This document shows positions 1 to 64,000 of a stretch of DNA of 64,000 bases, one piece after another. The stretch lies in assembly GCA_965203905.1 (NCBI GenBank), contig CBDBDQ010000005.1, positions 4,832,001-4,896,000 on the forward strand. The letters run 5' to 3'. Made by a program: the position numbers and the translations under genes. The notes beneath the pieces were generated by a model. The model was not told the DNA's origin. It saw only the letters and a program-made list of their open reading frames with translations, and did no database searches. Position 1 is the stretch's first letter; every line of letters begins with the position of its first letter. The stretch comes from Spirochaetia bacterium (GTDB taxonomy: Bacteria; Spirochaetota; Spirochaetia; SZUA-6; Bin103).

Positions 1-225
1 CCACTCGTATTCGAGGCCGAACTTGTCGCGCAGGAGATCCTTGCGGATATCCATCACCGCCTTCGGCTCGTTGGCGTTGATGTCGTTGGTGAGCGCCGTG
101 ATGGTGACGACTTCCATCGTCTCCGGAGCGGCGGTCTCCTCGGTTGCCGCGGCGAACAACGGGCCCGCGACCAGCACCAGCGCACCGGCCAGCGCCAGCA
201 GGCTCATTCTCTTCACTCTCTTCAC
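1..225 (-). CDS. Carbohydrate ABC substrate-binding protein, N-terminus (runs off the window edge)
   Basis: GTG start at 225 after SD GGAGG; reads MKRVKRMSLLALAGALVLVAGPLFAAATEETAAP (signal peptide); follows two CUT1 permeases. Confidence 0.8.
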   Translation of the reverse strand, partial: MKRVKRMSLLALAGALVLVAGPLFAAATEETAAPETMEVVTITALTNDINANEPKAVMDIRKDLLRDKFGLEYEW

Positions 226-323
226 TTGTGTTCCTCCGTTTCGTAATACGGACGACAACGATGTACGCCCACCTGGCGCACCCTTGACTTGCGAAGTCTC
301 CTTTCCTGCGCCTACCCCCTCGT

Positions 324-1223
324 TCAGTCCTTCAGCGATCCGATCATCACGCCCTTCACGAAGTAGCGCTGGATGAACGGATAGAGTATCAGCATCGGCA
401 GCATGGTGATAGCGATCAGGCCGTACTTGATGCCCTGGATCGCCACCGCCTCCTGCTCCATCAGGTCGTTGCGCCCGTACTGGTCCTGCATGAACGACAG
501 CCGCGCCATCTCGGTGCGCATCACGATGTCACGCAACACGAGCTGCATCGGGTACTTCCTGGTGTCGTAGAGATAGATCATGGCGTCGAAGAACGCATTC
601 CAGTGGCTCACCGCGTAGAACAATGCGATGGTCGCCACTCCCGCCTTGGCCAGCGGCATCACGATGCGCACCAGCACCGTCGTCTCCTTGGCGCCCTCCA
701 GGAAGGCCGACTCCTCCAGTTCCTCCGGCACCTGCTTGAAGAAGGTGCGCAGCACCAGCAGGTTGAACGCGCTGATGGCGATCGGCACTGTGAGCGCCAG
801 GAAGGTGTCGTACATGCCCAGCGCACGCACCACCATGAAGCGCGGAATCAGGCCGCCGCTGAAGAACATGGTCACCACGATCATTACCGTGAAGATGCGC
901 CGGAACGGCAGCCGCCGCTTGGCCAGCGGGTAGGCCATGGTCACGGTGAAGGCCAGGTTCACGGCCGTGCCGAGCAGGGTGATGAGCACCGAGTTCAGAA
1001 ACGAGCGCGGGATCATCGGATCCATGAACAGGATCGAGTAGTGCTTGAGCGAGAACCCGACGGGGAAGAACGACACGTGGCCGGCGATGATGTGGTAGGT
1101 CTCGCTGACCGAGTTGGAGAGGATGTTGAGCACCGGGAAGATGGTGGTGATCAGCACCACGGCGATCACCGCGTGCACCGCCAGGCCGACCAGGCGAGAG
1201 GAGAGCGAGCGGTCGACTACCAC
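324..1223 (-). CDS. Carbohydrate ABC permease (MalG/LplC-like)
   Basis: EAA loop EELEESAFLEGA, C-terminal PFIQRYFVKGVMIGSLKD; GTG start overlaps the upstream stop. Confidence 0.92.
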   Translation of the reverse strand: MVVDRSLSSRLVGLAVHAVIAVVLITTIFPVLNILSNSVSETYHIIAGHVSFFPVGFSLKHYSILFMDPMIPRSFLNSVLITLLGTAVNLAFTVTMAYPLAKRRLPFRRIFTVMIVVTMFFSGGLIPRFMVVRALGMYDTFLALTVPIAISAFNLLVLRTFFKQVPEELEESAFLEGAKETTVLVRIVMPLAKAGVATIALFYAVSHWNAFFDAMIYLYDTRKYPMQLVLRDIVMRTEMARLSFMQDQYGRNDLMEQEAVAIQGIKYGLIAITMLPMLILYPFIQRYFVKGVMIGSLKD

Positions 1224-2263
1224 AGGCTCTCGTCCGAGACCTTGCGTGCCGTGTAGTTGGCAACTACCAGCAGCAGCAGGTTGACCACCGAGTTGAACAG
1301 TCCCACCGCGGTGGCGAAGGAGTAGTCGAACTTGACGATGCCGCGGCGGTACACGTAGGTGCCGATGACGTCGGCGACCTCGTAGGTGAGCGGGCTGTAC
1401 ATCAGCAGGATCTTCTCGATCCCGACGTTGACGAAGGCACCGACGCGCAGGATGAGCAGGATCATGATGGTGGGCAGGATCGAGGGCAGCGTGATGCGCA
1501 CGATCTTCTGCAGCCGGCTGGCGCCGTCGATCGCCGCCGACTCGTAGAGCGAGGTCGGGATGCCGTACATGGCGGCCAGGTACACGATCGCCCCCCAGCC
1601 GATGCCGGCCCAGATGCTGGAGCCCACGTACAGCGGCCGGAACCAGCCCGGCTCGGCCAGGAAGTAGATCGGCTCGATGCCGATGCTGCTGAGCAGCCAG
1701 TTGACGTAGCCGTCGCTGGGCGAGAACAGCATCACCATCATGGCGACCACCGACACCGTGGAGATGAAGTGGGGGAGGAAGCTGATGGTCTGCGCGAACT
1801 TGCGGTAGAACAGGTTGTGCACCTCGTACAGGCACAGCGCGAACAGGATCGCCGCCGGGAACTCGAACAGCACCGAGTAGAAGCCCAGCACCACGGTGTT
1901 GCGCAGCAGCGGAAAGAACTTGGGCCCGGTGAAGAAGTCGACGAAGTGCTTGAACCCGATCCAGGGGCTGGTCAGGTAGTTGGCCACCACCCCCTGCCCG
2001 TACTTGGGCGCGTAGTCGACGAACGAGAGCGAGATGCCGTAGATCGGCAGGTAGTGGAAGATGACGAAGTAGAGGACGCCGGGAGTGATCAGGTAGAGCA
2101 GGGCGCGGTTCTTCTTGACCTCGCGCCAGAGCGCGCGCCGCTCCCGGTACGCGGCATCGCTCGCCACCGGTGCTTGCTGGGTCGCTTCTACGGCTGTCGG
2201 CGTGCCACCGGTTTGCTGCTCGGCGATGCGGTTAGCGGTAACAGACGCCCATCCGGTTGTCAA
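1217..2263 (-). CDS. Carbohydrate ABC permease (MalF/LplB-like); true start probably downstream of 2263
   Basis: LYESAAIDGASRLQKI, FLPHFIS, multiple TM segments; TTG at 2263 is part of a TTGACA -35 candidate. Confidence 0.92.
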   Translation of the reverse strand: MTTGWASVTANRIAEQQTGGTPTAVEATQQAPVASDAAYRERRALWREVKKNRALLYLITPGVLYFVIFHYLPIYGISLSFVDYAPKYGQGVVANYLTSPWIGFKHFVDFFTGPKFFPLLRNTVVLGFYSVLFEFPAAILFALCLYEVHNLFYRKFAQTISFLPHFISTVSVVAMMVMLFSPSDGYVNWLLSSIGIEPIYFLAEPGWFRPLYVGSSIWAGIGWGAIVYLAAMYGIPTSLYESAAIDGASRLQKIVRITLPSILPTIMILLILRVGAFVNVGIEKILLMYSPLTYEVADVIGTYVYRRGIVKFDYSFATAVGLFNSVVNLLLLVVANYTARKVSDESLW

Positions 2264-2323
2264 GCTCGCCCGGCCGGGTCGTAGGGTACAGCCAGCCGCG
2301 GCACGTCGTCTCTGTTGACCAAT

Positions 2324-3673
2324 TCAGTTGCTCGGTCTCTTCCAGGCGTTCGCCTGGTAGAAGGCCGCTCTGCCAACGCCGCCGCGCTCCACGAGCCCGG
2401 CATCCCGCAGCGCGCGGAGTTCGCGCAGCGCCGTATCGCCGCTGACGGCCAGGAAGGTCGCCGCCTCTTCCTTGGTGGTGCGCGTGCGTCCGGCGACGAA
2501 GTGAAACAGCCGGCTCTGACGGGCCGAGAGTGGGGACTCGGTGTCCAGCCGCGGCCGGAAGGTGACCACGAAGAAGTTGGATGCCGCAATCTCCATCGGC
2601 GGGTTGCCGTTCTCCTCCAGCGCCTGCCTCATCCTCGGAATGCCACTGCCGACGCGTTCCACGTAGCGGGCGCGGAACAGGAGATCGGCCACCAGGCGGT
2701 TGCGACGCACACTGCGCTTGCCGAGGTCTGCCAGCGACAGTCCACTGAACAGGCCACCGGGGTTCTCGACTTCCAGCCGGTCCGCGAAGATGCTGACGAA
2801 AACATGCGCCGCATCGTAGTGGTAGTCGCGATGCATGACCGCGTTGGTGATCGCCTCCCTGATGGCGACCAGCGGGTACTCGTACACCTCGCGGCGTTGC
2901 GGGCGAGCGTCCACGAGGTACGCGGTGCGGATGTTCCGGGTAGTGAAGGCTAGCGCACCCTCGATGAGCTCGGGAGGGCTGCCGGTTATCTCCTGCCGAT
3001 CGAGCACGTTGAGCCGCTCCGATCCCGCGAAGCGCACGCAGCTTACGTGACTTTCCTTCACGAAGCGTTGTGGATCCCGAGCGAAGAACAGGACGCCGCC
3101 TTGCCGGAGCAAGATGCCCTCCGCGGCCGGTACCGCCGCGTCGAGACTCGCAAGCAGGTCTTCCGGACGCGCCTCGAAGCGTATTCCCGCGGCCCGCAGG
3201 TAGGCGCGGTAGCGGTTCGGGTCGAAGTCCTGCGGGTAGCGAAAGTGCCGGTTGACGCTCTCGTCGAAATGGTAGTCGCCGGCCTGTAGCACCAGTCGCC
3301 GTATCTCGGCGGTGCTGAGCTTCTGCGTCGTCGCGCCCTGCCTCAGGTAGAAGCCTTCCTTGCAGCGATACGGTTTCTGTACCCCCTCGGCCACCACCAC
3401 TTCCAGCACGCCGGGGCCAGGGTTGGCTACCTCGACCTGAACCGAAGGGTCGCAGTTGCGGGCGATGGCCTGTATCTCGCTGCGAATGCGGTTGGAGGTG
3501 TCGACGCCAACCACCTCGCCCGCATCGTCGACGCCGAGTAGAACCGTGCCGCCCGCCGAGTTCGCGAATGCAACTATTTCACGGTCGAGCCGGGACAGTG
3601 ACTGTCTGAATTCGAGGCGCTGGCCTTCCCCATCGGCCAGGAGGAGGGCGAGGCGGCCTGCCGGGTCGATCAT
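2324..3673 (-). CDS. AlbA_2 (Schlafen-like) + HATPase_c_4 (RecG C-terminal-like) + C-terminal HTH protein
   Basis: GEGQRLEF..EIVAFANSAGGTVLLGVDD; AIREAITNAVMHRDY; ENPGGL; ERVGSGIPRM; C-terminal HTH; start MIDP at 3673. Confidence 0.88.
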   Translation of the reverse strand: MIDPAGRLALLLADGEGQRLEFRQSLSRLDREIVAFANSAGGTVLLGVDDAGEVVGVDTSNRIRSEIQAIARNCDPSVQVEVANPGPGVLEVVVAEGVQKPYRCKEGFYLRQGATTQKLSTAEIRRLVLQAGDYHFDESVNRHFRYPQDFDPNRYRAYLRAAGIRFEARPEDLLASLDAAVPAAEGILLRQGGVLFFARDPQRFVKESHVSCVRFAGSERLNVLDRQEITGSPPELIEGALAFTTRNIRTAYLVDARPQRREVYEYPLVAIREAITNAVMHRDYHYDAAHVFVSIFADRLEVENPGGLFSGLSLADLGKRSVRRNRLVADLLFRARYVERVGSGIPRMRQALEENGNPPMEIAASNFFVVTFRPRLDTESPLSARQSRLFHFVAGRTRTTKEEAATFLAVSGDTALRELRALRDAGLVERGGVGRAAFYQANAWKRPSN

Positions 3674-3714
3674 TCGTAGCCAGTGTACCAAGACAGATCT
3701 GCAGCGTACAGTGC

Positions 3715-3747
3715 TTGCGGCGCAATTGCGGCGCAAATGCGGCGCAT
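3715..3747. repeat. Three tandem 11-bp palindromes (TTGCGGCGCAA x2, ATGCGGCGCAT)
   Basis: Read directly; lies just upstream of the AlbA-gene promoter. Confidence 0.8.
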
Positions 3748-3788
3748 TGCACCAGATGGTGCCCTGATGCCAGACATGGGAAATGGCC

Positions 3789-4013
3789 GGGTGCATTCTT
3801 TCTCTGTGGCACCTGCGGCATCTGTGGTACGGGAAATAGAGACCCCTCCCAGAGATTCGATGATGTGGTAAGCATCTACCCCGGTGATGAGTCGTCGCTT
3901 CTGGGACGACTACGAAAGCCTGCTTCCCTCATCGCCCGCCCCAGAATCCACCCAGACCCAGCCAGACCCAGCTCGAGGCGGCCTGACCGCTACCACACTG
4001 ACGGAATGCACCC
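3789..4013 (+). mobile_element. 225-bp MITE-like internally deleted IS (IRL + transposase tail + IRR)
   Basis: Imperfect ~23-bp terminal inverted repeats; tail reads VMSRRFWDDYESLL..TQTQ; 3945-4013 repeated at 5955-6013. Confidence 0.7.
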
Positions 4014-4028
4014 CAGCGCCACCTTGCC

Positions 4029-5408
4029 TCACGTCACCGAGTCTCGCGGTGCGGAGCGCTGCCGGCGCTCGTGGCGGTAACGGTGGTGAGCCGCGCAGCG
4101 CAAGACCAGGTTCCCCGGCTCCGCGCCGCCGCCCACCGCGACCGGAACGATGTGGTCCATCTCGAGGAAGAAGCGCGAGCCGCAGCGCCGCCCGCTGTCC
4201 CGGTCGACGAAGGTGCAGCAGCCCTGGTCGCGCCGCCAAACCTCTCGTTTCACCGCAGCCGGAATCGATCTGCCCGACGATCTGGCGGACTTCTCCACCG
4301 AAGTCGGCTCCCCTGCGCCGCCGGTCCTCCGTTCCGGTGTCGAACTACCGGTTGCCACGCGGGACTTCGCCGCCGAAGTCGGCTCCGCCGATCCTGCGCC
4401 CCCCGTGCTCCGCTCCGAAGTCGAATCGCCGGCTGCCACGCGCGGCTTCGGCGCCGAAGTGCTGTCTGCTGCCGGCTGCGCGGACCCCTTCGTCGCCGAA
4501 GGGGACACCGCCGCCGCCGCGGACTTCCCGGGCCGGTCCGGGTTCTCCGCCGCCGCCGCGACGCGATCTGCCGTCTCCCGCCCCGCTGTCCCGGACGCAC
4601 GCTCGTCACTGATAGAGTCTGACTTCCGCTTCCGGCGGCGCGGCCGGCTCGGATCGTGGCGCTCCAATCCCTCCCGCACCAGCCGCCCGACGAGTTGCCC
4701 GACCGTCAGGTGCGGATCCACGTGCGACAGCAGCTCCCGCAGCTGCTGCAATCCACGCTGGCACTCGGCGTCGATCACCGCCTTCAGCTCCCAGCGCCCG
4801 TCCCCCAGCGCCCGCAGCCGCTCGGCGGGCGCCGCCGCCTCGGGATCCACCTCGGCCAGCATCTGCTGCACCTGCCGGGTGCTCTTGCCCACCGCCTGCT
4901 CCACCAGCCGCTGCCGGGCGTGCGCATCCAGCACGGGCGATGGCGAACCCTCCGCCTCGCCCGGCGTCGCGGATGGAGCCGAGCCGGCACGCGGCGCGGC
5001 GCTGGTGCCGGCTCCCGGCGATCCGGCGGCGGTCCGTCCGCCTGCGCTGCGGTCCCAGCGCTCGAACGAGTTCTGCAACAGGGCGGCGTTGCTCAGGTTC
5101 AGCGAGCCGTCCTGCAGCCACGCGCGGACGCCGCGGGTTTCGCGGCACAGGCGCATGGCCTTGATACGGCGCCAAGCGGCTGCCTCGGTATAGCGCAGCT
5201 CGCGCACGGTGTAGTCGAACAAGCTGGAGTAGCCGAGGCGCAGATACAGGCGCCGAGCCTCGATCTCGCGCAGGTGGTCGAGGACGCTGAGCTGCAGCGC
5301 CTGCTCGTGGCGGGCGAGCATCCTGGTCTGTTCCAGCAGCACCTGGTCGGGGAGCACGGCGACGGTGGAGAAGAGTTCTTCGGAGGCTGCTTCTGTCACG
5401 TTCGTCAT
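4029..5408 (-). CDS. HNH endonuclease with N-terminal helical domain and low-complexity repeat linker
   Basis: C-terminal VKREVWRRDQGCCTFVD..CGSRFFLEMDHIVPVAVGGGAEPGNLVLRCAAHH; N-terminal LYLRLGYSSLFDY. Confidence 0.88.
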   Translation of the reverse strand: MTNVTEAASEELFSTVAVLPDQVLLEQTRMLARHEQALQLSVLDHLREIEARRLYLRLGYSSLFDYTVRELRYTEAAAWRRIKAMRLCRETRGVRAWLQDGSLNLSNAALLQNSFERWDRSAGGRTAAGSPGAGTSAAPRAGSAPSATPGEAEGSPSPVLDAHARQRLVEQAVGKSTRQVQQMLAEVDPEAAAPAERLRALGDGRWELKAVIDAECQRGLQQLRELLSHVDPHLTVGQLVGRLVREGLERHDPSRPRRRKRKSDSISDERASGTAGRETADRVAAAAENPDRPGKSAAAAVSPSATKGSAQPAADSTSAPKPRVAAGDSTSERSTGGAGSAEPTSAAKSRVATGSSTPERRTGGAGEPTSVEKSARSSGRSIPAAVKREVWRRDQGCCTFVDRDSGRRCGSRFFLEMDHIVPVAVGGGAEPGNLVLRCAAHHRYRHERRQRSAPRDSVT

Positions 5409-5619
5409 GGCGTAAATATACTACTGAATTGAAAATGCCTCGAACTTCCAGGTCTCGGACGGGCTTCGGAGATGGCTCAGGACGGGCGTAGCAGGGCGCT
5501 GTCGAGCCAGCGGGCGCGAAGTGTTCTCTGGAAAGTCGGAAGCGCCGCTACGGCCCGTAGAGGGCCGTCATGAGCGCGTCAGAATGCGTCAAGTGTTTTT
5601 CTTGCGAATTTTGGGGATT

Positions 5620-5802
5620 TCTTGGATCGTCAGCCGGCAGCACCGGCCGGGACATCTGCCGCACCGCCGCCTGCTGCGATGCCGTCAGAGCCGCCTCGAC
5701 GTTCACGGCAAAGACCTCCCGCCACGTCTTCAACGAGACGGCCGACACCCACACCTCCGGCGCCAGGTCCACGACGACGCCCATGTTGTTGACGACGCCC
5801 AC
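5620..5802 (-). pseudogene. Short-chain dehydrogenase fragment
   Basis: VVNNMGV...SLKTWREVFAVNVEAALTASQQAAVRQM resembles the SDR NNAG / W...NV segment; no start or end. Confidence 0.5.
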
Positions 5803-5986
5803 CGCTACAGCAAGCAGCAGTGCTACGACCTCCAGGGCGAGATCAACTACTTCACGGCCAACCAGCAGCGCATGGACTACCCGCTGTATCGGTCGTGCGG
5901 TCTGCCGATCGGCAGCGGGGTCAGTCGAGGGGGCCTGCAAGAAACGTGGTCGCCAATCCACCCAGACCCAGATCGAGGCTGCCTGA
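5803..5986 (+). pseudogene. ISKra4-family transposase C-terminal fragment (frameshifted, deleted)
   Basis: INYFTANQQRMDYPLYRSCGLPIGSG, frameshift, VEGACK, then TQTQIEAA* followed by the IRR. Confidence 0.8.
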
Positions 5987-6013
5987 CCGCTACCACAGTG
6001 ACGGAATGCACCC

Positions 6014-6138
6014 GAATTGGCCTCGCGGCTTGGCATTCTGGCCCGGTCTGTGCCTGACGATCATCGTATTCAGCCTGGATCTGTTCGCCGCCGCCCTCGG
6101 GTACCTGCTCGATCCCCGGCCGGGGGGTGGTGCAGGGC
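6014..6138 (+). pseudogene. 3' relic of a DppC-like permease
   Basis: LAFWPGLCLTIIVFSLDLFAAALGYLLDPRPGGGAG aligns with the C-termini of 11351-12418 and 18246-19160. Confidence 0.8.
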
Positions 6139-6234
6139 ATCTCGCGGCTGATCGCGTCGTCCGGCGAGCGTCATGCTACACTCCACGAGAAGGCGCCGGG
6201 CCAACCCCAAGCGTCGTCAACGAGGATCGCAACC

Positions 6235-7821
6235 ATGCGTTCGTTCAACACTGCCGGTCCCGTCAAGCCCGACATGCACTATTGCATCCCGCCGCTTGAG
6301 CGCATCGACCTGGACGAGGTCCTTCGGCTGGTGCAAGACAAGAAGTACTTCGTGCTGCACGCGCCGCGGCAGACCGGCAAGACGTCGGTGCTGCTGGCGC
6401 TGGCCGAGGTGCTGAACGGAAGCGGCTACCGGTGCGTGTACGTTACGTTCGAAACCGCCCGCACCGCGCGCGACGACGTGCAACGGGCGATGCGCACGGT
6501 GCTCGCCACGCTGGCGTCGCAGGCGCGGGCGACGCTGGACGACGACTTTCCGGACGACATCTGGCCGGACGTTCTGGCGCGGGTCGGTCCGGACTTGGCG
6601 CTGGGCGTAGCTCTGGAGCGCTGGGCGCAGGCGTCGCCGGGACCGCTGGTGCTGCTGATCGACGAGATCGACACACTGGTGGGCGATTCGCTGCTGTCGG
6701 TGCTCCAGCAGCTCCGCGCCGGCTATCCCGGCCGTCCGGAGCGCTTCCCCCACAGCGTGGTCCTGTGCGGCATGCGCGACCTGCGCGACCTGCGCGACTA
6801 CCGCATGGGCGCTGCCGGCAGCCCGTTCAACATCGCCGCGAAGTCGCTGCGGCTGGGTGACTTCTCGCGCGAGCAGACGCTGGCGTTGCTGGCCCAGCAC
6901 ACCGAGCAGACCGGCCAGGCGTTCGCGCCCGAGGCGCTGGAGGCGGTGTGGACGCAGACCCGCGGCCAGCCCTGGCTGGTGAACGCGCTGGCGTACGGTG
7001 TCTGTTTCGAGAACAGGACGCTGCGCGAAGACCGTTCCCGCACGGTGGCCGCGGATGACATCGCGGCGGTGCGCGAGGAGCTGATCGTGAACCGGGTGAC
7101 GCACCTGGACTACCTGGCGGACAAGCTGCGCGAGGACCGCGTGCGGCGGGTGATCGAGCCGATGCTGAGCGGCACGCACCGGCACGCCTTCACGGACCGC
7201 GATGTCGGGTACGCGCGCGACCTCGGGTTGCTGGCCCGCGATGCGCCGCTGCGGGTGGCCAACCCGATCTACGCCGAAGTGCTGCCGCGCGAATTGGCGT
7301 GGGTGGCGCAGGAGACGCTGGAGCTGTCGCCGCCGCGGTACGTGAGGGCGGACGGCAGCCTGGACGCGGAGTTGCTGATGGCGGAGTTCCAGGGCTTCTT
7401 CCGTCGCCACTCCGAGCACTGGCGGACCCGCTTCGCGTACGAGGAGGCGTGGCCGCAGTTGCTGCTGCAGGCGTACCTGCAGCGGGTGGTGAACGGCGGC
7501 GGCCGCATCGAGCGGGAGTACGCGCTGGGGAGCGGCAGGGTGGACCTGCTGATCGTGTGGCCGCTGGCGGACCGGGTGCAGGAGTTCGTGGTGGAGTGCA
7601 AGGTGGTGCGCGAGCACGACGGGCTGGAGCGCGTGGTGGACGAGGGCGTGGAGCAGACGGCGCGCTACGTGGATCGCTGCGCGGCAGAGGCGGGGCACCT
7701 AGTGGTGATCGACCGGCGGGAGAACCGGAGCTGGGAGGAGAAGATCTACCGTATCCGGCGCCGCTCGGAGCATCTGCGGCGCGGCGGCGACGCCGTGCCG
7801 GTAGCGGTGTGGGGGATGTGA
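6235..7821 (+). CDS. AAA-like ATPase with C-terminal PD-(D/E)XK nuclease-like domain
   Basis: MRSFNTAGP start, Walker A APRQTGKTS, Walker B LLIDEID, C-terminal REYALGSGRVDL..VVECK. Confidence 0.88.
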   Translation: MRSFNTAGPVKPDMHYCIPPLERIDLDEVLRLVQDKKYFVLHAPRQTGKTSVLLALAEVLNGSGYRCVYVTFETARTARDDVQRAMRTVLATLASQARATLDDDFPDDIWPDVLARVGPDLALGVALERWAQASPGPLVLLIDEIDTLVGDSLLSVLQQLRAGYPGRPERFPHSVVLCGMRDLRDLRDYRMGAAGSPFNIAAKSLRLGDFSREQTLALLAQHTEQTGQAFAPEALEAVWTQTRGQPWLVNALAYGVCFENRTLREDRSRTVAADDIAAVREELIVNRVTHLDYLADKLREDRVRRVIEPMLSGTHRHAFTDRDVGYARDLGLLARDAPLRVANPIYAEVLPRELAWVAQETLELSPPRYVRADGSLDAELLMAEFQGFFRRHSEHWRTRFAYEEAWPQLLLQAYLQRVVNGGGRIEREYALGSGRVDLLIVWPLADRVQEFVVECKVVREHDGLERVVDEGVEQTARYVDRCAAEAGHLVVIDRRENRSWEEKIYRIRRRSEHLRRGGDAVPVAVWGM

Positions 7822-7876
7822 GTCGGCGGCGGTCGACCCTGATCCGCGGCCCGTTGCCGTTGCTCAGAACGCGCGG

Positions 7877-8402
7877 TTGACAGACTGCGGCGGGCGGTGC
7901 ATGGTGATTCATTCCAAGGTTTCACTCGTGCCCACGATGCGTGACCATAGCACTCAGCGCTGCTACCAGTTGACGCAACCGGTGCCCCCCCCCCGGCAGC
8001 TTAAGTCTCGTAAATCTTTCAAACGTAAACAGTAGCACCAACCACACGGCTCTTTCGCCGGGCTCCGCCGCGGGCGCCGGCCGGCGCAGCCCGCTACCCG
8101 CCATCTCCAATCCCCCGGCGTTGCCGGACATGGGAACCAGCTACCGGCGAGCCGCCGCCACGCCCGAGGTCGGCGTGCGCCCGCGACCGTCCGGATCGCG
8201 AACGAGGGGGCCCGTGAAGAGGTAAATCCACGCCGCGGGCCGCGGCGGCGCCGTTGCCGCTGATCGCCCCGGGGGCAACTCGAAGTTGTCGCCCTCGTCG
8301 AAATCGCCTGCCCCGCAGAGGGTGCAGACCGGCACACAGGCCGCGGGAACAGGCGAGGGACCGGCACCGAATCGGATGTTCCCGAAACAGAGGAGATTCG
8401 TC
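7877..8402 (+). promoter_or_regulatory. Promoter and long (~490 nt) 5' leader of binding-protein gene 1, with poly-C uORF
   Basis: TTGACA(7877)-17-CATGGT; uORF 7937-8035 MRDHSTQRCYQLTQPVPPPRQLKSRKSFKRKQ with C10 at 7985-7994; motifs shared with 14779-15325. Confidence 0.55.
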
Positions 8403-10304
8403 ATGAGTCAGTACGGTCACACCGTGCCATGGAAGACGATGAAAACCGATACCCAAGCATCGCCCGGCGGGCGGCTTTTTCGGACCAGTCATGCATTACG
8501 AAACTGTAGACTATGGGTTGCGGTAATGATCGGGTTCGCGCTGGCCGCAACCGGCGCCTGGGCGTCGCCCGCCGGCGAGGAAGCGGCCGCTGCTGCGGAC
8601 AAGCCGATGGTGACCGACCCGACGACCGGAAAAATGGTCACCGCACCCGAGTACGGCGGCACGTTTACCTACGCGTACGCTTTGTTCGGTAAGAACACCG
8701 ACCCGTCGATCGAGGGGGGCTGGGCGGGCTTTCAGCTCTCCGGGGTCAACGAGAATCTCGTGCAGGGAGACTGGGGGCTGCCGCGGGACGAGTTCGGTTT
8801 CACCGGGAACTACGTGCCGACCTCGGTCTTCCGCGGTAACCTGGCCGCGAGTTGGGAGCAGCCGGACAACCGGACGTTCATCGTCCAGATCAAACCGGGC
8901 ATTCACTGGCACGACAAGGCGCCGATGAACGGGCGCGAGCTCACCGCCGACGACGTGGCGTGGGCCTACCGCCGCCATAGCGGCCTGCTCGACTTCAGGC
9001 CCGAGTACACCGCAACGCTCTTCGGGTTGCCGTGGGAGTCCATCGAGGCCCCCGACAAGTACACGGTCGTGTTCAAGCTCACCGAGCCGAGCCTCGGCAT
9101 GGTCCGTGCGATCCTGGCGGAGAACACCGCATGGGTGCTGCCTCGCGAGGTCATCGAACAGCACGGTGACTACACCGACTGGCGGAACGTAGTCGGCACC
9201 GGGCCGTTCATGCTGACCGAGCACGTCGAGGAAGTCTCGATGACCAGGACGCGTAATCCCAACTACCACGGCTTCGACGAGAAGTATCCGGACAACCGGC
9301 TGCCATACGTCGACGAGGTGAAGGCCCTGTTCATGGAAGAGGCGGCGACCCGCCTCGCCGCCATGCGCACCGGCCAGATCGACATGATTCACCGTTTCGG
9401 CGGCGGCACCACGATCGGTAAAGTCGAGGTGGTCAATGCGTTGCTGGGCACAAATCCCGACATCCAGGTGGGCACCTACTTCCAGCGTGCGCTGCAAGTG
9501 TCCGGTTTGAACATCCGTAAGCCGCCGTTCGACGACATCCGCGTGCGCCAGGCAATGCAGATGGCTCTCGACCGCGATGCGATCAACGACAGCTACTATG
9601 GCGGGTTCGCGCAACGGAAGCCTTCAGGCTATTTCGGAGACGCCAGTGGCCCCGTTTACACCCCATTCGAAGAGTGGCCACAGGAGCTCCAGGACGCATA
9701 CAGCTACAACCCGGAGGAGGCCGAGCAATTGCTCGACGAGGCCGGCTACCCGCGCGGCGCGGACGGGGTGCGCTTCGAGGTCACCTACGACTTCCGCAAC
9801 ATTGAAGTCATCGACCTGGGCTACGTCGAAATCGCAGCCGGCTACTGGAAGGAGATTGGCGTGGAGGTGGAGATCACCCTCCACGATACCGGCAGTTGGG
9901 TCCCTCGCCGCGTCGACGGGCTCTACGACATGACCACCGGCGATCAAGCCTGGGATCAGGACGTCAGCACGATTTTCGGCTGGTACGGCAATCTCGTGGA
10001 AGGACGGAAGAGTCATTTGACAGAGTATCTTGGCGGGGTTCCCGACCCCACCCTGATTCGGCTCTATCATGCGTTCAACGCCGCGACCGAAGAGTCGGAG
10101 CAGATACGAATTGCGAAAGAGTTCGACCTGTACGCCCTTTCTCAGCATTTTCAGGTATTCGGCTTCAAGTCGCCCCAATACCAGGTGGCCCAGCCATGGG
10201 TCAAGGGCTGGAACGGCGAGTCGTTCCTGCAGGACCAGGGCGATGTCCAGGTTTTTGCCCGGCTCTGGCTCGACCGCGACCTGAAGGCGGAAATGGGGTT
10301 CTGA
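8403..10304 (+). CDS. Family-5 (peptide/nickel) ABC substrate-binding protein
   Basis: Signal peptide, APEYGG, GRELTADDV, VGTGPF, PFDDIRVRQAMQMALDR; SD AGGAG before ATG 8403. Confidence 0.93.
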   Translation: MSQYGHTVPWKTMKTDTQASPGGRLFRTSHALRNCRLWVAVMIGFALAATGAWASPAGEEAAAAADKPMVTDPTTGKMVTAPEYGGTFTYAYALFGKNTDPSIEGGWAGFQLSGVNENLVQGDWGLPRDEFGFTGNYVPTSVFRGNLAASWEQPDNRTFIVQIKPGIHWHDKAPMNGRELTADDVAWAYRRHSGLLDFRPEYTATLFGLPWESIEAPDKYTVVFKLTEPSLGMVRAILAENTAWVLPREVIEQHGDYTDWRNVVGTGPFMLTEHVEEVSMTRTRNPNYHGFDEKYPDNRLPYVDEVKALFMEEAATRLAAMRTGQIDMIHRFGGGTTIGKVEVVNALLGTNPDIQVGTYFQRALQVSGLNIRKPPFDDIRVRQAMQMALDRDAINDSYYGGFAQRKPSGYFGDASGPVYTPFEEWPQELQDAYSYNPEEAEQLLDEAGYPRGADGVRFEVTYDFRNIEVIDLGYVEIAAGYWKEIGVEVEITLHDTGSWVPRRVDGLYDMTTGDQAWDQDVSTIFGWYGNLVEGRKSHLTEYLGGVPDPTLIRLYHAFNAATEESEQIRIAKEFDLYALSQHFQVFGFKSPQYQVAQPWVKGWNGESFLQDQGDVQVFARLWLDRDLKAEMGF

Positions 10305-10334
10305 CGCGCACGCCAGCGTTGGACGTGCGAACAC

Positions 10335-10366
10335 GGGGTGGCGGGCGACAACCTGCCACCCCTTTC
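10335..10366 (+). terminator. Intergenic hairpin after the binding-protein gene
   Basis: GGGGTGGCGGG-cgacaa-CCTGCCACCCC followed by TTTC. Confidence 0.6.
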
Positions 10367-10386
10367 ATTAAAGGTGCTGAGCCGAG

Positions 10387-11358
10387 ATGCGGGCGTATGT
10401 GATCAGACGGGTTCTGCTGGTGATCCCGACCCTGTTCATCGTCACCCTCCTGGTGTTCCTGTCGGTACGCTTCATCCCCGGCGACATCATCGACGTGATG
10501 GCCGCCCGGATGACCTTCAGCGGGAGCGGCTCGATCGACGAGGAGGCTCTGAAGAAACGGCTCGGGCTCGATAAACCGGTCTACGTGCAGTACGCGAAGT
10601 GGATCGGTGACATCCTGCTGCGCGGCACCCTCGGCCACTCGCTGTACAGCGGCTCGTCGGCCGGCGCCACGGTGGAGGAGAAGCTCGCCGGTCGGGCCGG
10701 GGTAACGGTCGAGTTGGGGCTGCTGGCGATCCTCACCGGGCTCATCATCGCCGCGCCGGTCGGCATCTACTCGGCGATTCGCCAGTACACGGTGGCCGAC
10801 TACGCCGGCCGGGCGCTCGCCATCTTCGGCCTGGCGACCCCCAATTTCTGGCTGGGGCTGATGGTGATGATCTACCCGGCCATCTGGTGGGGCTGGACGC
10901 CGCCGCTGACCCACGTCCGCTTCTCCGAGGACCCCTGGGCCAATCTCGGCATTCTGATCGTTCCCGCCCTGATTCTGGGGACCTACCTGGCGGCGAGCAC
11001 CATGCGCATGACGCGCACGATGATGCTGGAGGTGCTGCGCCAGGACTACGTGCGGACCGCTTGGGCCAAGGGCCTGAAGGAGCGGAGGGTGGTGCTGCGC
11101 CACGCGGTGAAGAACGCGCTCATCCCGGTGGTGACCCTGGTGGCGCTGCAACTTCCCATCATCGCCGGCGGCTCGGTGATCATCGAGAACATCTTCAATC
11201 TGCCGGGGCTCGGGCGCCTGATGCTGACCGCCCTCAACGAGCGCGACTACCCGGTGGTTTCCGGCATCAACCTGCTGTTCGCCTCGGTGGTGGTGGTGAT
11301 CAACCTCGGCACCGACCTGACCTACGCGCTGCTGGACCCGCGGGTGCGCTATGAGTGA
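10387..11358 (+). CDS. Peptide/nickel ABC permease (DppB-like)
   Basis: MRAYVIRR, PGD, DYVRTAWAKGL, RDYPVV, LDPRVRY. Confidence 0.95.
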   Translation: MRAYVIRRVLLVIPTLFIVTLLVFLSVRFIPGDIIDVMAARMTFSGSGSIDEEALKKRLGLDKPVYVQYAKWIGDILLRGTLGHSLYSGSSAGATVEEKLAGRAGVTVELGLLAILTGLIIAAPVGIYSAIRQYTVADYAGRALAIFGLATPNFWLGLMVMIYPAIWWGWTPPLTHVRFSEDPWANLGILIVPALILGTYLAASTMRMTRTMMLEVLRQDYVRTAWAKGLKERRVVLRHAVKNALIPVVTLVALQLPIIAGGSVIIENIFNLPGLGRLMLTALNERDYPVVSGINLLFASVVVVINLGTDLTYALLDPRVRYE

Positions 11359-12418
11359 GCCGGTCCCGGGCGATGCGGCCGGGGCCGGCCGCGCAGGCGC
11401 AGGCGGAGACGCAGGCCGTGGCGCAGGCGGTGGTGGCGGCCCAAGCGGCGGCACACGTGGCGGACCCTCCGCGGCGGGCGCCACTGCACCGGCGCGCCGG
11501 CGACTGGTGGCCAGCTTCCTGTTACGGTTGCTGAAGGAGCAGCCGCTGGGAGCCGTTGGCGCCCTCATCGTGCTGGCGTTGGTGTTGATCACCATCTTCG
11601 CCGCGCAGCTCGCGCCCTACGAATTCGACCGCGGCCGGGTGCAGGACCGGATGCAGGGTCCGTCGGCCGCGCACCTGCTGGGCACCGACCACGTCGGCCG
11701 CGACTTCCTGAGCCGCCTCATCATCGGCGCGCGCCTGTCGATCACGGTCGGGCTGGCGGCAACGTCGCTGAACGTGATCGTCGCGCTGCTGATCGGCGGC
11801 ACCACCGGCTTCGTCGGCGGCCGGCTCGACATCTACGCACAGCGGTTCGTGGACGCGTGGATGTCGTTTCCGGGGCTGCTGTTGCTGCTCACCATCATGT
11901 CGATCGCCGGGCGCGGCGTGGTGCAGATCATCGTCGTGCTCGGGGTGGCCGGCGGCATTCCCGCGTCGCGGGTGGTGCGCGGCGCGGTGATCGGGGTCAA
12001 GGAGAACGCCTACTTCCAGGCCGCGGAGGCGACCGGCGCCCGCACGCTGCGCACGCTGATCCATCACGTGCTGCCCAACATCGCGGCGCCGCTGATCGTC
12101 GTGTTCAGCATCAACGTCGGCAGCGTGATCATCGCCGAGGCGTCGCTGAGCTTCCTGGGCTTCGGCCTGCCGGCGACCGTTCCGAGCTGGGGCGGCATGC
12201 TGAGCCGCGAGGGCCGCCAGTACATGGAGATTGCGCCGCGGCTGGCGCTGTGGCCGGGCCTGTGCCTGACGGTGACGGTCTACGCCCTCAACCTGTTGGG
12301 CGACGCGGTGCGCGACCTGCTGGACCCGCGCCTGCGCGGCGCCGCCGGCCGCTACGGGGGCGGGCGCCGCCCCCGCCGCACGCCGCGCCGCCGTGGCGTG
12401 CGCCCGCGCCGTTCATAA
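11351..12418 (+). CDS. Peptide/nickel ABC permease (DppC-like) with Gly/Ala-rich N-terminal extension
   Basis: HLLGTDHVGRDFLSRL, HVLPNI, SFLGFG..PSWG, GDAVRDLLDPR. Confidence 0.95.
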   Translation: MSEPVPGDAAGAGRAGAGGDAGRGAGGGGGPSGGTRGGPSAAGATAPARRRLVASFLLRLLKEQPLGAVGALIVLALVLITIFAAQLAPYEFDRGRVQDRMQGPSAAHLLGTDHVGRDFLSRLIIGARLSITVGLAATSLNVIVALLIGGTTGFVGGRLDIYAQRFVDAWMSFPGLLLLLTIMSIAGRGVVQIIVVLGVAGGIPASRVVRGAVIGVKENAYFQAAEATGARTLRTLIHHVLPNIAAPLIVVFSINVGSVIIAEASLSFLGFGLPATVPSWGGMLSREGRQYMEIAPRLALWPGLCLTVTVYALNLLGDAVRDLLDPRLRGAAGRYGGGRRPRRTPRRRGVRPRRS

Positions 12419-12663
12419 GCCTTGCGTAGCCGTGCCGGCGCCGGTTTTGGGGCGCTATCTCGCGGACGCTGGCTGAGCCGCCACGGCGCCGGCTGTCTCG
12501 GTTGTCAGCTTACTTTGATCTGGCTGGTTGACCCGAGTCATGTCGGCGAGTGGGGCAAACGGCCGGCCGCGCCACAGTGTCGGGCAGGCGCCGAAGATCG
12601 GCAGCTTCGAGGGCATGGGCAACGACGAGCTCACTCCGCTGTGGTGCGCGGTGGCCCATCGGC

Positions 12664-13035
12664 TTGACGCAGGCCAATCACTGGAGTCACAATCCAGCCG
12701 GCACCATGAATGCCGGCTTCGACGCGCTCGAGCCAACTGGACATTGGGACGGGATAGATGGGACGATGGGATCCGCTATCGGTGGCGCCGGCTCGGTTCA
12801 TCGCCAACCGGCATGCGGACCGCCCACGCCCTTCCCGCCGACCACAACCGCGCCGGATCCCCGCCCGCAACTGACTGCCCGCAAAACCTACCGCCGGCGT
12901 TGCCGGTCAACCACGCTCGTGACTCCCTCAACCACGGGAGGTAAAGATGATACTGAAAGAACCGCACGCGCGCGCGGCGTGAGCCGGGGTGAACCCGCTG
13001 AGTCACACGCCGCGCGCTTCACAAATTGACTCAGA
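12664..13035 (+). promoter_or_regulatory. Orphaned copy of the binding-protein leader (promoter, conserved block, mini-ORF, hairpin), interrupted by the intron
   Basis: TTGACG(12664)-18-CACAAT; 12779-13035 aligns with 14960-15272. Confidence 0.7.
12947..12982 (+). CDS. Putative 11-aa leader peptide MILKEPHARAA
   Basis: SD GGGAGG at 12936-12941; paralog at 15181-15216; stop codon overlaps the end of the left arm of the 12-bp stem. Confidence 0.5.
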   Translation: MILKEPHARAA

Positions 13036-14681
13036 TCGCGCCAGGCCAAGCCTGGGAGGGGAGGAAGATGTGAAGTATGCATCAGAAACCTATCGTAGCC
13101 ACCCTGTGGGTAGCCAATCCCACCCGGTAGAGCGTAGCCGGCAGCCGGAAGCGAGTCTTGCGTTGGTCGGGGGCGACCCCGGGGACGAAGCGTAGACAGC
13201 GACCACAGAAGCCGTGTTATTGAGCCACGAAAGAATAATTGCTGGGGCCTTCGTCGTTCTGAGAGCGGGGGCAGCACCGACGTGCCGAAAACAACGGCTT
13301 GGCACGGAGGCCCGGCCGGGGTCGGAGAGCAGGGCAAATGTGGAGCGGGCGGCCCAGGAACCTGGGAGGTCTCGTTGTCTCCATGACGGGAGAGCCGGAG
13401 GGACGCCGGCGGACCAAAGTCCGGGCCTGTGCGGAGGAGCATCCGAGGAAGCACAGGAGCGAATAGACGGGTGCCGACATGGTATCGCCAAGCGAAGGCA
13501 ACGAAGCGCGGCGAGAAGGGCAGCGAGAAGTCTTAGCGCCCCCGTAGTACCGATGAAGTCGGGGAACGGTCGCCGCACCGGACCCGGCGGAGGGAAGGAG
13601 GGCGTCGAGTTGCAGAACCGTTGCGGGGAAACACGGAAGGTGCAATGGAATCTGGGAGCGTGTTAACGAAACAGCAGCGGATAGCAGAGAACGCGAGAAT
13701 CCATCCGGAAGTAGCGTTTACGTCGCTGGCGTATCATATGGATCTGGAGTGGCTGTACGAGGCCTACCGGCGCACCCGGAAGGACGGTGCAGTGGGCGTT
13801 GATGAACAGACCGCCGAGCAGTACGAGGAACACTTGGAGCAGAATCTGAGATTACTCCTGGAGCGCGCGAAGGCAGGTACGTATCGGGCACCGCCGGTGA
13901 GGCGGGTGCACATACCGAAGGGGACAAGCGGGGAAACCCGGCCCATCGGGATACCGACTTTCGAGGACAAGATACTCCAGCGGGCGGTGCAGATGCTGCT
14001 TGAGCCTCTGTACGAGCAGGACTTTTTGGACTGTTCGCATGGCTTTCGGCCCGAGCGATCGCCGCACACGGCGCTGGAGACACTCTGGAAACAGACGTTG
14101 CGGCAAGGGGGAGGATGGGTGATAGACCTGGACATACGCAAGTTCTTCGACACCCTGTCACACACCCACCTACGAACGATTCTCGGGCAGCGGATGCGGG
14201 ATGGAGTGGTTACGCGGCTTATTGGCAAGTGGCTGAAAGCCGGCGTCATGGAGAATGGCGCTGTCTCACACGCGGGGCAGGGTACGCCACAGGGCGGAGG
14301 GATATCTCCGCTACTGAGCAATATCTACCTGCACGAAGTACTCGACCAATGGTTCACCGGGGTAATGCAACGGCACCTGCGGGGACGGGCATTCCTGGTA
14401 CGATTTGCAGACGACGCGGTAATGGTATTCACCGATCGGCACGATGCCGAGCGGGTATTGAATGCACTGCCGAAGCGATTCGCAAAGTACGGGCTGACCG
14501 TTCACGAAGAGAAGACCGAGATGCTGCGGTTTGAGCCACCGGAAGGGGAAAGGGCGGGAGCACGACGGGAAAGTTTTCAGTTTCTGGGGTTCACCCACTA
14601 CTCGGGACGCTCGCGCAAGGGGAAATGGATCGTGCAGCGGAAGACCGCGAGCGACCGACTTACCCGAGCGCTACGCGCTGT
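13036..14681 (+). mobile_element. Group II intron, 3'-truncated (domains V/VI missing), bacterial class E-like
   Basis: Starts TCGCGCC where homology to the uninterrupted leader stops; ~585 nt ribozyme region; EBS1 TCTGAG (13258-13263) complementary to exon CTCAGA; no domain V found downstream of the RT. Confidence 0.88.
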
Positions 14682-14730
14682 ACAGTCAGCGCAGTGGCGG
14701 GTTGCCGGTGACCTTCGCTCACCCCGGTGA
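13621..14730 (+). pseudogene. ltrA: Group II intron reverse transcriptase/maturase, truncated in domain X
   Basis: GAVGVD, RVHIPK..RPIGIPTFEDK, DIRKFFD, GTPQGG.ISPLLSNIYLH, RFADD, FQFLGF; homology ends at KTASDRLTRALRAV. Confidence 0.9.
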
Positions 14731-14743
14731 CCCCCACGAGTCG

Positions 14744-15325
14744 TTGACGGCGCGCCGCGCCTATGCTAGCGTGCCTCACTTGGGGTTCGACGGATGCCGA
14801 TGAAGCGCCATGATAACAGTCAGCGCAGTAGCCGGTTGGCGGTGACGCAGCCGATGTACCCCCCCCTTACTTCTCGAACCGAGAAACAACTAACCGCTCG
14901 GGCTGATCGCCCCCTACGCGACCCCGCGCACGCCGTCGCCTTCACCACCGCCGTAGCTGTCGGTGGCACCGGCTCCGTCCATCGCCGAACCGGCATGCGG
15001 GGCGCCCCCACCCTTCCCGGCGGCGAGGGCAGCCGTCCCGGATCGCTGCCCGCGACTGACTGCCCGCAAAACCCACCGCCGGCGTTGCCGGCCATTCAGA
15101 CTCACTGCTGCTCAAACCACCGCCACGCGTGGCGTTGTAACGCAGATCCCGACGTAAATCTAGAGAAGAAGGAGGTTCGAATGACACTCAAAGAACCGCA
15201 CGCGCGCGCGGCGTGAGCCCGGGTGATCCCGGATGAGTCACACGCCGCGCGCTCTCAGGAAGTTGACTCAGACTTGCCGCCCGCGTTGGGCGGGCGCGAA
15301 AAGAGATCGACAACGGGAGTTGAAT
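14744..15325 (+). promoter_or_regulatory. Promoter and ~550-nt structured leader of binding-protein gene 2
   Basis: TTGACG(14744)-17-TAGCGT; uORF with C8 at 14859-14866; conserved block; mini-ORF and hairpins. Confidence 0.7.
15181..15216 (+). CDS. Putative 11-aa leader peptide MTLKEPHARAA
   Basis: SD AAGGAGG at 15169-15175; 10/11 aa identical to 12947-12982. Confidence 0.5.
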   Translation: MTLKEPHARAA

Positions 15326-17149
15326 ATGCAGATCGCAAAACTCACATGGACCTTCGCAGTAGCGTTGGTCCTGGTGCTGACCGCCACCGGCCTCTGGGCC
15401 ACTGGCACAGAAGAGCAGCCGACAGCCGCAGCTGCCGACAAGAGGAATGTCACCGACCCCGCCACCGGCCAGACGTGGACCGCGCCAGAGTATGGCGGGA
15501 CACTCACGCAGGGCGTTAGGGCCTTTCCCCCAAATAATAATAGTGACGGGTGGTCGGTTCATCCTGGCTGGGCGGCTCACCTCATCAGTGGCGTTAATGA
15601 GAAGCTAGCCTTCGTCGACTGGGGACAATCCAGGGATATATGGACAGGCACACAGCCTTGGACCGCCGAGATGTTTATAGGGAATCTGGCTGAAAGCTGG
15701 TCAACGCCCGACGACACAACGTTCATCTGGCACATCCGCCAGGGCGTTTACTGGGACAATAAGGCGCCGGTGAACGGTCGGGAGTTCGATGCCCATGACG
15801 TCGAATATAACTATCACCGCTATTTGGGTCTGGGCGATTTCACCGAAGACGGACCTAGCGCCCATCAGAGTGCTATAACTGCGTCTGGGAGAGCGGGTGT
15901 AGAGATCGAATCGGTAACAGCCACCGACAAATGGACGGTTGTTGTTAAGCTCAAGCCTCACGTCCTTGTGTTGCAGCATATGCTCAACAACTACTTGATG
16001 ATCTACGCCCCAGAGCAAATCGATGAATACGGCGACGCTAAGGATTGGAGGAACCTGGTCGGCACTGGTCCCTTCAGACTGACTGATGTCGTGGAGGGCA
16101 GCTCGGCAACCTGGGAGAAGAATCCTAACTACTGGGGCTACGACGAAAAATTCCCGGAGAACCGCTTGCCCTATATTGACAAGTTAAGGTCCTTGTTGCT
16201 ACCAGACGTGTCAGCACGTCTGGCAGCTATGCGTACGGGCAAGATTGATATGCTGAGCAACACCGGCGACGCCTATATACAATCTCTCGACGATGTAGAG
16301 AGCCTCCAGAAAACCAACCCTGAAATCGATGTGTGGCCCACTTATGCCTGGATAGCGGGCGCATTCCTTTTCAACCAGTCTCTGCCGCTCACTGCCGACG
16401 TCAATGTGCGCAAGGCACTGCAGATGTCAGTGGACCGCGAGACAATTTCCGCTACCTACTATAAGGGTTGGGGAGATCCAACACCTGGTGCGCTATTCAA
16501 TCAACGCTTTACAGGGTATTCCTGGCCAATGGAAAACTGGCCCGACGAGGTCAAGCGTGAGTATGAGTATCGACCGGATGACGCAGAAGCGTTGCTTGAT
16601 GCGGCCGGATATCCTCGCGGCGCCGACGGCTATAGGTTCAAGGTCAAGCTTGCCTATAACGAGGCGTTCGATTCGACCTATCCAGAAATCATCATGGGGT
16701 ACTTCGAAGCCATTGGCGTTGACAGCGAGCTTGTTATCCTGACTCGTGCTGAAGTAGGAGCTGCCCAAAGGGCGGACACGCACGAGTGGCACCTAGCGGA
16801 TGGGGGATGGATGGGCCTTACAACCCACTTTGGGATCGGGTCTGTAAGCCAAAACATTGATGGCTTCAGCTTCAACAAAGCGAAGGACCCGCGTATGGAG
16901 GCCCTGTATTATGCTGCCGAAGAGACTATGGACATTGAGGAGTATAAGAGTATTCAAAGACAGGCCGATGAGATCACTGTAAGGGAGCACTGGGGCCTAT
17001 CCAAACCCTTCTCCCCTATCGTTTTCGTGAGCCACCCGTGGGTCCAGGGCTATTTCGGTGAAGATTCTTTGGGAAGGGGTGAACGTAATACCTTCTTGGC
17101 CCGCCTCTGGATTGATAGTGAGCTGAAGGAAGCAATGACGGGAAATTAG
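15326..17149 (+). CDS. Family-5 ABC substrate-binding protein (paralog 2)
   Basis: Signal peptide MQIAKL..TGLWA, APEYGG, GREFDAHDV, VGTGPF, ARLWIDSELKEAM. Confidence 0.93.
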   Translation: MQIAKLTWTFAVALVLVLTATGLWATGTEEQPTAAAADKRNVTDPATGQTWTAPEYGGTLTQGVRAFPPNNNSDGWSVHPGWAAHLISGVNEKLAFVDWGQSRDIWTGTQPWTAEMFIGNLAESWSTPDDTTFIWHIRQGVYWDNKAPVNGREFDAHDVEYNYHRYLGLGDFTEDGPSAHQSAITASGRAGVEIESVTATDKWTVVVKLKPHVLVLQHMLNNYLMIYAPEQIDEYGDAKDWRNLVGTGPFRLTDVVEGSSATWEKNPNYWGYDEKFPENRLPYIDKLRSLLLPDVSARLAAMRTGKIDMLSNTGDAYIQSLDDVESLQKTNPEIDVWPTYAWIAGAFLFNQSLPLTADVNVRKALQMSVDRETISATYYKGWGDPTPGALFNQRFTGYSWPMENWPDEVKREYEYRPDDAEALLDAAGYPRGADGYRFKVKLAYNEAFDSTYPEIIMGYFEAIGVDSELVILTRAEVGAAQRADTHEWHLADGGWMGLTTHFGIGSVSQNIDGFSFNKAKDPRMEALYYAAEETMDIEEYKSIQRQADEITVREHWGLSKPFSPIVFVSHPWVQGYFGEDSLGRGERNTFLARLWIDSELKEAMTGN

Positions 17150-17163
17150 CAGTATACTCCTGT

Positions 17164-17205
17164 GGAGCTGGGTGGCGGTCGCTTGTGAGCGCGCTTCCCA
17201 GCTCC
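17164..17205 (+). terminator. Intergenic hairpin after the binding-protein gene
   Basis: GGAGCTGGG...CCCAGCTCC imperfect stem. Confidence 0.5.
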
Positions 17206-17225
17206 CATACTTGGGGCACTAACAC

Positions 17226-18230
17226 ATGAGAGCCTATCTCATCAGGCGGTTATTGCTCATAATCCCCACCCTGTTCATATTGACCATCATAGTCTTTGTT
17301 ACGGTCCGCTTTATCCCCGGCGATGTAATAGACACAATGGTGGCTGAGATGAATACTTTCCAACCAGGGACGATTGACCGTGAAGCTCTGGAGCGTCAGC
17401 TGGGACTAGACGTGCCTGTCTACGTGCAGTATGGACGCTGGATAGGAGTGTTGCCGACCCCTGATCGGATTACCGGTGAGCCCCACTTTAAAGGCCTCCT
17501 CCAGGGCACCTTTGGCGAATCACTGTTTGGCGCTGCTTTTGCGATAGAGGAGATCATAATCGGGAGATTGCCAGTAACCATTGAGCTTGGTGCTCTGTCA
17601 ATCGTAATTGGGCTCGTTATAGCCCTTCCCGTCGGCGTCTACTCGGCGATCCGCCAGGACACCGCCGCCGATTACGTAGGGCGCACCGCCGCCATCATCG
17701 GCTTGGCAACGCCGAACTTCTGGCTCGGAATCATGGTCATGCTCTACCCGGCAATCTGGTGGGGCTGGTCGCCGCCGATGGAGCTGATTCCCTTCAAGGA
17801 AGACCCGCTGGGGAATCTCGGGATGTTCCTCATTCCGGCCCTGATTCTGGGCACGGCCCTTGCTGCCAGCACCATGCGGATGACCCGCACCATGATGCTG
17901 GAGGTGCTCAGGCAGGACTATATCAGGACCGCCTGGTCGAAAGGGCTCAGGGAACGGGTAGTTGTCATGCGGCACGCCATCAAGAATGCCCTCATCCCGG
18001 TAGTTACCTTGGTCGGCCTGCAGCTCCCCCTCCTGGTAGGTGGCTCCGTTATCATGGAGCAAATATTCGCTCTGCCGGGGATAGGCCGTATGTTTGTGGA
18101 TGCGCTCGATAGCAGAGACTATCCGGTAGTCTCCGCCATAAACCTGGTTTTTGCTGCCGTGGTTTTGGGGATCAATCTCGTGATCGACCTGATTTATGCT
18201 TTCCTGGACCCCAGGGTTCGGTATCAATAA
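17226..18230 (+). CDS. Peptide/nickel ABC permease (DppB-like)
   Basis: Close paralog of 10387-11358. Confidence 0.95.
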   Translation: MRAYLIRRLLLIIPTLFILTIIVFVTVRFIPGDVIDTMVAEMNTFQPGTIDREALERQLGLDVPVYVQYGRWIGVLPTPDRITGEPHFKGLLQGTFGESLFGAAFAIEEIIIGRLPVTIELGALSIVIGLVIALPVGVYSAIRQDTAADYVGRTAAIIGLATPNFWLGIMVMLYPAIWWGWSPPMELIPFKEDPLGNLGMFLIPALILGTALAASTMRMTRTMMLEVLRQDYIRTAWSKGLRERVVVMRHAIKNALIPVVTLVGLQLPLLVGGSVIMEQIFALPGIGRMFVDALDSRDYPVVSAINLVFAAVVLGINLVIDLIYAFLDPRVRYQ

Positions 18231-18245
18231 AGGAAAACGGCGAGT

Positions 18246-19160
18246 ATGAGTGATAAACCATCAGCAGGAAGTGAGCCAAAGAAACGTGCCCGGCTGGCTG
18301 ACTTATTGATGAGGCTGATCAAGGAGAAGCCACTCGGTACGTTCTGCGGGATTGTCGTAGTGATACTGCTTTTCGTGGCCATCTTCGCCGATGCACTGGC
18401 GCCTTATTCCTATAAGGAAATGCACCTGATCGACAGGCTTAAGGGCCCGTCATCCCAGTATCTTCTGGGTACCGACCAGGTGGGACGGGACTTGCTCAGC
18501 CGCCTGATGATCGGGGCTCGTATCTCCGTATTTGTCGGCCTGGCCGCGACTGCGCTGAATGTCGTCGTCGCTGTCCTGGTCGGCGGCACTTCCGGATTCC
18601 TTGGGGGTAGATTGGATCTGGCGGTGCAGCGCTTTGTCGATGCCTGGATGGCGTTTCCGGGATTGCTGCTGTTGCTCACCATCATGTCCATTGTGGGAAG
18701 GGGTACCCTCCAGATCATCGTGGTCCTGGGGATCGCCGGAGGCATCAGCGGCTCGAGAGTCATGAGAAGCGCCGTGATCGGTATCAAGGAGAATGACTTT
18801 TTTGTGGCGGCTCAGGCCGTGGGCACCCCGACGAGCAAAATCCTGAGCCACCATGTCCTGCCCAATATCATGGCCCCGGTCATCATTGTCTTCTCGATCA
18901 ACATCGGAGGGGTGATCATGTCCTTGGCCGCTCTGGGCTTCCTCGGCTACGGTCTGCCACCCACCATTCCTGACTGGGGCGGCATGCTCAGCCGGGAAGG
19001 GCGCAGGTACATGGAGCAGGCCCCGTGGCTGGCGCTCTGGCCAGGGCTGTGCCTGACGATTGTGGTGTACAGTTTCAACATGTTGGGGGACGCCCTCAGG
19101 GACCTGCTCGATCCGCGGCTGCGGGGTGGCGCCGCGGGCAGCGGCGCCACGTCGGTTTGA
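18246..19160 (+). CDS. Peptide/nickel ABC permease (DppC-like)
   Basis: Close paralog of 11351-12418. Confidence 0.95.
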   Translation: MSDKPSAGSEPKKRARLADLLMRLIKEKPLGTFCGIVVVILLFVAIFADALAPYSYKEMHLIDRLKGPSSQYLLGTDQVGRDLLSRLMIGARISVFVGLAATALNVVVAVLVGGTSGFLGGRLDLAVQRFVDAWMAFPGLLLLLTIMSIVGRGTLQIIVVLGIAGGISGSRVMRSAVIGIKENDFFVAAQAVGTPTSKILSHHVLPNIMAPVIIVFSINIGGVIMSLAALGFLGYGLPPTIPDWGGMLSREGRRYMEQAPWLALWPGLCLTIVVYSFNMLGDALRDLLDPRLRGGAAGSGATSV

Positions 19161-19420
19161 GAGAGTGCGCGTGGGCTCCGCTCCCGGGCCTAACGCCGGG
19201 CGCACGGTGACCTCCACCCGCGGCTCCCTCCCTGGCCCCACGGGTGGCCATGCAGCTCCCGGCCCGCGACAGGACATCGTGGGCTGGGAGCCCGGCGGCT
19301 ATTCCGGAGGCGCGCCGGGAACGCGGCCGACCAGGTCGACGAGCGCCGGGGATGGGTATGGGCGTGACTTGGCCGGTCAGCTCGAAGCGGCACGGAACGA
19401 TCGACCCATCACGCCAATCG

Positions 19421-19555
19421 TTACGGGGACAGGGCGAGTCTGAGGCCGGCGTCGAGGGCGGTCAACCGCCGGGCACTGAGGGCGCCAAGCCGCTCGTTGA
19501 GTTCGGAACCACGGGGCTCGGCCAGCGATGCCCACCAGATCTCACCCCTCCGCAC
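19421..19555 (-). pseudogene. mazF: MazF/PemK toxin with large in-frame internal deletion
   Basis: MRRGEIWWASLAEPRGSE joined directly to LNERLGALSARRLTALDAGLRLAL; the RRPVVVVQ core is absent (compare 62510-62857). Confidence 0.82.
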
Positions 19556-19781
19556 CGGACCCTTCCCGGATTGACCGGTATTGAAGTTCTGCCAGCGCCG
19601 GGTCCAACGTGGAGTCTTCGTTGGCAAGGACGGCGTTGATCTGCTCTGTTATCTGATCCTCCCGTTCCAGGTACTCCTGAACGGCTCGGGTATAGAGCTC
19701 GCTGCGGGAAATCGCGTGCCGTGCGGCGAACCGGTCAGCCCGCTCGAATAACGGATCCGGTATCGAGATCGCGGTCTTCAT
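19542..19781 (-). CDS. RHH/CopG-type antitoxin
   Basis: MKTAISIPDPLFERADRFAARHAISRSELYTRAV; overlaps the mazF remnant. Confidence 0.85.
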   Translation of the reverse strand: MKTAISIPDPLFERADRFAARHAISRSELYTRAVQEYLEREDQITEQINAVLANEDSTLDPALAELQYRSIREGSGAEG

Positions 19782-19846
19782 AAGGCTGAGTATAGCCTTC
19801 CGCGCCACTCGACGTGAATGTCGTGCGTGTGTAAAAGCGCTAACCA

Positions 19847-20293
19847 CCGACAAGTACACGGTCGTGTTCAAGCTCACCGAGCCGCGCCTCGGCATGGTCC
19901 GTGAACCATGCGCACCGGCCAGATCGACATGATTCATCGTTTTGGCGGCGGCACCACGATCGGTAAAGTCGAGGTGGTCAAGGCGTTGCTGGGCACCAAT
20001 CCCGACATCCAGGTGGGCACCTGCTTCCAGCGTGCGCTGCAAGTGTCCGGTTTGAACATCCGTAAGCCGCCGTTCGATGACATCCGCTGCGCCAATTGCT
20101 CGACGAGGCCGGCTACCCGCGCGGCGCGGACGGGGTGCGCTTCAAGGTCACCTACGACTTCCGCCGTCGAGACCGCAGCCGGCTACTGGAAGGAGATCGG
20201 CGTGGAGGTGGAGATCACCCTCCACGATACCGGCAGCTGGGTCCCTCGCCGCGTCGACGGGCTCTACGACATGACTACCGGCGATCAAGCCTG
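19847..20293 (+). pseudogene. Deletion-collapsed, near-identical relic of binding-protein gene 1
   Basis: Four blocks matching ~9052-9108, 9361-9550, 9726-9797 and 9824-9952, joined in order. Confidence 0.92.
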
Positions 20294-20305
20294 ATAATGT
20301 GATCC

Positions 20306-20599
20306 GTGATACGGTCGTTTCGTGATCGCGGTACTGCGGGTGTCTTCGACGGATCTGACGACTCAGCGGCGCGAAGGTCCTGTCCGAGAGTCCTTTGGCC
20401 GGTGGCGCGACGCAAGCTGGACCAGATAAGTCGAGTCAGCGACATCCGAGAGTTGGCCGTCCCGCCTGGGAACCGGTTGGAATGACTGCGCGGGGCTCGC
20501 TCCGGTCAGTACAGCATCAGGATCAATGATCGGTACCGTATCTGTTTCCGTCGGGAGGCGGGCTATGCCGACGAGGTTGAAATCGCAGACTACCACTGA
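20306..20599 (+). pseudogene. higB: HigB (RelE-family) toxin with nonsense mutation
   Basis: MIRSFRDRGT..ARRKLDQI..VPPGNRLE*LRG..GQYSIRINDRYRICF..VEIADYH; TGA at 20483-20485. Confidence 0.88.
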
Positions 20600-20933
20600 G
20601 CCGCGCCCGGCCGGGCGAGCCACTACTGACGAGAGTCCACTGGTGGCGAAGCGGCTGCCGAGCGACAGGCCCCCGACCCATCCCGGCGAAATGCTTCTCG
20701 TGAGTCAGTCGGCGCTTGCCATCCGACTGGGTGTTTCGTTTCCCCGCCTGAACGAGGTCATTCGTGGCCGGCGCAGCGTGACACCGGACACGGCGTTAAG
20801 ATTGGCACGCGTTGTAGGCATGTCCGCGGACTTCTGGCTCGGGCTACAGCAGGATTGGGATCTCTGGCATGCCATGAGGAGTGACAAGGCGGCTGCAATT
20901 GCTGATCTGGAGCCGCTACGGCCACCACCGTAG
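20565..20933 (+). CDS. higA: HigA antitoxin (probable short in-frame deletion after HPGEMLL)
   Basis: PTHPGEMLL, RLNEVIRGRRSVTPDTALRLAR, FWLGLQQDWDL. Confidence 0.88.
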   Translation: MPTRLKSQTTTEPRPAGRATTDESPLVAKRLPSDRPPTHPGEMLLVSQSALAIRLGVSFPRLNEVIRGRRSVTPDTALRLARVVGMSADFWLGLQQDWDLWHAMRSDKAAAIADLEPLRPPP

Positions 20934-20949
20934 GCCGAACGCCGGGACC

Positions 20950-21223
20950 TCCTCGCTCCGCCGGCACCGCGCGTACAGAAAGCGGCGGTGGCAAACCCCG
21001 GCGTCGAGTCGGTGTGACGGCGTGCCGTTCAGAACCGGACCGTGACCATGTGCCATCGCGGTGTGGTGACTGCCGGCCGCTATCCGGCAGCGGCCGCGGA
21101 CCTGCGCATCATGACCGCTGGCGGCAATGCGATCTACGCGGTGGCCGCGCTGGGCATATGCCGACGCCGCGGGGCGCTGCCGAGTTTGCCCATCGGCCGC
21201 GAGGTGCCGCCGCTGATCCATTC
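20950..21223 (+). pseudogene. Diverged relic of the membrane-gene 3' end and ggt 5' end
   Basis: Aligns to ~22547-22921; HRGVVTAGRYPAAAADLRIMTAGGNAI vs RRGVVTAGHYLAASAGLRIMSAGGNAI. Confidence 0.85.
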
Positions 21224-21231
21224 ACTGCTCG

Positions 21232-21618
21232 TCACTCCGGGCGGATCCGCTGCTCAATCCAGATGCGGATTTCTTCGCGGCCGATTTGCGACGCCGCCGC
21301 GACGAGAGTCAACTGCTCCAGGGCATCGGTGTCGGCCTCGAGGCGATGGCCATTGGCGAGCAGGAACAGCTCGGTCGCCGCAATTGCGACTCTCTTGTTG
21401 CCATCCACGAACGCGTGGTTGCTGACCAACGAGTGCATCAAGGCTGCCGCCTTTTCCGCCACAGACACGTAGAGATCCTGACCGGCAAAGGACGCGGCGG
21501 GCCGAGCCAGTGCCGATTGCAGCAGCCCCCGATCCCGCAGACCGCCGGCGCCGCCGGTGGCGGCGAGCAGCGACCGATGGAGGTGGAGGATCTGCTGCTC
21601 ACCGAGATACTCGATCAT
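21232..21618 (-). CDS. doc: Doc/Fic-family toxin
   Basis: GLRDRGLLQSALARP, NHAFVDGNKR. Confidence 0.92.
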   Translation of the reverse strand: MIEYLGEQQILHLHRSLLAATGGAGGLRDRGLLQSALARPAASFAGQDLYVSVAEKAAALMHSLVSNHAFVDGNKRVAIAATELFLLANGHRLEADTDALEQLTLVAAASQIGREEIRIWIEQRIRPE

Positions 21619-21882
21619 TCATTCTCGATCGTCGCTGCCGCCGGCGAGGCGTTCGTACAGCTCTCGGCGCTCCTCGACGAGACGGTCCACCATTTTCCGG
21701 TATCGCGGTGACACCTTGCCATCCTCGAACAACTTGACTCCGGTGCGCACCACGAAACTCCCGTCACGCGGATCGACCGTCGCGTCGACCTCCATGCCGG
21801 GGCGCAAGGCGAACTCCTTGACCAGATCGTGTGGCAGGGTGACGGCAAGGCTGTTGCCGACGCGTACGAGCTTGCGCTTCAT
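21619..21882 (-). CDS. AbrB/MazE-type antitoxin
   Basis: RKLVRVGNSLAVTLPHDLV; directly upstream of doc. Confidence 0.88.
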   Translation of the reverse strand: MKRKLVRVGNSLAVTLPHDLVKEFALRPGMEVDATVDPRDGSFVVRTGVKLFEDGKVSPRYRKMVDRLVEERRELYERLAGGSDDRE

Positions 21883-22045
21883 ACGTACAAAATACTAACG
21901 ACAGGGGCCGACCTCAAGCCCGAGCACGACACGCTGGATTGACGCCCCCTCCCGCTTCCATCTACCGTCCGCAATCGTGAATATTGGCCCGCCCCGATCG
22001 CGTCGGCTGGTTGACCGCGGTCGTTGGTGCCTATAGCGTGCTTCC

Positions 22046-22705
22046 ATGGAACGCGGGGCGGACGTCAGCTTCATCCATATTCGCCGCCTGACGCTGGCGA
22101 TCGTGGTCGGCCTCGCCATGGCGGTCATGCTCTACGCCGATCCGTTTCCGTTCTGGCACTATCCGTTCAGCTTCCTGGGACGTACCGTCAGCGAGAGCGG
22201 CGCCGCCAACCTGCCCGGTCTGATCGCCTACACCGCCACCATGCTTGTCAGCGGGGCGGTCATGCTGGGCTGCCGCCGCATGTACCGGTCGGCGACGGGG
22301 GTGCCGTATCGGCGTGCCGGTGAGCTGCTCTCCCTCGCCGCCGCCGTCGGCTTTTTCGCCAGCGTGGCGCCGTCCGACCTGCTGCCCTCGTTGCATAACC
22401 TGGGGTCGGGGATGGTGTTCGGTGCCCTCTGGTTCCTCGGTGGGTTGCTGCTGAGCCGTGCCGGACAGCTCCACGGGCTCGCGGTGATGGTGGCGGGCCA
22501 TCTGCTGCTGCAGGGTACGGTGCTGCCCTATGCGGCGTGGTACTTTCTCGCTCCGCCCGCTCCCGGCGTGCAGAAAGCGGCCGTGGCCGCCCTCATCCTG
22601 GTGCTGCTGGTCGGCAGCTACCTGACGCGCGACGTCCCCGCGGCCGAGGCGGCCATGCCCGCGGACGCCGCGGCGGTAGCCGACGCCAGCGTCGAATCGG
22701 TGTAG
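22046..22705 (+). CDS. Multi-pass membrane protein (DUF998-like)
   Basis: Six to seven hydrophobic segments, FSFLG and LH motifs; promoter TTGACC-17-TAGCGT-6-ATG. Confidence 0.7.
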   Translation: MERGADVSFIHIRRLTLAIVVGLAMAVMLYADPFPFWHYPFSFLGRTVSESGAANLPGLIAYTATMLVSGAVMLGCRRMYRSATGVPYRRAGELLSLAAAVGFFASVAPSDLLPSLHNLGSGMVFGALWFLGGLLLSRAGQLHGLAVMVAGHLLLQGTVLPYAAWYFLAPPAPGVQKAAVAALILVLLVGSYLTRDVPAAEAAMPADAAAVADASVESV

Positions 22706-22718
22706 GGTCGGGGCTACG

Positions 22719-24539
22719 ATGGGATTCAGAACGCGTCCGATTATCATGGGCCGCCGCGGCGTGGTGACCGCCGGCCACTACCTGGCGGCGTCCGCCGGCC
22801 TGCGCATCATGAGCGCCGGCGGCAACGCCATCGACGCGGCGGCGGCGATGGGCATCTGCCTGACGCTGCTGGAGCCGCAGAGCTGCGGCATCGGCGGCGA
22901 GGTGCCGACGCTCATCTACTCGGCGCGGGAGCGCAAGACCTTCGCCATTTCCGGTATGGGCTGGTCGCCGAAGGCGTTCACCGTCGACTGGTGCCGCGAC
23001 CACGGCATCGACCTGATTCCCGGCGACGGCTACCTGCCGGCGTGCGTCCCCGCGGTGGTCGACACCTGGGCCGTGGCGCTGGCGCGGTTCGGGACCATGA
23101 GCTGCGCCGAGATCCTGCAGCCCGCCATCGAGCTCGCCGAGCACGGCTTTCCCGTCTATGAGGGCCTCCGGCGCAGCCTGCACGCGAGTCGCACGAAGTA
23201 TGTCGAGCAGTACCCCACCACGGGTGCGATCTACGTGCCGGGCGGCACCGCGCCGCACGTGGGCGAAGCCCTGCACAACCCCGACTTCGGCGCCATGTTG
23301 CGCATCATGTGCCGGGCCGAGGCGGCCGCCGCGGGCCGCGGCCGCGTGGCGGGGATCGAGGCCGCCCGTGACGCCTTCTACCGCGGCGAAATCGCGGAAC
23401 GGATCGACCGCTTCATCGCCGATCATCCGGTGGCGGACGCCAGCGGCGCGCAGCACGCCGGGCTGCTGAGCTACGAGGACCTGGCCGAGTGGCGCGCCCG
23501 GGTGGAGGATCCGGTCACGCTGAACTACCGCGGGCTCGACGTCTTCAAGTGCTCATCCTGGACCCAGGGCCCGGTCTTTCTGCAGCAACTTGCCATTCTG
23601 TCGAACCTCGACCTCAAGGCCATGGGCCACAACTCCGCCGACTACCTGCACACCTGGATCGAGACCGCCAAGCTGGCGTTCGCGGACCGCGAGGCCTACT
23701 ACGGCGACCCCGACTTCGACGCGGTCCCGTTCGACGTGCTGCTCTCTGCCTCCTACGGTTTAACCCGCGCCGGACAGATCGGGCCGGCCGCCTCCCGGGA
23801 GTTGCGTCCCGGCGACCTGGGCAGCGGTGTTCCCGAGTACGCCACGCGCGGCGTGCACGACGACAACCGCCGCGCGCTGGGGACGGCGGGTCGCGCCGGG
23901 GACGCAGAGCACGATCCTGGCCGCCCGACCTCGCCGGCGGACGCACCGCACCTGGGGGACACCACCCACCTCGACGCGGTCGACGCCGAGGGCAACATGG
24001 TGGCAGCTACCCCAAGCGGCGGCTGGATCGGGTCGTCGCCGGTGATCGCCGGGCTGGGCTTCCCGCTCGGCACCCGCGGCCAGATGTTCTACCTCAACCC
24101 GCGGCGACCGAACGCCCTGCAGCCGCGCAAGCGGCCGCGCGCCACGCTCACCCCCACCATCGTCACCAGGGACGGCGACCCGTTCATGGCGTTCGGTACC
24201 CCCGGCGGCGACGGCCAGGACCAGTGGACGCTGCAGTTCTTCCTGAACTACGTGGAGTTCGGCATGGACCTGCAGCAGGCGCTCGACGCGCCGAGCGTCC
24301 ACACGACGCACTTTCCCTCGTCCTTCTATCCGCGCGAGGCACATCCGGGCCGCGTGCAAGCCGAGTCGCGCCTCCCCGCGGAGACGCTCGAGGCACTGCG
24401 CAGGCGCGGCCACGACATCGGGCTCGCCGATGGCTGGAGCAACGGCAAGGCGTTGGCAATCCACTGCCACGCCGACCGCGGCCTGATCGCCGGGGCAGCC
24501 ACGGCACGGAACAACATCGCCTACGCCATGGGCTGGTAA
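22719..24539 (+). CDS. ggt: Gamma-glutamyltransferase-family (Ntn hydrolase) protein
   Basis: GGNAIDAAAA, GIGGE, AFADR, DTTHLDAVDAEGN nucleophile, FGTPGGDGQ. Confidence 0.93.
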   Translation: MGFRTRPIIMGRRGVVTAGHYLAASAGLRIMSAGGNAIDAAAAMGICLTLLEPQSCGIGGEVPTLIYSARERKTFAISGMGWSPKAFTVDWCRDHGIDLIPGDGYLPACVPAVVDTWAVALARFGTMSCAEILQPAIELAEHGFPVYEGLRRSLHASRTKYVEQYPTTGAIYVPGGTAPHVGEALHNPDFGAMLRIMCRAEAAAAGRGRVAGIEAARDAFYRGEIAERIDRFIADHPVADASGAQHAGLLSYEDLAEWRARVEDPVTLNYRGLDVFKCSSWTQGPVFLQQLAILSNLDLKAMGHNSADYLHTWIETAKLAFADREAYYGDPDFDAVPFDVLLSASYGLTRAGQIGPAASRELRPGDLGSGVPEYATRGVHDDNRRALGTAGRAGDAEHDPGRPTSPADAPHLGDTTHLDAVDAEGNMVAATPSGGWIGSSPVIAGLGFPLGTRGQMFYLNPRRPNALQPRKRPRATLTPTIVTRDGDPFMAFGTPGGDGQDQWTLQFFLNYVEFGMDLQQALDAPSVHTTHFPSSFYPREAHPGRVQAESRLPAETLEALRRRGHDIGLADGWSNGKALAIHCHADRGLIAGAATARNNIAYAMGW

Positions 24540-24549
24540 CCGGGTTGCC

Positions 24550-27303
24550 GTGAGCAGATTCACCGGGGATGCGCGGCTGTGGGAGATTCTCGATTCCCCC
24601 AAGGCGCGTCTGATCATCGAACGGCACGCCCCGGGGCTGCTCGGGCATGCCGACATCGCGGCCCTGTCCGAGGTCCCGTTGCGGACGCTGGTGGACAACC
24701 CGAGGCTCGGGGTTACGCCGGATCGATATGCCGCCATCGTCGAGGATCTGCGGCGGCCGCTGTCCCACGTGATCCCGGAGCTGCGCTCGCGGCGCTCCCT
24801 GGACGAGGTGGACCGCGCCGGCTTCGCTGCCGGGCCGTCGCCCCTCGACACGCCCGCCCGGCACGTCGCACTCGCGCCCGGCGCCATCGCACACCCCGAG
24901 GCCCCCCTGACCAGGCGCCTCGACGGACACTGGGAGATGGCCGCCGACGGCGAAGAGCGCTCGCGCCTGGCCGGCGCCTGGGACGACGCCATCCCCGCCG
25001 TGGTTCCGGGCAGCGTGCACGCGGCGCTGGTGGCGGCGGGCCGCCTGCCCGACCCAGCGTTCGGAACGAATCAGAAACTGGCCAGGGAGCAGAGCACCAG
25101 GACCTGGTGGTTGCGTACGGAGTTCGCCTGGGACCGCTCAGCCGGTGCCGCCAAGCTGGTCTTCGAGGGCGTGTGCAACCGCTGTACGGTGTGGCTCAAC
25201 GGCCATCGGCTCGGCGAGCACCAAGGCATGTTCGGTGGCCCATCTTTCGAGCTCGGCGCGCTGCTGGAGTCCCGCAACACGCTGGTCGTGAAGCTGGAAC
25301 CGATCCCGGCCGACCGCGAGAGCTGGACGCGGACGGTCGTCTTCAACAACGTGTACGGATGGCACTACTCGAACCTTCCCGCGCTGGGCATCTGGCGTCC
25401 GGTCCGCATCGAAGGAGTGCCGACGGTGTCGATCGCCGATCCGTTCGTGTCGACCGCCGACGCCGCGACGGGTACGGTCGACCTGGTAGTCGATTTCGAC
25501 AGCACGGCCGCGCCGTGGTCCGGAACGCTGCGCGTCACGGTGGCGCCGGAGAATTTCCAGGGAGCGGGATACTCGTTCGAGCGGCGGGTGGAGGCGGATC
25601 GACCACGGTCCCGGCGGCACTATCGGTTCACGCTGCCGGATGCCCGGCTCTGGTGGCCGGTGGATCTTGGGGAGCCCAACCTCTACCGGATGGTGGCGTC
25701 GTTGGTACCGGAGGCGGAGTCCGGCCGTCAGGGAATCGCCGATCGCCGGGGGACCGTGTTCGGCGTGCGCACGGTGGAGCAGGCGCCGCTGCCGGAGGGG
25801 CCGGCCCCCGACCTCTACGACTGGACCTTCGTCATCAACGGTCAGCCGCGATTCATCAAGGGCGCCAACTGGTGCACGTTGGATCCGCTGATGGACTTCG
25901 CGCGCGAGCGCTACGCGCGCTTCATCGACCTGGCCGTTCGGCAGCACGTGCAGATGTTCCGCCCCTGGGGCTCCGGAATGCCGGAGACGGACGACTTCTA
26001 CGACCTGTGCGACCGCAACGGCATCCTCGTGATGCAGGAATGGCCGACCGCGTGGAACAGCCACCAGACCCAGCCCTACGAAGTCCTGGAGGAGACCGTC
26101 CGGCTCAACACGCTGCGCATCAGGAACCATCCTTCGCTGGCCATGTACGGCGCCGGCAACGAGTCCTCGCAACCGTTCGGCGCCGCGATCGACATGATGG
26201 GGCGCCTGGCGGCGGAGCTGGACGGTACCCGGGCCTTCCATCGCGCCGAACCGTGGGGCGGCAGCCTGCATTACCACCTCTTCTGGAGCCGCGATCACCT
26301 GGACCGCAACCTCGGGCTCACGGCGCCGTTCCTCGGTGAGTTCGGCCTGGCGTGCAGCCCGCCGTACGAGAGCGTGCGGCGTTACCTGCCGGAGGAGGAG
26401 CGCTCGCGGTGGCCGCCGCGCGCGGACGGGGCGTTCGCCTATCACACGCCGGTCTTCAACACGCGCGACTGCATCTCGCGGCTCACCCAGTACGCGAGCT
26501 ACTTCGTGCCGGCGGACGGTACGCTCGGGGAGTACACGGTGGGTTCCCAGCTCGCGCAGGCGGTGGCGTTGCGCCATACGCTGGAACGGGCGCGGACCCG
26601 CTGGCCGGATTGCACCGGCGCACTCTACTACAAGATGAACGACAACTATCCGGCCGCCTCGTGGGCCACGGCCGACTGGTACGGGGCGCCCAAGATCGGC
26701 CACTACGCGGTCCAGGACGCTTTCGCCCCGCTGCACGCCTGCTTGCTGTTCCGCACCCTCAATTTCGTCGGCACGCCGATGCAGTTTCCGGTTTATCTGC
26801 TCGACGACGCCGATGCGTTGGCCGGCCGCGAGTGGACGGTGGTGGTGCGGGCGTTCGGCGGCGACCTGGCCGAGGTCGCGCGCGCGGAGTTCGCCGGGCG
26901 CGATGCGGTCGCGGCGCCGGCACGGCTCGGCGAATTCGAGCTGGAGTACGGCCAGACCGACTCGGTACCGCTCCTGCTGGTGAGCGAAGTGCGCCTCGGC
27001 GACGTGGTGGCGGACCGCACCTTTTACGTGGCCAACTATGAGCACGAACGCGGCTGCCTGTTCACGCTCCCGCGGACGACCGTGTCACCCGAGCTCGGCG
27101 CGGGCAGTGTTACCGTGGAGAACACGGGCTCGGTCGCGGCCATCGGTCTGACGCTCGAGCGTCCCGGTCACCTCGATTCGCTCACCGCCGGCGACGGCTG
27201 CTTCTGGCTCGATCCGGCGGAGAAACGCACGCTCGACGTCAACGTCACCGAAGGCTTGGCGCTGACCGGCTGGAACCTCGCCGACCGCGCGCCCGGAGGG
27301 TGA
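24550..27303 (+). CDS. GH2 beta-mannosidase-like glycoside hydrolase with extra N-terminal helical domain
   Basis: VPGSVH, GIWRPV, LWWP..GEPNLY, FIKGANW, FYDLCDRNGILVMQE, RNHPSL..GNE, GEFG. Confidence 0.9.
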   Translation: MSRFTGDARLWEILDSPKARLIIERHAPGLLGHADIAALSEVPLRTLVDNPRLGVTPDRYAAIVEDLRRPLSHVIPELRSRRSLDEVDRAGFAAGPSPLDTPARHVALAPGAIAHPEAPLTRRLDGHWEMAADGEERSRLAGAWDDAIPAVVPGSVHAALVAAGRLPDPAFGTNQKLAREQSTRTWWLRTEFAWDRSAGAAKLVFEGVCNRCTVWLNGHRLGEHQGMFGGPSFELGALLESRNTLVVKLEPIPADRESWTRTVVFNNVYGWHYSNLPALGIWRPVRIEGVPTVSIADPFVSTADAATGTVDLVVDFDSTAAPWSGTLRVTVAPENFQGAGYSFERRVEADRPRSRRHYRFTLPDARLWWPVDLGEPNLYRMVASLVPEAESGRQGIADRRGTVFGVRTVEQAPLPEGPAPDLYDWTFVINGQPRFIKGANWCTLDPLMDFARERYARFIDLAVRQHVQMFRPWGSGMPETDDFYDLCDRNGILVMQEWPTAWNSHQTQPYEVLEETVRLNTLRIRNHPSLAMYGAGNESSQPFGAAIDMMGRLAAELDGTRAFHRAEPWGGSLHYHLFWSRDHLDRNLGLTAPFLGEFGLACSPPYESVRRYLPEEERSRWPPRADGAFAYHTPVFNTRDCISRLTQYASYFVPADGTLGEYTVGSQLAQAVALRHTLERARTRWPDCTGALYYKMNDNYPAASWATADWYGAPKIGHYAVQDAFAPLHACLLFRTLNFVGTPMQFPVYLLDDADALAGREWTVVVRAFGGDLAEVARAEFAGRDAVAAPARLGEFELEYGQTDSVPLLLVSEVRLGDVVADRTFYVANYEHERGCLFTLPRTTVSPELGAGSVTVENTGSVAAIGLTLERPGHLDSLTAGDGCFWLDPAEKRTLDVNVTEGLALTGWNLADRAPGG

Positions 27304-27306
27304 CCG

Positions 27307-28572
27307 GTGGCGCAGCCACGTCCCCGGCGCCACGGCGGCGGAGCGGCGGCCGGAGCCGTGGTGGAGCACCTGCGCGACTCCGAGCGCCGCCCGTCACCGG
27401 ACCTGGCGAGGATGGCCGCCTACCGTTATGGCCGTCTGCAGCGGCAGATCGCCGCTCATGACTGCGCCGCCGCGTTGCTGTGCAGCCCGATGAACGTGCG
27501 CTACGCGACCGAAACGCGCTACGCGTCGATTACCAACATGCATTCCCCGACCCGGGCGGTATTCGTGCCGGCCGGGGGAGCGGCCGTGCTCTACGACTCT
27601 GCTACCCCGCGGGCCGACTCTCCCGCCGACTTCATCGCCGAGACCCGCGATTCGCCGATCATCGCCTACTTCGTGGCCGGCGCGGCGTACGCCGAACGCA
27701 CCCGGAGGTGGGCGGCCGAGGTTGCCGCCCTGGTGCGCGGCTGCGCGGGTCGCTGCCGGCGCCTGGCCATCGACCTGGCGGAGCCGGAGCTGCTCGCGGC
27801 GCTGCAGGGCGCCGGGCTGGAGATCGTCAACGCGGAACCGCTGGTCGAGCGGGCGGCCGCCGTCAAGTCAGAGGACGAGTTGCGCTGCATCCTCGCCTCG
27901 GTGGACGTGGCCGAACGCGGCCTGGCGAGGATCCGCGGGCACTTGCGGGCCGGCATCACCGAACGCGCGCTATGGGCACATCTGCCGTACGAGAACGCAA
28001 TCCACGGCGGCGAGTGGTTCGAATATGCGATGCTGGTGTCGGGCGAACGCACCAACCCCTGGGGCAGGGAGTGCAGCGCCAAGCCGATCGTCGCGGGGGA
28101 GCTGGTCGGCGTCGACACCGGCATGATCGGTCCGTTCGGGTACGGCGCCGACGTGTCGCGGACCTTCCACTGCAAGCCGGGTACGCCGTCGGCCGAACAG
28201 CGCCGGCTGTATCGAACCGCGGTCGAGAACCTGACGTTCAATATCGAACTGCTGCGCGCAGGAATGGGGTTCCGAGAGTACGCGGAGCGGTCGTGGCCGG
28301 TCCCGGAGGAATTTCGGGCGCGGCGCTACAACTCCGTCGCGCACGGCGTCGGCATGGGCAACGAGTGGCCGCACATCCCTTTCGCCCAGGACTGGGAGGA
28401 ACACGACCCGCGGGACGGCGTATTTGCAGAGAACATGGTGCTGGCCGTCGAAACCTGCATCGGTCGCGAGGACGGCGGCGAGTGCGTCAAGCTGGAAGAC
28501 ATGGTCGTGGTCAGGAACGGCGGCTGCCAGTTGCTGTCCACGTTCCCGTTCGAAGCGGACCTGCTCAAGTGA
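27307..28572 (+). CDS. M24 (Xaa-Pro peptidase) family protein, DddP-like
   Basis: NVRYAT, GGEW, SGERTNPW, DVSRT, HGVG, VET, KLED, FPFE. Confidence 0.85.
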   Translation: MAQPRPRRHGGGAAAGAVVEHLRDSERRPSPDLARMAAYRYGRLQRQIAAHDCAAALLCSPMNVRYATETRYASITNMHSPTRAVFVPAGGAAVLYDSATPRADSPADFIAETRDSPIIAYFVAGAAYAERTRRWAAEVAALVRGCAGRCRRLAIDLAEPELLAALQGAGLEIVNAEPLVERAAAVKSEDELRCILASVDVAERGLARIRGHLRAGITERALWAHLPYENAIHGGEWFEYAMLVSGERTNPWGRECSAKPIVAGELVGVDTGMIGPFGYGADVSRTFHCKPGTPSAEQRRLYRTAVENLTFNIELLRAGMGFREYAERSWPVPEEFRARRYNSVAHGVGMGNEWPHIPFAQDWEEHDPRDGVFAENMVLAVETCIGREDGGECVKLEDMVVVRNGGCQLLSTFPFEADLLK

Positions 28573-28659
28573 TCTCAAACAGTTGCTGCTGCGCCCGTAG
28601 GGGTCATTGACACGCGAGGACGTAATCGTCTTACTTTTTTTCCGAAGGAAGGTACGAAG

Positions 28660-28911
28660 ATGGCGAAGGTCAGAGTTGCCGTTTCTGTGGAGCGGGAGCT
28701 GGCCCAGCGCGCGGACGAGGTGGCACAGCGGTGGGGTACGCCGCGCAGCCGCCTGTACGCCCAGGCGCTGGAGGAATTCCTCACCAGGGCAGAGAACACG
28801 GCTCTCCTTGAGGGACTGAACGCCGCATATGCCGACTTCCCCGACGAGGAAGAGTCGGCGACTCTGAAGGGTATCCGAGCGCTACAGGGGATGTCCGCCG
28901 ATTCGTGGTAA
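28660..28911 (+). CDS. RHH antitoxin
   Basis: KVRVAVSVERELAQRADEVA..RSRLYAQALEEF; overlaps mazF. Confidence 0.85.
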   Translation: MAKVRVAVSVERELAQRADEVAQRWGTPRSRLYAQALEEFLTRAENTALLEGLNAAYADFPDEEESATLKGIRALQGMSADSW

Positions 28912-29273
28912 TACGGCAAGGCGATCTGTTCTGGGTGGATCTGGGCCAGTCGGCCGGCTCTGGGCCCGCGTTGCGGCGGCCGTTCGTCGTGATTCAGAAC
29001 GACCTGTTCAACCGCAGCCGGCTGGCCACGGTCATCGTCTGCGCGCTGACATCGAACCTGCATCGGGCCGAGGCACCGGGCAACGTTCTGGTGCCCAAGG
29101 GTGAGGGCAACCTGGCTCAAGACAGCGTAGTCAACGTGACACAGCTATTCACGATCGACAAACGGGAGCTGAAGGAACGGATTGGACGGCTGGGCGGCGC
29201 GCGCATGGCCGACGTGCTCCACGGCGTCCGTCTGGTCCTCGATCCACGCCGCACGCTGGACCCGCTCTGCTGA
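28905..29273 (+). CDS. mazF: MazF/PemK toxin (intact)
   Basis: RQGDLFWVDLG..GSGPALRRPFVVIQND..LTSNL..DSVVNVTQL. Confidence 0.93.
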   Translation: MVIRQGDLFWVDLGQSAGSGPALRRPFVVIQNDLFNRSRLATVIVCALTSNLHRAEAPGNVLVPKGEGNLAQDSVVNVTQLFTIDKRELKERIGRLGGARMADVLHGVRLVLDPRRTLDPLC

Positions 29274-29276
29274 AGC

Positions 29277-30314
29277 GTGATGGAACGTCTTAGGTATGGA
29301 TTGATCGGCTGCGGCGGGATCGCGCGCGGGCACCTGGGCGCCTACGGCCACCTTTTTGAGCTGGTGGCGTGCTGCGACATCCGCGAGCCGGCCGCCGCCG
29401 AATTCCAGCGGCGGTTCGGGTTCCAGCGTACCTACACCGACTTCCGCACCATGCTCGGGTCCGAGCGGCTCGACTTCGTCACCGTGTGCACCTCCACCAC
29501 CCATGACCGCCTCGACATCGTGCTCGCGTGCGCGGCCGCCGGCGTCCACCCGCTGGTGGAGAAGCCGATGGCCCTGAGCCCGGAGCAGGCGCGGCAGATG
29601 GTGGCGGCCTGCACCGCGGCCGGCGTCAAGCTCGCCGTGTCCCAGCAGTACCGCAACTTCCCGCACGTCAAGGCGGCCTGCGACCTGCTGCACTCCGGCA
29701 CCCTCGGCCGGCCGTTTGTCGGCGAGCTGCGCATGGCCCACCTGGACTGGTTCCCGCTCAAGGGGGCCAAGCCGAGCGACTACTTCGTGAAGTTCGACAA
29801 GGTGCTGCTGCTGAACGGCACCGTCCATCACTTCGACATGCTGCGCTTCCTGTTGGCCGCGGAGCCTGAGCGCATCTACACACGCGCCGGGCAGGCGCCG
29901 TTCCGCACCGCCATCGGCGAGCGCGGCGACACCTGGAGCATCTCCACGGTGGAGTTTCCGGGCTGCACCTTCCAGGTGTTCAACTCCTCCGACTGCCACG
30001 GCGGGGTGACTCAGTGGGACAGTTGGATGCACATCGAGTGCGAGCGCGGGTCGCTGTATCTCAATCCCGACGCCGACACGCCGCTGAAGGCCTACCGCGC
30101 CGACTTGAAGTCGTGGATCGTCCCCGAGTTGCCCGCCCGCGACCAGTTCCGCACCGTCGCCTGGCAGGCCACGGTGCGCCAGTTCGTGGACTGGATCGGG
30201 GGCGGGCCGGAACACCCCACCAGCGGGCGCAACAACCTGGCGACGCTGGCGCTGGTGTTCGGCGCCTACGACTCGGCCGCACGGGGAGTGCCCGTCGATC
30301 TGGGCCCGGCATGA
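29277..30314 (+). CDS. Gfo/Idh/MocA oxidoreductase
   Basis: GLIGCGGIA, VEKPMA, HHFD. Confidence 0.92.
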   Translation: MMERLRYGLIGCGGIARGHLGAYGHLFELVACCDIREPAAAEFQRRFGFQRTYTDFRTMLGSERLDFVTVCTSTTHDRLDIVLACAAAGVHPLVEKPMALSPEQARQMVAACTAAGVKLAVSQQYRNFPHVKAACDLLHSGTLGRPFVGELRMAHLDWFPLKGAKPSDYFVKFDKVLLLNGTVHHFDMLRFLLAAEPERIYTRAGQAPFRTAIGERGDTWSISTVEFPGCTFQVFNSSDCHGGVTQWDSWMHIECERGSLYLNPDADTPLKAYRADLKSWIVPELPARDQFRTVAWQATVRQFVDWIGGGPEHPTSGRNNLATLALVFGAYDSAARGVPVDLGPA

Positions 30315-30387
30315 CCGCCGACCTGGTGGTCAGGAGGCTCGGGTGCCTGACGCGCCGCAACTGGCCGCTCTACGGTAAGATGCAGCG

Positions 30388-31935
30388 ATGACCGAACGCC
30401 GTCTGCCGATCGGCATGCAGACCTTCCGCAAGGTGCGGGAGCAGAACTGCTACTACGTGGACAAGACGTCATACATCAGGAGGTTGCTCCGCCACGGTAC
30501 GCACTACTTCCTCTCGCGTCCGCGCCGCTTCGGCAAGAGCCTGCTCCTGGACACGCTCAAGGAGCTGTTCGAAGGCAGCGAGTCGCTGTTCCAGGGTTTG
30601 GAGATCCACGGCCACTGGAACTGGTCGGAGCGGTTTCCCGTGCTGCGGCTCGATTTCGGCAGCGGGTACTACCTTGATCCGGCGGGGCTCCGCGAGGACG
30701 TGATGGCGCAACTGGAAGACCTTGCGGAGGAGGCGGGAGTTGTTCCCCGATACGACAGCGCCCCGATCAGGTTCCGCCACCTGATACGGACGCTCAGCCG
30801 GCAGGCCGGGCGCCCCGTGGTGGTGCTGGTCGACGAGTACGACAAGCCGATCCTGGATGCGCTGGAGCAGCCTGAGCTCGCTCAAGGCAACCGCGACTTC
30901 CTGCGCGCGCTGTATGGGGTGATCAAGTCGAGCGACGCGTACGTCCGGTTCACGTTCCTCACCGGTATCAGCAAGTTCTCCAAGGTCAACCTGTTTTCGC
31001 AATTGAACAACCTGACCGACATCACCCTGGATAGGCGCTATTCGGCGATCTGCGGGTACACGGAGCGCGATCTGGACGAGGTGTTCGCGCCCGAGCTGGC
31101 CGGTCTGGACCGGGAGCGCATCCGCGAGTGGTACAACGGCTACCGCTGGCGGGGTGCGGAGCGCGTGTACAACCCCTACGACGTGCTGCTGTTGTTCGAC
31201 TGCCGCGAGTTCAAGGCGCACTGGTTCGAGACCGGGACCCCGGCGTTTCTGGTTTCGACCCTGTTCAAGCGTCGCGTTTCTTCCGTGTCACTGGACGACA
31301 TGGCGAGCCCCGGCGACCTGCTGTCGACCTTCGACGTCGGCAACATCAGCACCGAAGCACTGCTGTTCCAGACCGGCTACCTGACGATCACCGGCGAGGG
31401 GGAGTTGGGCGGCGAGGCGCTGTATCGGCTGGGCTACCCCAACCGGGAGGTGCGCCAGAGCCTGAACCGGAGCCTGTTGCGCCACCTGGTACAGGATGCG
31501 ACGCGACAGACCGCCAACAGCACGCGTCTCGCCAGCCTGCTGGAGGCAAATGACTGCGCGGGGCTCAAGGAACTGTTCCACGCCTTCTTCGCCAGTATCC
31601 CCTACGAATGGTACACGAACAATGACATCGCCGCCTACGAGGGCTTCTACGCGAGCGTGTTCTACTCCTACTTCGCGGCGCTGGGCTACGAGATCGCGGT
31701 CGAAGAGAGCAGCAGCCACGGACGCCTGGACATGGCGGTCCGGGCCGCCGGCCACGTCTACCTGTTTGAGTTCAAGGTCGCCGAGCTGTCGCCGCCCGGG
31801 TCAGCGTTGCGGCAGTTGCAGGAGCGGCGCTACGCGGACAAGTACCGTGATCGCGGCGAACCGATCCACCTGATCGGCGTCGAGTTCAGCCGCGAATCAC
31901 GCAACATCACCGCCTTCGAAGCGGCGCCCGGATAG
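30388..31935 (+). CDS. AAA-ATPase-like + PD-(D/E)XK nuclease superfamily 9 protein
   Basis: LPIGMQTF, YYVDKT, SRPRRFGKS, LVDEYDKP, WYNGY, YNP, GRLDM..FEFK. Confidence 0.92.
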   Translation: MTERRLPIGMQTFRKVREQNCYYVDKTSYIRRLLRHGTHYFLSRPRRFGKSLLLDTLKELFEGSESLFQGLEIHGHWNWSERFPVLRLDFGSGYYLDPAGLREDVMAQLEDLAEEAGVVPRYDSAPIRFRHLIRTLSRQAGRPVVVLVDEYDKPILDALEQPELAQGNRDFLRALYGVIKSSDAYVRFTFLTGISKFSKVNLFSQLNNLTDITLDRRYSAICGYTERDLDEVFAPELAGLDRERIREWYNGYRWRGAERVYNPYDVLLLFDCREFKAHWFETGTPAFLVSTLFKRRVSSVSLDDMASPGDLLSTFDVGNISTEALLFQTGYLTITGEGELGGEALYRLGYPNREVRQSLNRSLLRHLVQDATRQTANSTRLASLLEANDCAGLKELFHAFFASIPYEWYTNNDIAAYEGFYASVFYSYFAALGYEIAVEESSSHGRLDMAVRAAGHVYLFEFKVAELSPPGSALRQLQERRYADKYRDRGEPIHLIGVEFSRESRNITAFEAAPG

Positions 31936-32087
31936 CCTGCAGCCGCGCTGACGGCCTTGTATTCCTGCTTTTCGGGCGTGCTTGACATCGGCATCGGCCT
32001 GTCTGACACTGCCGGCTCGGTGCGGCGGTAGCCATCGAGACGGCGACGGCAGTGCCGTGCCCGCGCAACTCAAATCCTGGAGGGACA

Positions 32088-33746
32088 ATGAAACGAACGA
32101 TTCTCGCAGTTTTCTTGTGCAGTATAGCCATCGCTGTGGCATGGGCAGGGCCGGCCACGGAGCAGGGATCAGCCGCCGCCGTGGAGGCGCCGGATGACAT
32201 CTGGGCCAGGTACGACCCGTCGATAACGGTCACCTCGGTGTTCTCTCTCAGCGCCTTCATCGAGGACGCGTTGAACCAGAAGCCCGACGTGATGGATGAC
32301 AACGTGTGGACCAGGGGATATCGCGATGACCTGGGCATCGAGATCGAGTTGCTGTGGACGGTTCCCAGCGCCCAGTACGATGAAAAGCTCAGCCTCGCGA
32401 TAGCGGCCAACGACCTTCCCGACGTGATCCCGACCAACGCCATTCAATTCAAGCTGCTGGTGGACTCCGGGGTGGCGATGGATATCACGTCCCTGTTCGA
32501 GGCCTACGCCTCGCCGCTGACCAGGCAGATGCAGGAACTGGACAACCAGGTTTCCATCTCCCAGTCCACGGTCGACGGCAAGCTGTACGCGCTGCCCCTG
32601 ATCTACGGCAACGTGGACAACAGCCAGCTCCTGTGGATCCGCGCGGACTGGCTCGAGGCCCTGGACATGGAAGCGCCCACGACCATCGACGAGCTGGTGC
32701 AACTCGCCGAGGCGTTCGTCAACAACGATCCTGATGGAAACGGAGAGGACGACACCCTCGGGCTGGGGGTGGTGAAGGACCTGTTCAGCACGGGATTCGC
32801 CGACCTGAACGGCTTCTTCGAAGCGTTCGGCGCCTATCCCGGCGGCTGGCTGCAGGATTCATCGGGCAATCTCATGTACGGCGACATCCAGCCGGAGATG
32901 AAGACGGCGCTCACCAAGGTGGCGGAGATGTTCGAGGCCGGCCTCATCGACCAGGAATTCGTGGTCAAGGACGGCGGCAAGGTCGCGGAAAGCACCACCA
33001 ACGGCAACCTGGGCATGGTGTTCGGCCAGCATTGGATTCCATTCTGGCCGTTGCAGGATGGCAAGAACCGGAACACCAACGCGGACTGGCGGGCATATCC
33101 CCTTCCGTCGGCCACCGGAACTCCGACCAGGACCATGCTGGGCGGCAGCGCCAACCGCTACTACGTCCTCAACTCGGAGATGGAGAACCCAGAGGCGGCG
33201 GTCAAGCTGCTGAATTACTTCATCCAGAAGTACAGCTCGCTCTACAGTCCCGATTACGAGCTGAAGTACATCGGTTCGACCGGGACCGGCGAGACCAATA
33301 TCGACGAGTACTGGGAGTATGGCGTGATCCAGTCGTGGCAGCCGAACGAGAACATAGTGTTCTGGGATCTGCTCAAGAAGTATCTCGATACCGGGGATGA
33401 GCAGTATGCCGAGAATACCCTGATCAAGCAGTTCTCGGTCGACATCGCGGCCTACCACGAAGGGGAAGATGTGTATTGGTCGACCTACGCCTGGATCGGT
33501 CCGCAGGGTCCCTACAGCGTGATCAACGGCTATTTCGAGAACGGTCAGACGATACAGAGCGCCTACGTAAAGGCGAACACTCCCTCGATGACGGCACGGG
33601 GCCCGGCGCTGTCCCAGCTCAGGGCGGAGATGTTCACCAAGATCATCACCGGTGCCGAGTCGCCGGATACCTTCGACGAGTACGTGGCGACCTGGAAGCG
33701 TCTGGGTGGCGACGACATCACCGAAGAGGTGAATGCGGTCCAGTAG
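32088..33746 (+). CDS. Carbohydrate ABC substrate-binding protein (LplA-like)
   Basis: Signal peptide, DLPDV, WIRADWLEAL..PTTIDEL..NDPDGNGEDDT. Confidence 0.92.
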   Translation: MKRTILAVFLCSIAIAVAWAGPATEQGSAAAVEAPDDIWARYDPSITVTSVFSLSAFIEDALNQKPDVMDDNVWTRGYRDDLGIEIELLWTVPSAQYDEKLSLAIAANDLPDVIPTNAIQFKLLVDSGVAMDITSLFEAYASPLTRQMQELDNQVSISQSTVDGKLYALPLIYGNVDNSQLLWIRADWLEALDMEAPTTIDELVQLAEAFVNNDPDGNGEDDTLGLGVVKDLFSTGFADLNGFFEAFGAYPGGWLQDSSGNLMYGDIQPEMKTALTKVAEMFEAGLIDQEFVVKDGGKVAESTTNGNLGMVFGQHWIPFWPLQDGKNRNTNADWRAYPLPSATGTPTRTMLGGSANRYYVLNSEMENPEAAVKLLNYFIQKYSSLYSPDYELKYIGSTGTGETNIDEYWEYGVIQSWQPNENIVFWDLLKKYLDTGDEQYAENTLIKQFSVDIAAYHEGEDVYWSTYAWIGPQGPYSVINGYFENGQTIQSAYVKANTPSMTARGPALSQLRAEMFTKIITGAESPDTFDEYVATWKRLGGDDITEEVNAVQ

Positions 33747-33767
33747 GGGAGCGCTGGATTACGCTCG

Positions 33768-33799
33768 GGTGCTGCCGGGACCGCGGTTCCGGCGGCACC
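33768..33799 (+). terminator. Intergenic hairpin after the binding-protein gene
   Basis: GGTGCTGCCGGGACC / GGTTCCGGCGGCACC stem; no U-tract. Confidence 0.55.
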
Positions 33800-33837
33800 G
33801 CTGAAGCTGCGTTGTGTTCAAGCTCAAAGCGGCGACG

Positions 33838-34731
33838 ATGACCAGGTTCCGGGTGCAACTGCCCATGCACCTGATGTTGCTGCCGTGCATCATCCCGGTG
33901 CTGATCTTTTCCTACTACCCCATGGTCGGTATCGTGATCGCGTTCGAGCGCTTCTTTCCGAATCGCGGCTTCTTCCACTCACCGTTCGTCGGACTCAAGA
34001 ACTTCGAATACGTTCTGAACCTTCCCAACACCTACCAGGTGCTGTGGAACACGGTATTCATCTCGGCGATGAAGATCGTCGCGGGAATCGTGGTTCCCGT
34101 ACTGTTCTCCATTTTGCTCGACCTGGTGAGGAGCTCGGGCGTGCGGAGGACGGTGCAGACGATCATCTACATGCCCTACTTCCTGTCGTGGGTGATCCTG
34201 TCGGGGATTCTGATCGACGTTCTCTCCCCCAACTCCGGGGTGGTGAACCAGCTCATCAAGATGCTCGGAATGGAGCCGGTCTTCTTTCTGGCCAACGAAC
34301 GGCTGTTCCCGTTCGTGCTGGTGGTTACCGATACCTGGAAGAACTTCGGCTACGGCACGGTGATCTTTCTGGCCGCGATCGCCGGTATCGCGCCGTCGCT
34401 GTACGAATCCAGCAGGATCGACGGTGCCAACCGGTTCCAGCAGGCGATCCACATCACGCTGCCGGGGATGCTGCCGATCGTGGCCCTGATCGCCACCCTG
34501 AGTCTGGGCGACGTGCTGAATGCCGGGTTCGACCAGGTGTTCAACCTGTACAGCCCCGTGGTCTACCGGACCGGCGACATCCTCGACACGCTGGTGTACC
34601 GGGTGGGACTGTTGAACAGCCAGTACGGGGTGGCGGCGGCGATCGGCCTGTTCAAGTCCGTGGTGTCGATCATCTTCATCGGCACGGCGTATTGGGTGTC
34701 GGGACGGTTCCTGGAATACCGGGTGTTCTGA
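33838..34731 (+). CDS. Carbohydrate ABC permease (LplB-like)
   Basis: PYFLSWV, LYESSRIDGANRFQQ. Confidence 0.93.
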   Translation: MTRFRVQLPMHLMLLPCIIPVLIFSYYPMVGIVIAFERFFPNRGFFHSPFVGLKNFEYVLNLPNTYQVLWNTVFISAMKIVAGIVVPVLFSILLDLVRSSGVRRTVQTIIYMPYFLSWVILSGILIDVLSPNSGVVNQLIKMLGMEPVFFLANERLFPFVLVVTDTWKNFGYGTVIFLAAIAGIAPSLYESSRIDGANRFQQAIHITLPGMLPIVALIATLSLGDVLNAGFDQVFNLYSPVVYRTGDILDTLVYRVGLLNSQYGVAAAIGLFKSVVSIIFIGTAYWVSGRFLEYRVF

Positions 34732-34732
34732 G

Positions 34733-35653
34733 GTGGACGCGCAACCCGGCCGCAAGCGGTGGACAGGAGTCACCAGCCAGGGCTCGGTGCTGTTCGACGC
34801 CTGCAACCTCGCGTTCCTGGTGGCGGCGGCGCTGCTGTGCCTGTTCCCGATCGTCAACGTGCTGTCGGTGTCCCTGAGTTCCAGTTCGGCGGCAGCGGCC
34901 GGAGTGGTCGGGATCTGGCCCGTGGAATTCACCCTTTCGTCATACACCTACGCGCTGACCAAGAAGTCGTTTCTCACCGCGTTCGTGGTTTCCTTGCAGC
35001 GGGTGGCGCTGGGGATCGTGGTAAACATGCTGCTCACGATCCTGGCCGCGTATCCGCTCTCCAAGACCGGGCGGGAGCTCTGGGGTCGAAACTTCTACGC
35101 CTGGTTCTTCTTCTTCACGATGGTCTTCAACGGCGGGCTGATCCCCTGGTACATGGTGATCAAGCAGGTGGGGCTGATCGACAACATCCTGGCCCTGATC
35201 CTGCCCAACGCGGTGCAGGTGTTCTTCGTCCTGGTGCTGATGAACTTCTTCCGCCAGTTGCCCAAGGAGATCAGCGAGTCGGCCCTCATCGACGGCGCCG
35301 GGCATTGGTCCATCATGTGGAAGATCCACGTGCCGCTGTCGCTGCCGTCGATCGCCACCCTGGTGCTGTTCTCCTTCGTGTTCCACTGGAACTCGTGGTT
35401 CGACGGCCTGATCCTGATGACCTCGCCGACTCGCTACCCGTTGCAGACCTACATGCAGGCGATCCTGGAGGTTGTGGATCCGCTGCGCCTGAAGGGGATG
35501 ACCGCGGAGCAGATCGCGGAGTTGATGAAGGTGTCGAACCGGACCTTGAAGTCGTCGCAGATCTTCATCGCCGCGGCGCCGGTGCTGGCGGTGTATCCGT
35601 TCCTGCAGAAATACTTCATGAAGGGGCTGCTGCTGGGCAGCGTGAAGGGGTAA
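34733..35653 (+). CDS. Carbohydrate ABC permease (LplC-like)
   Basis: EISESALIDGA, WNSWFD, PFLQKYFMKGLLLGSVKG. Confidence 0.93.
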   Translation: MDAQPGRKRWTGVTSQGSVLFDACNLAFLVAAALLCLFPIVNVLSVSLSSSSAAAAGVVGIWPVEFTLSSYTYALTKKSFLTAFVVSLQRVALGIVVNMLLTILAAYPLSKTGRELWGRNFYAWFFFFTMVFNGGLIPWYMVIKQVGLIDNILALILPNAVQVFFVLVLMNFFRQLPKEISESALIDGAGHWSIMWKIHVPLSLPSIATLVLFSFVFHWNSWFDGLILMTSPTRYPLQTYMQAILEVVDPLRLKGMTAEQIAELMKVSNRTLKSSQIFIAAAPVLAVYPFLQKYFMKGLLLGSVKG

Positions 35654-35662
35654 TGGTGTCTC

Positions 35663-37288
35663 ATGAATGAGAGGAGGCAAGCTGACGTGGTGACTGATTC
35701 GATGACGGAACAGGCGGCGCCGTGCACGATGGTGATCTTTGGCGCCTCGGGCGATCTGACGGTCCGCAAGCTGATCCCCGGGCTGTACGAGCTGTACGGG
35801 CGGGGGCTGCTGCCGGAGCGCTTCGCGGTGCTCGGCGCGGGGCGTAGCGCGATGAGCGACGAGCAGTTCCGCGGCAAGATGGCGGCTGCGCTGGGCGACG
35901 GCGCGGATGCCCGGCCGCGCTCGGAGACCGAGCGGTTTCTGGCGGCGCTGCACTACCAGCAACTGGACACCGCCGCCGCGGCCGAATACGAGAAGCTCGC
36001 CGCCCGTCTGGACGCGGTCGCCGCCGCGGCCGGGACCGGGGGCAACGTGCTCTTCTACCTGGCGACGCCGCCAAGCCTGTTCGAGCCGATCGCCGGCGGC
36101 CTGGCGGGCGCCGGGATGGCGGCGGAGCGGGAGGGCGCATGGCGCCGCCTGATCGTGGAGAAGCCGTTCGGATACGACCTGGAGTCGGCGCACGCGCTGA
36201 ACGAGCGGCTGCACGCCTGGTTCACCGAGCGGCAGATCTACCGCATCGACCACTACCTGGGGAAGGAGACGGTGCAGAACGTCCTGGTCCTGCGGTTCGC
36301 CAACGAGGTGTGGGAGCCGCTGTGGAACCGCGCAACCATCGACCGGGTGGAGATCACCGCCGCCGAGCAGGTCGGCGTCGAGGGACGCGGCGGCTATTAC
36401 GACGAGTCGGGGGCGCTACGCGACATGGTGCAGAACCACTTGCTGCAGGTGGTGGGGATGATCGCCATGGAGCCGCCGGCGCACTTCCTGCCCGGCGCGG
36501 TGCGCAACGAGACGGTGAAGGTGTTCGACTCCCTGCGCCCGATCGCCCCGTCACAGGTCGCCGCGCAGGTGGTGCGCGGCCAGTACACCGGCTCCTTGAT
36601 CACCGGCGGCGCCATGGCCGGCTACCGCGAGGAGCCGGGCGTGCCGCCTGACTCGCGCACCGAGACCTACGTGGCGCTGCGCTTCTACATCGACAACCGG
36701 CGCTGGGCCGGAGTCCCGTTCCTGGTGCGCACCGGCAAGCGCCTGCCGGCGCGCGTGACCGAGGTGGTGATTCACTTCAGGCAGGTGCCGCACCACCTGT
36801 TCGGCACCCCGCCGGCAGAGTTGATCGCCGGAGAGGCGGATCCCGCGAGCCCGCGGCGGGACACGGTGTCGGCGGCGGCCGCCGCGGCCAGCAAGCTGAT
36901 CATCCGCATCCAGCCCGACGAGGCGATCCAGCTGCGCTGCAACGTGAAGCTGCCGGGCGCCGGCTTCGACGTGCGCCAGGTGGGGCTGGACTTCCGTTAT
37001 GCCGACCTGACCGACACCTACCTGCCCGACGCCTACGAACGGCTGCTGCTGGATTGCATCATGGGCGACGCGACCCTGTACGCCCGCGCCGATGCCATCG
37101 AGTCGTGCTGGGAGTTCGTGCAGCCGATCCTGAGCGCCTGGCGCGAGCAGCCCGGCATCCCGCTGCACGGCTACCCCGCCGGAAGCTGGGGCCCGGCCGC
37201 CGCCTCCAGCCTGTTCTGGCGCCGCGGCTACGGCTGGCGCACCCCGATGCCGTCCCTCACCGATCCCGGCGGCCGCGTCGACCTGTAA
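35663..37288 (+). CDS. zwf: Glucose-6-phosphate 1-dehydrogenase (start may be GTG 35687)
   Basis: FGASGDL, EKPFG, RIDHYLGKE, RDMVQNH, RTGKRL, AYERLL. Confidence 0.97.
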   Translation: MNERRQADVVTDSMTEQAAPCTMVIFGASGDLTVRKLIPGLYELYGRGLLPERFAVLGAGRSAMSDEQFRGKMAAALGDGADARPRSETERFLAALHYQQLDTAAAAEYEKLAARLDAVAAAAGTGGNVLFYLATPPSLFEPIAGGLAGAGMAAEREGAWRRLIVEKPFGYDLESAHALNERLHAWFTERQIYRIDHYLGKETVQNVLVLRFANEVWEPLWNRATIDRVEITAAEQVGVEGRGGYYDESGALRDMVQNHLLQVVGMIAMEPPAHFLPGAVRNETVKVFDSLRPIAPSQVAAQVVRGQYTGSLITGGAMAGYREEPGVPPDSRTETYVALRFYIDNRRWAGVPFLVRTGKRLPARVTEVVIHFRQVPHHLFGTPPAELIAGEADPASPRRDTVSAAAAAASKLIIRIQPDEAIQLRCNVKLPGAGFDVRQVGLDFRYADLTDTYLPDAYERLLLDCIMGDATLYARADAIESCWEFVQPILSAWREQPGIPLHGYPAGSWGPAAASSLFWRRGYGWRTPMPSLTDPGGRVDL

Positions 37289-37291
37289 ACC

Positions 37292-38164
37292 TCAGAGCCA
37301 GTCGGTCCAGGAGTGGCGTGCCTGGTAGCCGACGGCGGCCCGCGCCTTGGAGCAGCTCACGAACGCCTGCCGGCCGCTGAGGTCGACCGGGATCGTGCCG
37401 AGCAGCTCCGGGCGCAGGCGCTCCACCAGCTCACGTGACTCCTCCGGGGCGCGGTGGTCGGCGGCGCCGGCGTAGTAGCACGCGGCCGGCGGCAGCCGCT
37501 CCAGGGCGTCGAACAGGAGCCGGTGGGCACGGGCCACGTCGCGGATGTCCACGTAGTGCCACAGCGCGGACTCCCACTCGGTGGTCGGCGCGATGTTCGC
37601 CGCGTGCTCCTGCAACTGCTCCGGGGTCCAGATCCAGGCCGGCCGGCATGCGACCGAGTGGATGCCGTGCGCGCGCCAGAACCACTCCAGCATCATCTCC
37701 CCCGCCATCTTCGAGAAGATGTAGGACTCGGTGATGCAACCGGGGTGGTCGTCATCGATCGGCAGGTACCGATAGGTGGTGGTGCCGCCCTTCATGGTGA
37801 CCACCGAGCTGGTCTGGACCAGCTTCCGGACACCCGCCTCCGCAGCCGCCGTCAGCAGGTAGTAGAGGCCGAGCACGTTGACCCGCATCGTGGTGTCGAA
37901 CGGCGGTCCGCCGCCGTCGCGTCCGGCCTTGTCGGTGGCATACGGAATGGCTCCGAGCGCGACGATCGCCTCCGGCTCACTGGCGGCGATCACCCGGCGA
38001 CAGTCGGCAAAGTCGGTCAGGTCGGCGCTCACGAAGGGCAGGTGAGCGCGGTCATCCGGCGGCGGCCTGACGTCGGTCAGCACCACCTGGTGATCGGAGA
38101 ACTCCCGCGCCACGTAGCCCGCGAGCCGGCCGCTGCCTCCGGTGATCAGCACGTTCATGGTCAT
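37292..38164 (-). CDS. NAD-dependent epimerase/dehydratase (extended SDR)
   Basis: ITGGSGRLA, TSS, YIFSK, VDIRDVARAH. Confidence 0.9.
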   Translation of the reverse strand: MTMNVLITGGSGRLAGYVAREFSDHQVVLTDVRPPPDDRAHLPFVSADLTDFADCRRVIAASEPEAIVALGAIPYATDKAGRDGGGPPFDTTMRVNVLGLYYLLTAAAEAGVRKLVQTSSVVTMKGGTTTYRYLPIDDDHPGCITESYIFSKMAGEMMLEWFWRAHGIHSVACRPAWIWTPEQLQEHAANIAPTTEWESALWHYVDIRDVARAHRLLFDALERLPPAACYYAGAADHRAPEESRELVERLRPELLGTIPVDLSGRQAFVSCSKARAAVGYQARHSWTDWL

Positions 38165-38185
38165 CCCCCGCCCTGCGTCGGTTGC

Positions 38186-38222
38186 TTGACGCATGTTGTA
38201 ACCCAGCCGTAGGATTCGCGCC
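38186..38222 (+). promoter_or_regulatory. Sigma70-type promoter giving a leaderless transcript
   Basis: TTGACG(38186)-18-TAGGAT(38210)-7 nt-ATG; no SD. Confidence 0.6.
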
Positions 38223-39200
38223 ATGGCCAACCGGGTCGAGGCCGCCGCCATCACGGTGGCGCCTCTGCGCCAGCGATTCATCAAGGTACTGATCAAGAAG
38301 CGCTACCTGTACCTGATGATGGTGCCGGTGCTGGCCTGGTACCTCGTGTTCCAGTACGCGCCGATGTACGGCATCGTGCTGGCGTTCCAGGACTACAAGT
38401 TCTCGCGCGGCTTCGCCAGCCCGTTCGTCGGCTTCGACAACTTCATCCGCCTGTTCACCGACAGGAACTTTCAGCTCGCGTTCCGCAACACGGTGGTGAT
38501 CAACGTGCTGCGCTTCATCTTCGGCGTGCCGGCGCCGGTGCTGTTCGCGCTGCTGCTCAACGAGGTGTTCCACTCCGGCTACAAGCGGGTAGTGCAGACC
38601 GTGACCTACCTGCCGCACTTCGTCTCCTGGGTGGCGCTGGCCGGCATCATCAACACGCTGCTGGTCAGGGACACCGGCGCGGTCAACGTGCTGCTGCAGG
38701 CGCTCGGCTTCGAGCAGGTGGGCTTCCTGATCGACAACCGTTATTTCCGCTGGGTCCTGATCTCCACCGAGCTGTGGAAGGAGACCGGCTGGACCTCGAT
38801 CATCTACCTGGCGGCGATCGCCGGCATCGACCCGGCGCTGTACGAGTGCGCGCAGGTGGAAGGCGCCAAGCGGCGCCAGATGGCGTGGTACATCACCCTG
38901 CCGAGCATCTCCAATACGGTGGCGATCATGGCGATCATCTTCCTCGGCCACATCCTGGCGATCGGCTTCGACCAGATCTTCAACCTGTACAACCCCGTGG
39001 TCTATGAAACCGCGGACATCCTGGACACCTACATCGTCAGGAATCTGCAGCAGAACCCGAAGTTCGGGCTCCTGTCGGCGGCCAGCATCGTCAAGTCGGT
39101 GGTGGGATTGGGCTTGCTGATCGCGGCCAACAACGCCTGCAAGCTGTTCAACATGGAAGGCATCTACGGGTCGCAGAGCAACGTGGGGGCGATGCGCTGA
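38223..39200 (+). CDS. Carbohydrate ABC permease (LplB-like)
   Basis: YLPHFVSW, LYECAQVEGA. Confidence 0.93.
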   Translation: MANRVEAAAITVAPLRQRFIKVLIKKRYLYLMMVPVLAWYLVFQYAPMYGIVLAFQDYKFSRGFASPFVGFDNFIRLFTDRNFQLAFRNTVVINVLRFIFGVPAPVLFALLLNEVFHSGYKRVVQTVTYLPHFVSWVALAGIINTLLVRDTGAVNVLLQALGFEQVGFLIDNRYFRWVLISTELWKETGWTSIIYLAAIAGIDPALYECAQVEGAKRRQMAWYITLPSISNTVAIMAIIFLGHILAIGFDQIFNLYNPVVYETADILDTYIVRNLQQNPKFGLLSAASIVKSVVGLGLLIAANNACKLFNMEGIYGSQSNVGAMR

Positions 39201-39202
39201 TC

Positions 39203-40054
39203 ATGTCCCGGCAGCGCATGCGGTCGTTCGACTATATCAACTACTTCCTGCTGCTGGTGGCCACGTTGGTCACCCTGTATCCGTTCTGGTACATAATGGT
39301 GGTCGCCACCGCCACGGAGCGCGGCTTCTTCGCCGACTACTACCACATCATCCCCAAGAGCTTCACCCTGGCCAGCTTCCAGACCGCGCTGTCGCGCCCG
39401 CTGGTGTACGTCGCCTTCTTCGTCAGCGTGCTGGTGACCACCGCCGGCACCGCGCTGAGCCTGCTTCTCACCTCGATGGGCGCCTACGTGCTGTCCAAGA
39501 ACGACCTTCCCGGCAGGAACTTCTTCTTCCGGCTGATCATCTTCACCATGTTCTTTTCCGGCGGTCTGATTCCGCTGTACATCCTGCTTACCAACCTGGG
39601 CATGCGCAACTCGCTGCTGGTGCTGTTCGTGCCCAACGCCATCAACACCTTCAACCTGATCCTGATGAAGAACTACTTCGCCACCTCGGTGCCGCAGAGC
39701 CTGGAGGACTCGGCCAAGATCGACGGCTACAACGAGATCCAGATCCTGTTCCTGATCGTGCTGCCGACCTCGATGCCGATCGTGGCGACCATCGGCCTGT
39801 TCTACTCGGTGTACTTCTGGAACGACTGGTTCTTCCCGATGCTGTTCATCTCCGACGCCAAGCTCTATCCATTGTCGATGGTGATGCGCAACCTGGTCGT
39901 CAGCGCAACCTCGGTGTTCGTGCCGATCGACGTGGTTCCGGAGATGTTGAAGGCCGCGGTGATCGCGATCAGCATCATCCCGATCGTGATGGTCTATCCG
40001 TTCATCCAGAAGCACTTCGTCAAGGGCATCCTGCTCGGGGCGGTCAAGGAGTGA
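39203..40054 (+). CDS. Carbohydrate ABC permease (LplC-like)
   Basis: LEDSAKIDG, WNDWF, PFIQKHFVKG. Confidence 0.93.
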   Translation: MSRQRMRSFDYINYFLLLVATLVTLYPFWYIMVVATATERGFFADYYHIIPKSFTLASFQTALSRPLVYVAFFVSVLVTTAGTALSLLLTSMGAYVLSKNDLPGRNFFFRLIIFTMFFSGGLIPLYILLTNLGMRNSLLVLFVPNAINTFNLILMKNYFATSVPQSLEDSAKIDGYNEIQILFLIVLPTSMPIVATIGLFYSVYFWNDWFFPMLFISDAKLYPLSMVMRNLVVSATSVFVPIDVVPEMLKAAVIAISIIPIVMVYPFIQKHFVKGILLGAVKE

Positions 40055-40107
40055 GCCAAATTCGCGCAGCGTCCGCTGCAGATTCCACCATTTCAAGGAG
40101 GTGTCGA

Positions 40108-41724
40108 ATGACATCCAAGATCCCATTCAGGGCAGGCAGCCGCACGCGTTTCTGCATCGCGGCGGGGGCCTGCATCGCAATGCTGCTGACCATGAGCGCC
40201 ACGGTATGGGCCACGGGCGAGACCGAGGCCGCGGCCGTGGAGGTCGTGCCGATCAAGGTGTTCGTGCCCGGGCCGTTGCGCATGGACCCGGAGACCGACC
40301 TCAGCATCAATGAGATGGAGCGCCGCCTGAACATCGATCTGCAGATCGTGGGCGGCCCCTGGGACCAGGTGTGGTCGAAGCTCAACCTGATGGTGGCCTC
40401 GGGAGACCCGCTGGACATCATGCACGTCAACAACGGAGGCACGAACCCCTGGCAGCAGTGGGCGCAGGAGGGGCTGATCGCCAACCTGGACGAGTACGTC
40501 ACGCCGGAGAAATATCCCTTCATCCACAAGGTGATGACCGCCGACATGTTCAAGCCGCTGACCATCGACGGCGCCCACTACTACGTGCCCGGCACCCATC
40601 ATGGCTACGACTGGCAGTTCCACGTCCGCCAGGACTGGCTGGACAACCTTGGCCTGTCGATGCCGAGCACGCCGGACGAGTTGTACGAGGTGCTCAAGGC
40701 GTTCAGCGAGGACGATCCGGACGGCAACGGCAAGGACGATACCACCGGCTTCGTCACCAGCGCCTCCACCGGCGTGGGGACGCCGATTTTCATGGCCTAC
40801 AACGCCAGTGCCAGCATCAAGGACATGGAGGTGCAGGCGGATGGCACGGTGATCTCGCTGGCCGCCCACCAGGGCACCCTGGAGGCGCTCAAGTTCGGCA
40901 ACCGGCTGTACCGCGAAGGCGCCCTGAACACCGACTTCATCAACCACCCCAACAACGAGGAAGCCTCCAACGCGTGGATCTACTCCAATCGCGGCGGCGC
41001 CTTCTTTGCCCCGGTCGCGTACGTCACTCCCAACCGGGTGGAGCGCATCGGGGTGCCGGAGGCGGCGTTCGACTCGCCCGATCCGCCCGTCGTGGCGCCC
41101 GGCTACAAGCTGAACGGGGCCGGCGTGTCGTGGTGGCTGCTGCTCGGCGTCTCCGCTGACTCCAAGTACATCGACAAGTCGCTGGAGGTGATCGAGTTCG
41201 CCAACAGCCGCGAGGGCCGCCAACTGTTCGTGGCCGGCATCGAGGGCCGCCACTGGAGCAACATGGTGGACGGGATCTACGACCTCGATTTCGAGCAATG
41301 GTCCAAGGACTACGATGTCGAGTTGGTGAACAAGTCGTGGCCACGCTGGTGGGGTTTCTTCAGCACCGTTCACGGCTACATTCCGATCAACGACTATCCC
41401 ACCTTCGAGGAGGCGATGGCCAACGTGGAGGTGTGGGCCAACCGCGAGGACTTCGAAGCCGGCGGCAGCGCCGTGCAGCGGATCAACGAGGCCAAGCCGC
41501 TGGTGCGGCCCAACCCGATGGACCTGGTCACCCTGTCCGAGGTCGAGGATATCCGCGTGAACCTGGACGAGAACATTCGCGCGCCGCTGTTCGCGAAGAT
41601 GCTGATCGCCGACTCCGAGGCGGAGGTCGAGGCGCTGTGGGCGGAATACCTGCAGGGCTTGAAGGACAACCGTTTCGACGAGTTCGTCCAGGCCTACCAG
41701 GACTACGCCGACGCCAACCTGTAG
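40108..41724 (+). CDS. Carbohydrate ABC substrate-binding protein
   Basis: SD AAGGAGG, signal ..VWATGETE, RQDWLDNLGL.MP.TPDEL..DDPDGNGKDDT. Confidence 0.92.
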   Translation: MTSKIPFRAGSRTRFCIAAGACIAMLLTMSATVWATGETEAAAVEVVPIKVFVPGPLRMDPETDLSINEMERRLNIDLQIVGGPWDQVWSKLNLMVASGDPLDIMHVNNGGTNPWQQWAQEGLIANLDEYVTPEKYPFIHKVMTADMFKPLTIDGAHYYVPGTHHGYDWQFHVRQDWLDNLGLSMPSTPDELYEVLKAFSEDDPDGNGKDDTTGFVTSASTGVGTPIFMAYNASASIKDMEVQADGTVISLAAHQGTLEALKFGNRLYREGALNTDFINHPNNEEASNAWIYSNRGGAFFAPVAYVTPNRVERIGVPEAAFDSPDPPVVAPGYKLNGAGVSWWLLLGVSADSKYIDKSLEVIEFANSREGRQLFVAGIEGRHWSNMVDGIYDLDFEQWSKDYDVELVNKSWPRWWGFFSTVHGYIPINDYPTFEEAMANVEVWANREDFEAGGSAVQRINEAKPLVRPNPMDLVTLSEVEDIRVNLDENIRAPLFAKMLIADSEAEVEALWAEYLQGLKDNRFDEFVQAYQDYADANL

Positions 41725-41770
41725 CCACCTGTAGCCACAACGGTAATTCTTTATATCGTCTGCCGTTGAG

Positions 41771-41800
41771 AGAGAGCCCGCCACCCGGCGGGCTCTCTTC
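41771..41800 (+). terminator. Hairpin, probable terminator
   Basis: AGAGAGCCCGCC-accc-GGCGGGCTCTCT perfect 12-bp stem. Confidence 0.7.
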
Positions 41801-42000
41801 GTGTCCGGTGTACCGTCCTGGCCGATCGACTCGTACGAGTTCTGGCGCATTGGGTCGTCATCAGGTCCACGACGAGAGCACCTCACCGGCGCGCCACCAC
41901 ACCTTCCGACGCTTCGCGCGGCCCTATTCACCCACCGGTTTCGTTTGACAATTGATATTGACATGGGGCAGGTTGGCTCGGTCGAGACCATGGAGACCCC

Positions 42001-43650
42001 ATGCCGAGCGATGCGCGACCGAACGTGATCTTCTTCATGGTCGACCAGTTGTCGGCCCGCTGGCTGGAGGCAGCACTGACTGGCGTATGCGAACTGCCCA
42101 ACCTGCAACGGCTGCAGCGGATGGGGGTGACGTTCTCGAACGCCTTTGCCAACAACCCCGTGTGCTGTCCGGCGCGGGCGAGCATCGCCACCGGGCTCAC
42201 CAGCCGCGGCCACGGGCTCATGTCCAACGGGTACCGGCTCAATCCCGATGTCCCCACCTTCATGCGGACCCTGCAAACGGCAGGCTGGCGTACCGGCGCC
42301 TTCGGCAAGGTGCACTTCTACCCGTTCGACTCAGAGAAGTATCCCTACCCGGACTACCGCGAGTACGGCTGGGACGTGACCCACATCACCGAGGACAACC
42401 GCACCGGCGAATGGCTGGACTGGATCGAGCGCGAGCATGCCGAACATTACGAGGCAGTGCTGGCGACCCCGGCCAACTGGGCGCCACAGCTTCCGTATTA
42501 TGCGGCGTACGGGGAACGCAAGATCAATCTGAGCGAGAGGGTGCGCCAGGCCAAAGCAAAGATGTCGTGGCCGGATCAGGCCGATGGCGGGCTCGACAGC
42601 AGGACCGAGGGCTTCTATCCACTGCCGTTTCCCGAAGAGATCTCTCAGACCAACTGGATTACGGACCGCGCCCTCGACTTCATCGACGACACTCCGGCAG
42701 GGCAGCCACTATACGCACACATCAGCTACGTACAACCGCACTCGCCGTTCCACCCTCCGGCCAGGTGTGTGGCGCAGGTCAATGCAGAATTGATTCCCGA
42801 CCCGGCCGGTTACCACACCGAGCGCTGGCCGACGCCCGAACAGGTGCCGCAGTGGCGCTACATGCGGGAACTGTATTTCGCCGATCTGATTCATATCGAT
42901 GAGCAGCTCGGGCGTATCCTTGCGCGGCTCGAGCAGGCCGGCGTCCTGGCAAACACGTTTCTCTTCTTCACCTCCGACCATGGTGAAATGCTGATGGATC
43001 ACGGGCTGATGGGAAAATCGTCCTACCACTACGATGCGTGTATCCGCGTGCCGCTCATCATTGCCGGACCAGGGCTCGGTCGCCGCGGTCGAGCGGCAAG
43101 CCCCAGCGCGACCGATTTACCGGTGTCCCGCGACACGAGCGACAGCGTGCAGCCAGCCCAGGGACTAGTCTGTGACCTGCCCGTGCAGCACGAAGACCTC
43201 TGTCCGACCGTGTTGGATGTGGCCGATGGTCTCCGCGCCTGCCATCCACGACCAACGGTCCGACCGTGGTTGCAGGAAGAGCCGCAACTCTTTGCCGGAC
43301 GTTCGCTCATGCCCCTATGCCGGGGTGAGCAGCCAGCCGAATGGCGGACATCGGCGTTCGCCGAATCCTCAGGCGCGCTGTGTGAGTCGCCGTTCTGTAC
43401 CCAGCTACGGGAGTTTCCCTGGGTGAGGACGCTGCGCACCAGCGAGTTCCGCTATACCGTCGCGCCTGGACGCGATGAAGGAGAACAGCTTTTCGATCTG
43501 AGCAAAGATCCGGAGGAGCTGGTCAACGTCGTCCTCGATCCTGCCTATCAGAAGGCGCGCGCAGGGCTGATGAAGGAGCTGATGCACCGCGTCATGTTGC
43601 AGGACTATCCGCTACCGCCGCGCGACCTCGTGGTCGTCGGAGCGCACTGA
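42001..43650 (+). CDS. Cys-type sulfatase
   Basis: PNVIFFMVDQ, CCPARASIATG, GKVH, TSDHGEML. Confidence 0.93.
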   Translation: MPSDARPNVIFFMVDQLSARWLEAALTGVCELPNLQRLQRMGVTFSNAFANNPVCCPARASIATGLTSRGHGLMSNGYRLNPDVPTFMRTLQTAGWRTGAFGKVHFYPFDSEKYPYPDYREYGWDVTHITEDNRTGEWLDWIEREHAEHYEAVLATPANWAPQLPYYAAYGERKINLSERVRQAKAKMSWPDQADGGLDSRTEGFYPLPFPEEISQTNWITDRALDFIDDTPAGQPLYAHISYVQPHSPFHPPARCVAQVNAELIPDPAGYHTERWPTPEQVPQWRYMRELYFADLIHIDEQLGRILARLEQAGVLANTFLFFTSDHGEMLMDHGLMGKSSYHYDACIRVPLIIAGPGLGRRGRAASPSATDLPVSRDTSDSVQPAQGLVCDLPVQHEDLCPTVLDVADGLRACHPRPTVRPWLQEEPQLFAGRSLMPLCRGEQPAEWRTSAFAESSGALCESPFCTQLREFPWVRTLRTSEFRYTVAPGRDEGEQLFDLSKDPEELVNVVLDPAYQKARAGLMKELMHRVMLQDYPLPPRDLVVVGAH

Positions 43651-43661
43651 TTCGTTCAGTC

Positions 43662-45302
43662 ATGGACACTTCACGAAACAGACCCAACGTCGTTCTCTTC
43701 ATGGTCGACCAGCTTGCGGCAAAGTGGCTGGAGGCGGCCCACGACAAGACCATCTGCGCGCTGCCGAACCTGAGCTGGCTCCGTGACAACGGCACCACCT
43801 TCACCCGGGCGTTCACGAGCAACCCGGTGTGCTCACCGGCCCGGGCAACGATTGCTACCGGGCTCTGTTCGCGAGCACATGGTCTGCTCATGAATGGCTA
43901 CGCGCTCAATCCCGCGGTGCCGACCTTCATGCAGGCGCTGCAGACAGCAGGGTGGCGGACCGGCGCGTTCGGCAAGCTGCATCTGAGGCCGCACTTCGAG
44001 AGCTTCGCCCACGACTACCGCCCCTACGGCTTCGATGTCGTACACGGCACCGAAGACGATCGCAGCGGCGAGTGGCTCGACTGGGTGCAGCGCGAGCATC
44101 CGGAACAGTACGGGGCAGCCCTCTCGACGGCATGGCCCGATGTGCCGGGTTTCGCCCGATACGGTCCCGATGGCGTCGATCTGAGACCGGACATCCATGC
44201 CGCCAAGGAGCGTTTTCCCCCCGCCACCGGCCGCTGGCCCGAGAGCTCTACCTGGGCACATCCACTGCCTTTTCCCGAGGAGTTGTCACAGTCTTCCTGG
44301 ATCACCACCAGGGCGCTGGATTTCATCCGCGATACTGGTCCTGATCAACCCCTCTTTGCTCATGTCAGCTACGTGGCGCCCCACCCGCCATTCTGTCCGC
44401 CGGCGGAATTCATGGATCGTGTCGAACGTGAGAGCATCCCCGCTCCGGTCGTGGCTGAATGGCTGCACGATCCGGAGTCCCCCAAGTACTTCCGGAAGAT
44501 GGCGCGAGTGTTGAACAACCAGAGCGAGAATACGCCGGTCTGGATGAGCGGTCTGTCGATCACTCGCGATCCGGATGGCGGGCCGGCCAGGCAGAGACTG
44601 AGTCTCGGGCATGAACGGCATTGCTACTTTGCCGACATCGCTCATCTCGATGAGCAGCTCGGCCGAATCCGCAGGGCCTTGGAGCACGCCGGGCGTCTGG
44701 ACGACACCTACCTCGTCTTCACCTCTGACCACGGCGAGTTGCTCGGTGACCATGGCTTCTGGCAGAAGCAGGAACGGCACTACGACGGGGGCATCCGGGT
44801 GCCGCTGATCATCGCCGGGCCTGGTCTGCAGAAGAACCTCACGTGCGAAGAAATCGTGCAACTGGAAGATCTCTGCCCTACCATTCTCGAACTGACCGAA
44901 GTGCCGATTGCCCGGTTGCGCTTCCGCAATCGACAGACCAACACGGACGACACCTGTGCATCCACTTCAGGACGGTCATTGGTCGAGCTGTGCCGCGGAA
45001 ACTTGCCCGACCACTGGCGGGAAGAGGCGTATGTGGAGTCCTACCCCTACTTCGGCCCGGAGACGCGGGGCTCCTGGGCGCGTACGGTGCGCACAGCCAG
45101 ATGGCGCTACACGCTCTACCCCGAAGGCAACGGCGAGCAGCTATTTGACCTGGAAGCCGATCCCGATGAGCAGATGAATCTCGCCAACGATCCGGCGCAT
45201 GCCGCTCTGCGCGGCGAACTGAAAGACCGACTGATGGAACAGATCATCCGCCAGGACATCCCGGTCCCTCCGCGTGACCTGTTCATGTTCGGCATTCACT
45301 GA
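43662..45302 (+). CDS. Cys-type sulfatase (tandem paralog)
   Basis: PNVVLFMVDQ, CSPARATIATG, GKLH, TSDHGELL. Confidence 0.93.
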   Translation: MDTSRNRPNVVLFMVDQLAAKWLEAAHDKTICALPNLSWLRDNGTTFTRAFTSNPVCSPARATIATGLCSRAHGLLMNGYALNPAVPTFMQALQTAGWRTGAFGKLHLRPHFESFAHDYRPYGFDVVHGTEDDRSGEWLDWVQREHPEQYGAALSTAWPDVPGFARYGPDGVDLRPDIHAAKERFPPATGRWPESSTWAHPLPFPEELSQSSWITTRALDFIRDTGPDQPLFAHVSYVAPHPPFCPPAEFMDRVERESIPAPVVAEWLHDPESPKYFRKMARVLNNQSENTPVWMSGLSITRDPDGGPARQRLSLGHERHCYFADIAHLDEQLGRIRRALEHAGRLDDTYLVFTSDHGELLGDHGFWQKQERHYDGGIRVPLIIAGPGLQKNLTCEEIVQLEDLCPTILELTEVPIARLRFRNRQTNTDDTCASTSGRSLVELCRGNLPDHWREEAYVESYPYFGPETRGSWARTVRTARWRYTLYPEGNGEQLFDLEADPDEQMNLANDPAHAALRGELKDRLMEQIIRQDIPVPPRDLFMFGIH

Positions 45303-45319
45303 CGCCGCGACCGCCGCTC

Positions 45320-46210
45320 CTATCCCTTTATCGAGCCGATCATGACGCCTTTCACGAAATATCTCTGGATGAACGGATACGCCATCAAGACCGGAGCGCT
45401 GGCGATGAAGATCAGCGCGTACTTCATCGACTCGGCCATCCACAGTTTCTTTGCCATTGCTTCCAGCTCTCCGACATCCGCCAGGTCGATATTGATCTCC
45501 TGATTCAGCAGCAGGATGTTGCGCAGCACGAGCTGCAACGGAAACAGCGCCCGATCGCTCAAATAGATGAGCGCACCAAAGAACGCGTTCCAATGTTCCA
45601 CTGCGTAGTACAGCCCAATCACGGCAATGATTGGCGCCGACAGCGGCAGCGCAATCTTGATGAAGGCGTAGATGTCGGAGCTGCCGTCAATCCTGGCCGA
45701 CTCGAACAAATCCTCGGGAATCACGTTGCTACTGTAGTAGGTGCGGACGATGATCATGTTGAAGACGCTCATCGCACCCGGCAGTACCATCGCCCATCGC
45801 GTGTCGATCATGCCGAGGTCCCGTATCAGGATGTACCTGGGTATCAGGCCTCCATCGAAATACATGGTAAAGACGAACACGCCCATCAGCAGATTCCGGC
45901 CGATCATCCTCTTTCTCGCCAAAGCAAAGGCGCAGCTTATGGTCACGAACAGATTGATGGCCGTTCCGAGACCCGTGTAGATGACGGAGTTGGCATACCC
46001 TATCCAGACCTCGTCGGCGGCGAACACGGCGCTGTAGGCGTCGACGTTGAGCCCTTTCGGAAATATCCAAACGGCGCCGATAGCCACCAGTTTCGCGTCA
46101 CTTATCGAGGCTGCGATCGTGAACCAGAGCGGATACAGAAATAGCGCGGAGATCGCCGTCAACAGCAATATGTTGAGGGCGTCGAAGGTGTCGACTCTGC
46201 GCGTCGGCAT
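45320..46210 (-). CDS. Carbohydrate ABC permease (LplC-like)
   Basis: DLFESARIDGS, HWNAFF, PFIQRYFVKG. Confidence 0.93.
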   Translation of the reverse strand: MPTRRVDTFDALNILLLTAISALFLYPLWFTIAASISDAKLVAIGAVWIFPKGLNVDAYSAVFAADEVWIGYANSVIYTGLGTAINLFVTISCAFALARKRMIGRNLLMGVFVFTMYFDGGLIPRYILIRDLGMIDTRWAMVLPGAMSVFNMIIVRTYYSSNVIPEDLFESARIDGSSDIYAFIKIALPLSAPIIAVIGLYYAVEHWNAFFGALIYLSDRALFPLQLVLRNILLLNQEINIDLADVGELEAMAKKLWMAESMKYALIFIASAPVLMAYPFIQRYFVKGVMIGSIKG

Positions 46211-46228
46211 GCGTAGACTTCTCGCGCC

Positions 46229-47176
46229 CTACCAAAGACTCGTTTCGCCAGTGCGGCGAGCAAGCTGGTTTACTGAGATCAGTAGCATGAAATTGATGAT
46301 CGAGTTGAAGACTCCGATCGCCGCGGTAAAGCTGAACTGTCCTCCCAGCAGACCTATCCGATAGATGTAGGTGGCTATGACGTCTGACGACTCCATGTTG
46401 AGTGGATTCTGCAGCAGCAGGATCTTCTCGAAGCCGACGGTCAAGAGTTGTCCGACACGCAATATCAGCAAGATGACGATGGTCGGCGTGATGCCCGGTA
46501 TGTCTATGTGCCAGATCTTTTGTAGTCGGCTGGCGCCGTCGATCTCGGCGGCCTCCACCAACGCAGGATCGATTCCCGCTAGAGCAGCCAGATAGATAAC
46601 GGTGCCCCAGCCCGTGTGCTGCCAGATATTCGACATGACGAAGACCGTCTTGAACCACTCGGGCTCGGCCAGGTAATCGATGCGCGGGCCGCCGAGGGCC
46701 GCGACGAGGTTGTTGAAGATCCCATGGTCATGGTTGAGGTACAGGGTGATCATCCCGGCCACGACGACGGTCGAGATGAAGTGCGGGGCGTACGAAATCA
46801 TCTGCACGGTCTTCTGGAACGACCTGATGCGCACCTCGTTGATCATGATGGCCAGTGCGATGGGCAAGGGAAACCCGACGAGCAGCGCATACAGGCTGAT
46901 GCCGAGCGTATTGCGGATCAACAGCCAGAAGTTGGGAAACGCCAGGAAGCGCTCGAAGTGCTTGAATCCGACCCACGGGCTGCCGATGATTCCCAGGCTG
47001 CTGCGGAAGTCCTTGAATGCGATCTGGACTCCGTACATGGGGCCGTAATGGAACAGAATGATGTAGACGATCGCGGGTAGCGCCAGCAGATAGAGCTGAT
47101 AGGCGCCGAGAATCTGTTTGATCCTGGTGCGGGCAGGGCTCGACGTGAGTGCCGACGGCACAGTCGTGTCTTTCAC
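46229..47176 (-). CDS. Carbohydrate ABC permease (LplB-like)
   Basis: YAPHFIS, LVEAAEIDGASRLQKI. Confidence 0.93.
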   Translation of the reverse strand: MKDTTVPSALTSSPARTRIKQILGAYQLYLLALPAIVYIILFHYGPMYGVQIAFKDFRSSLGIIGSPWVGFKHFERFLAFPNFWLLIRNTLGISLYALLVGFPLPIALAIMINEVRIRSFQKTVQMISYAPHFISTVVVAGMITLYLNHDHGIFNNLVAALGGPRIDYLAEPEWFKTVFVMSNIWQHTGWGTVIYLAALAGIDPALVEAAEIDGASRLQKIWHIDIPGITPTIVILLILRVGQLLTVGFEKILLLQNPLNMESSDVIATYIYRIGLLGGQFSFTAAIGVFNSIINFMLLISVNQLARRTGETSLW

Positions 47177-47188
47177 TTCGTTTCTCTA

Positions 47189-47217
47189 GACAGGCGGCAA
47201 CAGCGTTGCCGCCTGTC
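47189..47217 (-). terminator. Intergenic hairpin between the binding-protein and permease genes
   Basis: GACAGGCGGCAAC-agc-GTTGCCGCCTGTC perfect 13-bp stem. Confidence 0.7.
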
Positions 47218-47228
47218 CGTACGCGCCC

Positions 47229-48866
47229 TCAGTTCAGATTTGCGCTGAATCCGTCGTATGCATCCTGATAGATCTCGATGTACTCTTCGACTCCGAGCGC
47301 CTTGAGCTCGTCGAGGTACTGATCAAAATCATCGAGAGACGCGTCTCCGACGATGAACTTGGCCTCCATCGTTGCTATGTAGTCCTCAATGGGTGTCTGC
47401 AGTTCGACGGCCCTATTCAGTCGGTCCTCTTGCAGATACACATTCGGATATGGCGGAACGAGAAAAGCTCGTATCTCGTCCATTTCATCGCGGAACGCTT
47501 TGCCCCGGGGGAGCTCCGTCAGCGGCACTCCCGCCCACTCGCCCACGATACTCTGGCGGGCGCCGACGAGGCCCTTGTAGCCGGGGGTGATGTACCTGTT
47601 GATATAGCTGGGGATGTTCGGAGCTTCCGAGGTGAAGTTGTACTGCATGAACAGGTCTTCGACCCACCAACCGCCCTTGCCAGTGACGAACTCGGGATGG
47701 AAGTCCCGGCCGGGGCCCTGACGGAACAGCACTCTGCCCGCGTCCGTGAAGCTCATGTCGAACAGCCTGATCACTGCTTCGGGATAGTTGGCCTTGGCGC
47801 TGAGCACGACACCCGCCAACGACACCGCCGGCGGCCCTGTCCAGGTGCGAGAATCGTTGAACTCACTGGTCAACGGAAGCAGGATTCGCCACTCCTCCCA
47901 AGTCCCTCCACCGGCGATCAAGGCAGGCGCCCACTCGGTGATGAGTCCTACCGTGTGCAGGGCACTCTTGGCCCTGGTGGCGGTGATGTCCTGCGTGAAG
48001 ATATCTCTGTCCAGCAGCCCCTCGGCGTAGAGCTTGTTCATGTAGCGGTAGTACTCGATCACGGTGGGCTCTGCCGCCGGTATAAGCACTCGCCCATCCT
48101 TCACCACGATATCGCCGACGCTGGCAGCAGGCAGACCGATTGCGTTCAAAACGGGAGTGCCGGGCCTGAACGACTTGAAAGAAGCGGTGAACGGAATGAT
48201 GTCAGGCCCCCGTCCAGCGAATGCCTTCAGGACGCTGTAGAGGTCATCGAGCGTTCTCGGATAGCTGAGTCCCATTTCATCGAGCCACTTCTGGTTGATG
48301 TAGAACCTCTGGCTGGTGTCGGGATAGTCGATCACCGTTGGCAGGCCATAGATGTTGCCGTCGGGGTTCGTGATTTCAGCCCGCGCCCGCGGAACCCTCG
48401 CGAATACGGCCTGCATGTTCGGCGCGATACGCTCGTGATCGATGAATGGATTCAGCGCCATGAGCTGCTTTTCGATCTGGCCGAATCGCATGATGTCCGA
48501 AGCGGTGAAGCCGCCCTGCATGATTACGTCAGGGAGTGTATCCGACGCAAACATGATGCTTCGCTTTTCCGCCCATCCGCCGCTATCGATCTGCTCGACA
48601 TCCGGAACGATATTGGCCTGCTCCTCGAGCCACTGCCAGAACCAGAGCTCCTCCCAGGGACCGTTGGTGGGGCCTTTCGGAATCGCGAAGCTGATCGTGA
48701 CCGGCTCCTTGGCGATGGGCATCACGAACGGCGGTGTGCCTTCGAAGTTCAGGTAGTCGGTGTTGACTTGCGCTGCCGTCGCCGCCTCCTGATCGGTAGC
48801 GCCGCTGGCAAAGGCAAGGCCTGCGGCTGCAACCAACGCGACCGTAATCAGAAACCGTCTCGTCAT
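47229..48866 (-). CDS. Carbohydrate ABC substrate-binding protein
   Basis: MTRRFLITVALVAAAGLAFASG signal, TLPDV, PDGNIYGLP, INQKWLDEMGL. Confidence 0.92.
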   Translation of the reverse strand: MTRRFLITVALVAAAGLAFASGATDQEAATAAQVNTDYLNFEGTPPFVMPIAKEPVTISFAIPKGPTNGPWEELWFWQWLEEQANIVPDVEQIDSGGWAEKRSIMFASDTLPDVIMQGGFTASDIMRFGQIEKQLMALNPFIDHERIAPNMQAVFARVPRARAEITNPDGNIYGLPTVIDYPDTSQRFYINQKWLDEMGLSYPRTLDDLYSVLKAFAGRGPDIIPFTASFKSFRPGTPVLNAIGLPAASVGDIVVKDGRVLIPAAEPTVIEYYRYMNKLYAEGLLDRDIFTQDITATRAKSALHTVGLITEWAPALIAGGGTWEEWRILLPLTSEFNDSRTWTGPPAVSLAGVVLSAKANYPEAVIRLFDMSFTDAGRVLFRQGPGRDFHPEFVTGKGGWWVEDLFMQYNFTSEAPNIPSYINRYITPGYKGLVGARQSIVGEWAGVPLTELPRGKAFRDEMDEIRAFLVPPYPNVYLQEDRLNRAVELQTPIEDYIATMEAKFIVGDASLDDFDQYLDELKALGVEEYIEIYQDAYDGFSANLN

Positions 48867-49035
48867 TGGCCTAATCTCCTCTCGGGAGTACTTGGATGCA
48901 CCACCCCACTGCGCCAACCGCTGCCACGATGTCGGTCGAGGCAACGACGCGTTGCTGGAACCGCATCCGCATGGCGGTGTACCCGGAATTCCGACCTGTG
49001 TCAATATTGCCGCCTATCCGTATACTGCCGCGGGA

Positions 49036-50946
49036 ATGACGGTCCGACACGCTGGTGAACGGGTAGATCGCCCCAACATCGTCTGGGTGTCCGTGGAAGA
49101 CATCAATCCGCTGCTCGGTTGCTACGGCAACAGTTATGCCACGACTCCCCACCTCGACGGATTCGCGCTGCAGGGTATCCGCTACGCCAACGCCCACTCG
49201 ATGGCGCCGGTCTGCTCGGCCTCACGGGCCGCAATCATCACCGGTATGGCCGCCTGTTCGCTGGGTACCCACCACCATCGCTCGGCCGTCACCACACCGG
49301 ACTTCCTGCGTCTGCTGCCCGCATACCTGCGCGACGCCGGCTACTTCACGTCGAACTGCGTGAAGACCGACTACAACCTGGCGGGGACCTTCCGCCCGGA
49401 CCACGGTGCTCCCATCACCCGCGACGCCTGGAGTGAGTGGCACGGCGCCGCGCACTGGCGCCAGCGCCGGGAAGGGCAGCCGTTCTTCTCGGTATTCAAC
49501 TACACCGAGTGCCACTCGTTCGTGACCCGAGAAGCGGACGATGTGCTGTTGCAGGAACGCCTGAATCTGTTGCAGTCCGAAGACTTCCATGATCCGGCCG
49601 CGGTGCCGCTGCCGCCGTATCACCCTGACTATCCCGAGATCCGCAGAGTCTGGGCGCGTTACTACGACGCCATCACCCAGATCGACCATCACGTGGGGCG
49701 CCACCTGCGCGAGCTGCAGGAGGACGGTGTCGAGGACGACACCATCGTGGTGTTCTGGGCCGATCACGGCACAGGCATGTTGCGCGCCAAGCATTGGTTG
49801 TGGGAGCAGGGCGACCATGTGCCCCTGATCGTCCGCTATCCCGCCAGGTGGCAGCACCTGGCGCCGGAGCTGCCGGGGACCGTGGTGGAAGAGCCGGTAA
49901 CCACGCTCGATCTGGCCGCGTCCACCCTGGTAATGGCGGGGTTGCCGGTTCCGGCGCACATGCAGAGCCAACCGGTGCTGTGCCATCCTCAGGGCGTCGT
50001 CTCGACGCGAACCACTGCCCATCGCCCTTACGTGGTCTCCGGGCGCGATCGCCTCGACACCCGCTTCGAGCTGGTGCGTGCCGTACGTGGCCGGCACCTG
50101 CGCTACCAGCGCAATTTCTTTCCCCACCTGCCTTATTTCCGCTACGAGAACTCTCTTTACGGGTCCGAGTACATTCGCGTCTGGGACCGGTTGGCGCGTT
50201 CCGGTCAGCTCCGCGGGGCTCAGCGGCAGATCGCCGCCAGGCGCAAGCCCTCCGAGGAGCTCTACGACGGTGCCACCGACCCCTGGTTCGTAACCGACCT
50301 CGCCCGCGAGGAGCGGCACCAGCAGAGCCTCACCGAGATGCGTGAGCAGCTCTACGGCTGGATGATCGAGCACCGCGACCTCGGTCTCATTGACGAGCCG
50401 GAGCTGCACGAGCGCGCTGACGGAGCGCCTTTGTGGGAGGTGGGTCGGCAGCTCGACAACTACGAACGCATTCTCGAGACAGCCGACCTATCGCGCCGTG
50501 GCAACAACTCGCACGGCGCGATGCTCCAGCGCGCCGGCGATGACGATTCGGCGATCCGCTTTTGGGCGGTCACCGGCCTCGCCATCGGCCAGTTCGACGA
50601 CCAGCCGACCGTAGCGACGCTGAACCGTGCCTTGGCCGACTCTGCGGTCAGCGTGCGCATCGCTGCTGCTGACGCATTGTGTCGCCTTGGCTGTTACGAG
50701 GCGGCCCTACCCGCGCTCATCGACGCGCTCGAACATCCGCTGGTGATGGCCCGCGGTCGCGCCGCCAACGTGCTCGACTCGCAGCCTCGCGCCGCCGCTC
50801 CATCGTTGTGCCCCGCCTTGGTGCCGCTGCGGCAAGCCATTGCCAGACTCGGCGACGGCCTGCTCGAGGTGCAGTACCGGTTCCCCATGGAACGCTCTGT
50901 GGCCGCCATCGAGGGATCGACCGACTACTACCGCTGGCCGGACTGA
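49036..50946 (+). CDS. Sulfatase with C-terminal HEAT-like repeats
   Basis: PNIVWVSVED, CSASRAAIITG, ADHG; C-terminal DDDSAIRFWAV / DSAVSVRIAAADAL. Confidence 0.92.
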   Translation: MTVRHAGERVDRPNIVWVSVEDINPLLGCYGNSYATTPHLDGFALQGIRYANAHSMAPVCSASRAAIITGMAACSLGTHHHRSAVTTPDFLRLLPAYLRDAGYFTSNCVKTDYNLAGTFRPDHGAPITRDAWSEWHGAAHWRQRREGQPFFSVFNYTECHSFVTREADDVLLQERLNLLQSEDFHDPAAVPLPPYHPDYPEIRRVWARYYDAITQIDHHVGRHLRELQEDGVEDDTIVVFWADHGTGMLRAKHWLWEQGDHVPLIVRYPARWQHLAPELPGTVVEEPVTTLDLAASTLVMAGLPVPAHMQSQPVLCHPQGVVSTRTTAHRPYVVSGRDRLDTRFELVRAVRGRHLRYQRNFFPHLPYFRYENSLYGSEYIRVWDRLARSGQLRGAQRQIAARRKPSEELYDGATDPWFVTDLAREERHQQSLTEMREQLYGWMIEHRDLGLIDEPELHERADGAPLWEVGRQLDNYERILETADLSRRGNNSHGAMLQRAGDDDSAIRFWAVTGLAIGQFDDQPTVATLNRALADSAVSVRIAAADALCRLGCYEAALPALIDALEHPLVMARGRAANVLDSQPRAAAPSLCPALVPLRQAIARLGDGLLEVQYRFPMERSVAAIEGSTDYYRWPD

Positions 50947-50989
50947 CGGCGGTGGACGTGTCAGGAACCTGTTCGTCCGCCGTACGGCT

Positions 50990-51280
50990 GAGAATCATCC
51001 CCGGTCCGCCCCGTATGCTGCCCTGACAAAGGTGTTCATCGATGGCTATACGCGGGACTGGGATGACGCCGCGGTCACGTTCCACAATTGGACCGGTCGC
51101 ACCGTTGCCGCCGGCGATCAATCGGAGCGGATCGACCATGTGTGGCACCGCCGCACTGTCGGCAACGTGGGCGATGTGAAGGTCGCCGACTGCCGGGTGC
51201 TGACCGACAATCCTTCGACGCGGCCCGGCGTATACCCGTCGGATCACTGGCCGGTCCTGTGCGACGTGGCGATCTCGACA
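50990..51280 (+). pseudogene. Endonuclease/exonuclease/phosphatase C-terminal fragment
   Basis: TFHNWTG..RIDHVW..YPSDHWPV; no start or N-terminal half. Confidence 0.75.
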
Positions 51281-51311
51281 CGGGTGTCGGGGCAGGGTAG
51301 GTTTTGCTCCC

Positions 51312-52148
51312 ATGTTGACAGCAGAGCAGGTTGAAGCCTATCGCAACGACGGCTATCTCCGCGTCTCCGACATCTTTACGGCCGAAGAGCTGGCGGAGCT
51401 GGAACGGGAGATGGACTTCATCGTCGACGAGTGGTGGGGCGAGGACAGCATCGGCTGGAAGGGCCCGTGGCGTGACCACTACCTGCCCGCGGGCGAGCAG
51501 GAGAACACGCGTGCCGTGTTCATCGGCAACCCGCAGTTCTACTCGGCGGCCTGGGGGCGGATCATCTTCCACCAGCGGCTCACCGAGTGCGTGCGCGCCC
51601 TGGTGGGCCCCGCGGTGCAGTGGCACGGCACCATCCTGCACGCCAAGCCGCCCGAGCGCGGCACCCCGTTCCCGATGCACCAGGACTACCCGTTCTATCC
51701 CCACGACGGTCCCGACTTCGTCGATTGCCTGCTCCACCTGGACGACGCGCCGGAGGCCAGCGGCTGCCTGCAGGTGGTTCCGGGCAGCCACAAGCAGGGC
51801 CCCCTGGAGCACATCACCGGCGACCACACCCGGCCCTACCTGCCGCCCGAGAAGTACCACCCCGACAAGACGCCGTCGGTGCCGGTGCCGGCCAAGGCCG
51901 GTGACGTGATCTTCTTCAGCTACCTGACCATCCACTGGTCCGACATGAACCGCTCCAGCGACTGGCGCCGCTCCGTGCGGATCGGCTATCACAACGCCGC
52001 CATGCGGCCGACCTTCGTGAAGCCGACCGACCCCTACAACAACCTGGTGGTGGCCGGGCTGAAGCGCCGCGGCAAGCAGCAGAGCCTGACCTACAAGGTG
52101 GTGGGCCAGGGCCAGGAGCAGCACCTCAAGCAGCCGGCGCGCACCTGA
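51312..52148 (+). CDS. PhyH-family Fe(II)/2-oxoglutarate dioxygenase
   Basis: YRNDGYL, KPP, MHQD, GCLQVVPGSH, AGDVIFF..TIHWS.N.S..RR. Confidence 0.92.
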   Translation: MLTAEQVEAYRNDGYLRVSDIFTAEELAELEREMDFIVDEWWGEDSIGWKGPWRDHYLPAGEQENTRAVFIGNPQFYSAAWGRIIFHQRLTECVRALVGPAVQWHGTILHAKPPERGTPFPMHQDYPFYPHDGPDFVDCLLHLDDAPEASGCLQVVPGSHKQGPLEHITGDHTRPYLPPEKYHPDKTPSVPVPAKAGDVIFFSYLTIHWSDMNRSSDWRRSVRIGYHNAAMRPTFVKPTDPYNNLVVAGLKRRGKQQSLTYKVVGQGQEQHLKQPART

Positions 52149-52182
52149 AGCGGCAGCGCACCTGCCGCTGGTTCCGCCGCGC

Positions 52183-53625
52183 ATGGCTGCCGCACCGTCG
52201 CCTACGCGTCCCAACGTCGTCCTCATCGTGGCCGACGACCTGGGCTACGGCGACCTGAGCTGCTACGGCAACACCATCCTGCCCACGCCCCACATCGACC
52301 GGCTCGCGGCCGAGGGCGTGCGCTGCTCCCAGCACTACAGCGGCGCGCCGATCTGCGCCCCGGCTCGCGCCGCGCTGCTCACGGGACGCTACCACCATCG
52401 CTGCGGCGCCCTGAGCGTGGAGTCGAACCGCGGCCTCGACCGCATCGCGTTGCGCGAACGCACCATAGGCGACGTGTTCGCGGCCGCCGGCTACCGCACC
52501 GGATACGTCGGAAAGTGGCACAGCGGCGTGCATGACCGGCGCTACCATCCCAATCAGCGCGGCTTCGGGGAGTTCGCCGGCTTCCTGAGCGGAATCATGG
52601 ACTACTGGAACTGGTTCCTGGACTACAACGGCAGCTCGCGCGGTGCCGACGGCCGCTACCAGACCGACGTGTTCACCGCGGAGGCGGTCGACTTCATCCG
52701 GCGCGGTGCGGCGGCTCCCGGCGCCGCTGCCGGGCAGCCGTTCCTGCTGGTGGTGGCCTACCACGCCCCGCACGCGCCCCTGCAGGCGCCCGAGGAGAGC
52801 TGCGCGCCGTTTCGGCAGCGCGGCGACCTGAACCAGGCGCTGGCCACCATGTACGGCATGGTGGCGCACTTGGATCGGGGCATCGGCCAGATCATCGAAG
52901 CGCTGGAGGCCGCCGGCTGCGCCGGCGACACCGTGGTGCTGGTGACCAGCGACAACGGCCCCCACCTCGGCCCCGAGCGTTACGGCGGCCGGCGATTCAG
53001 CATGGAGCGCTTCAACGGCCCGTTCCGCGGCCAGAAGCAGGACGTGCTGGAGGGCGGCATTCGCGTGCCGGCGATCGTGCGCTGGCCCGACGGCCTCCCG
53101 GCCGGTGCCGCATGCGACGAGATGATCCACTTCTGCGACTGGCTGCCGACGCTGGCCGCCGCCGCGGGCGTCACGGCCGACGGCCTGCCGCTGGACGGCT
53201 GCGATCAGTTGCCGGCGTTGCGCGGCACCATCCCCGCCGGCGCCGCGCCGCGCTTCTGGCAGTTCAACCGCTACGATCCGGTGCCCGGCTGCAACCTGGC
53301 GCTGCGCGACGGCTCCTGGAAGCTGTACTGGCCGCGCATCCCGGAAGCAATGGTCAAGCTGCAGGCGGACAACGTGGCGGTGCGCGAGCTGATGGCGCGC
53401 CCGCACTACGAGATGGAGGTGCGCAATCCGCCGGTGGAGCGCACGCTCTCGGCACCGGGCGAGCCGGAGTTGTACCACATCCCCGACGATCCCTCCGAGG
53501 CGCGCAACCTGGCCGCCGCACATCCCGAACGCGCCGCCCGCATGCGAGTGGCGGCCGAGAACTGGTTCGCCGAGGTGGAGGCGGAGCGCCGGGAGATCGC
53601 CGCACGGTCGTCACCGGGGGCGTGA
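52183..53625 (+). CDS. Arylsulfatase-type Cys sulfatase
   Basis: PNVVLIVADDLGYGD, CAPARAALLTG, GKWH, SDNG, EGGIRVP. Confidence 0.94.
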   Translation: MAAAPSPTRPNVVLIVADDLGYGDLSCYGNTILPTPHIDRLAAEGVRCSQHYSGAPICAPARAALLTGRYHHRCGALSVESNRGLDRIALRERTIGDVFAAAGYRTGYVGKWHSGVHDRRYHPNQRGFGEFAGFLSGIMDYWNWFLDYNGSSRGADGRYQTDVFTAEAVDFIRRGAAAPGAAAGQPFLLVVAYHAPHAPLQAPEESCAPFRQRGDLNQALATMYGMVAHLDRGIGQIIEALEAAGCAGDTVVLVTSDNGPHLGPERYGGRRFSMERFNGPFRGQKQDVLEGGIRVPAIVRWPDGLPAGAACDEMIHFCDWLPTLAAAAGVTADGLPLDGCDQLPALRGTIPAGAAPRFWQFNRYDPVPGCNLALRDGSWKLYWPRIPEAMVKLQADNVAVRELMARPHYEMEVRNPPVERTLSAPGEPELYHIPDDPSEARNLAAAHPERAARMRVAAENWFAEVEAERREIAARSSPGA

Positions 53626-53669
53626 TTGTCGGTCGACCAGTATGTGATGATGCGACGAGGAGGAGCGCG

Positions 53670-53990
53670 ATGATTTACGACATGCGGATTTACGACGTGC
53701 AGCCGGGCGCCGTGCCGCGCTACATGGAGGCGGTCCGGGAGGTCGCCCTGAAGATTCGCGAGGACCACGGCGTGAAGCTGGCCGGCTGGTACTACACCGA
53801 CATCGGTCCGCTCAACCGGATCGTGCACATCTGGGCCTACCGCGACTACGCCCACTTCCAGGAAGCGCGCGAGGCGGTGCGCAACGACCCGCGCTGGAGC
53901 GGCGAGTACCTGCCGCGGGTGAAGGGTCTGGTGGTCCGGCAGCAGGACATGATGATGCGCGGCGCCGACTTCTTCCCCGGCCCGGCGTGA
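53670..53990 (+). CDS. NIPSNAP family protein
   Basis: SD AGGAGGAG; MIYDMRIY..GPLNRIVHIWAY. Confidence 0.9.
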   Translation: MIYDMRIYDVQPGAVPRYMEAVREVALKIREDHGVKLAGWYYTDIGPLNRIVHIWAYRDYAHFQEAREAVRNDPRWSGEYLPRVKGLVVRQQDMMMRGADFFPGPA

Positions 53991-54052
53991 AGGAGTACGA
54001 ACAGCGGGGCCGACTACATCGCCGACGTGCGCCTGCTGCTCAGCACCGACGT
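53987..54052 (+). pseudogene. 66-bp collapsed relic of the GH2 gene at 55616
   Basis: Three fused blocks matching the gene start, 55895-55918 and 56138-56171 (33/34 nt). Confidence 0.75.
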
Positions 54053-54160
54053 GAGCTTCGCAGGGCTCGACAGCTCACGAAGTCTTGATACCGGAGTCGG
54101 ACGACGGTAGGCTGCAATGCCCTGGGTAGCAACCATCATGCGCAGAACGGGAGGACCGCC

Positions 54161-54412
54161 ATGAACAGCGAACTGAAAAAGAACCTGACGGCTTACGAAT
54201 CCATGAAGAGTATGCTGGAGAGCAAGGAACGTGGGCGCATCGCGCTGTTCTCCGATGGCAAGCTGTGCGATATATTCAACGACTTCGGTGACGGCTACAT
54301 GGTCGGTATGGAGCGCTTCGGAGAAGGCAGGTTTTCCATAAAACGGATTGGAGAGCCCCCGGTACAGCTCGGCGCTGCAACGCTGTATGCGGAACCGGTC
54401 CAGATCGATTGA
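54161..54412 (+). CDS. Small protein, DUF5678-like
   Basis: Promoter TTGATA-17-TAGGCT, SD GGGAGG; AYESMK..GRIALFSDGK..F....GMERFG..FSIKRIG. Confidence 0.7.
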   Translation: MNSELKKNLTAYESMKSMLESKERGRIALFSDGKLCDIFNDFGDGYMVGMERFGEGRFSIKRIGEPPVQLGAATLYAEPVQID

Positions 54413-54414
54413 CG

Positions 54415-54855
54415 ATGCCGGCCTTTGTCGGAACGATTCAGGGCAATCAACTCATCATCAAGGTGTTGGTGTCGAAGCCCCAGGTGGCGAACACGTCGAC
54501 ACCTGATCAGGAGTCGTTTACGGCCCTATTGGACACGGGAGCAACGATCACGAGTGTTTCGAAACAGGTCGTCGATGTCCTCTGAATCCAACCCGTTAGT
54601 TGGAAGGATATAGTGGGCGTTCACGGTTCTGAGGCAACCCCGACCTATGCAGTTGGACTCCACATTCCGGTTGCGGAACATGGAGTAAGCCCCGAGGGAG
54701 CTCCGGTCGTAAGCGTCTTCGGTCGAAGCAAGAGCCCTTTGGAGGTTGCGTTGTTGAAATTCGTTCCAACCAGCTTTGACGTATTGCTCGGCATGGACGT
54801 CTTGCGAGAATGCCATCTGACAACATTCCGGGACATCTTCATCCTTGGCATATGA
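54415..54855 (+). pseudogene. Retropepsin-like (clan AA) aspartic protease with one in-frame TGA
   Basis: ALLDTGATITSVS and VLLGMDVL in one frame; TGA at 54583-54585. Confidence 0.85.
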
Positions 54856-55203
54856 AGTTTCAATGCCAGTAAACTGCCGCGTGAGTGGTCCGATCAGATC
54901 CTCGACCGACCTTGTCTTGATTACATCGTCGCGCACGGAACTCTCGGTGGTTTGCCGGACGGCGGCTTTGCCCATTGACACAGCCGCTTCCTCCCGGGCC
55001 GTATCCATGACGCCGAGTGTCGGTGCAATGCGGCGGTACCCGATGCAGCGAGTCGCTGCGCCCGTGACGAGGTCGTCGTACCGGCAGGGGGGCGGGGGGA
55101 GCACGTCGCTGCCGCCGCCGCGGGGTTCCATTCCGGCACCGCTCCCACCATGGCCGGCTCGTACTGACGCCCCGGATCGTGTACCCTGGAGCATGGTCAT
55201 GGC

Positions 55204-55392
55204 ATGAGTACCCAGAAATTCACTATCGAAATAGAGCAGGAGCAGGACCAGCGCTGGATCGCCGAAGTGCTTGAGTTGCCGGGGGTGATGGTCTACGGCA
55301 GTTCTCCGGACGATGCCAAAGCGAAGGTACAGGCGCTCGCTCTCAGGGTCTTGGCCGACCGCCTGGAGCACGGTGAATCCGTTCCGGAGTGA
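55204..55392 (+). CDS. hicB: Short HicB antitoxin
   Basis: IEIEQEQDQRWIAEVLELPGVMVYG. Confidence 0.88.
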   Translation: MSTQKFTIEIEQEQDQRWIAEVLELPGVMVYGSSPDDAKAKVQALALRVLADRLEHGESVPE

Positions 55393-55575
55393 AACGGTGG
55401 CCGAGCACACGTGCACGGCGGGTGCTCGCCGCTCTGGTCAGCATTGGCTGGACGGTCAGGCGTCAATCGGGCTCCCACCGTACGCTCGCGAGACCCGGTT
55501 GGCCCAACTACGTATTCGCCGCGGATGCTTGCGCGTATTGCGCGCAGGACCGGACTGACGCCCGAGGACCTTTGA
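55389..55575 (+). pseudogene. hicA: HicA toxin with deletion and frameshift
   Basis: GWTVRRQSGSHRTL..YVFA then, in another frame, PRMLARIARRTGLTPEDL*; the connecting residues are missing. Confidence 0.82.
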
Positions 55576-55615
55576 CCGACGAGCCCACGATCGACGAACA
55601 GAGGGGCGACACGCG

Positions 55616-57867
55616 GTGAAGAGGTACGGCAGGCAGATCTCGCTGAGCGGAAGGTGGAAGTTCCGCACCGACCCCGACGGCATGGGTGACCGGTATCCCG
55701 ACGACGCTGTCGCCGCCTACAAGGAGGACTGCAAGTTCTTCGATCCAGGCTACGACGACCGCGACTGGGGCGAGATCGCGGTGCCGGCGTGCTGGTAGGC
55801 AGAAGGGCACGATTACAACGGCGCCGCCTGGTATCGGCTGCGCTTCGACCACCGTCCCGGTGCGGAGGAGAACGTGGCGCGCCTGAGCTTCCTGGGGGTG
55901 GACTACTTCGCCGACGTGTGGCTGAACGGCTACTTCCTCGGTTCCCACGAGGGGTTCTTCAATCACTTCGAATTCGACGCCTCGCGCTGGATCAGGGCGG
56001 GAGAGACCTGTTGGTGGTGAAGGTGGACTCGCCCAATGACACCAACCTGAAGGTGCGCCCGATCGAGAAGACCATCGTCAAGGGCGCATTGGACGACTGG
56101 GACTGCAACGACCTGAACGTCAATCCCGGCGGCATTTTCGCCGATGTGCGCCTGCTGCTCAGCACCGACGTCTACCTGGCACGCGTGAAGGCCACCCCGC
56201 TCGTCGACCCGGCGAAGGGTAGCGCCCGCGTGTTGTGCCGGGTGGAGGCGGTCAACACCACCGACCGGTTCCTGCCCGTCAGTCTTGCCGCGCCTTGGCG
56301 CCGGCCAACTTCTCCGGCCGGGCGACACCCGCTATTGCCGGCGCCCGGTCCGTCGGAGCTGGATCTCTGGATCGACGTGGTCGAACCACGGCTGTGGTGG
56401 CCGTGGGACCTGGGCGAACAGAACCTCTATTCACTGGACCTGAGCATAACAAGGGGGAGCGCATCCTCGATCGGGTGACCGACCGCATCGGGTTGCGCCA
56501 GGTGCGCACCGAGCCGGGGTCGTCGGCGATCCACGTCAACGGTACGCGCGTGTTCTGCCGCGGTCCCAACTACGTCTCCGATCAACTGCAGTCCAACATG
56601 ACCCGCGACAAGTACCAGGCCGACGTGCGCCTGATGCGCGAGGCCAACATGAACATGGTGCGCGTCTACTGCGTGGTGGAGAAGGAGGAGTTCTACGACG
56701 CCTGCGACGAGCAGGGCATCCTGGTCTACCAGGACTTCCCGATGCAGGGCCGAATGAGCAACTCCAGCGACCTGGTGCGGAGGTCGGTGCCGCAGGCGCG
56801 CGACATTGGTCAATCAACTCTACAACCACCCGTCCATCGTGCTGTGGTGCTTCGGCGCCCAGCCGGGGCTCAAGAACTTCGAGAAGGTGGGCATGGCGAT
56901 GGCTGCGGCGGCGCGCCGCGAGGACCCCTACCGGTTCGTGCAGCAGGGCGCCAGCGTGTGGGAGTGGAAGCTGATCAAGGACAAGTACGACTGGCCGATC
57001 GACTACCACTTCTTCTGCGGCTGGTTCTCGCCCGAGTTCAAGCATGCGCCGTTCCACCCGCGGGAGGTGCTGGAGCTGCCGCCCGAGGAGTGCGCTTCCG
57101 GCGCCTCGGTGGAGGAGTTGAAGATCAAGCGCAAGGAGCTGCTGGAGTTCGTCAGTGAGTATGGGACCGCCGACTCGCTGCCGGCGCTGGAATCGCTACC
57201 CAAGTTCATTGCGAAGCAGGACCTGTGGCCCGTGAACTGGAAGATCTTCACGCGCCGCGGGCTGCACAGCGACCGCCTGCGCAAGTGGACCGGCGAGCCC
57301 GCCAGCCTGGAGCAGATGATCGCCGCCAGCCAGGACTACCAGGCGTTCGTGCTGAAGTATCACACCGAGTTCTTCCGCCGCCACAAGTTCGCCCCCTGCA
57401 ACGGCGCCCTGTACTTCCAGTTCCGCGACTGCTGGCCGGCGGTGACCGCCTCGGTAGTGGACTACTACGGCAAAAGGAAGAAGGGGTACTTCGCCCTGCA
57501 GCAGGCCTTCAACCCCATCCACGTGATGATGGACTGGCCCGACCTCGCCGGGGAGCCGGCCGGCGTCACCTTCCGGCGCGCGGTCTACGTGGTCAACGAT
57601 TACGCCACGGCGTACCCCACCCTGACCGTCACGTGGCAAGTGCTCGGCGCGGGAGACGAAGTGCTCGCCCGCAGCAGAATCGCCTGTACTGCGCCTGCCA
57701 ACAGCCTGCAGCAGATCGGCGAATTCTCGTGGGCCATCCCCGCCGCCGGCGGCAGCTACCGCGTGATGCTCGCACTCGAACGCGACGCCGGAACCTCTCT
57801 CCAGCAACAACTACCTGGTCGAGGCGTGCGCCGTATGACCCAGCCACACCCGCGTTTGAGCCCGTGA
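55616..57867 (+). pseudogene. GH2 beta-mannosidase-like pseudogene
   Basis: GH2 motifs spread over several frames (GVDYFADVWLNG, LWWPWDLGEQNLY, RGPNY, NHPSI, SEYG); TAG at 55796 and about five frameshifts. Confidence 0.9.
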
Positions 57868-57931
57868 CCGTTCCTCCCAGGCAGGATCCCGGTTACGACA
57901 CGCTGAGCCTCCCGGATGTACATGCCGTCCT

Positions 57932-57991
57932 GACCAGCCGCCGGCCCGGCTCCACCACCAGGAAGGTTCCGCGCGTGGTGTGTCGCCCCGG
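57932..57991 (-). pseudogene. Inverted relic of the SRPBCC gene
   Basis: PGRHTTRGTFLVVEPGRRLV vs TGSHTTRGTFLVVEPGHRL at 61460-61515. Confidence 0.75.
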
Positions 57992-58039
57992 GCGCGGCCG
58001 TCGACGGCGAGCCGAATAGTGAGTAAACTCACTACCGCT

Positions 58040-58729
58040 ATGCGTGCAGCCGAAATGCAGGCGGTGCTCGAGGCGGCCGCCCGCCTCCAAGCGCTGGTGC
58101 CTGATGCGGTCCTCGTTGGTGGCACTGCGGCCGCGCACCACGCGCACCACCGCGTATCGCTCCACGACGACCACGTCCTGGAAGACCTGCGTGAGCGCTT
58201 CGACGAGATCCTTGCCGATCTCGAGGCAACCGACGGTTGGGTTACGGCACGGATCCGCAGGCCGGTGCTGATCCTGGGCCGCCTCGACGGCGTGGAAACC
58301 GGCATCCGGAATCTTATTCGGCGGCGGCCGCTGGAAGTCGAACAGGTTCGAGTAGGCGAACGCACCCTGCGGGTACCCACGTTGGCGGAGATCGCACGGA
58401 TCAAGGCGTGGCTGTGCCTGATCCGGAACGCCACTCGCGACTATCTGGACTTTGCCGCGCTTGCCGATCGCCTCGGCGCAGCCGAATCCTCCTCGGTGGT
58501 CATCGCCATCGATGACTACTATGCGGATCAGCTCGGGCCCGGTGGCCGCCGCGTCGCCACCCAGGTCGCCAAACAGCTTGCCGAGCCGCGCCCCGATGAC
58601 CTTTCGAGCGTCGACCTTGCCACCTACCGCAAGCTGGATCGTCGCTGGCAGAACTGGCAAACCGTCGCCGACGCCTGCCGCAAGGTCGCCGTGCGGGTGC
58701 TGGATCAACTGGTAGAGGATTCGCCGTGA
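58040..58729 (+). CDS. AbiEii/DUF1814-like nucleotidyltransferase (putative toxin)
   Basis: LVGGTAAA..HRVSLHDD, IKAWL..RNATRDYLDF. Confidence 0.78.
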   Translation: MRAAEMQAVLEAAARLQALVPDAVLVGGTAAAHHAHHRVSLHDDHVLEDLRERFDEILADLEATDGWVTARIRRPVLILGRLDGVETGIRNLIRRRPLEVEQVRVGERTLRVPTLAEIARIKAWLCLIRNATRDYLDFAALADRLGAAESSSVVIAIDDYYADQLGPGGRRVATQVAKQLAEPRPDDLSSVDLATYRKLDRRWQNWQTVADACRKVAVRVLDQLVEDSP

Positions 58730-59199
58730 TTCACCGCCATTCCGAGATTCCACCAGACACCCCGGCGCGTGCTCTGCCTCGTGTGGCACTCGTCGACATA
58801 CTGGAGCGCGGCGATCTTGAGGCGTGGCTGCCGCTGGCCCGCGCCATCCAAGGTGACCCGACGGGGGAACTCGCCATCACCGTCATGCGCTTGATCGACG
58901 CGTATCCCATGTACGGTACGTCTGCGTTGTGGCGCGCGTGGATCGACCTGTGTCAGGCGCGCACGCTGGTGGACACTCGGCCAGCGAGCCTGGCGTCGCT
59001 TCGCCGCCAGCGGGGGCTCACTCAGGCGCAGGTCGCCGAGCGGCTCGGGATGAGCCAGTCCGACGTGTCAAAGCTGGAGCGACGGCAAGACCTCCGGCTG
59101 TCCACGCTCCAGGCGTACGCCCGAGCCCTTGGCGGCCGTCTTCAGACCGTGTTCGTCACCGGCGAGACCGGGAAGCAGATCCCGATCGCGATCGCCTGA
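58726..59199 (+). CDS. XRE-family HTH protein with extra N-terminal domain (putative antitoxin)
   Basis: ILERGDLEAW N-domain; LRRQRGLTQAQVAERLGMSQSDVSKLERRQDLRLSTL; GTGA overlap. Confidence 0.85.
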   Translation: MIHRHSEIPPDTPARALPRVALVDILERGDLEAWLPLARAIQGDPTGELAITVMRLIDAYPMYGTSALWRAWIDLCQARTLVDTRPASLASLRRQRGLTQAQVAERLGMSQSDVSKLERRQDLRLSTLQAYARALGGRLQTVFVTGETGKQIPIAIA

Positions 59200-59236
59200 C
59201 CCCTGCATGCTTGCGAAGTCCCCAGTAGCGGCGTGT

Positions 59237-59987
59237 CGGAGTACAAGCATACGCCGTTTCACCCGCGCGAGGTGCTGAGCTGCCGCCCGAGGAGTGCGCT
59301 TCCGGCGCCTCGGTGGAGGAGTTGAAGATCAAGCGCAAGGAGCTGCCGGAGTTCGTCAGCGAGTATGGGACCGCGGACTCGCTGCCGGAGCTGGACTCGC
59401 TGCGCAGATTCATCGCCGAGCAGGATCTGTGGCCCGTGAACTGGAAGGTCTTCACCCGGCGCGGGCTGCACAGCGACCGCCTGTGCAAGTGGACCGGCGA
59501 GCCCGCCAGCCTGGAGCAGATGATCGCCGCCAGCCAGGACTACCAGCCGTTCGTGCTGAAGTACCACACCGAGTTTTCCGCCGCCACAAGTTCGCCCCCT
59601 GCAACGGCGCCCTGTTCTTCCAGTTCCGCGACTGCTGGCCGGCGGTGACCGCCTCGGTAGTGGATTACTACGGCCGAAAGAAGAAGGGCTACTTCGCCCT
59701 GCAACAGGCCTTCAGCCCGATCCACGTGTTGATGGACGGGCCCGACCTCGCCGGTGAAGCGGCGGGCAGCACCTTTCGCCGCGCCCTTTACGTCATCAAC
59801 AACTACCCCACCGAGTACCCCTCCCTGACCGTCTCGTGGCAGGTGCTCGGCGCGGCAGACGACGTGCTCGCCGCCGGCAGCACTCCGTGTACGGTTCCGG
59901 CCAACAGCCTGAGCCCGGTTGGCGAGGTCTCCTGGCCCATCCCCTCTGCCGACGCCAGTTGCCGCGTATCGCTCACCTCGAACGCCG
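59237..59987 (+). pseudogene. Second, diverged copy of the GH2 3' region
   Basis: Colinear with ~57031-57790; many synonymous changes and two single-base deletions. Confidence 0.92.
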
Positions 59988-60037
59988 CCTTCTCTGGAGA
60001 GTAATGTGCTTGCGCGACCGTCCGCGTGTCGAGTCGA

Positions 60038-60076
60038 TAGACATTCATTTATATAAGTTATAGTTTATGGTAAATC
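60038..60076 (+). promoter_or_regulatory. AT-rich promoter with imperfect inverted repeat (candidate ArsR operator)
   Basis: TAGACA-17-TAGTTT; ATTTATATAAG..TTTATGGTAAAT; ArsR gene in the same operon. Confidence 0.55.
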
Positions 60077-60982
60077 ATGGTTCAGTCTGCAGGGGACGTG
60101 CGGCCGCGTTGGGTCTCGGAGCGGCTGTACCCGTTCGAGAGCCGTTTCTTTGCAGCGCCCGGCGGCCGCATGCACTACGTGGACGAGGGCGCGGGGATGC
60201 CTATCGTGTTCCTGCATGGCAACCCGAGTTGGTCGTTCGAGTTCCGTGGCCTCGCCCTGGATCTGCGCGACCGGTTCCGCTGCGTGGCGCCCGACCACCT
60301 GGGGTTCGGGCTGTCAGCGCGCCCCGGAAGCGGCAAGGAGCATCATCCGGCGGCCCATGCCGAGAACTTCATCGCGCTGATGGACCATCTTGGGCTGGAC
60401 CACGTAACGCTGTTCCTGGCCGACTGGGGTGGGCCGATCGGACTGGAGTTTGCGCGCCGCCATCCGGAGCGGGTGGCGCGCCTGGTGATTGCCAACACCT
60501 GGGCGTGGCCGGTCGACGACGACTTCCACTTCGTGGCGTTCAGCCGCTTGATGGGCGGCGCGCTCGGACGGTTCCTGATCACGCGGCGCAACCTGTTCGT
60601 GAACCGCGTCATGCCGGCGGCGGTGGGTGACCGACGCTGCCTGACGGCGGAGGTGATGGACCACTACCGGAACGCGCAGCCGAGCCCTGAGGCGCGGGCC
60701 GGTAGTGCCGCGTTGCCTCGCCACATCGTCGGCGCGTCGGACTGGCTGCGCGCGATCTGGGACGAGCGCGAAAAGTTCGCCGCCAAGCCGGCGCTGCTGT
60801 TATGGGGCCACCGGGATATCGCATTCCGCAATAAAGAACTGGACACATGGCGGGCGGCCCTGCACGCATACGAGCTGCATGAGTTTCCCGACTGCGGTCA
60901 CTTCCTGGCCGAGGAAGCGCCGGACGAGATCGCCCCGCTGATACAGGCGTTCATGGCCGGCGATAATGGGCCTGATGCGTAG
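60077..60982 (+). CDS. Alpha/beta hydrolase, haloalkane dehalogenase-like
   Basis: LHGNPSWS, APDHLGFGLS, ADWGGPIG, GHFLAEE. Confidence 0.9.
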   Translation: MVQSAGDVRPRWVSERLYPFESRFFAAPGGRMHYVDEGAGMPIVFLHGNPSWSFEFRGLALDLRDRFRCVAPDHLGFGLSARPGSGKEHHPAAHAENFIALMDHLGLDHVTLFLADWGGPIGLEFARRHPERVARLVIANTWAWPVDDDFHFVAFSRLMGGALGRFLITRRNLFVNRVMPAAVGDRRCLTAEVMDHYRNAQPSPEARAGSAALPRHIVGASDWLRAIWDEREKFAAKPALLLWGHRDIAFRNKELDTWRAALHAYELHEFPDCGHFLAEEAPDEIAPLIQAFMAGDNGPDA

Positions 60983-61337
60983 CGGCGGAAGGGTGCCGGG
61001 GACCGTGGAGCTGGTGGCCGATCCGATGCGGCGCGAGATCCTGCGGCGCATCTGGGACACCGAGCTGCCGGTGGGAGCGTTGGTGGATGCGTTCGACGTG
61101 TCGCAGCCGGCGATCTCGTTCCACCTGCGCCTGTTGCGCGAGGGCGGCCTGGTGCGCGTCCGCCCGCGGGGCAATCGGCGCTACTATCGCGCCATCCCCG
61201 AGGCGCTGGGCGAGTTGCGCATCTACCTGGAATCGTATTGGCAGGACAGCCTGTCGCGTCTCAAGGACGAGGCCGAACTGGAGGCCAGGAGGGAGCGCCG
61301 GGATGCGAGGCAGCTTCGAGATCATCCGCGAGATTGA
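60966..61337 (+). CDS. ArsR-family transcriptional regulator (start uncertain)
   Basis: ADPMRREIL, VSQPAISFHLRLLREGGLV, RRYY. Confidence 0.9.
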   Translation: MGLMRSGGRVPGTVELVADPMRREILRRIWDTELPVGALVDAFDVSQPAISFHLRLLREGGLVRVRPRGNRRYYRAIPEALGELRIYLESYWQDSLSRLKDEAELEARRERRDARQLRDHPRD

Positions 61338-61612
61338 GATCGACGCCAGTCCCGAGTTGGTGTTCCGATTCTTGACCGAGCCGGCGCTGTTGGAGCGCTG
61401 GCTGTGCGTTCAGGCCGAGGTCGACGCACACCCTGGCGGCAGCTACGTATTGAACGTGACCGGGAGCCACACTACCCGCGGCACCTTCCTGGTTGTGGAG
61501 CCGGGCCACCGGTTGGGCTCACTACCTGCCCCGCCTGGCGACCGCTGCGGCCGGCGGCGACCCCAGCACCGACGGCTGGCGTACCGCATCGCCGCCGCCC
61601 GGTGAACCATGA
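61303..61612 (+). pseudogene. SRPBCC/AHSA1 protein with internal deletion
   Basis: IEIDASPELVFRFLTEP..PGHRL then, out of frame, GWAHYLPRLATAAAGGDP. Confidence 0.82.
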
Positions 61613-61769
61613 CCGTGCCCAATCACGGCCGGGGTGCCCGGCGCCAAGCTGTCGGGCCGGGAGCGAGTTCCGAAGTCGCAAGCAGCGGCCGTGGCGCCCG
61701 GCGACAACGTATCTTTTGCGACCTCGTTCGGTGGGGTACTCATCGGTTGCGGGCAGCGGTAAGGGAGCG

Positions 61770-62122
61770 CCGATTTCCAGTTGGCGGGCACAGCGAGCGA
61801 GGGGAGTGTCGTAGGTGGCAAGCTGGGCGCCCGCCGTTCGCGCAGCGGCCAGCAGTGCGACGTCCACCCAGCCGATTCCGGTTCCTACGAGACCGTGGTT
61901 GCGAATAAAGTCGTGCAGGTCCGCCGGTGACGCCGGATCACACCAAGGCGGCGCGTGGAGGAGCGCCTCGTTGTCGGCGGAGAGACCGCCGAGCAGCAGT
62001 TCGCCGACTACGAACGGATGTACCAGTGCCTGGCCCCTCGTGATCCAGGGTTGTGCCACGAGTCCGGCTTCCTCGCTGCGCAGAAACCTGAGCTAGACGC
62101 TGGTGTCGACCAGGATGGTCAA
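61770..62122 (-). pseudogene. vapC: VapC (PIN) toxin with nonsense codon; 3' end uncertain
   Basis: MTILVDTSV*LRFL..HPFVVGELLLG..GIGWVDVALLA..TYD; TAG at 62093-62095 where Trp is usual. Confidence 0.85.
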
Positions 62123-62322
62123 CTTGGTCTCGTCGCGGAACGCCGCCTTGCGACCGGCAGCAGGTCGGGCTGCGAGCCGAATGCCTCGCCCAGCCTGCGG
62201 CGCCGGTCGGCATGGGCCAACTCCCGCAGACCGAGTTCCAGTACGGCGGTCTTGGTCTTTCCCCGATGTAGCGCCATCGCCTCGCTGACCAGATCGTCGT
62301 CAAGATTGATCGTGGTCTTCAT
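62119..62322 (-). CDS. vapB: VapB antitoxin
   Basis: MKTTINLDDDLVSEAM..TKTAVLELGLREL. Confidence 0.88.
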   Translation of the reverse strand: MKTTINLDDDLVSEAMALHRGKTKTAVLELGLRELAHADRRRRLGEAFGSQPDLLPVARRRSATRPS

Positions 62323-62509
62323 ACAGATTGTTGTGCCCTATCTGTCCATATCAATCAACGCGATTCTGTATTGGGCTGCCGGGCTATCCCCGCCGCCCCC
62401 GGCAGCTACCGCGTGTTTCTCACACTCGAACGCGATGCGGAATCCGTCTCCAGCAACGCCTGCACCGTACAAACCCACGCCGACCGCCGCGGTGGTCCGG
62501 GGTAGTCCT

Positions 62510-62857
62510 TCAGCGGCCGAGAACGACGTCGATTCCGCGCAAGATGTGCGCTAACTGCCGGCCCCCGATTCGGCGCACGCGCTCTGCCAGAGTGCGCCGA
62601 TCGAGCGCGACCACCTGCGACGCGTTGGCGACCGAGTCCTTCGGCAAACCAGTGACCTTTGGCGCCAGCACGGTATTGCCCGGCGCATCCGCCCAGGCCA
62701 GGTTGCTGGTCAGCGGGACGCACACCACGGTCGAGATCCGGCTCCGGTTCAGCGAATTCCCCTGAACCACCACGACAGGTCGTCTCAGGCCAGGGCCCGA
62801 ACCTACCGGCTCCGGCAGTTCGGCCCACCACACCTCACCCTGAGCGGGCTCTACCAT
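62510..62857 (-). CDS. mazF: MazF/PemK toxin (intact)
   Basis: QGEVWWAELPEPVGSGPGLRRPVVVVQ..PLTSNL..DSVANASQ. Confidence 0.93.
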   Translation of the reverse strand: MVEPAQGEVWWAELPEPVGSGPGLRRPVVVVQGNSLNRSRISTVVCVPLTSNLAWADAPGNTVLAPKVTGLPKDSVANASQVVALDRRTLAERVRRIGGRQLAHILRGIDVVLGR

Positions 62858-63090
62858 TCCGACCGCTCAAGCGTCTTCCGCGCTGCTGCTGCCACGAAGT
62901 CGTCCGGCGCCGTAGCACCAAGGCGGTCGACTACCCGGTCCATCGCCTCCGTGACCTCGTCCGGCGCGTGTCGGGCGAGATACTCGGCAATGGCATCGGC
63001 GTACAGCCGGCTGCGCGACCTGCTCGACCGTCGTGCGTGACGTTCCGCGGCATGGAACAACTCATCCGGAAGGGATACGGCGGTTTTCAT
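62851..63090 (-). CDS. RHH antitoxin
   Basis: MKTAVSLPDELFHAAERHA..SRSRLYADAI; overlaps mazF. Confidence 0.88.
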   Translation of the reverse strand: MKTAVSLPDELFHAAERHARRSSRSRSRLYADAIAEYLARHAPDEVTEAMDRVVDRLGATAPDDFVAAAARKTLERSEW

Positions 63091-63201
63091 ACCATCAGTA
63101 TGACCGGGCGATCGGACCTGAACAACCGGCGCTCGCCGGTAGCGCAAGGCGGTCTCACGCTGTTCACTTGAATACGTTGGATCCTTGATTACGATGTATC
63201 C

Positions 63202-63456
63202 ATGATCACGACAGTCACGGCGAAGAACCAGGTTACGGAGCCGGTCGGGATTGCCGTTGCCGAGGCGATCAAACCAGGCACACGTCTTCAGTGGAGCGTG
63301 ACCGAGCGCGAGCACGTCATAGAGGTCCGCGTGCTCCCGAGCGCCGCCGCGGTTGCGGCCGGGCTCCGCGGGCGTGGACTGCGGTATAAGAAGCGATCAG
63401 TCAGCGCCGTCGACGACCTCGTGCGCGAACGTGAACGAGACGACGACCGGAGGTGA
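63202..63456 (+). CDS. AbrB/MazE-like antitoxin
   Basis: MITTVTAKNQVT..IKPGTRLQW..AVDDLVRER. Confidence 0.75.
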   Translation: MITTVTAKNQVTEPVGIAVAEAIKPGTRLQWSVTEREHVIEVRVLPSAAAVAAGLRGRGLRYKKRSVSAVDDLVRERERDDDRR

Positions 63457-63565
63457 AGCGGTCACGCACGTGCTCGACACGTCGGCTATTCTCGCCCACT
63501 ACTTCGATTAGCAGGGAGCCGAGATGGTCGAGAGACTGTGGCAAGACTCTTGGAACCGGGTGGCT
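63453..63565 (+). pseudogene. PIN/VapC toxin 5' remnant
   Basis: THVLDTSAILAHYFD*QGAEMVERLW; TAG at 63509-63511; truncated. Confidence 0.78.
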
Positions 63566-63781
63566 CTACCACTTCGCATGCGCGAGCATCTGCCGCGTGG
63601 CGCGCGCCACGAAACGGTCGGTTGCGGTCTCACCGAGACGGTCGACCACCCGGTTCATGGCGTCGGTAACCTCTGCGGCAGTATTCCTGGCGAGGTGCTC
63701 GGGGATTTCATCCGCATGGAGCCGGCTTCGGGACCGGTTCGAACGGCGTACGTGCCGTTCCGCGGCATGGAACTGCTTCAC
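63566..63781 (-). pseudogene. Degenerate paralog of the 62851-63090 antitoxin
   Basis: MK-(TAVSLPDE missing)-QFHAAERHVRRSNRSRSRL..VTDAMNRVVDRLG..KW. Confidence 0.8.
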
Positions 63782-64000
63782 GCCACTAGTATAGCCGAAC
63801 GACGTGCTGAGCCCGCGTGTGCTACGGGCCGGATCGCCGCGCGAGCCACATGACGCCAACTCAGGGCTGCTCTCACCGTGCTTGCCGCGCTCGCCCTCGG
63901 CGGGGCACACTTCACCCAACGTCCCACGGCCGAACCGATCGTGCGATTCCTGTTTAATTGATGTGTTAGTAAGGAAATCAACGTAATATCGTCGGTGACC

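Follow-up and report, generated by a model that had tools for sequence, protein, structure and literature searches.

A conserved mini-ORF leader with predicted pseudoknot domains precedes paralogous ABC importer cassettes in one bacterial genus

In a 64,000-nucleotide stretch of a Spirochaetia bacterium genome (the window, meaning the whole stretch of DNA analysed), two related segments each carry a Shine-Dalgarno site, an 11-codon mini-ORF and interleaved inverted repeats, and the second of them lies directly in front of an ABC importer cassette. What is this element, and could a ribosome on its mini-ORF influence the genes behind it? The original prediction described diverged copies at 12779-13035 and 14960-15272, and alignment agreed, with 80% mean column identity and a single 49-nt insertion in copy 2. 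The two copies were also detected as repeat families, and they belong to a family larger than had been noted, with 33 copies in the source genome. The features of the locus are listed here in window coordinates, with the strand and the basis of each assignment in parentheses.

12779..12935 (+): copy 1 upstream block, an optional 5' module (alignment; blastn)
12894-12906 (+): copy 1 small hairpin CCGGC-GTT-GCCGG (motif positions)
12936-12941 (+): copy 1 Shine-Dalgarno site GGGAGG (sequence)
12947-12982 (+): copy 1 mini-ORF MILKEPHARAA*, ATG 12947 to TGA 12982 (sequence; family-wide coding signature)
12970..13033 (+): copy 1 domain 1 (sequence; covariance model; pair counts)
12970-12981 / 13006-13017 (+): copy 1 P1 arms, perfect 12 bp (sequence)
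about 12985-12997 (+): copy 1 inner hairpin (sequence)
12999-13005 / 13027-13033 (+): copy 1 P2, TGAGTCA/TGACTCA (sequence)
13036..14681 (+): group II intron remnant in place of the rest of leader 1 (Rfam; Pfam; blastn; exact ends approximate)
13114-13331 (+): intron domains D1-D4 (Rfam RF02005, 131 bits)
13621-14730 (+): intron reverse-transcriptase ORF, RVT_1 only (Pfam; interrupted where the multi-copy module starts at 14682)
14682..14959 (+): multi-copy upstream module of SBP loci (blastn; upstream regions compared by eye)
14724-14729 (+): conserved TTGACG box, also given as TTGAC(A/G), candidate promoter (by-eye comparison)
14960..15169 (+): copy 2 upstream block, an optional 5' module (alignment; blastn; motif positions)
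15079-15091 (+): copy 2 hairpin CCGGC-GTT-GCCGG (motif positions)
15170-15175 (+): copy 2 Shine-Dalgarno site AGGAGG (sequence)
15181-15216 (+): copy 2 mini-ORF MTLKEPHARAA*, ATG 15181 to TGA 15216 (sequence; family-wide coding signature)
15204..15270 (+): copy 2 domain 1 (sequence; pair counts; linker lengths)
15204-15215 / 15241-15252 (+): copy 2 P1 arms (sequence)
15219-15232 (+): copy 2 inner hairpin (sequence)
15234-15240 / 15264-15270 (+): copy 2 P2, TGAGTCA/TGACTCA (sequence)
15278..15296 (+): copy 2 hairpin Pb, CGCCCGC/GCGGGCG (alignments)
15315-15319 (+): second Shine-Dalgarno site GGGAG (sequence)
15326-15328 (+): binding-protein start codon ATG (sequence)
15326-17149 (+): SBP_bac_5 binding protein, 607 aa (Pfam)
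17226-18230 (+): permease 1 of the cassette (Pfam)
18246-19160 (+): permease 2 of the cassette (Pfam)
15326..19160 (+): whole cassette behind copy 2 (Pfam; other leader copies have the same gene order downstream)

Both window copies are atypical of the family, copy 1 being a truncated orphan and copy 2 lacking the second domain. Copy 1 matched the covariance model with 96 bits at window positions 12935-13083 (genome positions 4844935-4845083), is cut off after ~13035 where it runs into the group II intron, and has no binding-protein gene behind it. The alignments showed copy 2 to lack the P3, P4 and Pd part (~50 nt) that most family members carry, and its covariance-model score was 127.5 bits versus 170-219 for complete copies. 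The original view of the element captured the P1/P2 domain and missed the second structured domain, the truncation of copy 1 by the intron and the deletion in copy 2. Its reading of a strong Shine-Dalgarno site and MxLKEPHARAA* in both copies was accurate; the two mini-ORFs differ by the synonymous CTG/CTC drift that it described and by one non-synonymous change, ATA/ACA (Ile/Thr).

The segment at 13036-14681 is a truncated group II intron comprising ribozyme domains D1-D4 and an RVT_1 domain. By blastn, this segment is unique in the genome and the sequence from 14682 onward is multi-copy. Because Rfam returned no domain V/VI match in the group II intron of the window and the intron ORF ends at the repeat boundary, we regard the intron as truncated. 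Group II introns occur in or beside several leader copies. Within the multi-copy module, the TTGACG box at 14724-14729 is a candidate promoter, a lead and not a finding, and a promoter scan of 14600-15400 returned 0 sites. Besides the two window copies, about 8-20 further loci carry the optional 5' module, for which blastn gave 21 genome matches. The block CCGGCGTTGCCGG, previously noted near 8114 as well, occurs at 8115, 12894 and 15079, and three matches were reached in only 3/100 shuffles (mean 0.58). Apart from CCGGCGTTGCCGG, the region near 8115 contains no copy of the element and gave no covariance-model match.

A genome-wide search with covariance model R1 defined a leader family of ~195 nt with 33 copies in the source genome and hundreds in congeners. 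At E<=1e-15, the model found 43, 61, 81 and 34 copies in sister species G001, G004, G005 and G006, respectively, and G007, G008 and G003 carry 5, 2 and 1 full-length copies. The leader was present in 8/10 congeners and 0/90 other relatives, placing it in one genus only. This genus is uncultured, sponge-associated and Spirochaetota-like.

The predicted linkage of the leader to ABC cassettes was upheld. In 100/100 copies examined from 8 genomes, the start of an SBP_bac_5-type gene lies directly downstream in the same orientation; a strict test demanding a signal-peptide motif and an open frame directly after the leader was passed by 92/100 of these copies, and another 6/100 have a like N-terminus judged by eye. 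In the source genome, an SBP_bac_5 gene adjoins 31/33 copies, a permease gene follows in 31/31 of these SBP-linked loci (both permeases in 29/31), and the only orphans are two truncated copies. The leader is also better conserved than the gene it precedes: across the 27 of 30 loci whose gene is intact, leaders averaged a pairwise identity of 0.73, whereas the mature binding protein averaged 0.43 in its amino acids, 0.59 over codon positions 1+2 and 0.48 over codon position 3. Since the nearest leader relative resides in a different genome for 64/87 copies, homogenisation within genomes does not explain this conservation. Nearest-neighbour partners of leader and gene agreed in 17/87 copies, a comparison in which only part of the copies of each genome was sampled. 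Binding-protein relatives in other MAGs (27 further loci, closest 53-71% identity) gave no covariance-model match upstream and are preceded by a different leader.

The leader belongs to a family absent from the catalogued RNA families. The original prediction had not recognised it as a known riboswitch, and we found no match for it in Rfam 15: at the gathering threshold the source window yielded the group II intron alone, and 20 other leader loci searched at E<=1 yielded introns and one chance snoRNA match below threshold. Literature searches with the peptide string gave no matches, and keyword searches gave no description of such a leader. Sponge metatranscriptomes from three studies contain RNA-library contigs with matches to the leader module at 15137-15270, some of them extending into P2/P3 of paralogous copies; as these contigs reveal neither strand nor ends and may include DNA carry-over, they lend weak support to leader transcription. 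We rejected a step in contig depth near 14682 as a transcription start due to its coincidence with the start of the multi-copy module, and a contig gap at 15271-15337 as a signal because only copy 2 has this stretch. With moderate confidence, we interpret the element as the 5' mRNA leader of a binding-protein/permease/permease ABC importer cassette that exists as 30-80 paralogous cassettes per genome.

Conservation of the peptide was among the checks proposed with the original prediction, and the family displays a clear coding signature at the sequence level, indicating that the mini-ORF is translated and that its core L-K-E-P is selected as amino acids. The consensus MILKEPHARAA (11 codons) follows a strong Shine-Dalgarno site, and 88/97 distinct rows begin with NTG (ATG 76, GTG 9, TTG 3). 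The first base of the start codon changed at least 13 times, the T and G only 1 and 2 times. Fitch counts over the 97 distinct rows gave changes at positions 1/2/3 of 2/2/5 for L, 0/1/5 for K, 0/3/16 for E and 1/0/7 for P, so that 33/42 events in L-K-E-P fell at third positions versus 9 at first and second positions (binomial P = 2.4e-9), a statistic that overstates independence, as do the others here, since all copies come from close relatives in one genus. Variant codons were synonymous in 41 cases versus 12 non-synonymous. The start position is GTA, CTG or AGG in 8/97 rows, so the mini-ORF is not universal; one of the 97 rows is without the mini-ORF part, and several have frameshifts or early stops. 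The consensus contains no run of regulatory codons, and the other reading frames yielded no conserved product. We considered a programmed frameshift or an N-terminal extension and rejected both, because no slippery heptamer lies upstream of P1 and uORFs sharing the reading frame of the binding protein were seen by eye in ~8/30 copies, near the chance expectation of one in three.

Judged from sequence and pair counts, both domains of the leader have H-type pseudoknot topology with fixed linkers. In domain 1, the 12-bp, G+C-rich P1 takes its 5' arm from the final four mini-ORF codons plus the UGA stop, and P2 (GAGUCA/UGACUC; 5-7 pairs) is interleaved with P1 with no bases between the helices and a loop of about 10 nt spanning stem 1. 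These are the perfect stem over the last codons and stop and the TGAGTCA/TGACTCA pairing of the original prediction, and both are conserved and show a few compensatory changes. The linker L3 measures 9-12 nt in 86/97 copies, and this tight length together with the P1/P2 topology would be compatible with P1 and P2 forming together as an H-type pseudoknot. Loop 1 falls into size classes of 6-8, 16-19 and 39 nt, the two longer of which fold as hairpins, and such folding inserts vary the spacing of the P1 arms from about 13 to 46 nt. In most copies, domain 2 comprises P3 (CUGGC/GCCAG), P4 (GAGAGUA/UACUCUC) and the hairpins Pb and Pd. The P2-P3 joint is 2 nt in 97/97 copies, and 27-28 nt separate P4 from the end of the binding-protein AUG in 89/97.

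RNAalifold alone predicted only P1 and Pb; the remaining helices were first picked out by eye, after which their pairs were tallied in the alignment. Paired cells made up 91.3% of 4814, with both-sided changes in 21/50 pairs, and all five pairing measures exceeded 500/500 shuffles, whereas slid controls paired in 25-52% of cells. Individual helices were 87-97% paired, with the double changes carried by few sequences, all of one genus. P1 is almost invariant (3 pairs with double changes, in a handful of sequences), and P3 had no compensatory double change among the 97 rows. G-U outnumbered A-C mismatches 176:78 overall, and the excess in Pb (80:10), Pd (38:16) and P3 (16:4) points to pairing in sense-strand RNA. 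The two were about equal in P1 (14:15), P2 (21:23) and P4 (7:10), so that these counts do not demonstrate sense-strand RNA pairing for those helices. A start-codon hairpin, P5, is not claimed: only 55% of its cells are paired according to MAFFT, and the alignment fitted to the model is unreliable over this stretch. Unpaired stretches of domain 2 (CGCAA and the loop GCAAU) are conserved, and sequence conservation of this domain exceeds what pairing alone requires. One other leader copy is without Pb. The copy 2 binding-protein gene is intact although domain 2 is lost, and domain 2 may thus be dispensable.

The original prediction offered attenuation or a pseudoknot: the pseudoknot topology stands, but classical leader-peptide attenuation, which needs an intrinsic terminator, is not supported because the + strand of 14600-15400 yielded no site resembling a terminator. 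Nor, judged by eye, does a U-run follow P1, Pb or P4 in the family consensus. The proposed switch, in which a ribosome opens stem 1 in favour of pairing 2, is not borne out by folding analysis. P1 is much stronger than P2, which appeared in the minimum-energy fold of 2/95 free RNAs and of 30/95 with the ribosome-covered stretch masked. An alternative-hairpin switch between P1 and P2 acting on the SBP ribosome-binding site is similarly not supported by folding: in a program that excludes pseudoknots, the second Shine-Dalgarno site, >100 nt downstream of P1 and not sequestered by it, had a predicted unpaired probability of 0.63 free versus 0.65 ribosome-masked in 96 copies, and the domain 2 helices were also unchanged under the mask. 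Rho is encoded in the genome (700 bits, over the cut-off), with Spirochaetota as the label of the best relatives of the protein, and by eye the G+C-rich, structured leader has no evident C-rich unstructured Rho loading stretch. CsrA-type control was considered because the start hairpin CAUACGGAGUUACGUAUG resembles a CsrA site, and was rejected since the 98.7%-complete genome yielded no CsrA gene.

A cis-acting, ribosome-dependent leader is well supported by these results, and the leader probably controls the downstream nutrient-uptake genes. We infer a pause, a remodelling, an output and a signal in the following way. With Glu5 and Pro6 occupying its P and A sites, respectively, a ribosome translating the mini-ORF would have the base of P1 at its mRNA entrance, and it could reach the stop codon only by melting P1. 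Domain 1 would be dismantled whenever a leader ribosome passed or paused, and the fixed 2-nt joint would carry the disturbance on to domain 2. The remodelling of the two domains would then set the share of the downstream message that is translated, completed or kept; the likely output is Rho-dependent termination or, at the start of the binding-protein gene, control over initiation or mRNA decay. As an overall explanation of the leader, such ribosome-sensed attenuation without an intrinsic terminator has, in our judgement, an even chance of being correct.

A second explanation, which we consider possible with the balance against it, is a tandem device in which domain 2, either an undescribed riboswitch aptamer or the target of a shared protein or RNA acting in trans, unites the cassettes in one regulon, and the mini-ORF with domain 1 supplies a second, ribosome-dependent input. 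The H-type topology of domain 2, its conserved helices and unpaired stretches, the RNA pairing indicated by the G-U excess in Pb, Pd and P3, and conservation beyond the needs of pairing, as expected of a recognised surface, are all consistent with this explanation, and leaders combining a short ORF with a riboswitch, such as Salmonella mgtA, provide precedent. It accommodates less easily the lack of compensatory change in P3, the absence of the domain at one intact gene (copy 2) and of Pb in another copy, and the lack of an Rfam match; in addition, CsrA, the obvious candidate factor, is not encoded.

The leader could instead be a constitutive expression or stability module that senses no signal, its Shine-Dalgarno site, a parked or passing ribosome and stable 5' structures protecting the message from ribonucleases or keeping the start region open. 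Precedent exists in Bacillus, where known 5' stabilisers consist of a ribosome-binding site or of a leader ribosome that has stalled. Modelled accessibility of the second ribosome-binding site that is the same with or without a leader ribosome, the lack of a terminator, a structured part that ends 27-28 nt off, just outside the expected SBP ribosome-binding window, and a copy 2 gene that stays open without domain 2 would all suit such a module. One leader on 30-80 cassettes with differing binding proteins (~43% identity) also fits it better than a ligand-specific sensor. A pure stabiliser, however, would not need the identity of L-K-E-P, which is selected, nor two elaborate pseudoknot-like domains with fixed joints, nor near-invariant stem sequences, and we consider this explanation unlikely.

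Very improbable is a DNA-level or non-functional repeat (a promoter or operator, a recombination substrate or a mobile repeat travelling with the gene family) with incidental mini-ORF and stems: P1 is a nearly invariant, perfect inverted repeat, the balanced G-U and A-C counts in P1, P2 and P4 carry no RNA-specific signal, the upstream blocks are mosaic and modular, and group II introns lie in or beside several copies, but three-base periodicity and the 41:12 synonymous:non-synonymous ratio cannot arise at the DNA level, a P1 arm distance that varies through folding inserts is unlike a protein operator, position and orientation relative to the gene are fixed in 100/100 copies, and the nearest leader relatives are mostly in other genomes (64/87).

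Ribosome-sensed attenuation without an intrinsic terminator is the reading we prefer. A more specific proposal, speculative and improbable in its entirety, is a new ribosome-arrest sensor: nascent L-K-E-P and the 12-bp pseudoknot reaching the entrance at the Glu-Pro step would together pause the ribosome on a cellular or host-derived signal and, via the second, stacked pseudoknot domain, which may itself be an aptamer for a ligand or factor, co-regulate 30-80 ABC importers in sponge-symbiotic spirochaetes. If the leader works as proposed, one short RNA-and-peptide device would govern a very large share of symbiont nutrient uptake, considering that the 4.9-Mb genome of G005 has 81 copies of the leader. 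Bacterial leaders that depend on a mini-ORF would gain a class absent from Rfam, the hundreds of natural variants would be material for studying the joint action of nascent peptide and mRNA pseudoknot on the ribosome, and the leader would offer a handle on host-symbiont exchange, namely which signal decides the import of host-derived compounds. Even as a plain expression module, it would be a compact, portable 5' leader kept intact by selection while the genes diverged to ~43% identity.

Among known systems, the trp, his, thr and leu leader-peptide attenuators, represented by leader families in Rfam, also have a Shine-Dalgarno-led short leader ORF with a 3' end overlapping a strong stem, and in them the translating ribosome decides which RNA structure exists, as proposed here. 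In contrast to these attenuators, our leader has no regulatory codon run, no terminator hairpin with a U-tract and no Rfam leader match, and the conserved part of its peptide is L-K-E-P rather than a repeat of the cognate amino acid. Closer in some respects are the ribosome-stalling leaders of ermC and cat, which act by translational attenuation, and tnaC, which works with Rho. The likeness consists of sequence features, with stalling as a proposal: a very short peptide selected at the amino acid level, a UGA stop beside an RNA structure and an encoded Rho. The difference is a downstream ribosome-binding site lying >100 nt from P1, which our models, excluding pseudoknots, leave unsequestered. 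The Salmonella mgtA and mgtCBR leaders, which combine riboswitches with proline-codon mini-ORFs, similarly pair a proline-containing short translated ORF with elaborate RNA upstream of a transporter gene; their sequence and fold are unrelated to the leader described here, which has a single Pro codon and serves 30-80 paralogous cassettes in one genus.

Ribosomes pause at H-type pseudoknots with a long stem, among them the IBV-type frameshift signals of coronaviruses, and domain 1 resembles such pseudoknots in its 12 G+C-rich pairs of stem 1, 5-7 pairs of stem 2, lack of an intervening loop and ~10-nt loop over stem 1, as well as in its placement where an elongating ribosome must unwind the structure. 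It departs from them in having no slippery heptamer and no conserved product in other frames. In a Sinorhizobium meliloti survey, bacterial uORFs are reported to act by translational coupling or occlusion of the ribosome-binding site (PMC13285730). Those uORFs and our element have in common that the mRNA leader contains a short ORF with its own upstream ribosome-binding site, whereas those cases are single-locus and ours is a multi-copy leader of conserved sequence with two pseudoknot-like domains. Finally, unlike dispersed REP or MITE repeats, an alternative raised with the original prediction, and unlike BIME repeats, the leader is not a freely dispersed repeat, since it holds a fixed position and orientation at an SBP-type gene in 100/100 copies.

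The two leaders at 12779-13035 (copy 1) and 14960-15272 (copy 2) were predicted to be diverged copies of one element, and they aligned with 80% column identity and one 49-nt insertion in copy 2. Checked against the sequence, the predicted stem and mini-ORF coordinates were all correct. The mini-ORF reads MILKEPHARAA* at 12947-12982 in copy 1 and MTLKEPHARAA* at 15181-15216 in copy 2, and both copies contain a perfect 12-bp stem P1 (GCGCGCGGCGTG / CACGCCGCGCGC) and the second pairing TGAGTCA / TGACTCA. The CCGGCGTTGCCGG hairpin motif noticed elsewhere does occur at 8115, and the covariance model detected no copy of the element in that region. The observation as a whole was confirmed, and its interpretation held in part: a selected mini-ORF leader of the ABC importer cassette is supported, but several defining features of classical attenuation are absent.

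Both window copies are atypical of their family. Copy 2 retains domain 1 and hairpin Pb of domain 2 but is missing P3, P4, and Pd; the binding-protein gene behind it is intact. Copy 1 breaks off after TGACTCAGA (~13035) and runs into group II intron sequence, and therefore controls nothing now. The following intron features were annotated in the window.

Window 13114-13331: group II intron D1-D4 (Rfam match)
Window 13621-14730: reverse-transcriptase ORF (Pfam, RVT_1 only)

The intron inside copy 1 is in turn truncated: at 14682 it gives way to a multi-copy module found upstream of binding-protein loci. The nucleotide sequence of this truncated intron (13036-14681) is unique in the genome. Beside three more leader copies lies another group II intron, distinct from this one and encoded on the opposite strand (extracted loci L005:1669-1882, L011:1244-1463, and L014:1686-1905). 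The D1-D4 match in each stops exactly 37 nt upstream of the leader, and these introns adjoin a small GCCGG...CCGGC hairpin, terminator-like on the intron strand, which may be their target.

Upstream of the cassettes, at window 14682-14959 and elsewhere, the sequence is a patchwork of optional modules, each present in many copies; at other loci, some of these modules are tandemly duplicated. These regions also contain a conserved TTGAC(A/G) box with GGGGTTCGACGGATGCCGATGAAGCGCC-like sequence after it; depending on the copy, the distance from this box to the mini-ORF downstream ranges from 75 to ~450 nt. On the minus strand, a small hairpin, GCCGGCAACGCCGGC, followed by GGTGGGTTTT at 15078-15092 looks like a terminator for antisense transcription. 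Among other repeats in the window, pieces of the first binding-protein gene (8286-10304) recur downstream of the second cassette (19844-20294 versus 9049-9952, 96-99% identity) and look like a recent partial duplication or pseudogene; a 600-nt direct repeat (57073-57672 versus 59277-59875, 88-94% identity, 2.2-kb spacing) is unrelated to the leader.

By blastn, the mini-ORF module occurs ~30 times in this genome and the upstream block ~20 times, and most family members extend ~90 nt beyond what the window copies have. A covariance model of 194 positions, R1, built from 29 copies (alignment A2), detected 33 leader copies. The predicted tie to binding-protein cassettes was borne out, as 31 of the 33 end at an SBP_bac_5 start codon and all 31 are followed by a permease gene (both permeases in 29 of 31). 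That leaves two orphans, both truncated: copy 1 in the window and a fragment at 6.652 Mb in the genome. Approximately 116 loci in the genome resemble the binding protein of the window, ~48 of which form its close subfamily, and 29 of the ~116 are linked to a blastn-detected leader. SBP_bac_5 importer cassettes are extremely expanded in this genome and in its congeners; between most cassettes, each of the two permeases shows 60-76% identity, versus ~43% for the binding proteins.

We searched 100 relatives with the model and obtained matches in 8 of 10 other genomes of the same genus, in 0 of 13 of the sister genus, and in 0 of 77 others. Four congeners contain 43, 61, 81, and 34 leader copies at E<=1e-15, and three further congeners contain 5, 2, and 1 full-length copies; the 81 copies, those of congener G005, lie within 4.9 Mb. 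An exact-pattern scan of one genome per species (~185,000 species) returned just five MAG records with the mini-ORF/P1 stretch. The sequencing runs in which the sequence occurs derive from sponges, as metagenomes and metatranscriptomes. The Rho proteins most similar to the one encoded here carry a Spirochaetota label, and the labels of public relatives are inconsistent: public MAGs of the genus are labelled "Spirochaetia bacterium," "bacterium," or "Acidobacteriota bacterium" (one 4-kb contig). Outside the genus, MAGs with a Dehalococcoidia label are among those with the closest binding-protein homologues, a hint that sponge symbionts have exchanged genes or that labels are wrong. Homologues 56-71% identical in other MAGs (L069, L071, L073, L076, and L079, positions 300-640) have a different leader, in which one or two repeated units resembling the gene's own Shine-Dalgarno, start, and first ~20 codons precede hairpins; R1 had no match in these five leaders.

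Sequence comparison indicates that the leader is under selection. Across 27 loci with an intact gene, mean pairwise leader identity was 0.73. For the mature binding protein, the corresponding means were 0.43 at the amino-acid level, 0.48 for third codon positions, and 0.59 for the other two positions. Identity to the window's binding protein falls to 27-29% in two proteins whose genes carry the leader. In 64 of 87 cases, a leader copy has its nearest relative in a different genome, so concerted evolution within genomes is not the cause of the conservation. In alignment A4 (100 copies from 8 genomes, 97 distinct rows), an SBP-type signal-peptide motif occupies the open frame directly after the leader in 92 of the 100 copies by a strict test and in 6 more by eye.

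The same alignment bears on the mini-ORF. Its start position holds ATG in 76 rows, GTG in 9, TTG, CTG, and GTA in 3 each, AGG in 2, and a gap in 1; the tree built from all 97 rows implies at least 13 changes at the first base, one at the T, and two at the G. At codons 3-6, changes at positions 1/2/3 numbered 2/2/5 (L), 0/1/5 (K), 0/3/16 (E), and 1/0/7 (P), so that 33 of 42 events fall in one third of the columns (P = 2.4e-9), and variant codons were synonymous in 41 cases and non-synonymous in 12. This third-position excess and synonymous ratio upheld the proposed conservation of the peptide. Codons 2 and 7 vary at all positions, and codons 8-11 and the stop, inside P1, are constrained at all positions. 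Exact MILKEPHARAA occurs in 39 rows, and the frame is shifted, shortened, or lengthened in about one-fifth. Judged by its evolution, the mini-ORF appears to be translated. A DNA-level repeat is unlikely because the mini-ORF has coding periodicity.

Helices were proposed by eye and then counted on A4. Pairing was found in 91.3% of 4814 cells, and sliding the partner by 1-3 columns lowered it to 25-52%. Changes on both sides occurred in 21 of 50 pairs, and all five pairing measures exceeded 500 of 500 shuffles. Close kinship among the sequences means that all of these figures overstate their independence. In domain 1, P1 (12 bp, 97% paired) has the mini-ORF stop at the top of its 5' arm, and loop 1 measures 6-8, 16-19, or 39 nt, the longer forms folding as hairpins. 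The 5' arm of P2 (core of 5 bp, 87% paired, four pairs with double changes) abuts the 3' arm of P1, and the 3' arm of P2 comes after a linker that measures 9-12 nt in 86 of the 97 rows; the predicted helix order is that of an H-type pseudoknot. Domain 2 starts exactly 2 nt later in 97 of 97 rows and repeats this order, with P3 (5 bp), hairpin Pb, and P4 (7 bp) abutting the 3' arm of P3, followed by hairpin Pd, a conserved CGCAA, and the 3' arm of P4. In 89 of the 97 rows it stops 27-28 nt short of the last base of the binding-protein AUG. G-U exceeded A-C mismatches in Pb (80:10), Pd (38:16), and P3 (16:4), which points to pairing in the sense RNA; the two are balanced in P1, P2, and P4, which are uninformative on strand. 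RNA libraries from three sponge studies contain contigs that match the leader module, and some of these extend into P2/P3 of paralogous copies. The contigs lack strand and ends, may reflect DNA carry-over, and lend weak support to leader transcription.

We consider it very probable that the element is a real, selected leader of the cassette with a translated mini-ORF. Whether it is a ribosome-dependent regulator we place at even chances, with the rest shared among its rivals, chiefly a constitutive stability or expression module and a riboswitch or factor-binding site in domain 2. On the best-supported reading, the leader acts in cis, and a ribosome that translates the mini-ORF would have to unwind P1. 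The ribosome entry site lies ~11-13 nt downstream of the P-site codon. By sequence count, P1 begins 23 nt downstream of the A in the mini-ORF AUG. It would arrive at this site when the P site is occupied by Glu5 and the A site by Pro6, so that the selected L-K-E-P would be the residues in the peptidyl-transferase centre as the ribosome encounters the pseudoknot. We infer a programmed pause whose length or frequency would set the fate of the downstream message. The original prediction had proposed leader-peptide attenuation or a pseudoknot, with a ribosome favouring the second pairing, but no intrinsic terminator was found and, with the ribosome-covered stretch masked, P2 was present in just 30 of 95 folds. 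Folding also gave no sign that the second ribosome-binding site is simply sequestered (unpaired 0.63 versus 0.65, without versus with a ribosome mask). Since, in addition, the genome encodes Rho and no CsrA gene was found, the output may be Rho-dependent termination, initiation control through the tertiary fold, or mRNA stability.

Consistent with the prediction that it is no known riboswitch, the leader matched no Rfam family in the window or at 20 other loci, and neither the peptide string nor such a leader was found in the literature searched. The element would work in a manner like leader-peptide or uORF-dependent attenuators. In contrast to the classical families, it has no terminator, no regulatory codon run, and no ribosome-binding site in a leader hairpin. 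What is new relative to these systems is a leader that is specific to one genus, is present in very many copies, and joins a mini-ORF selected for its peptide to two pseudoknot-like domains.
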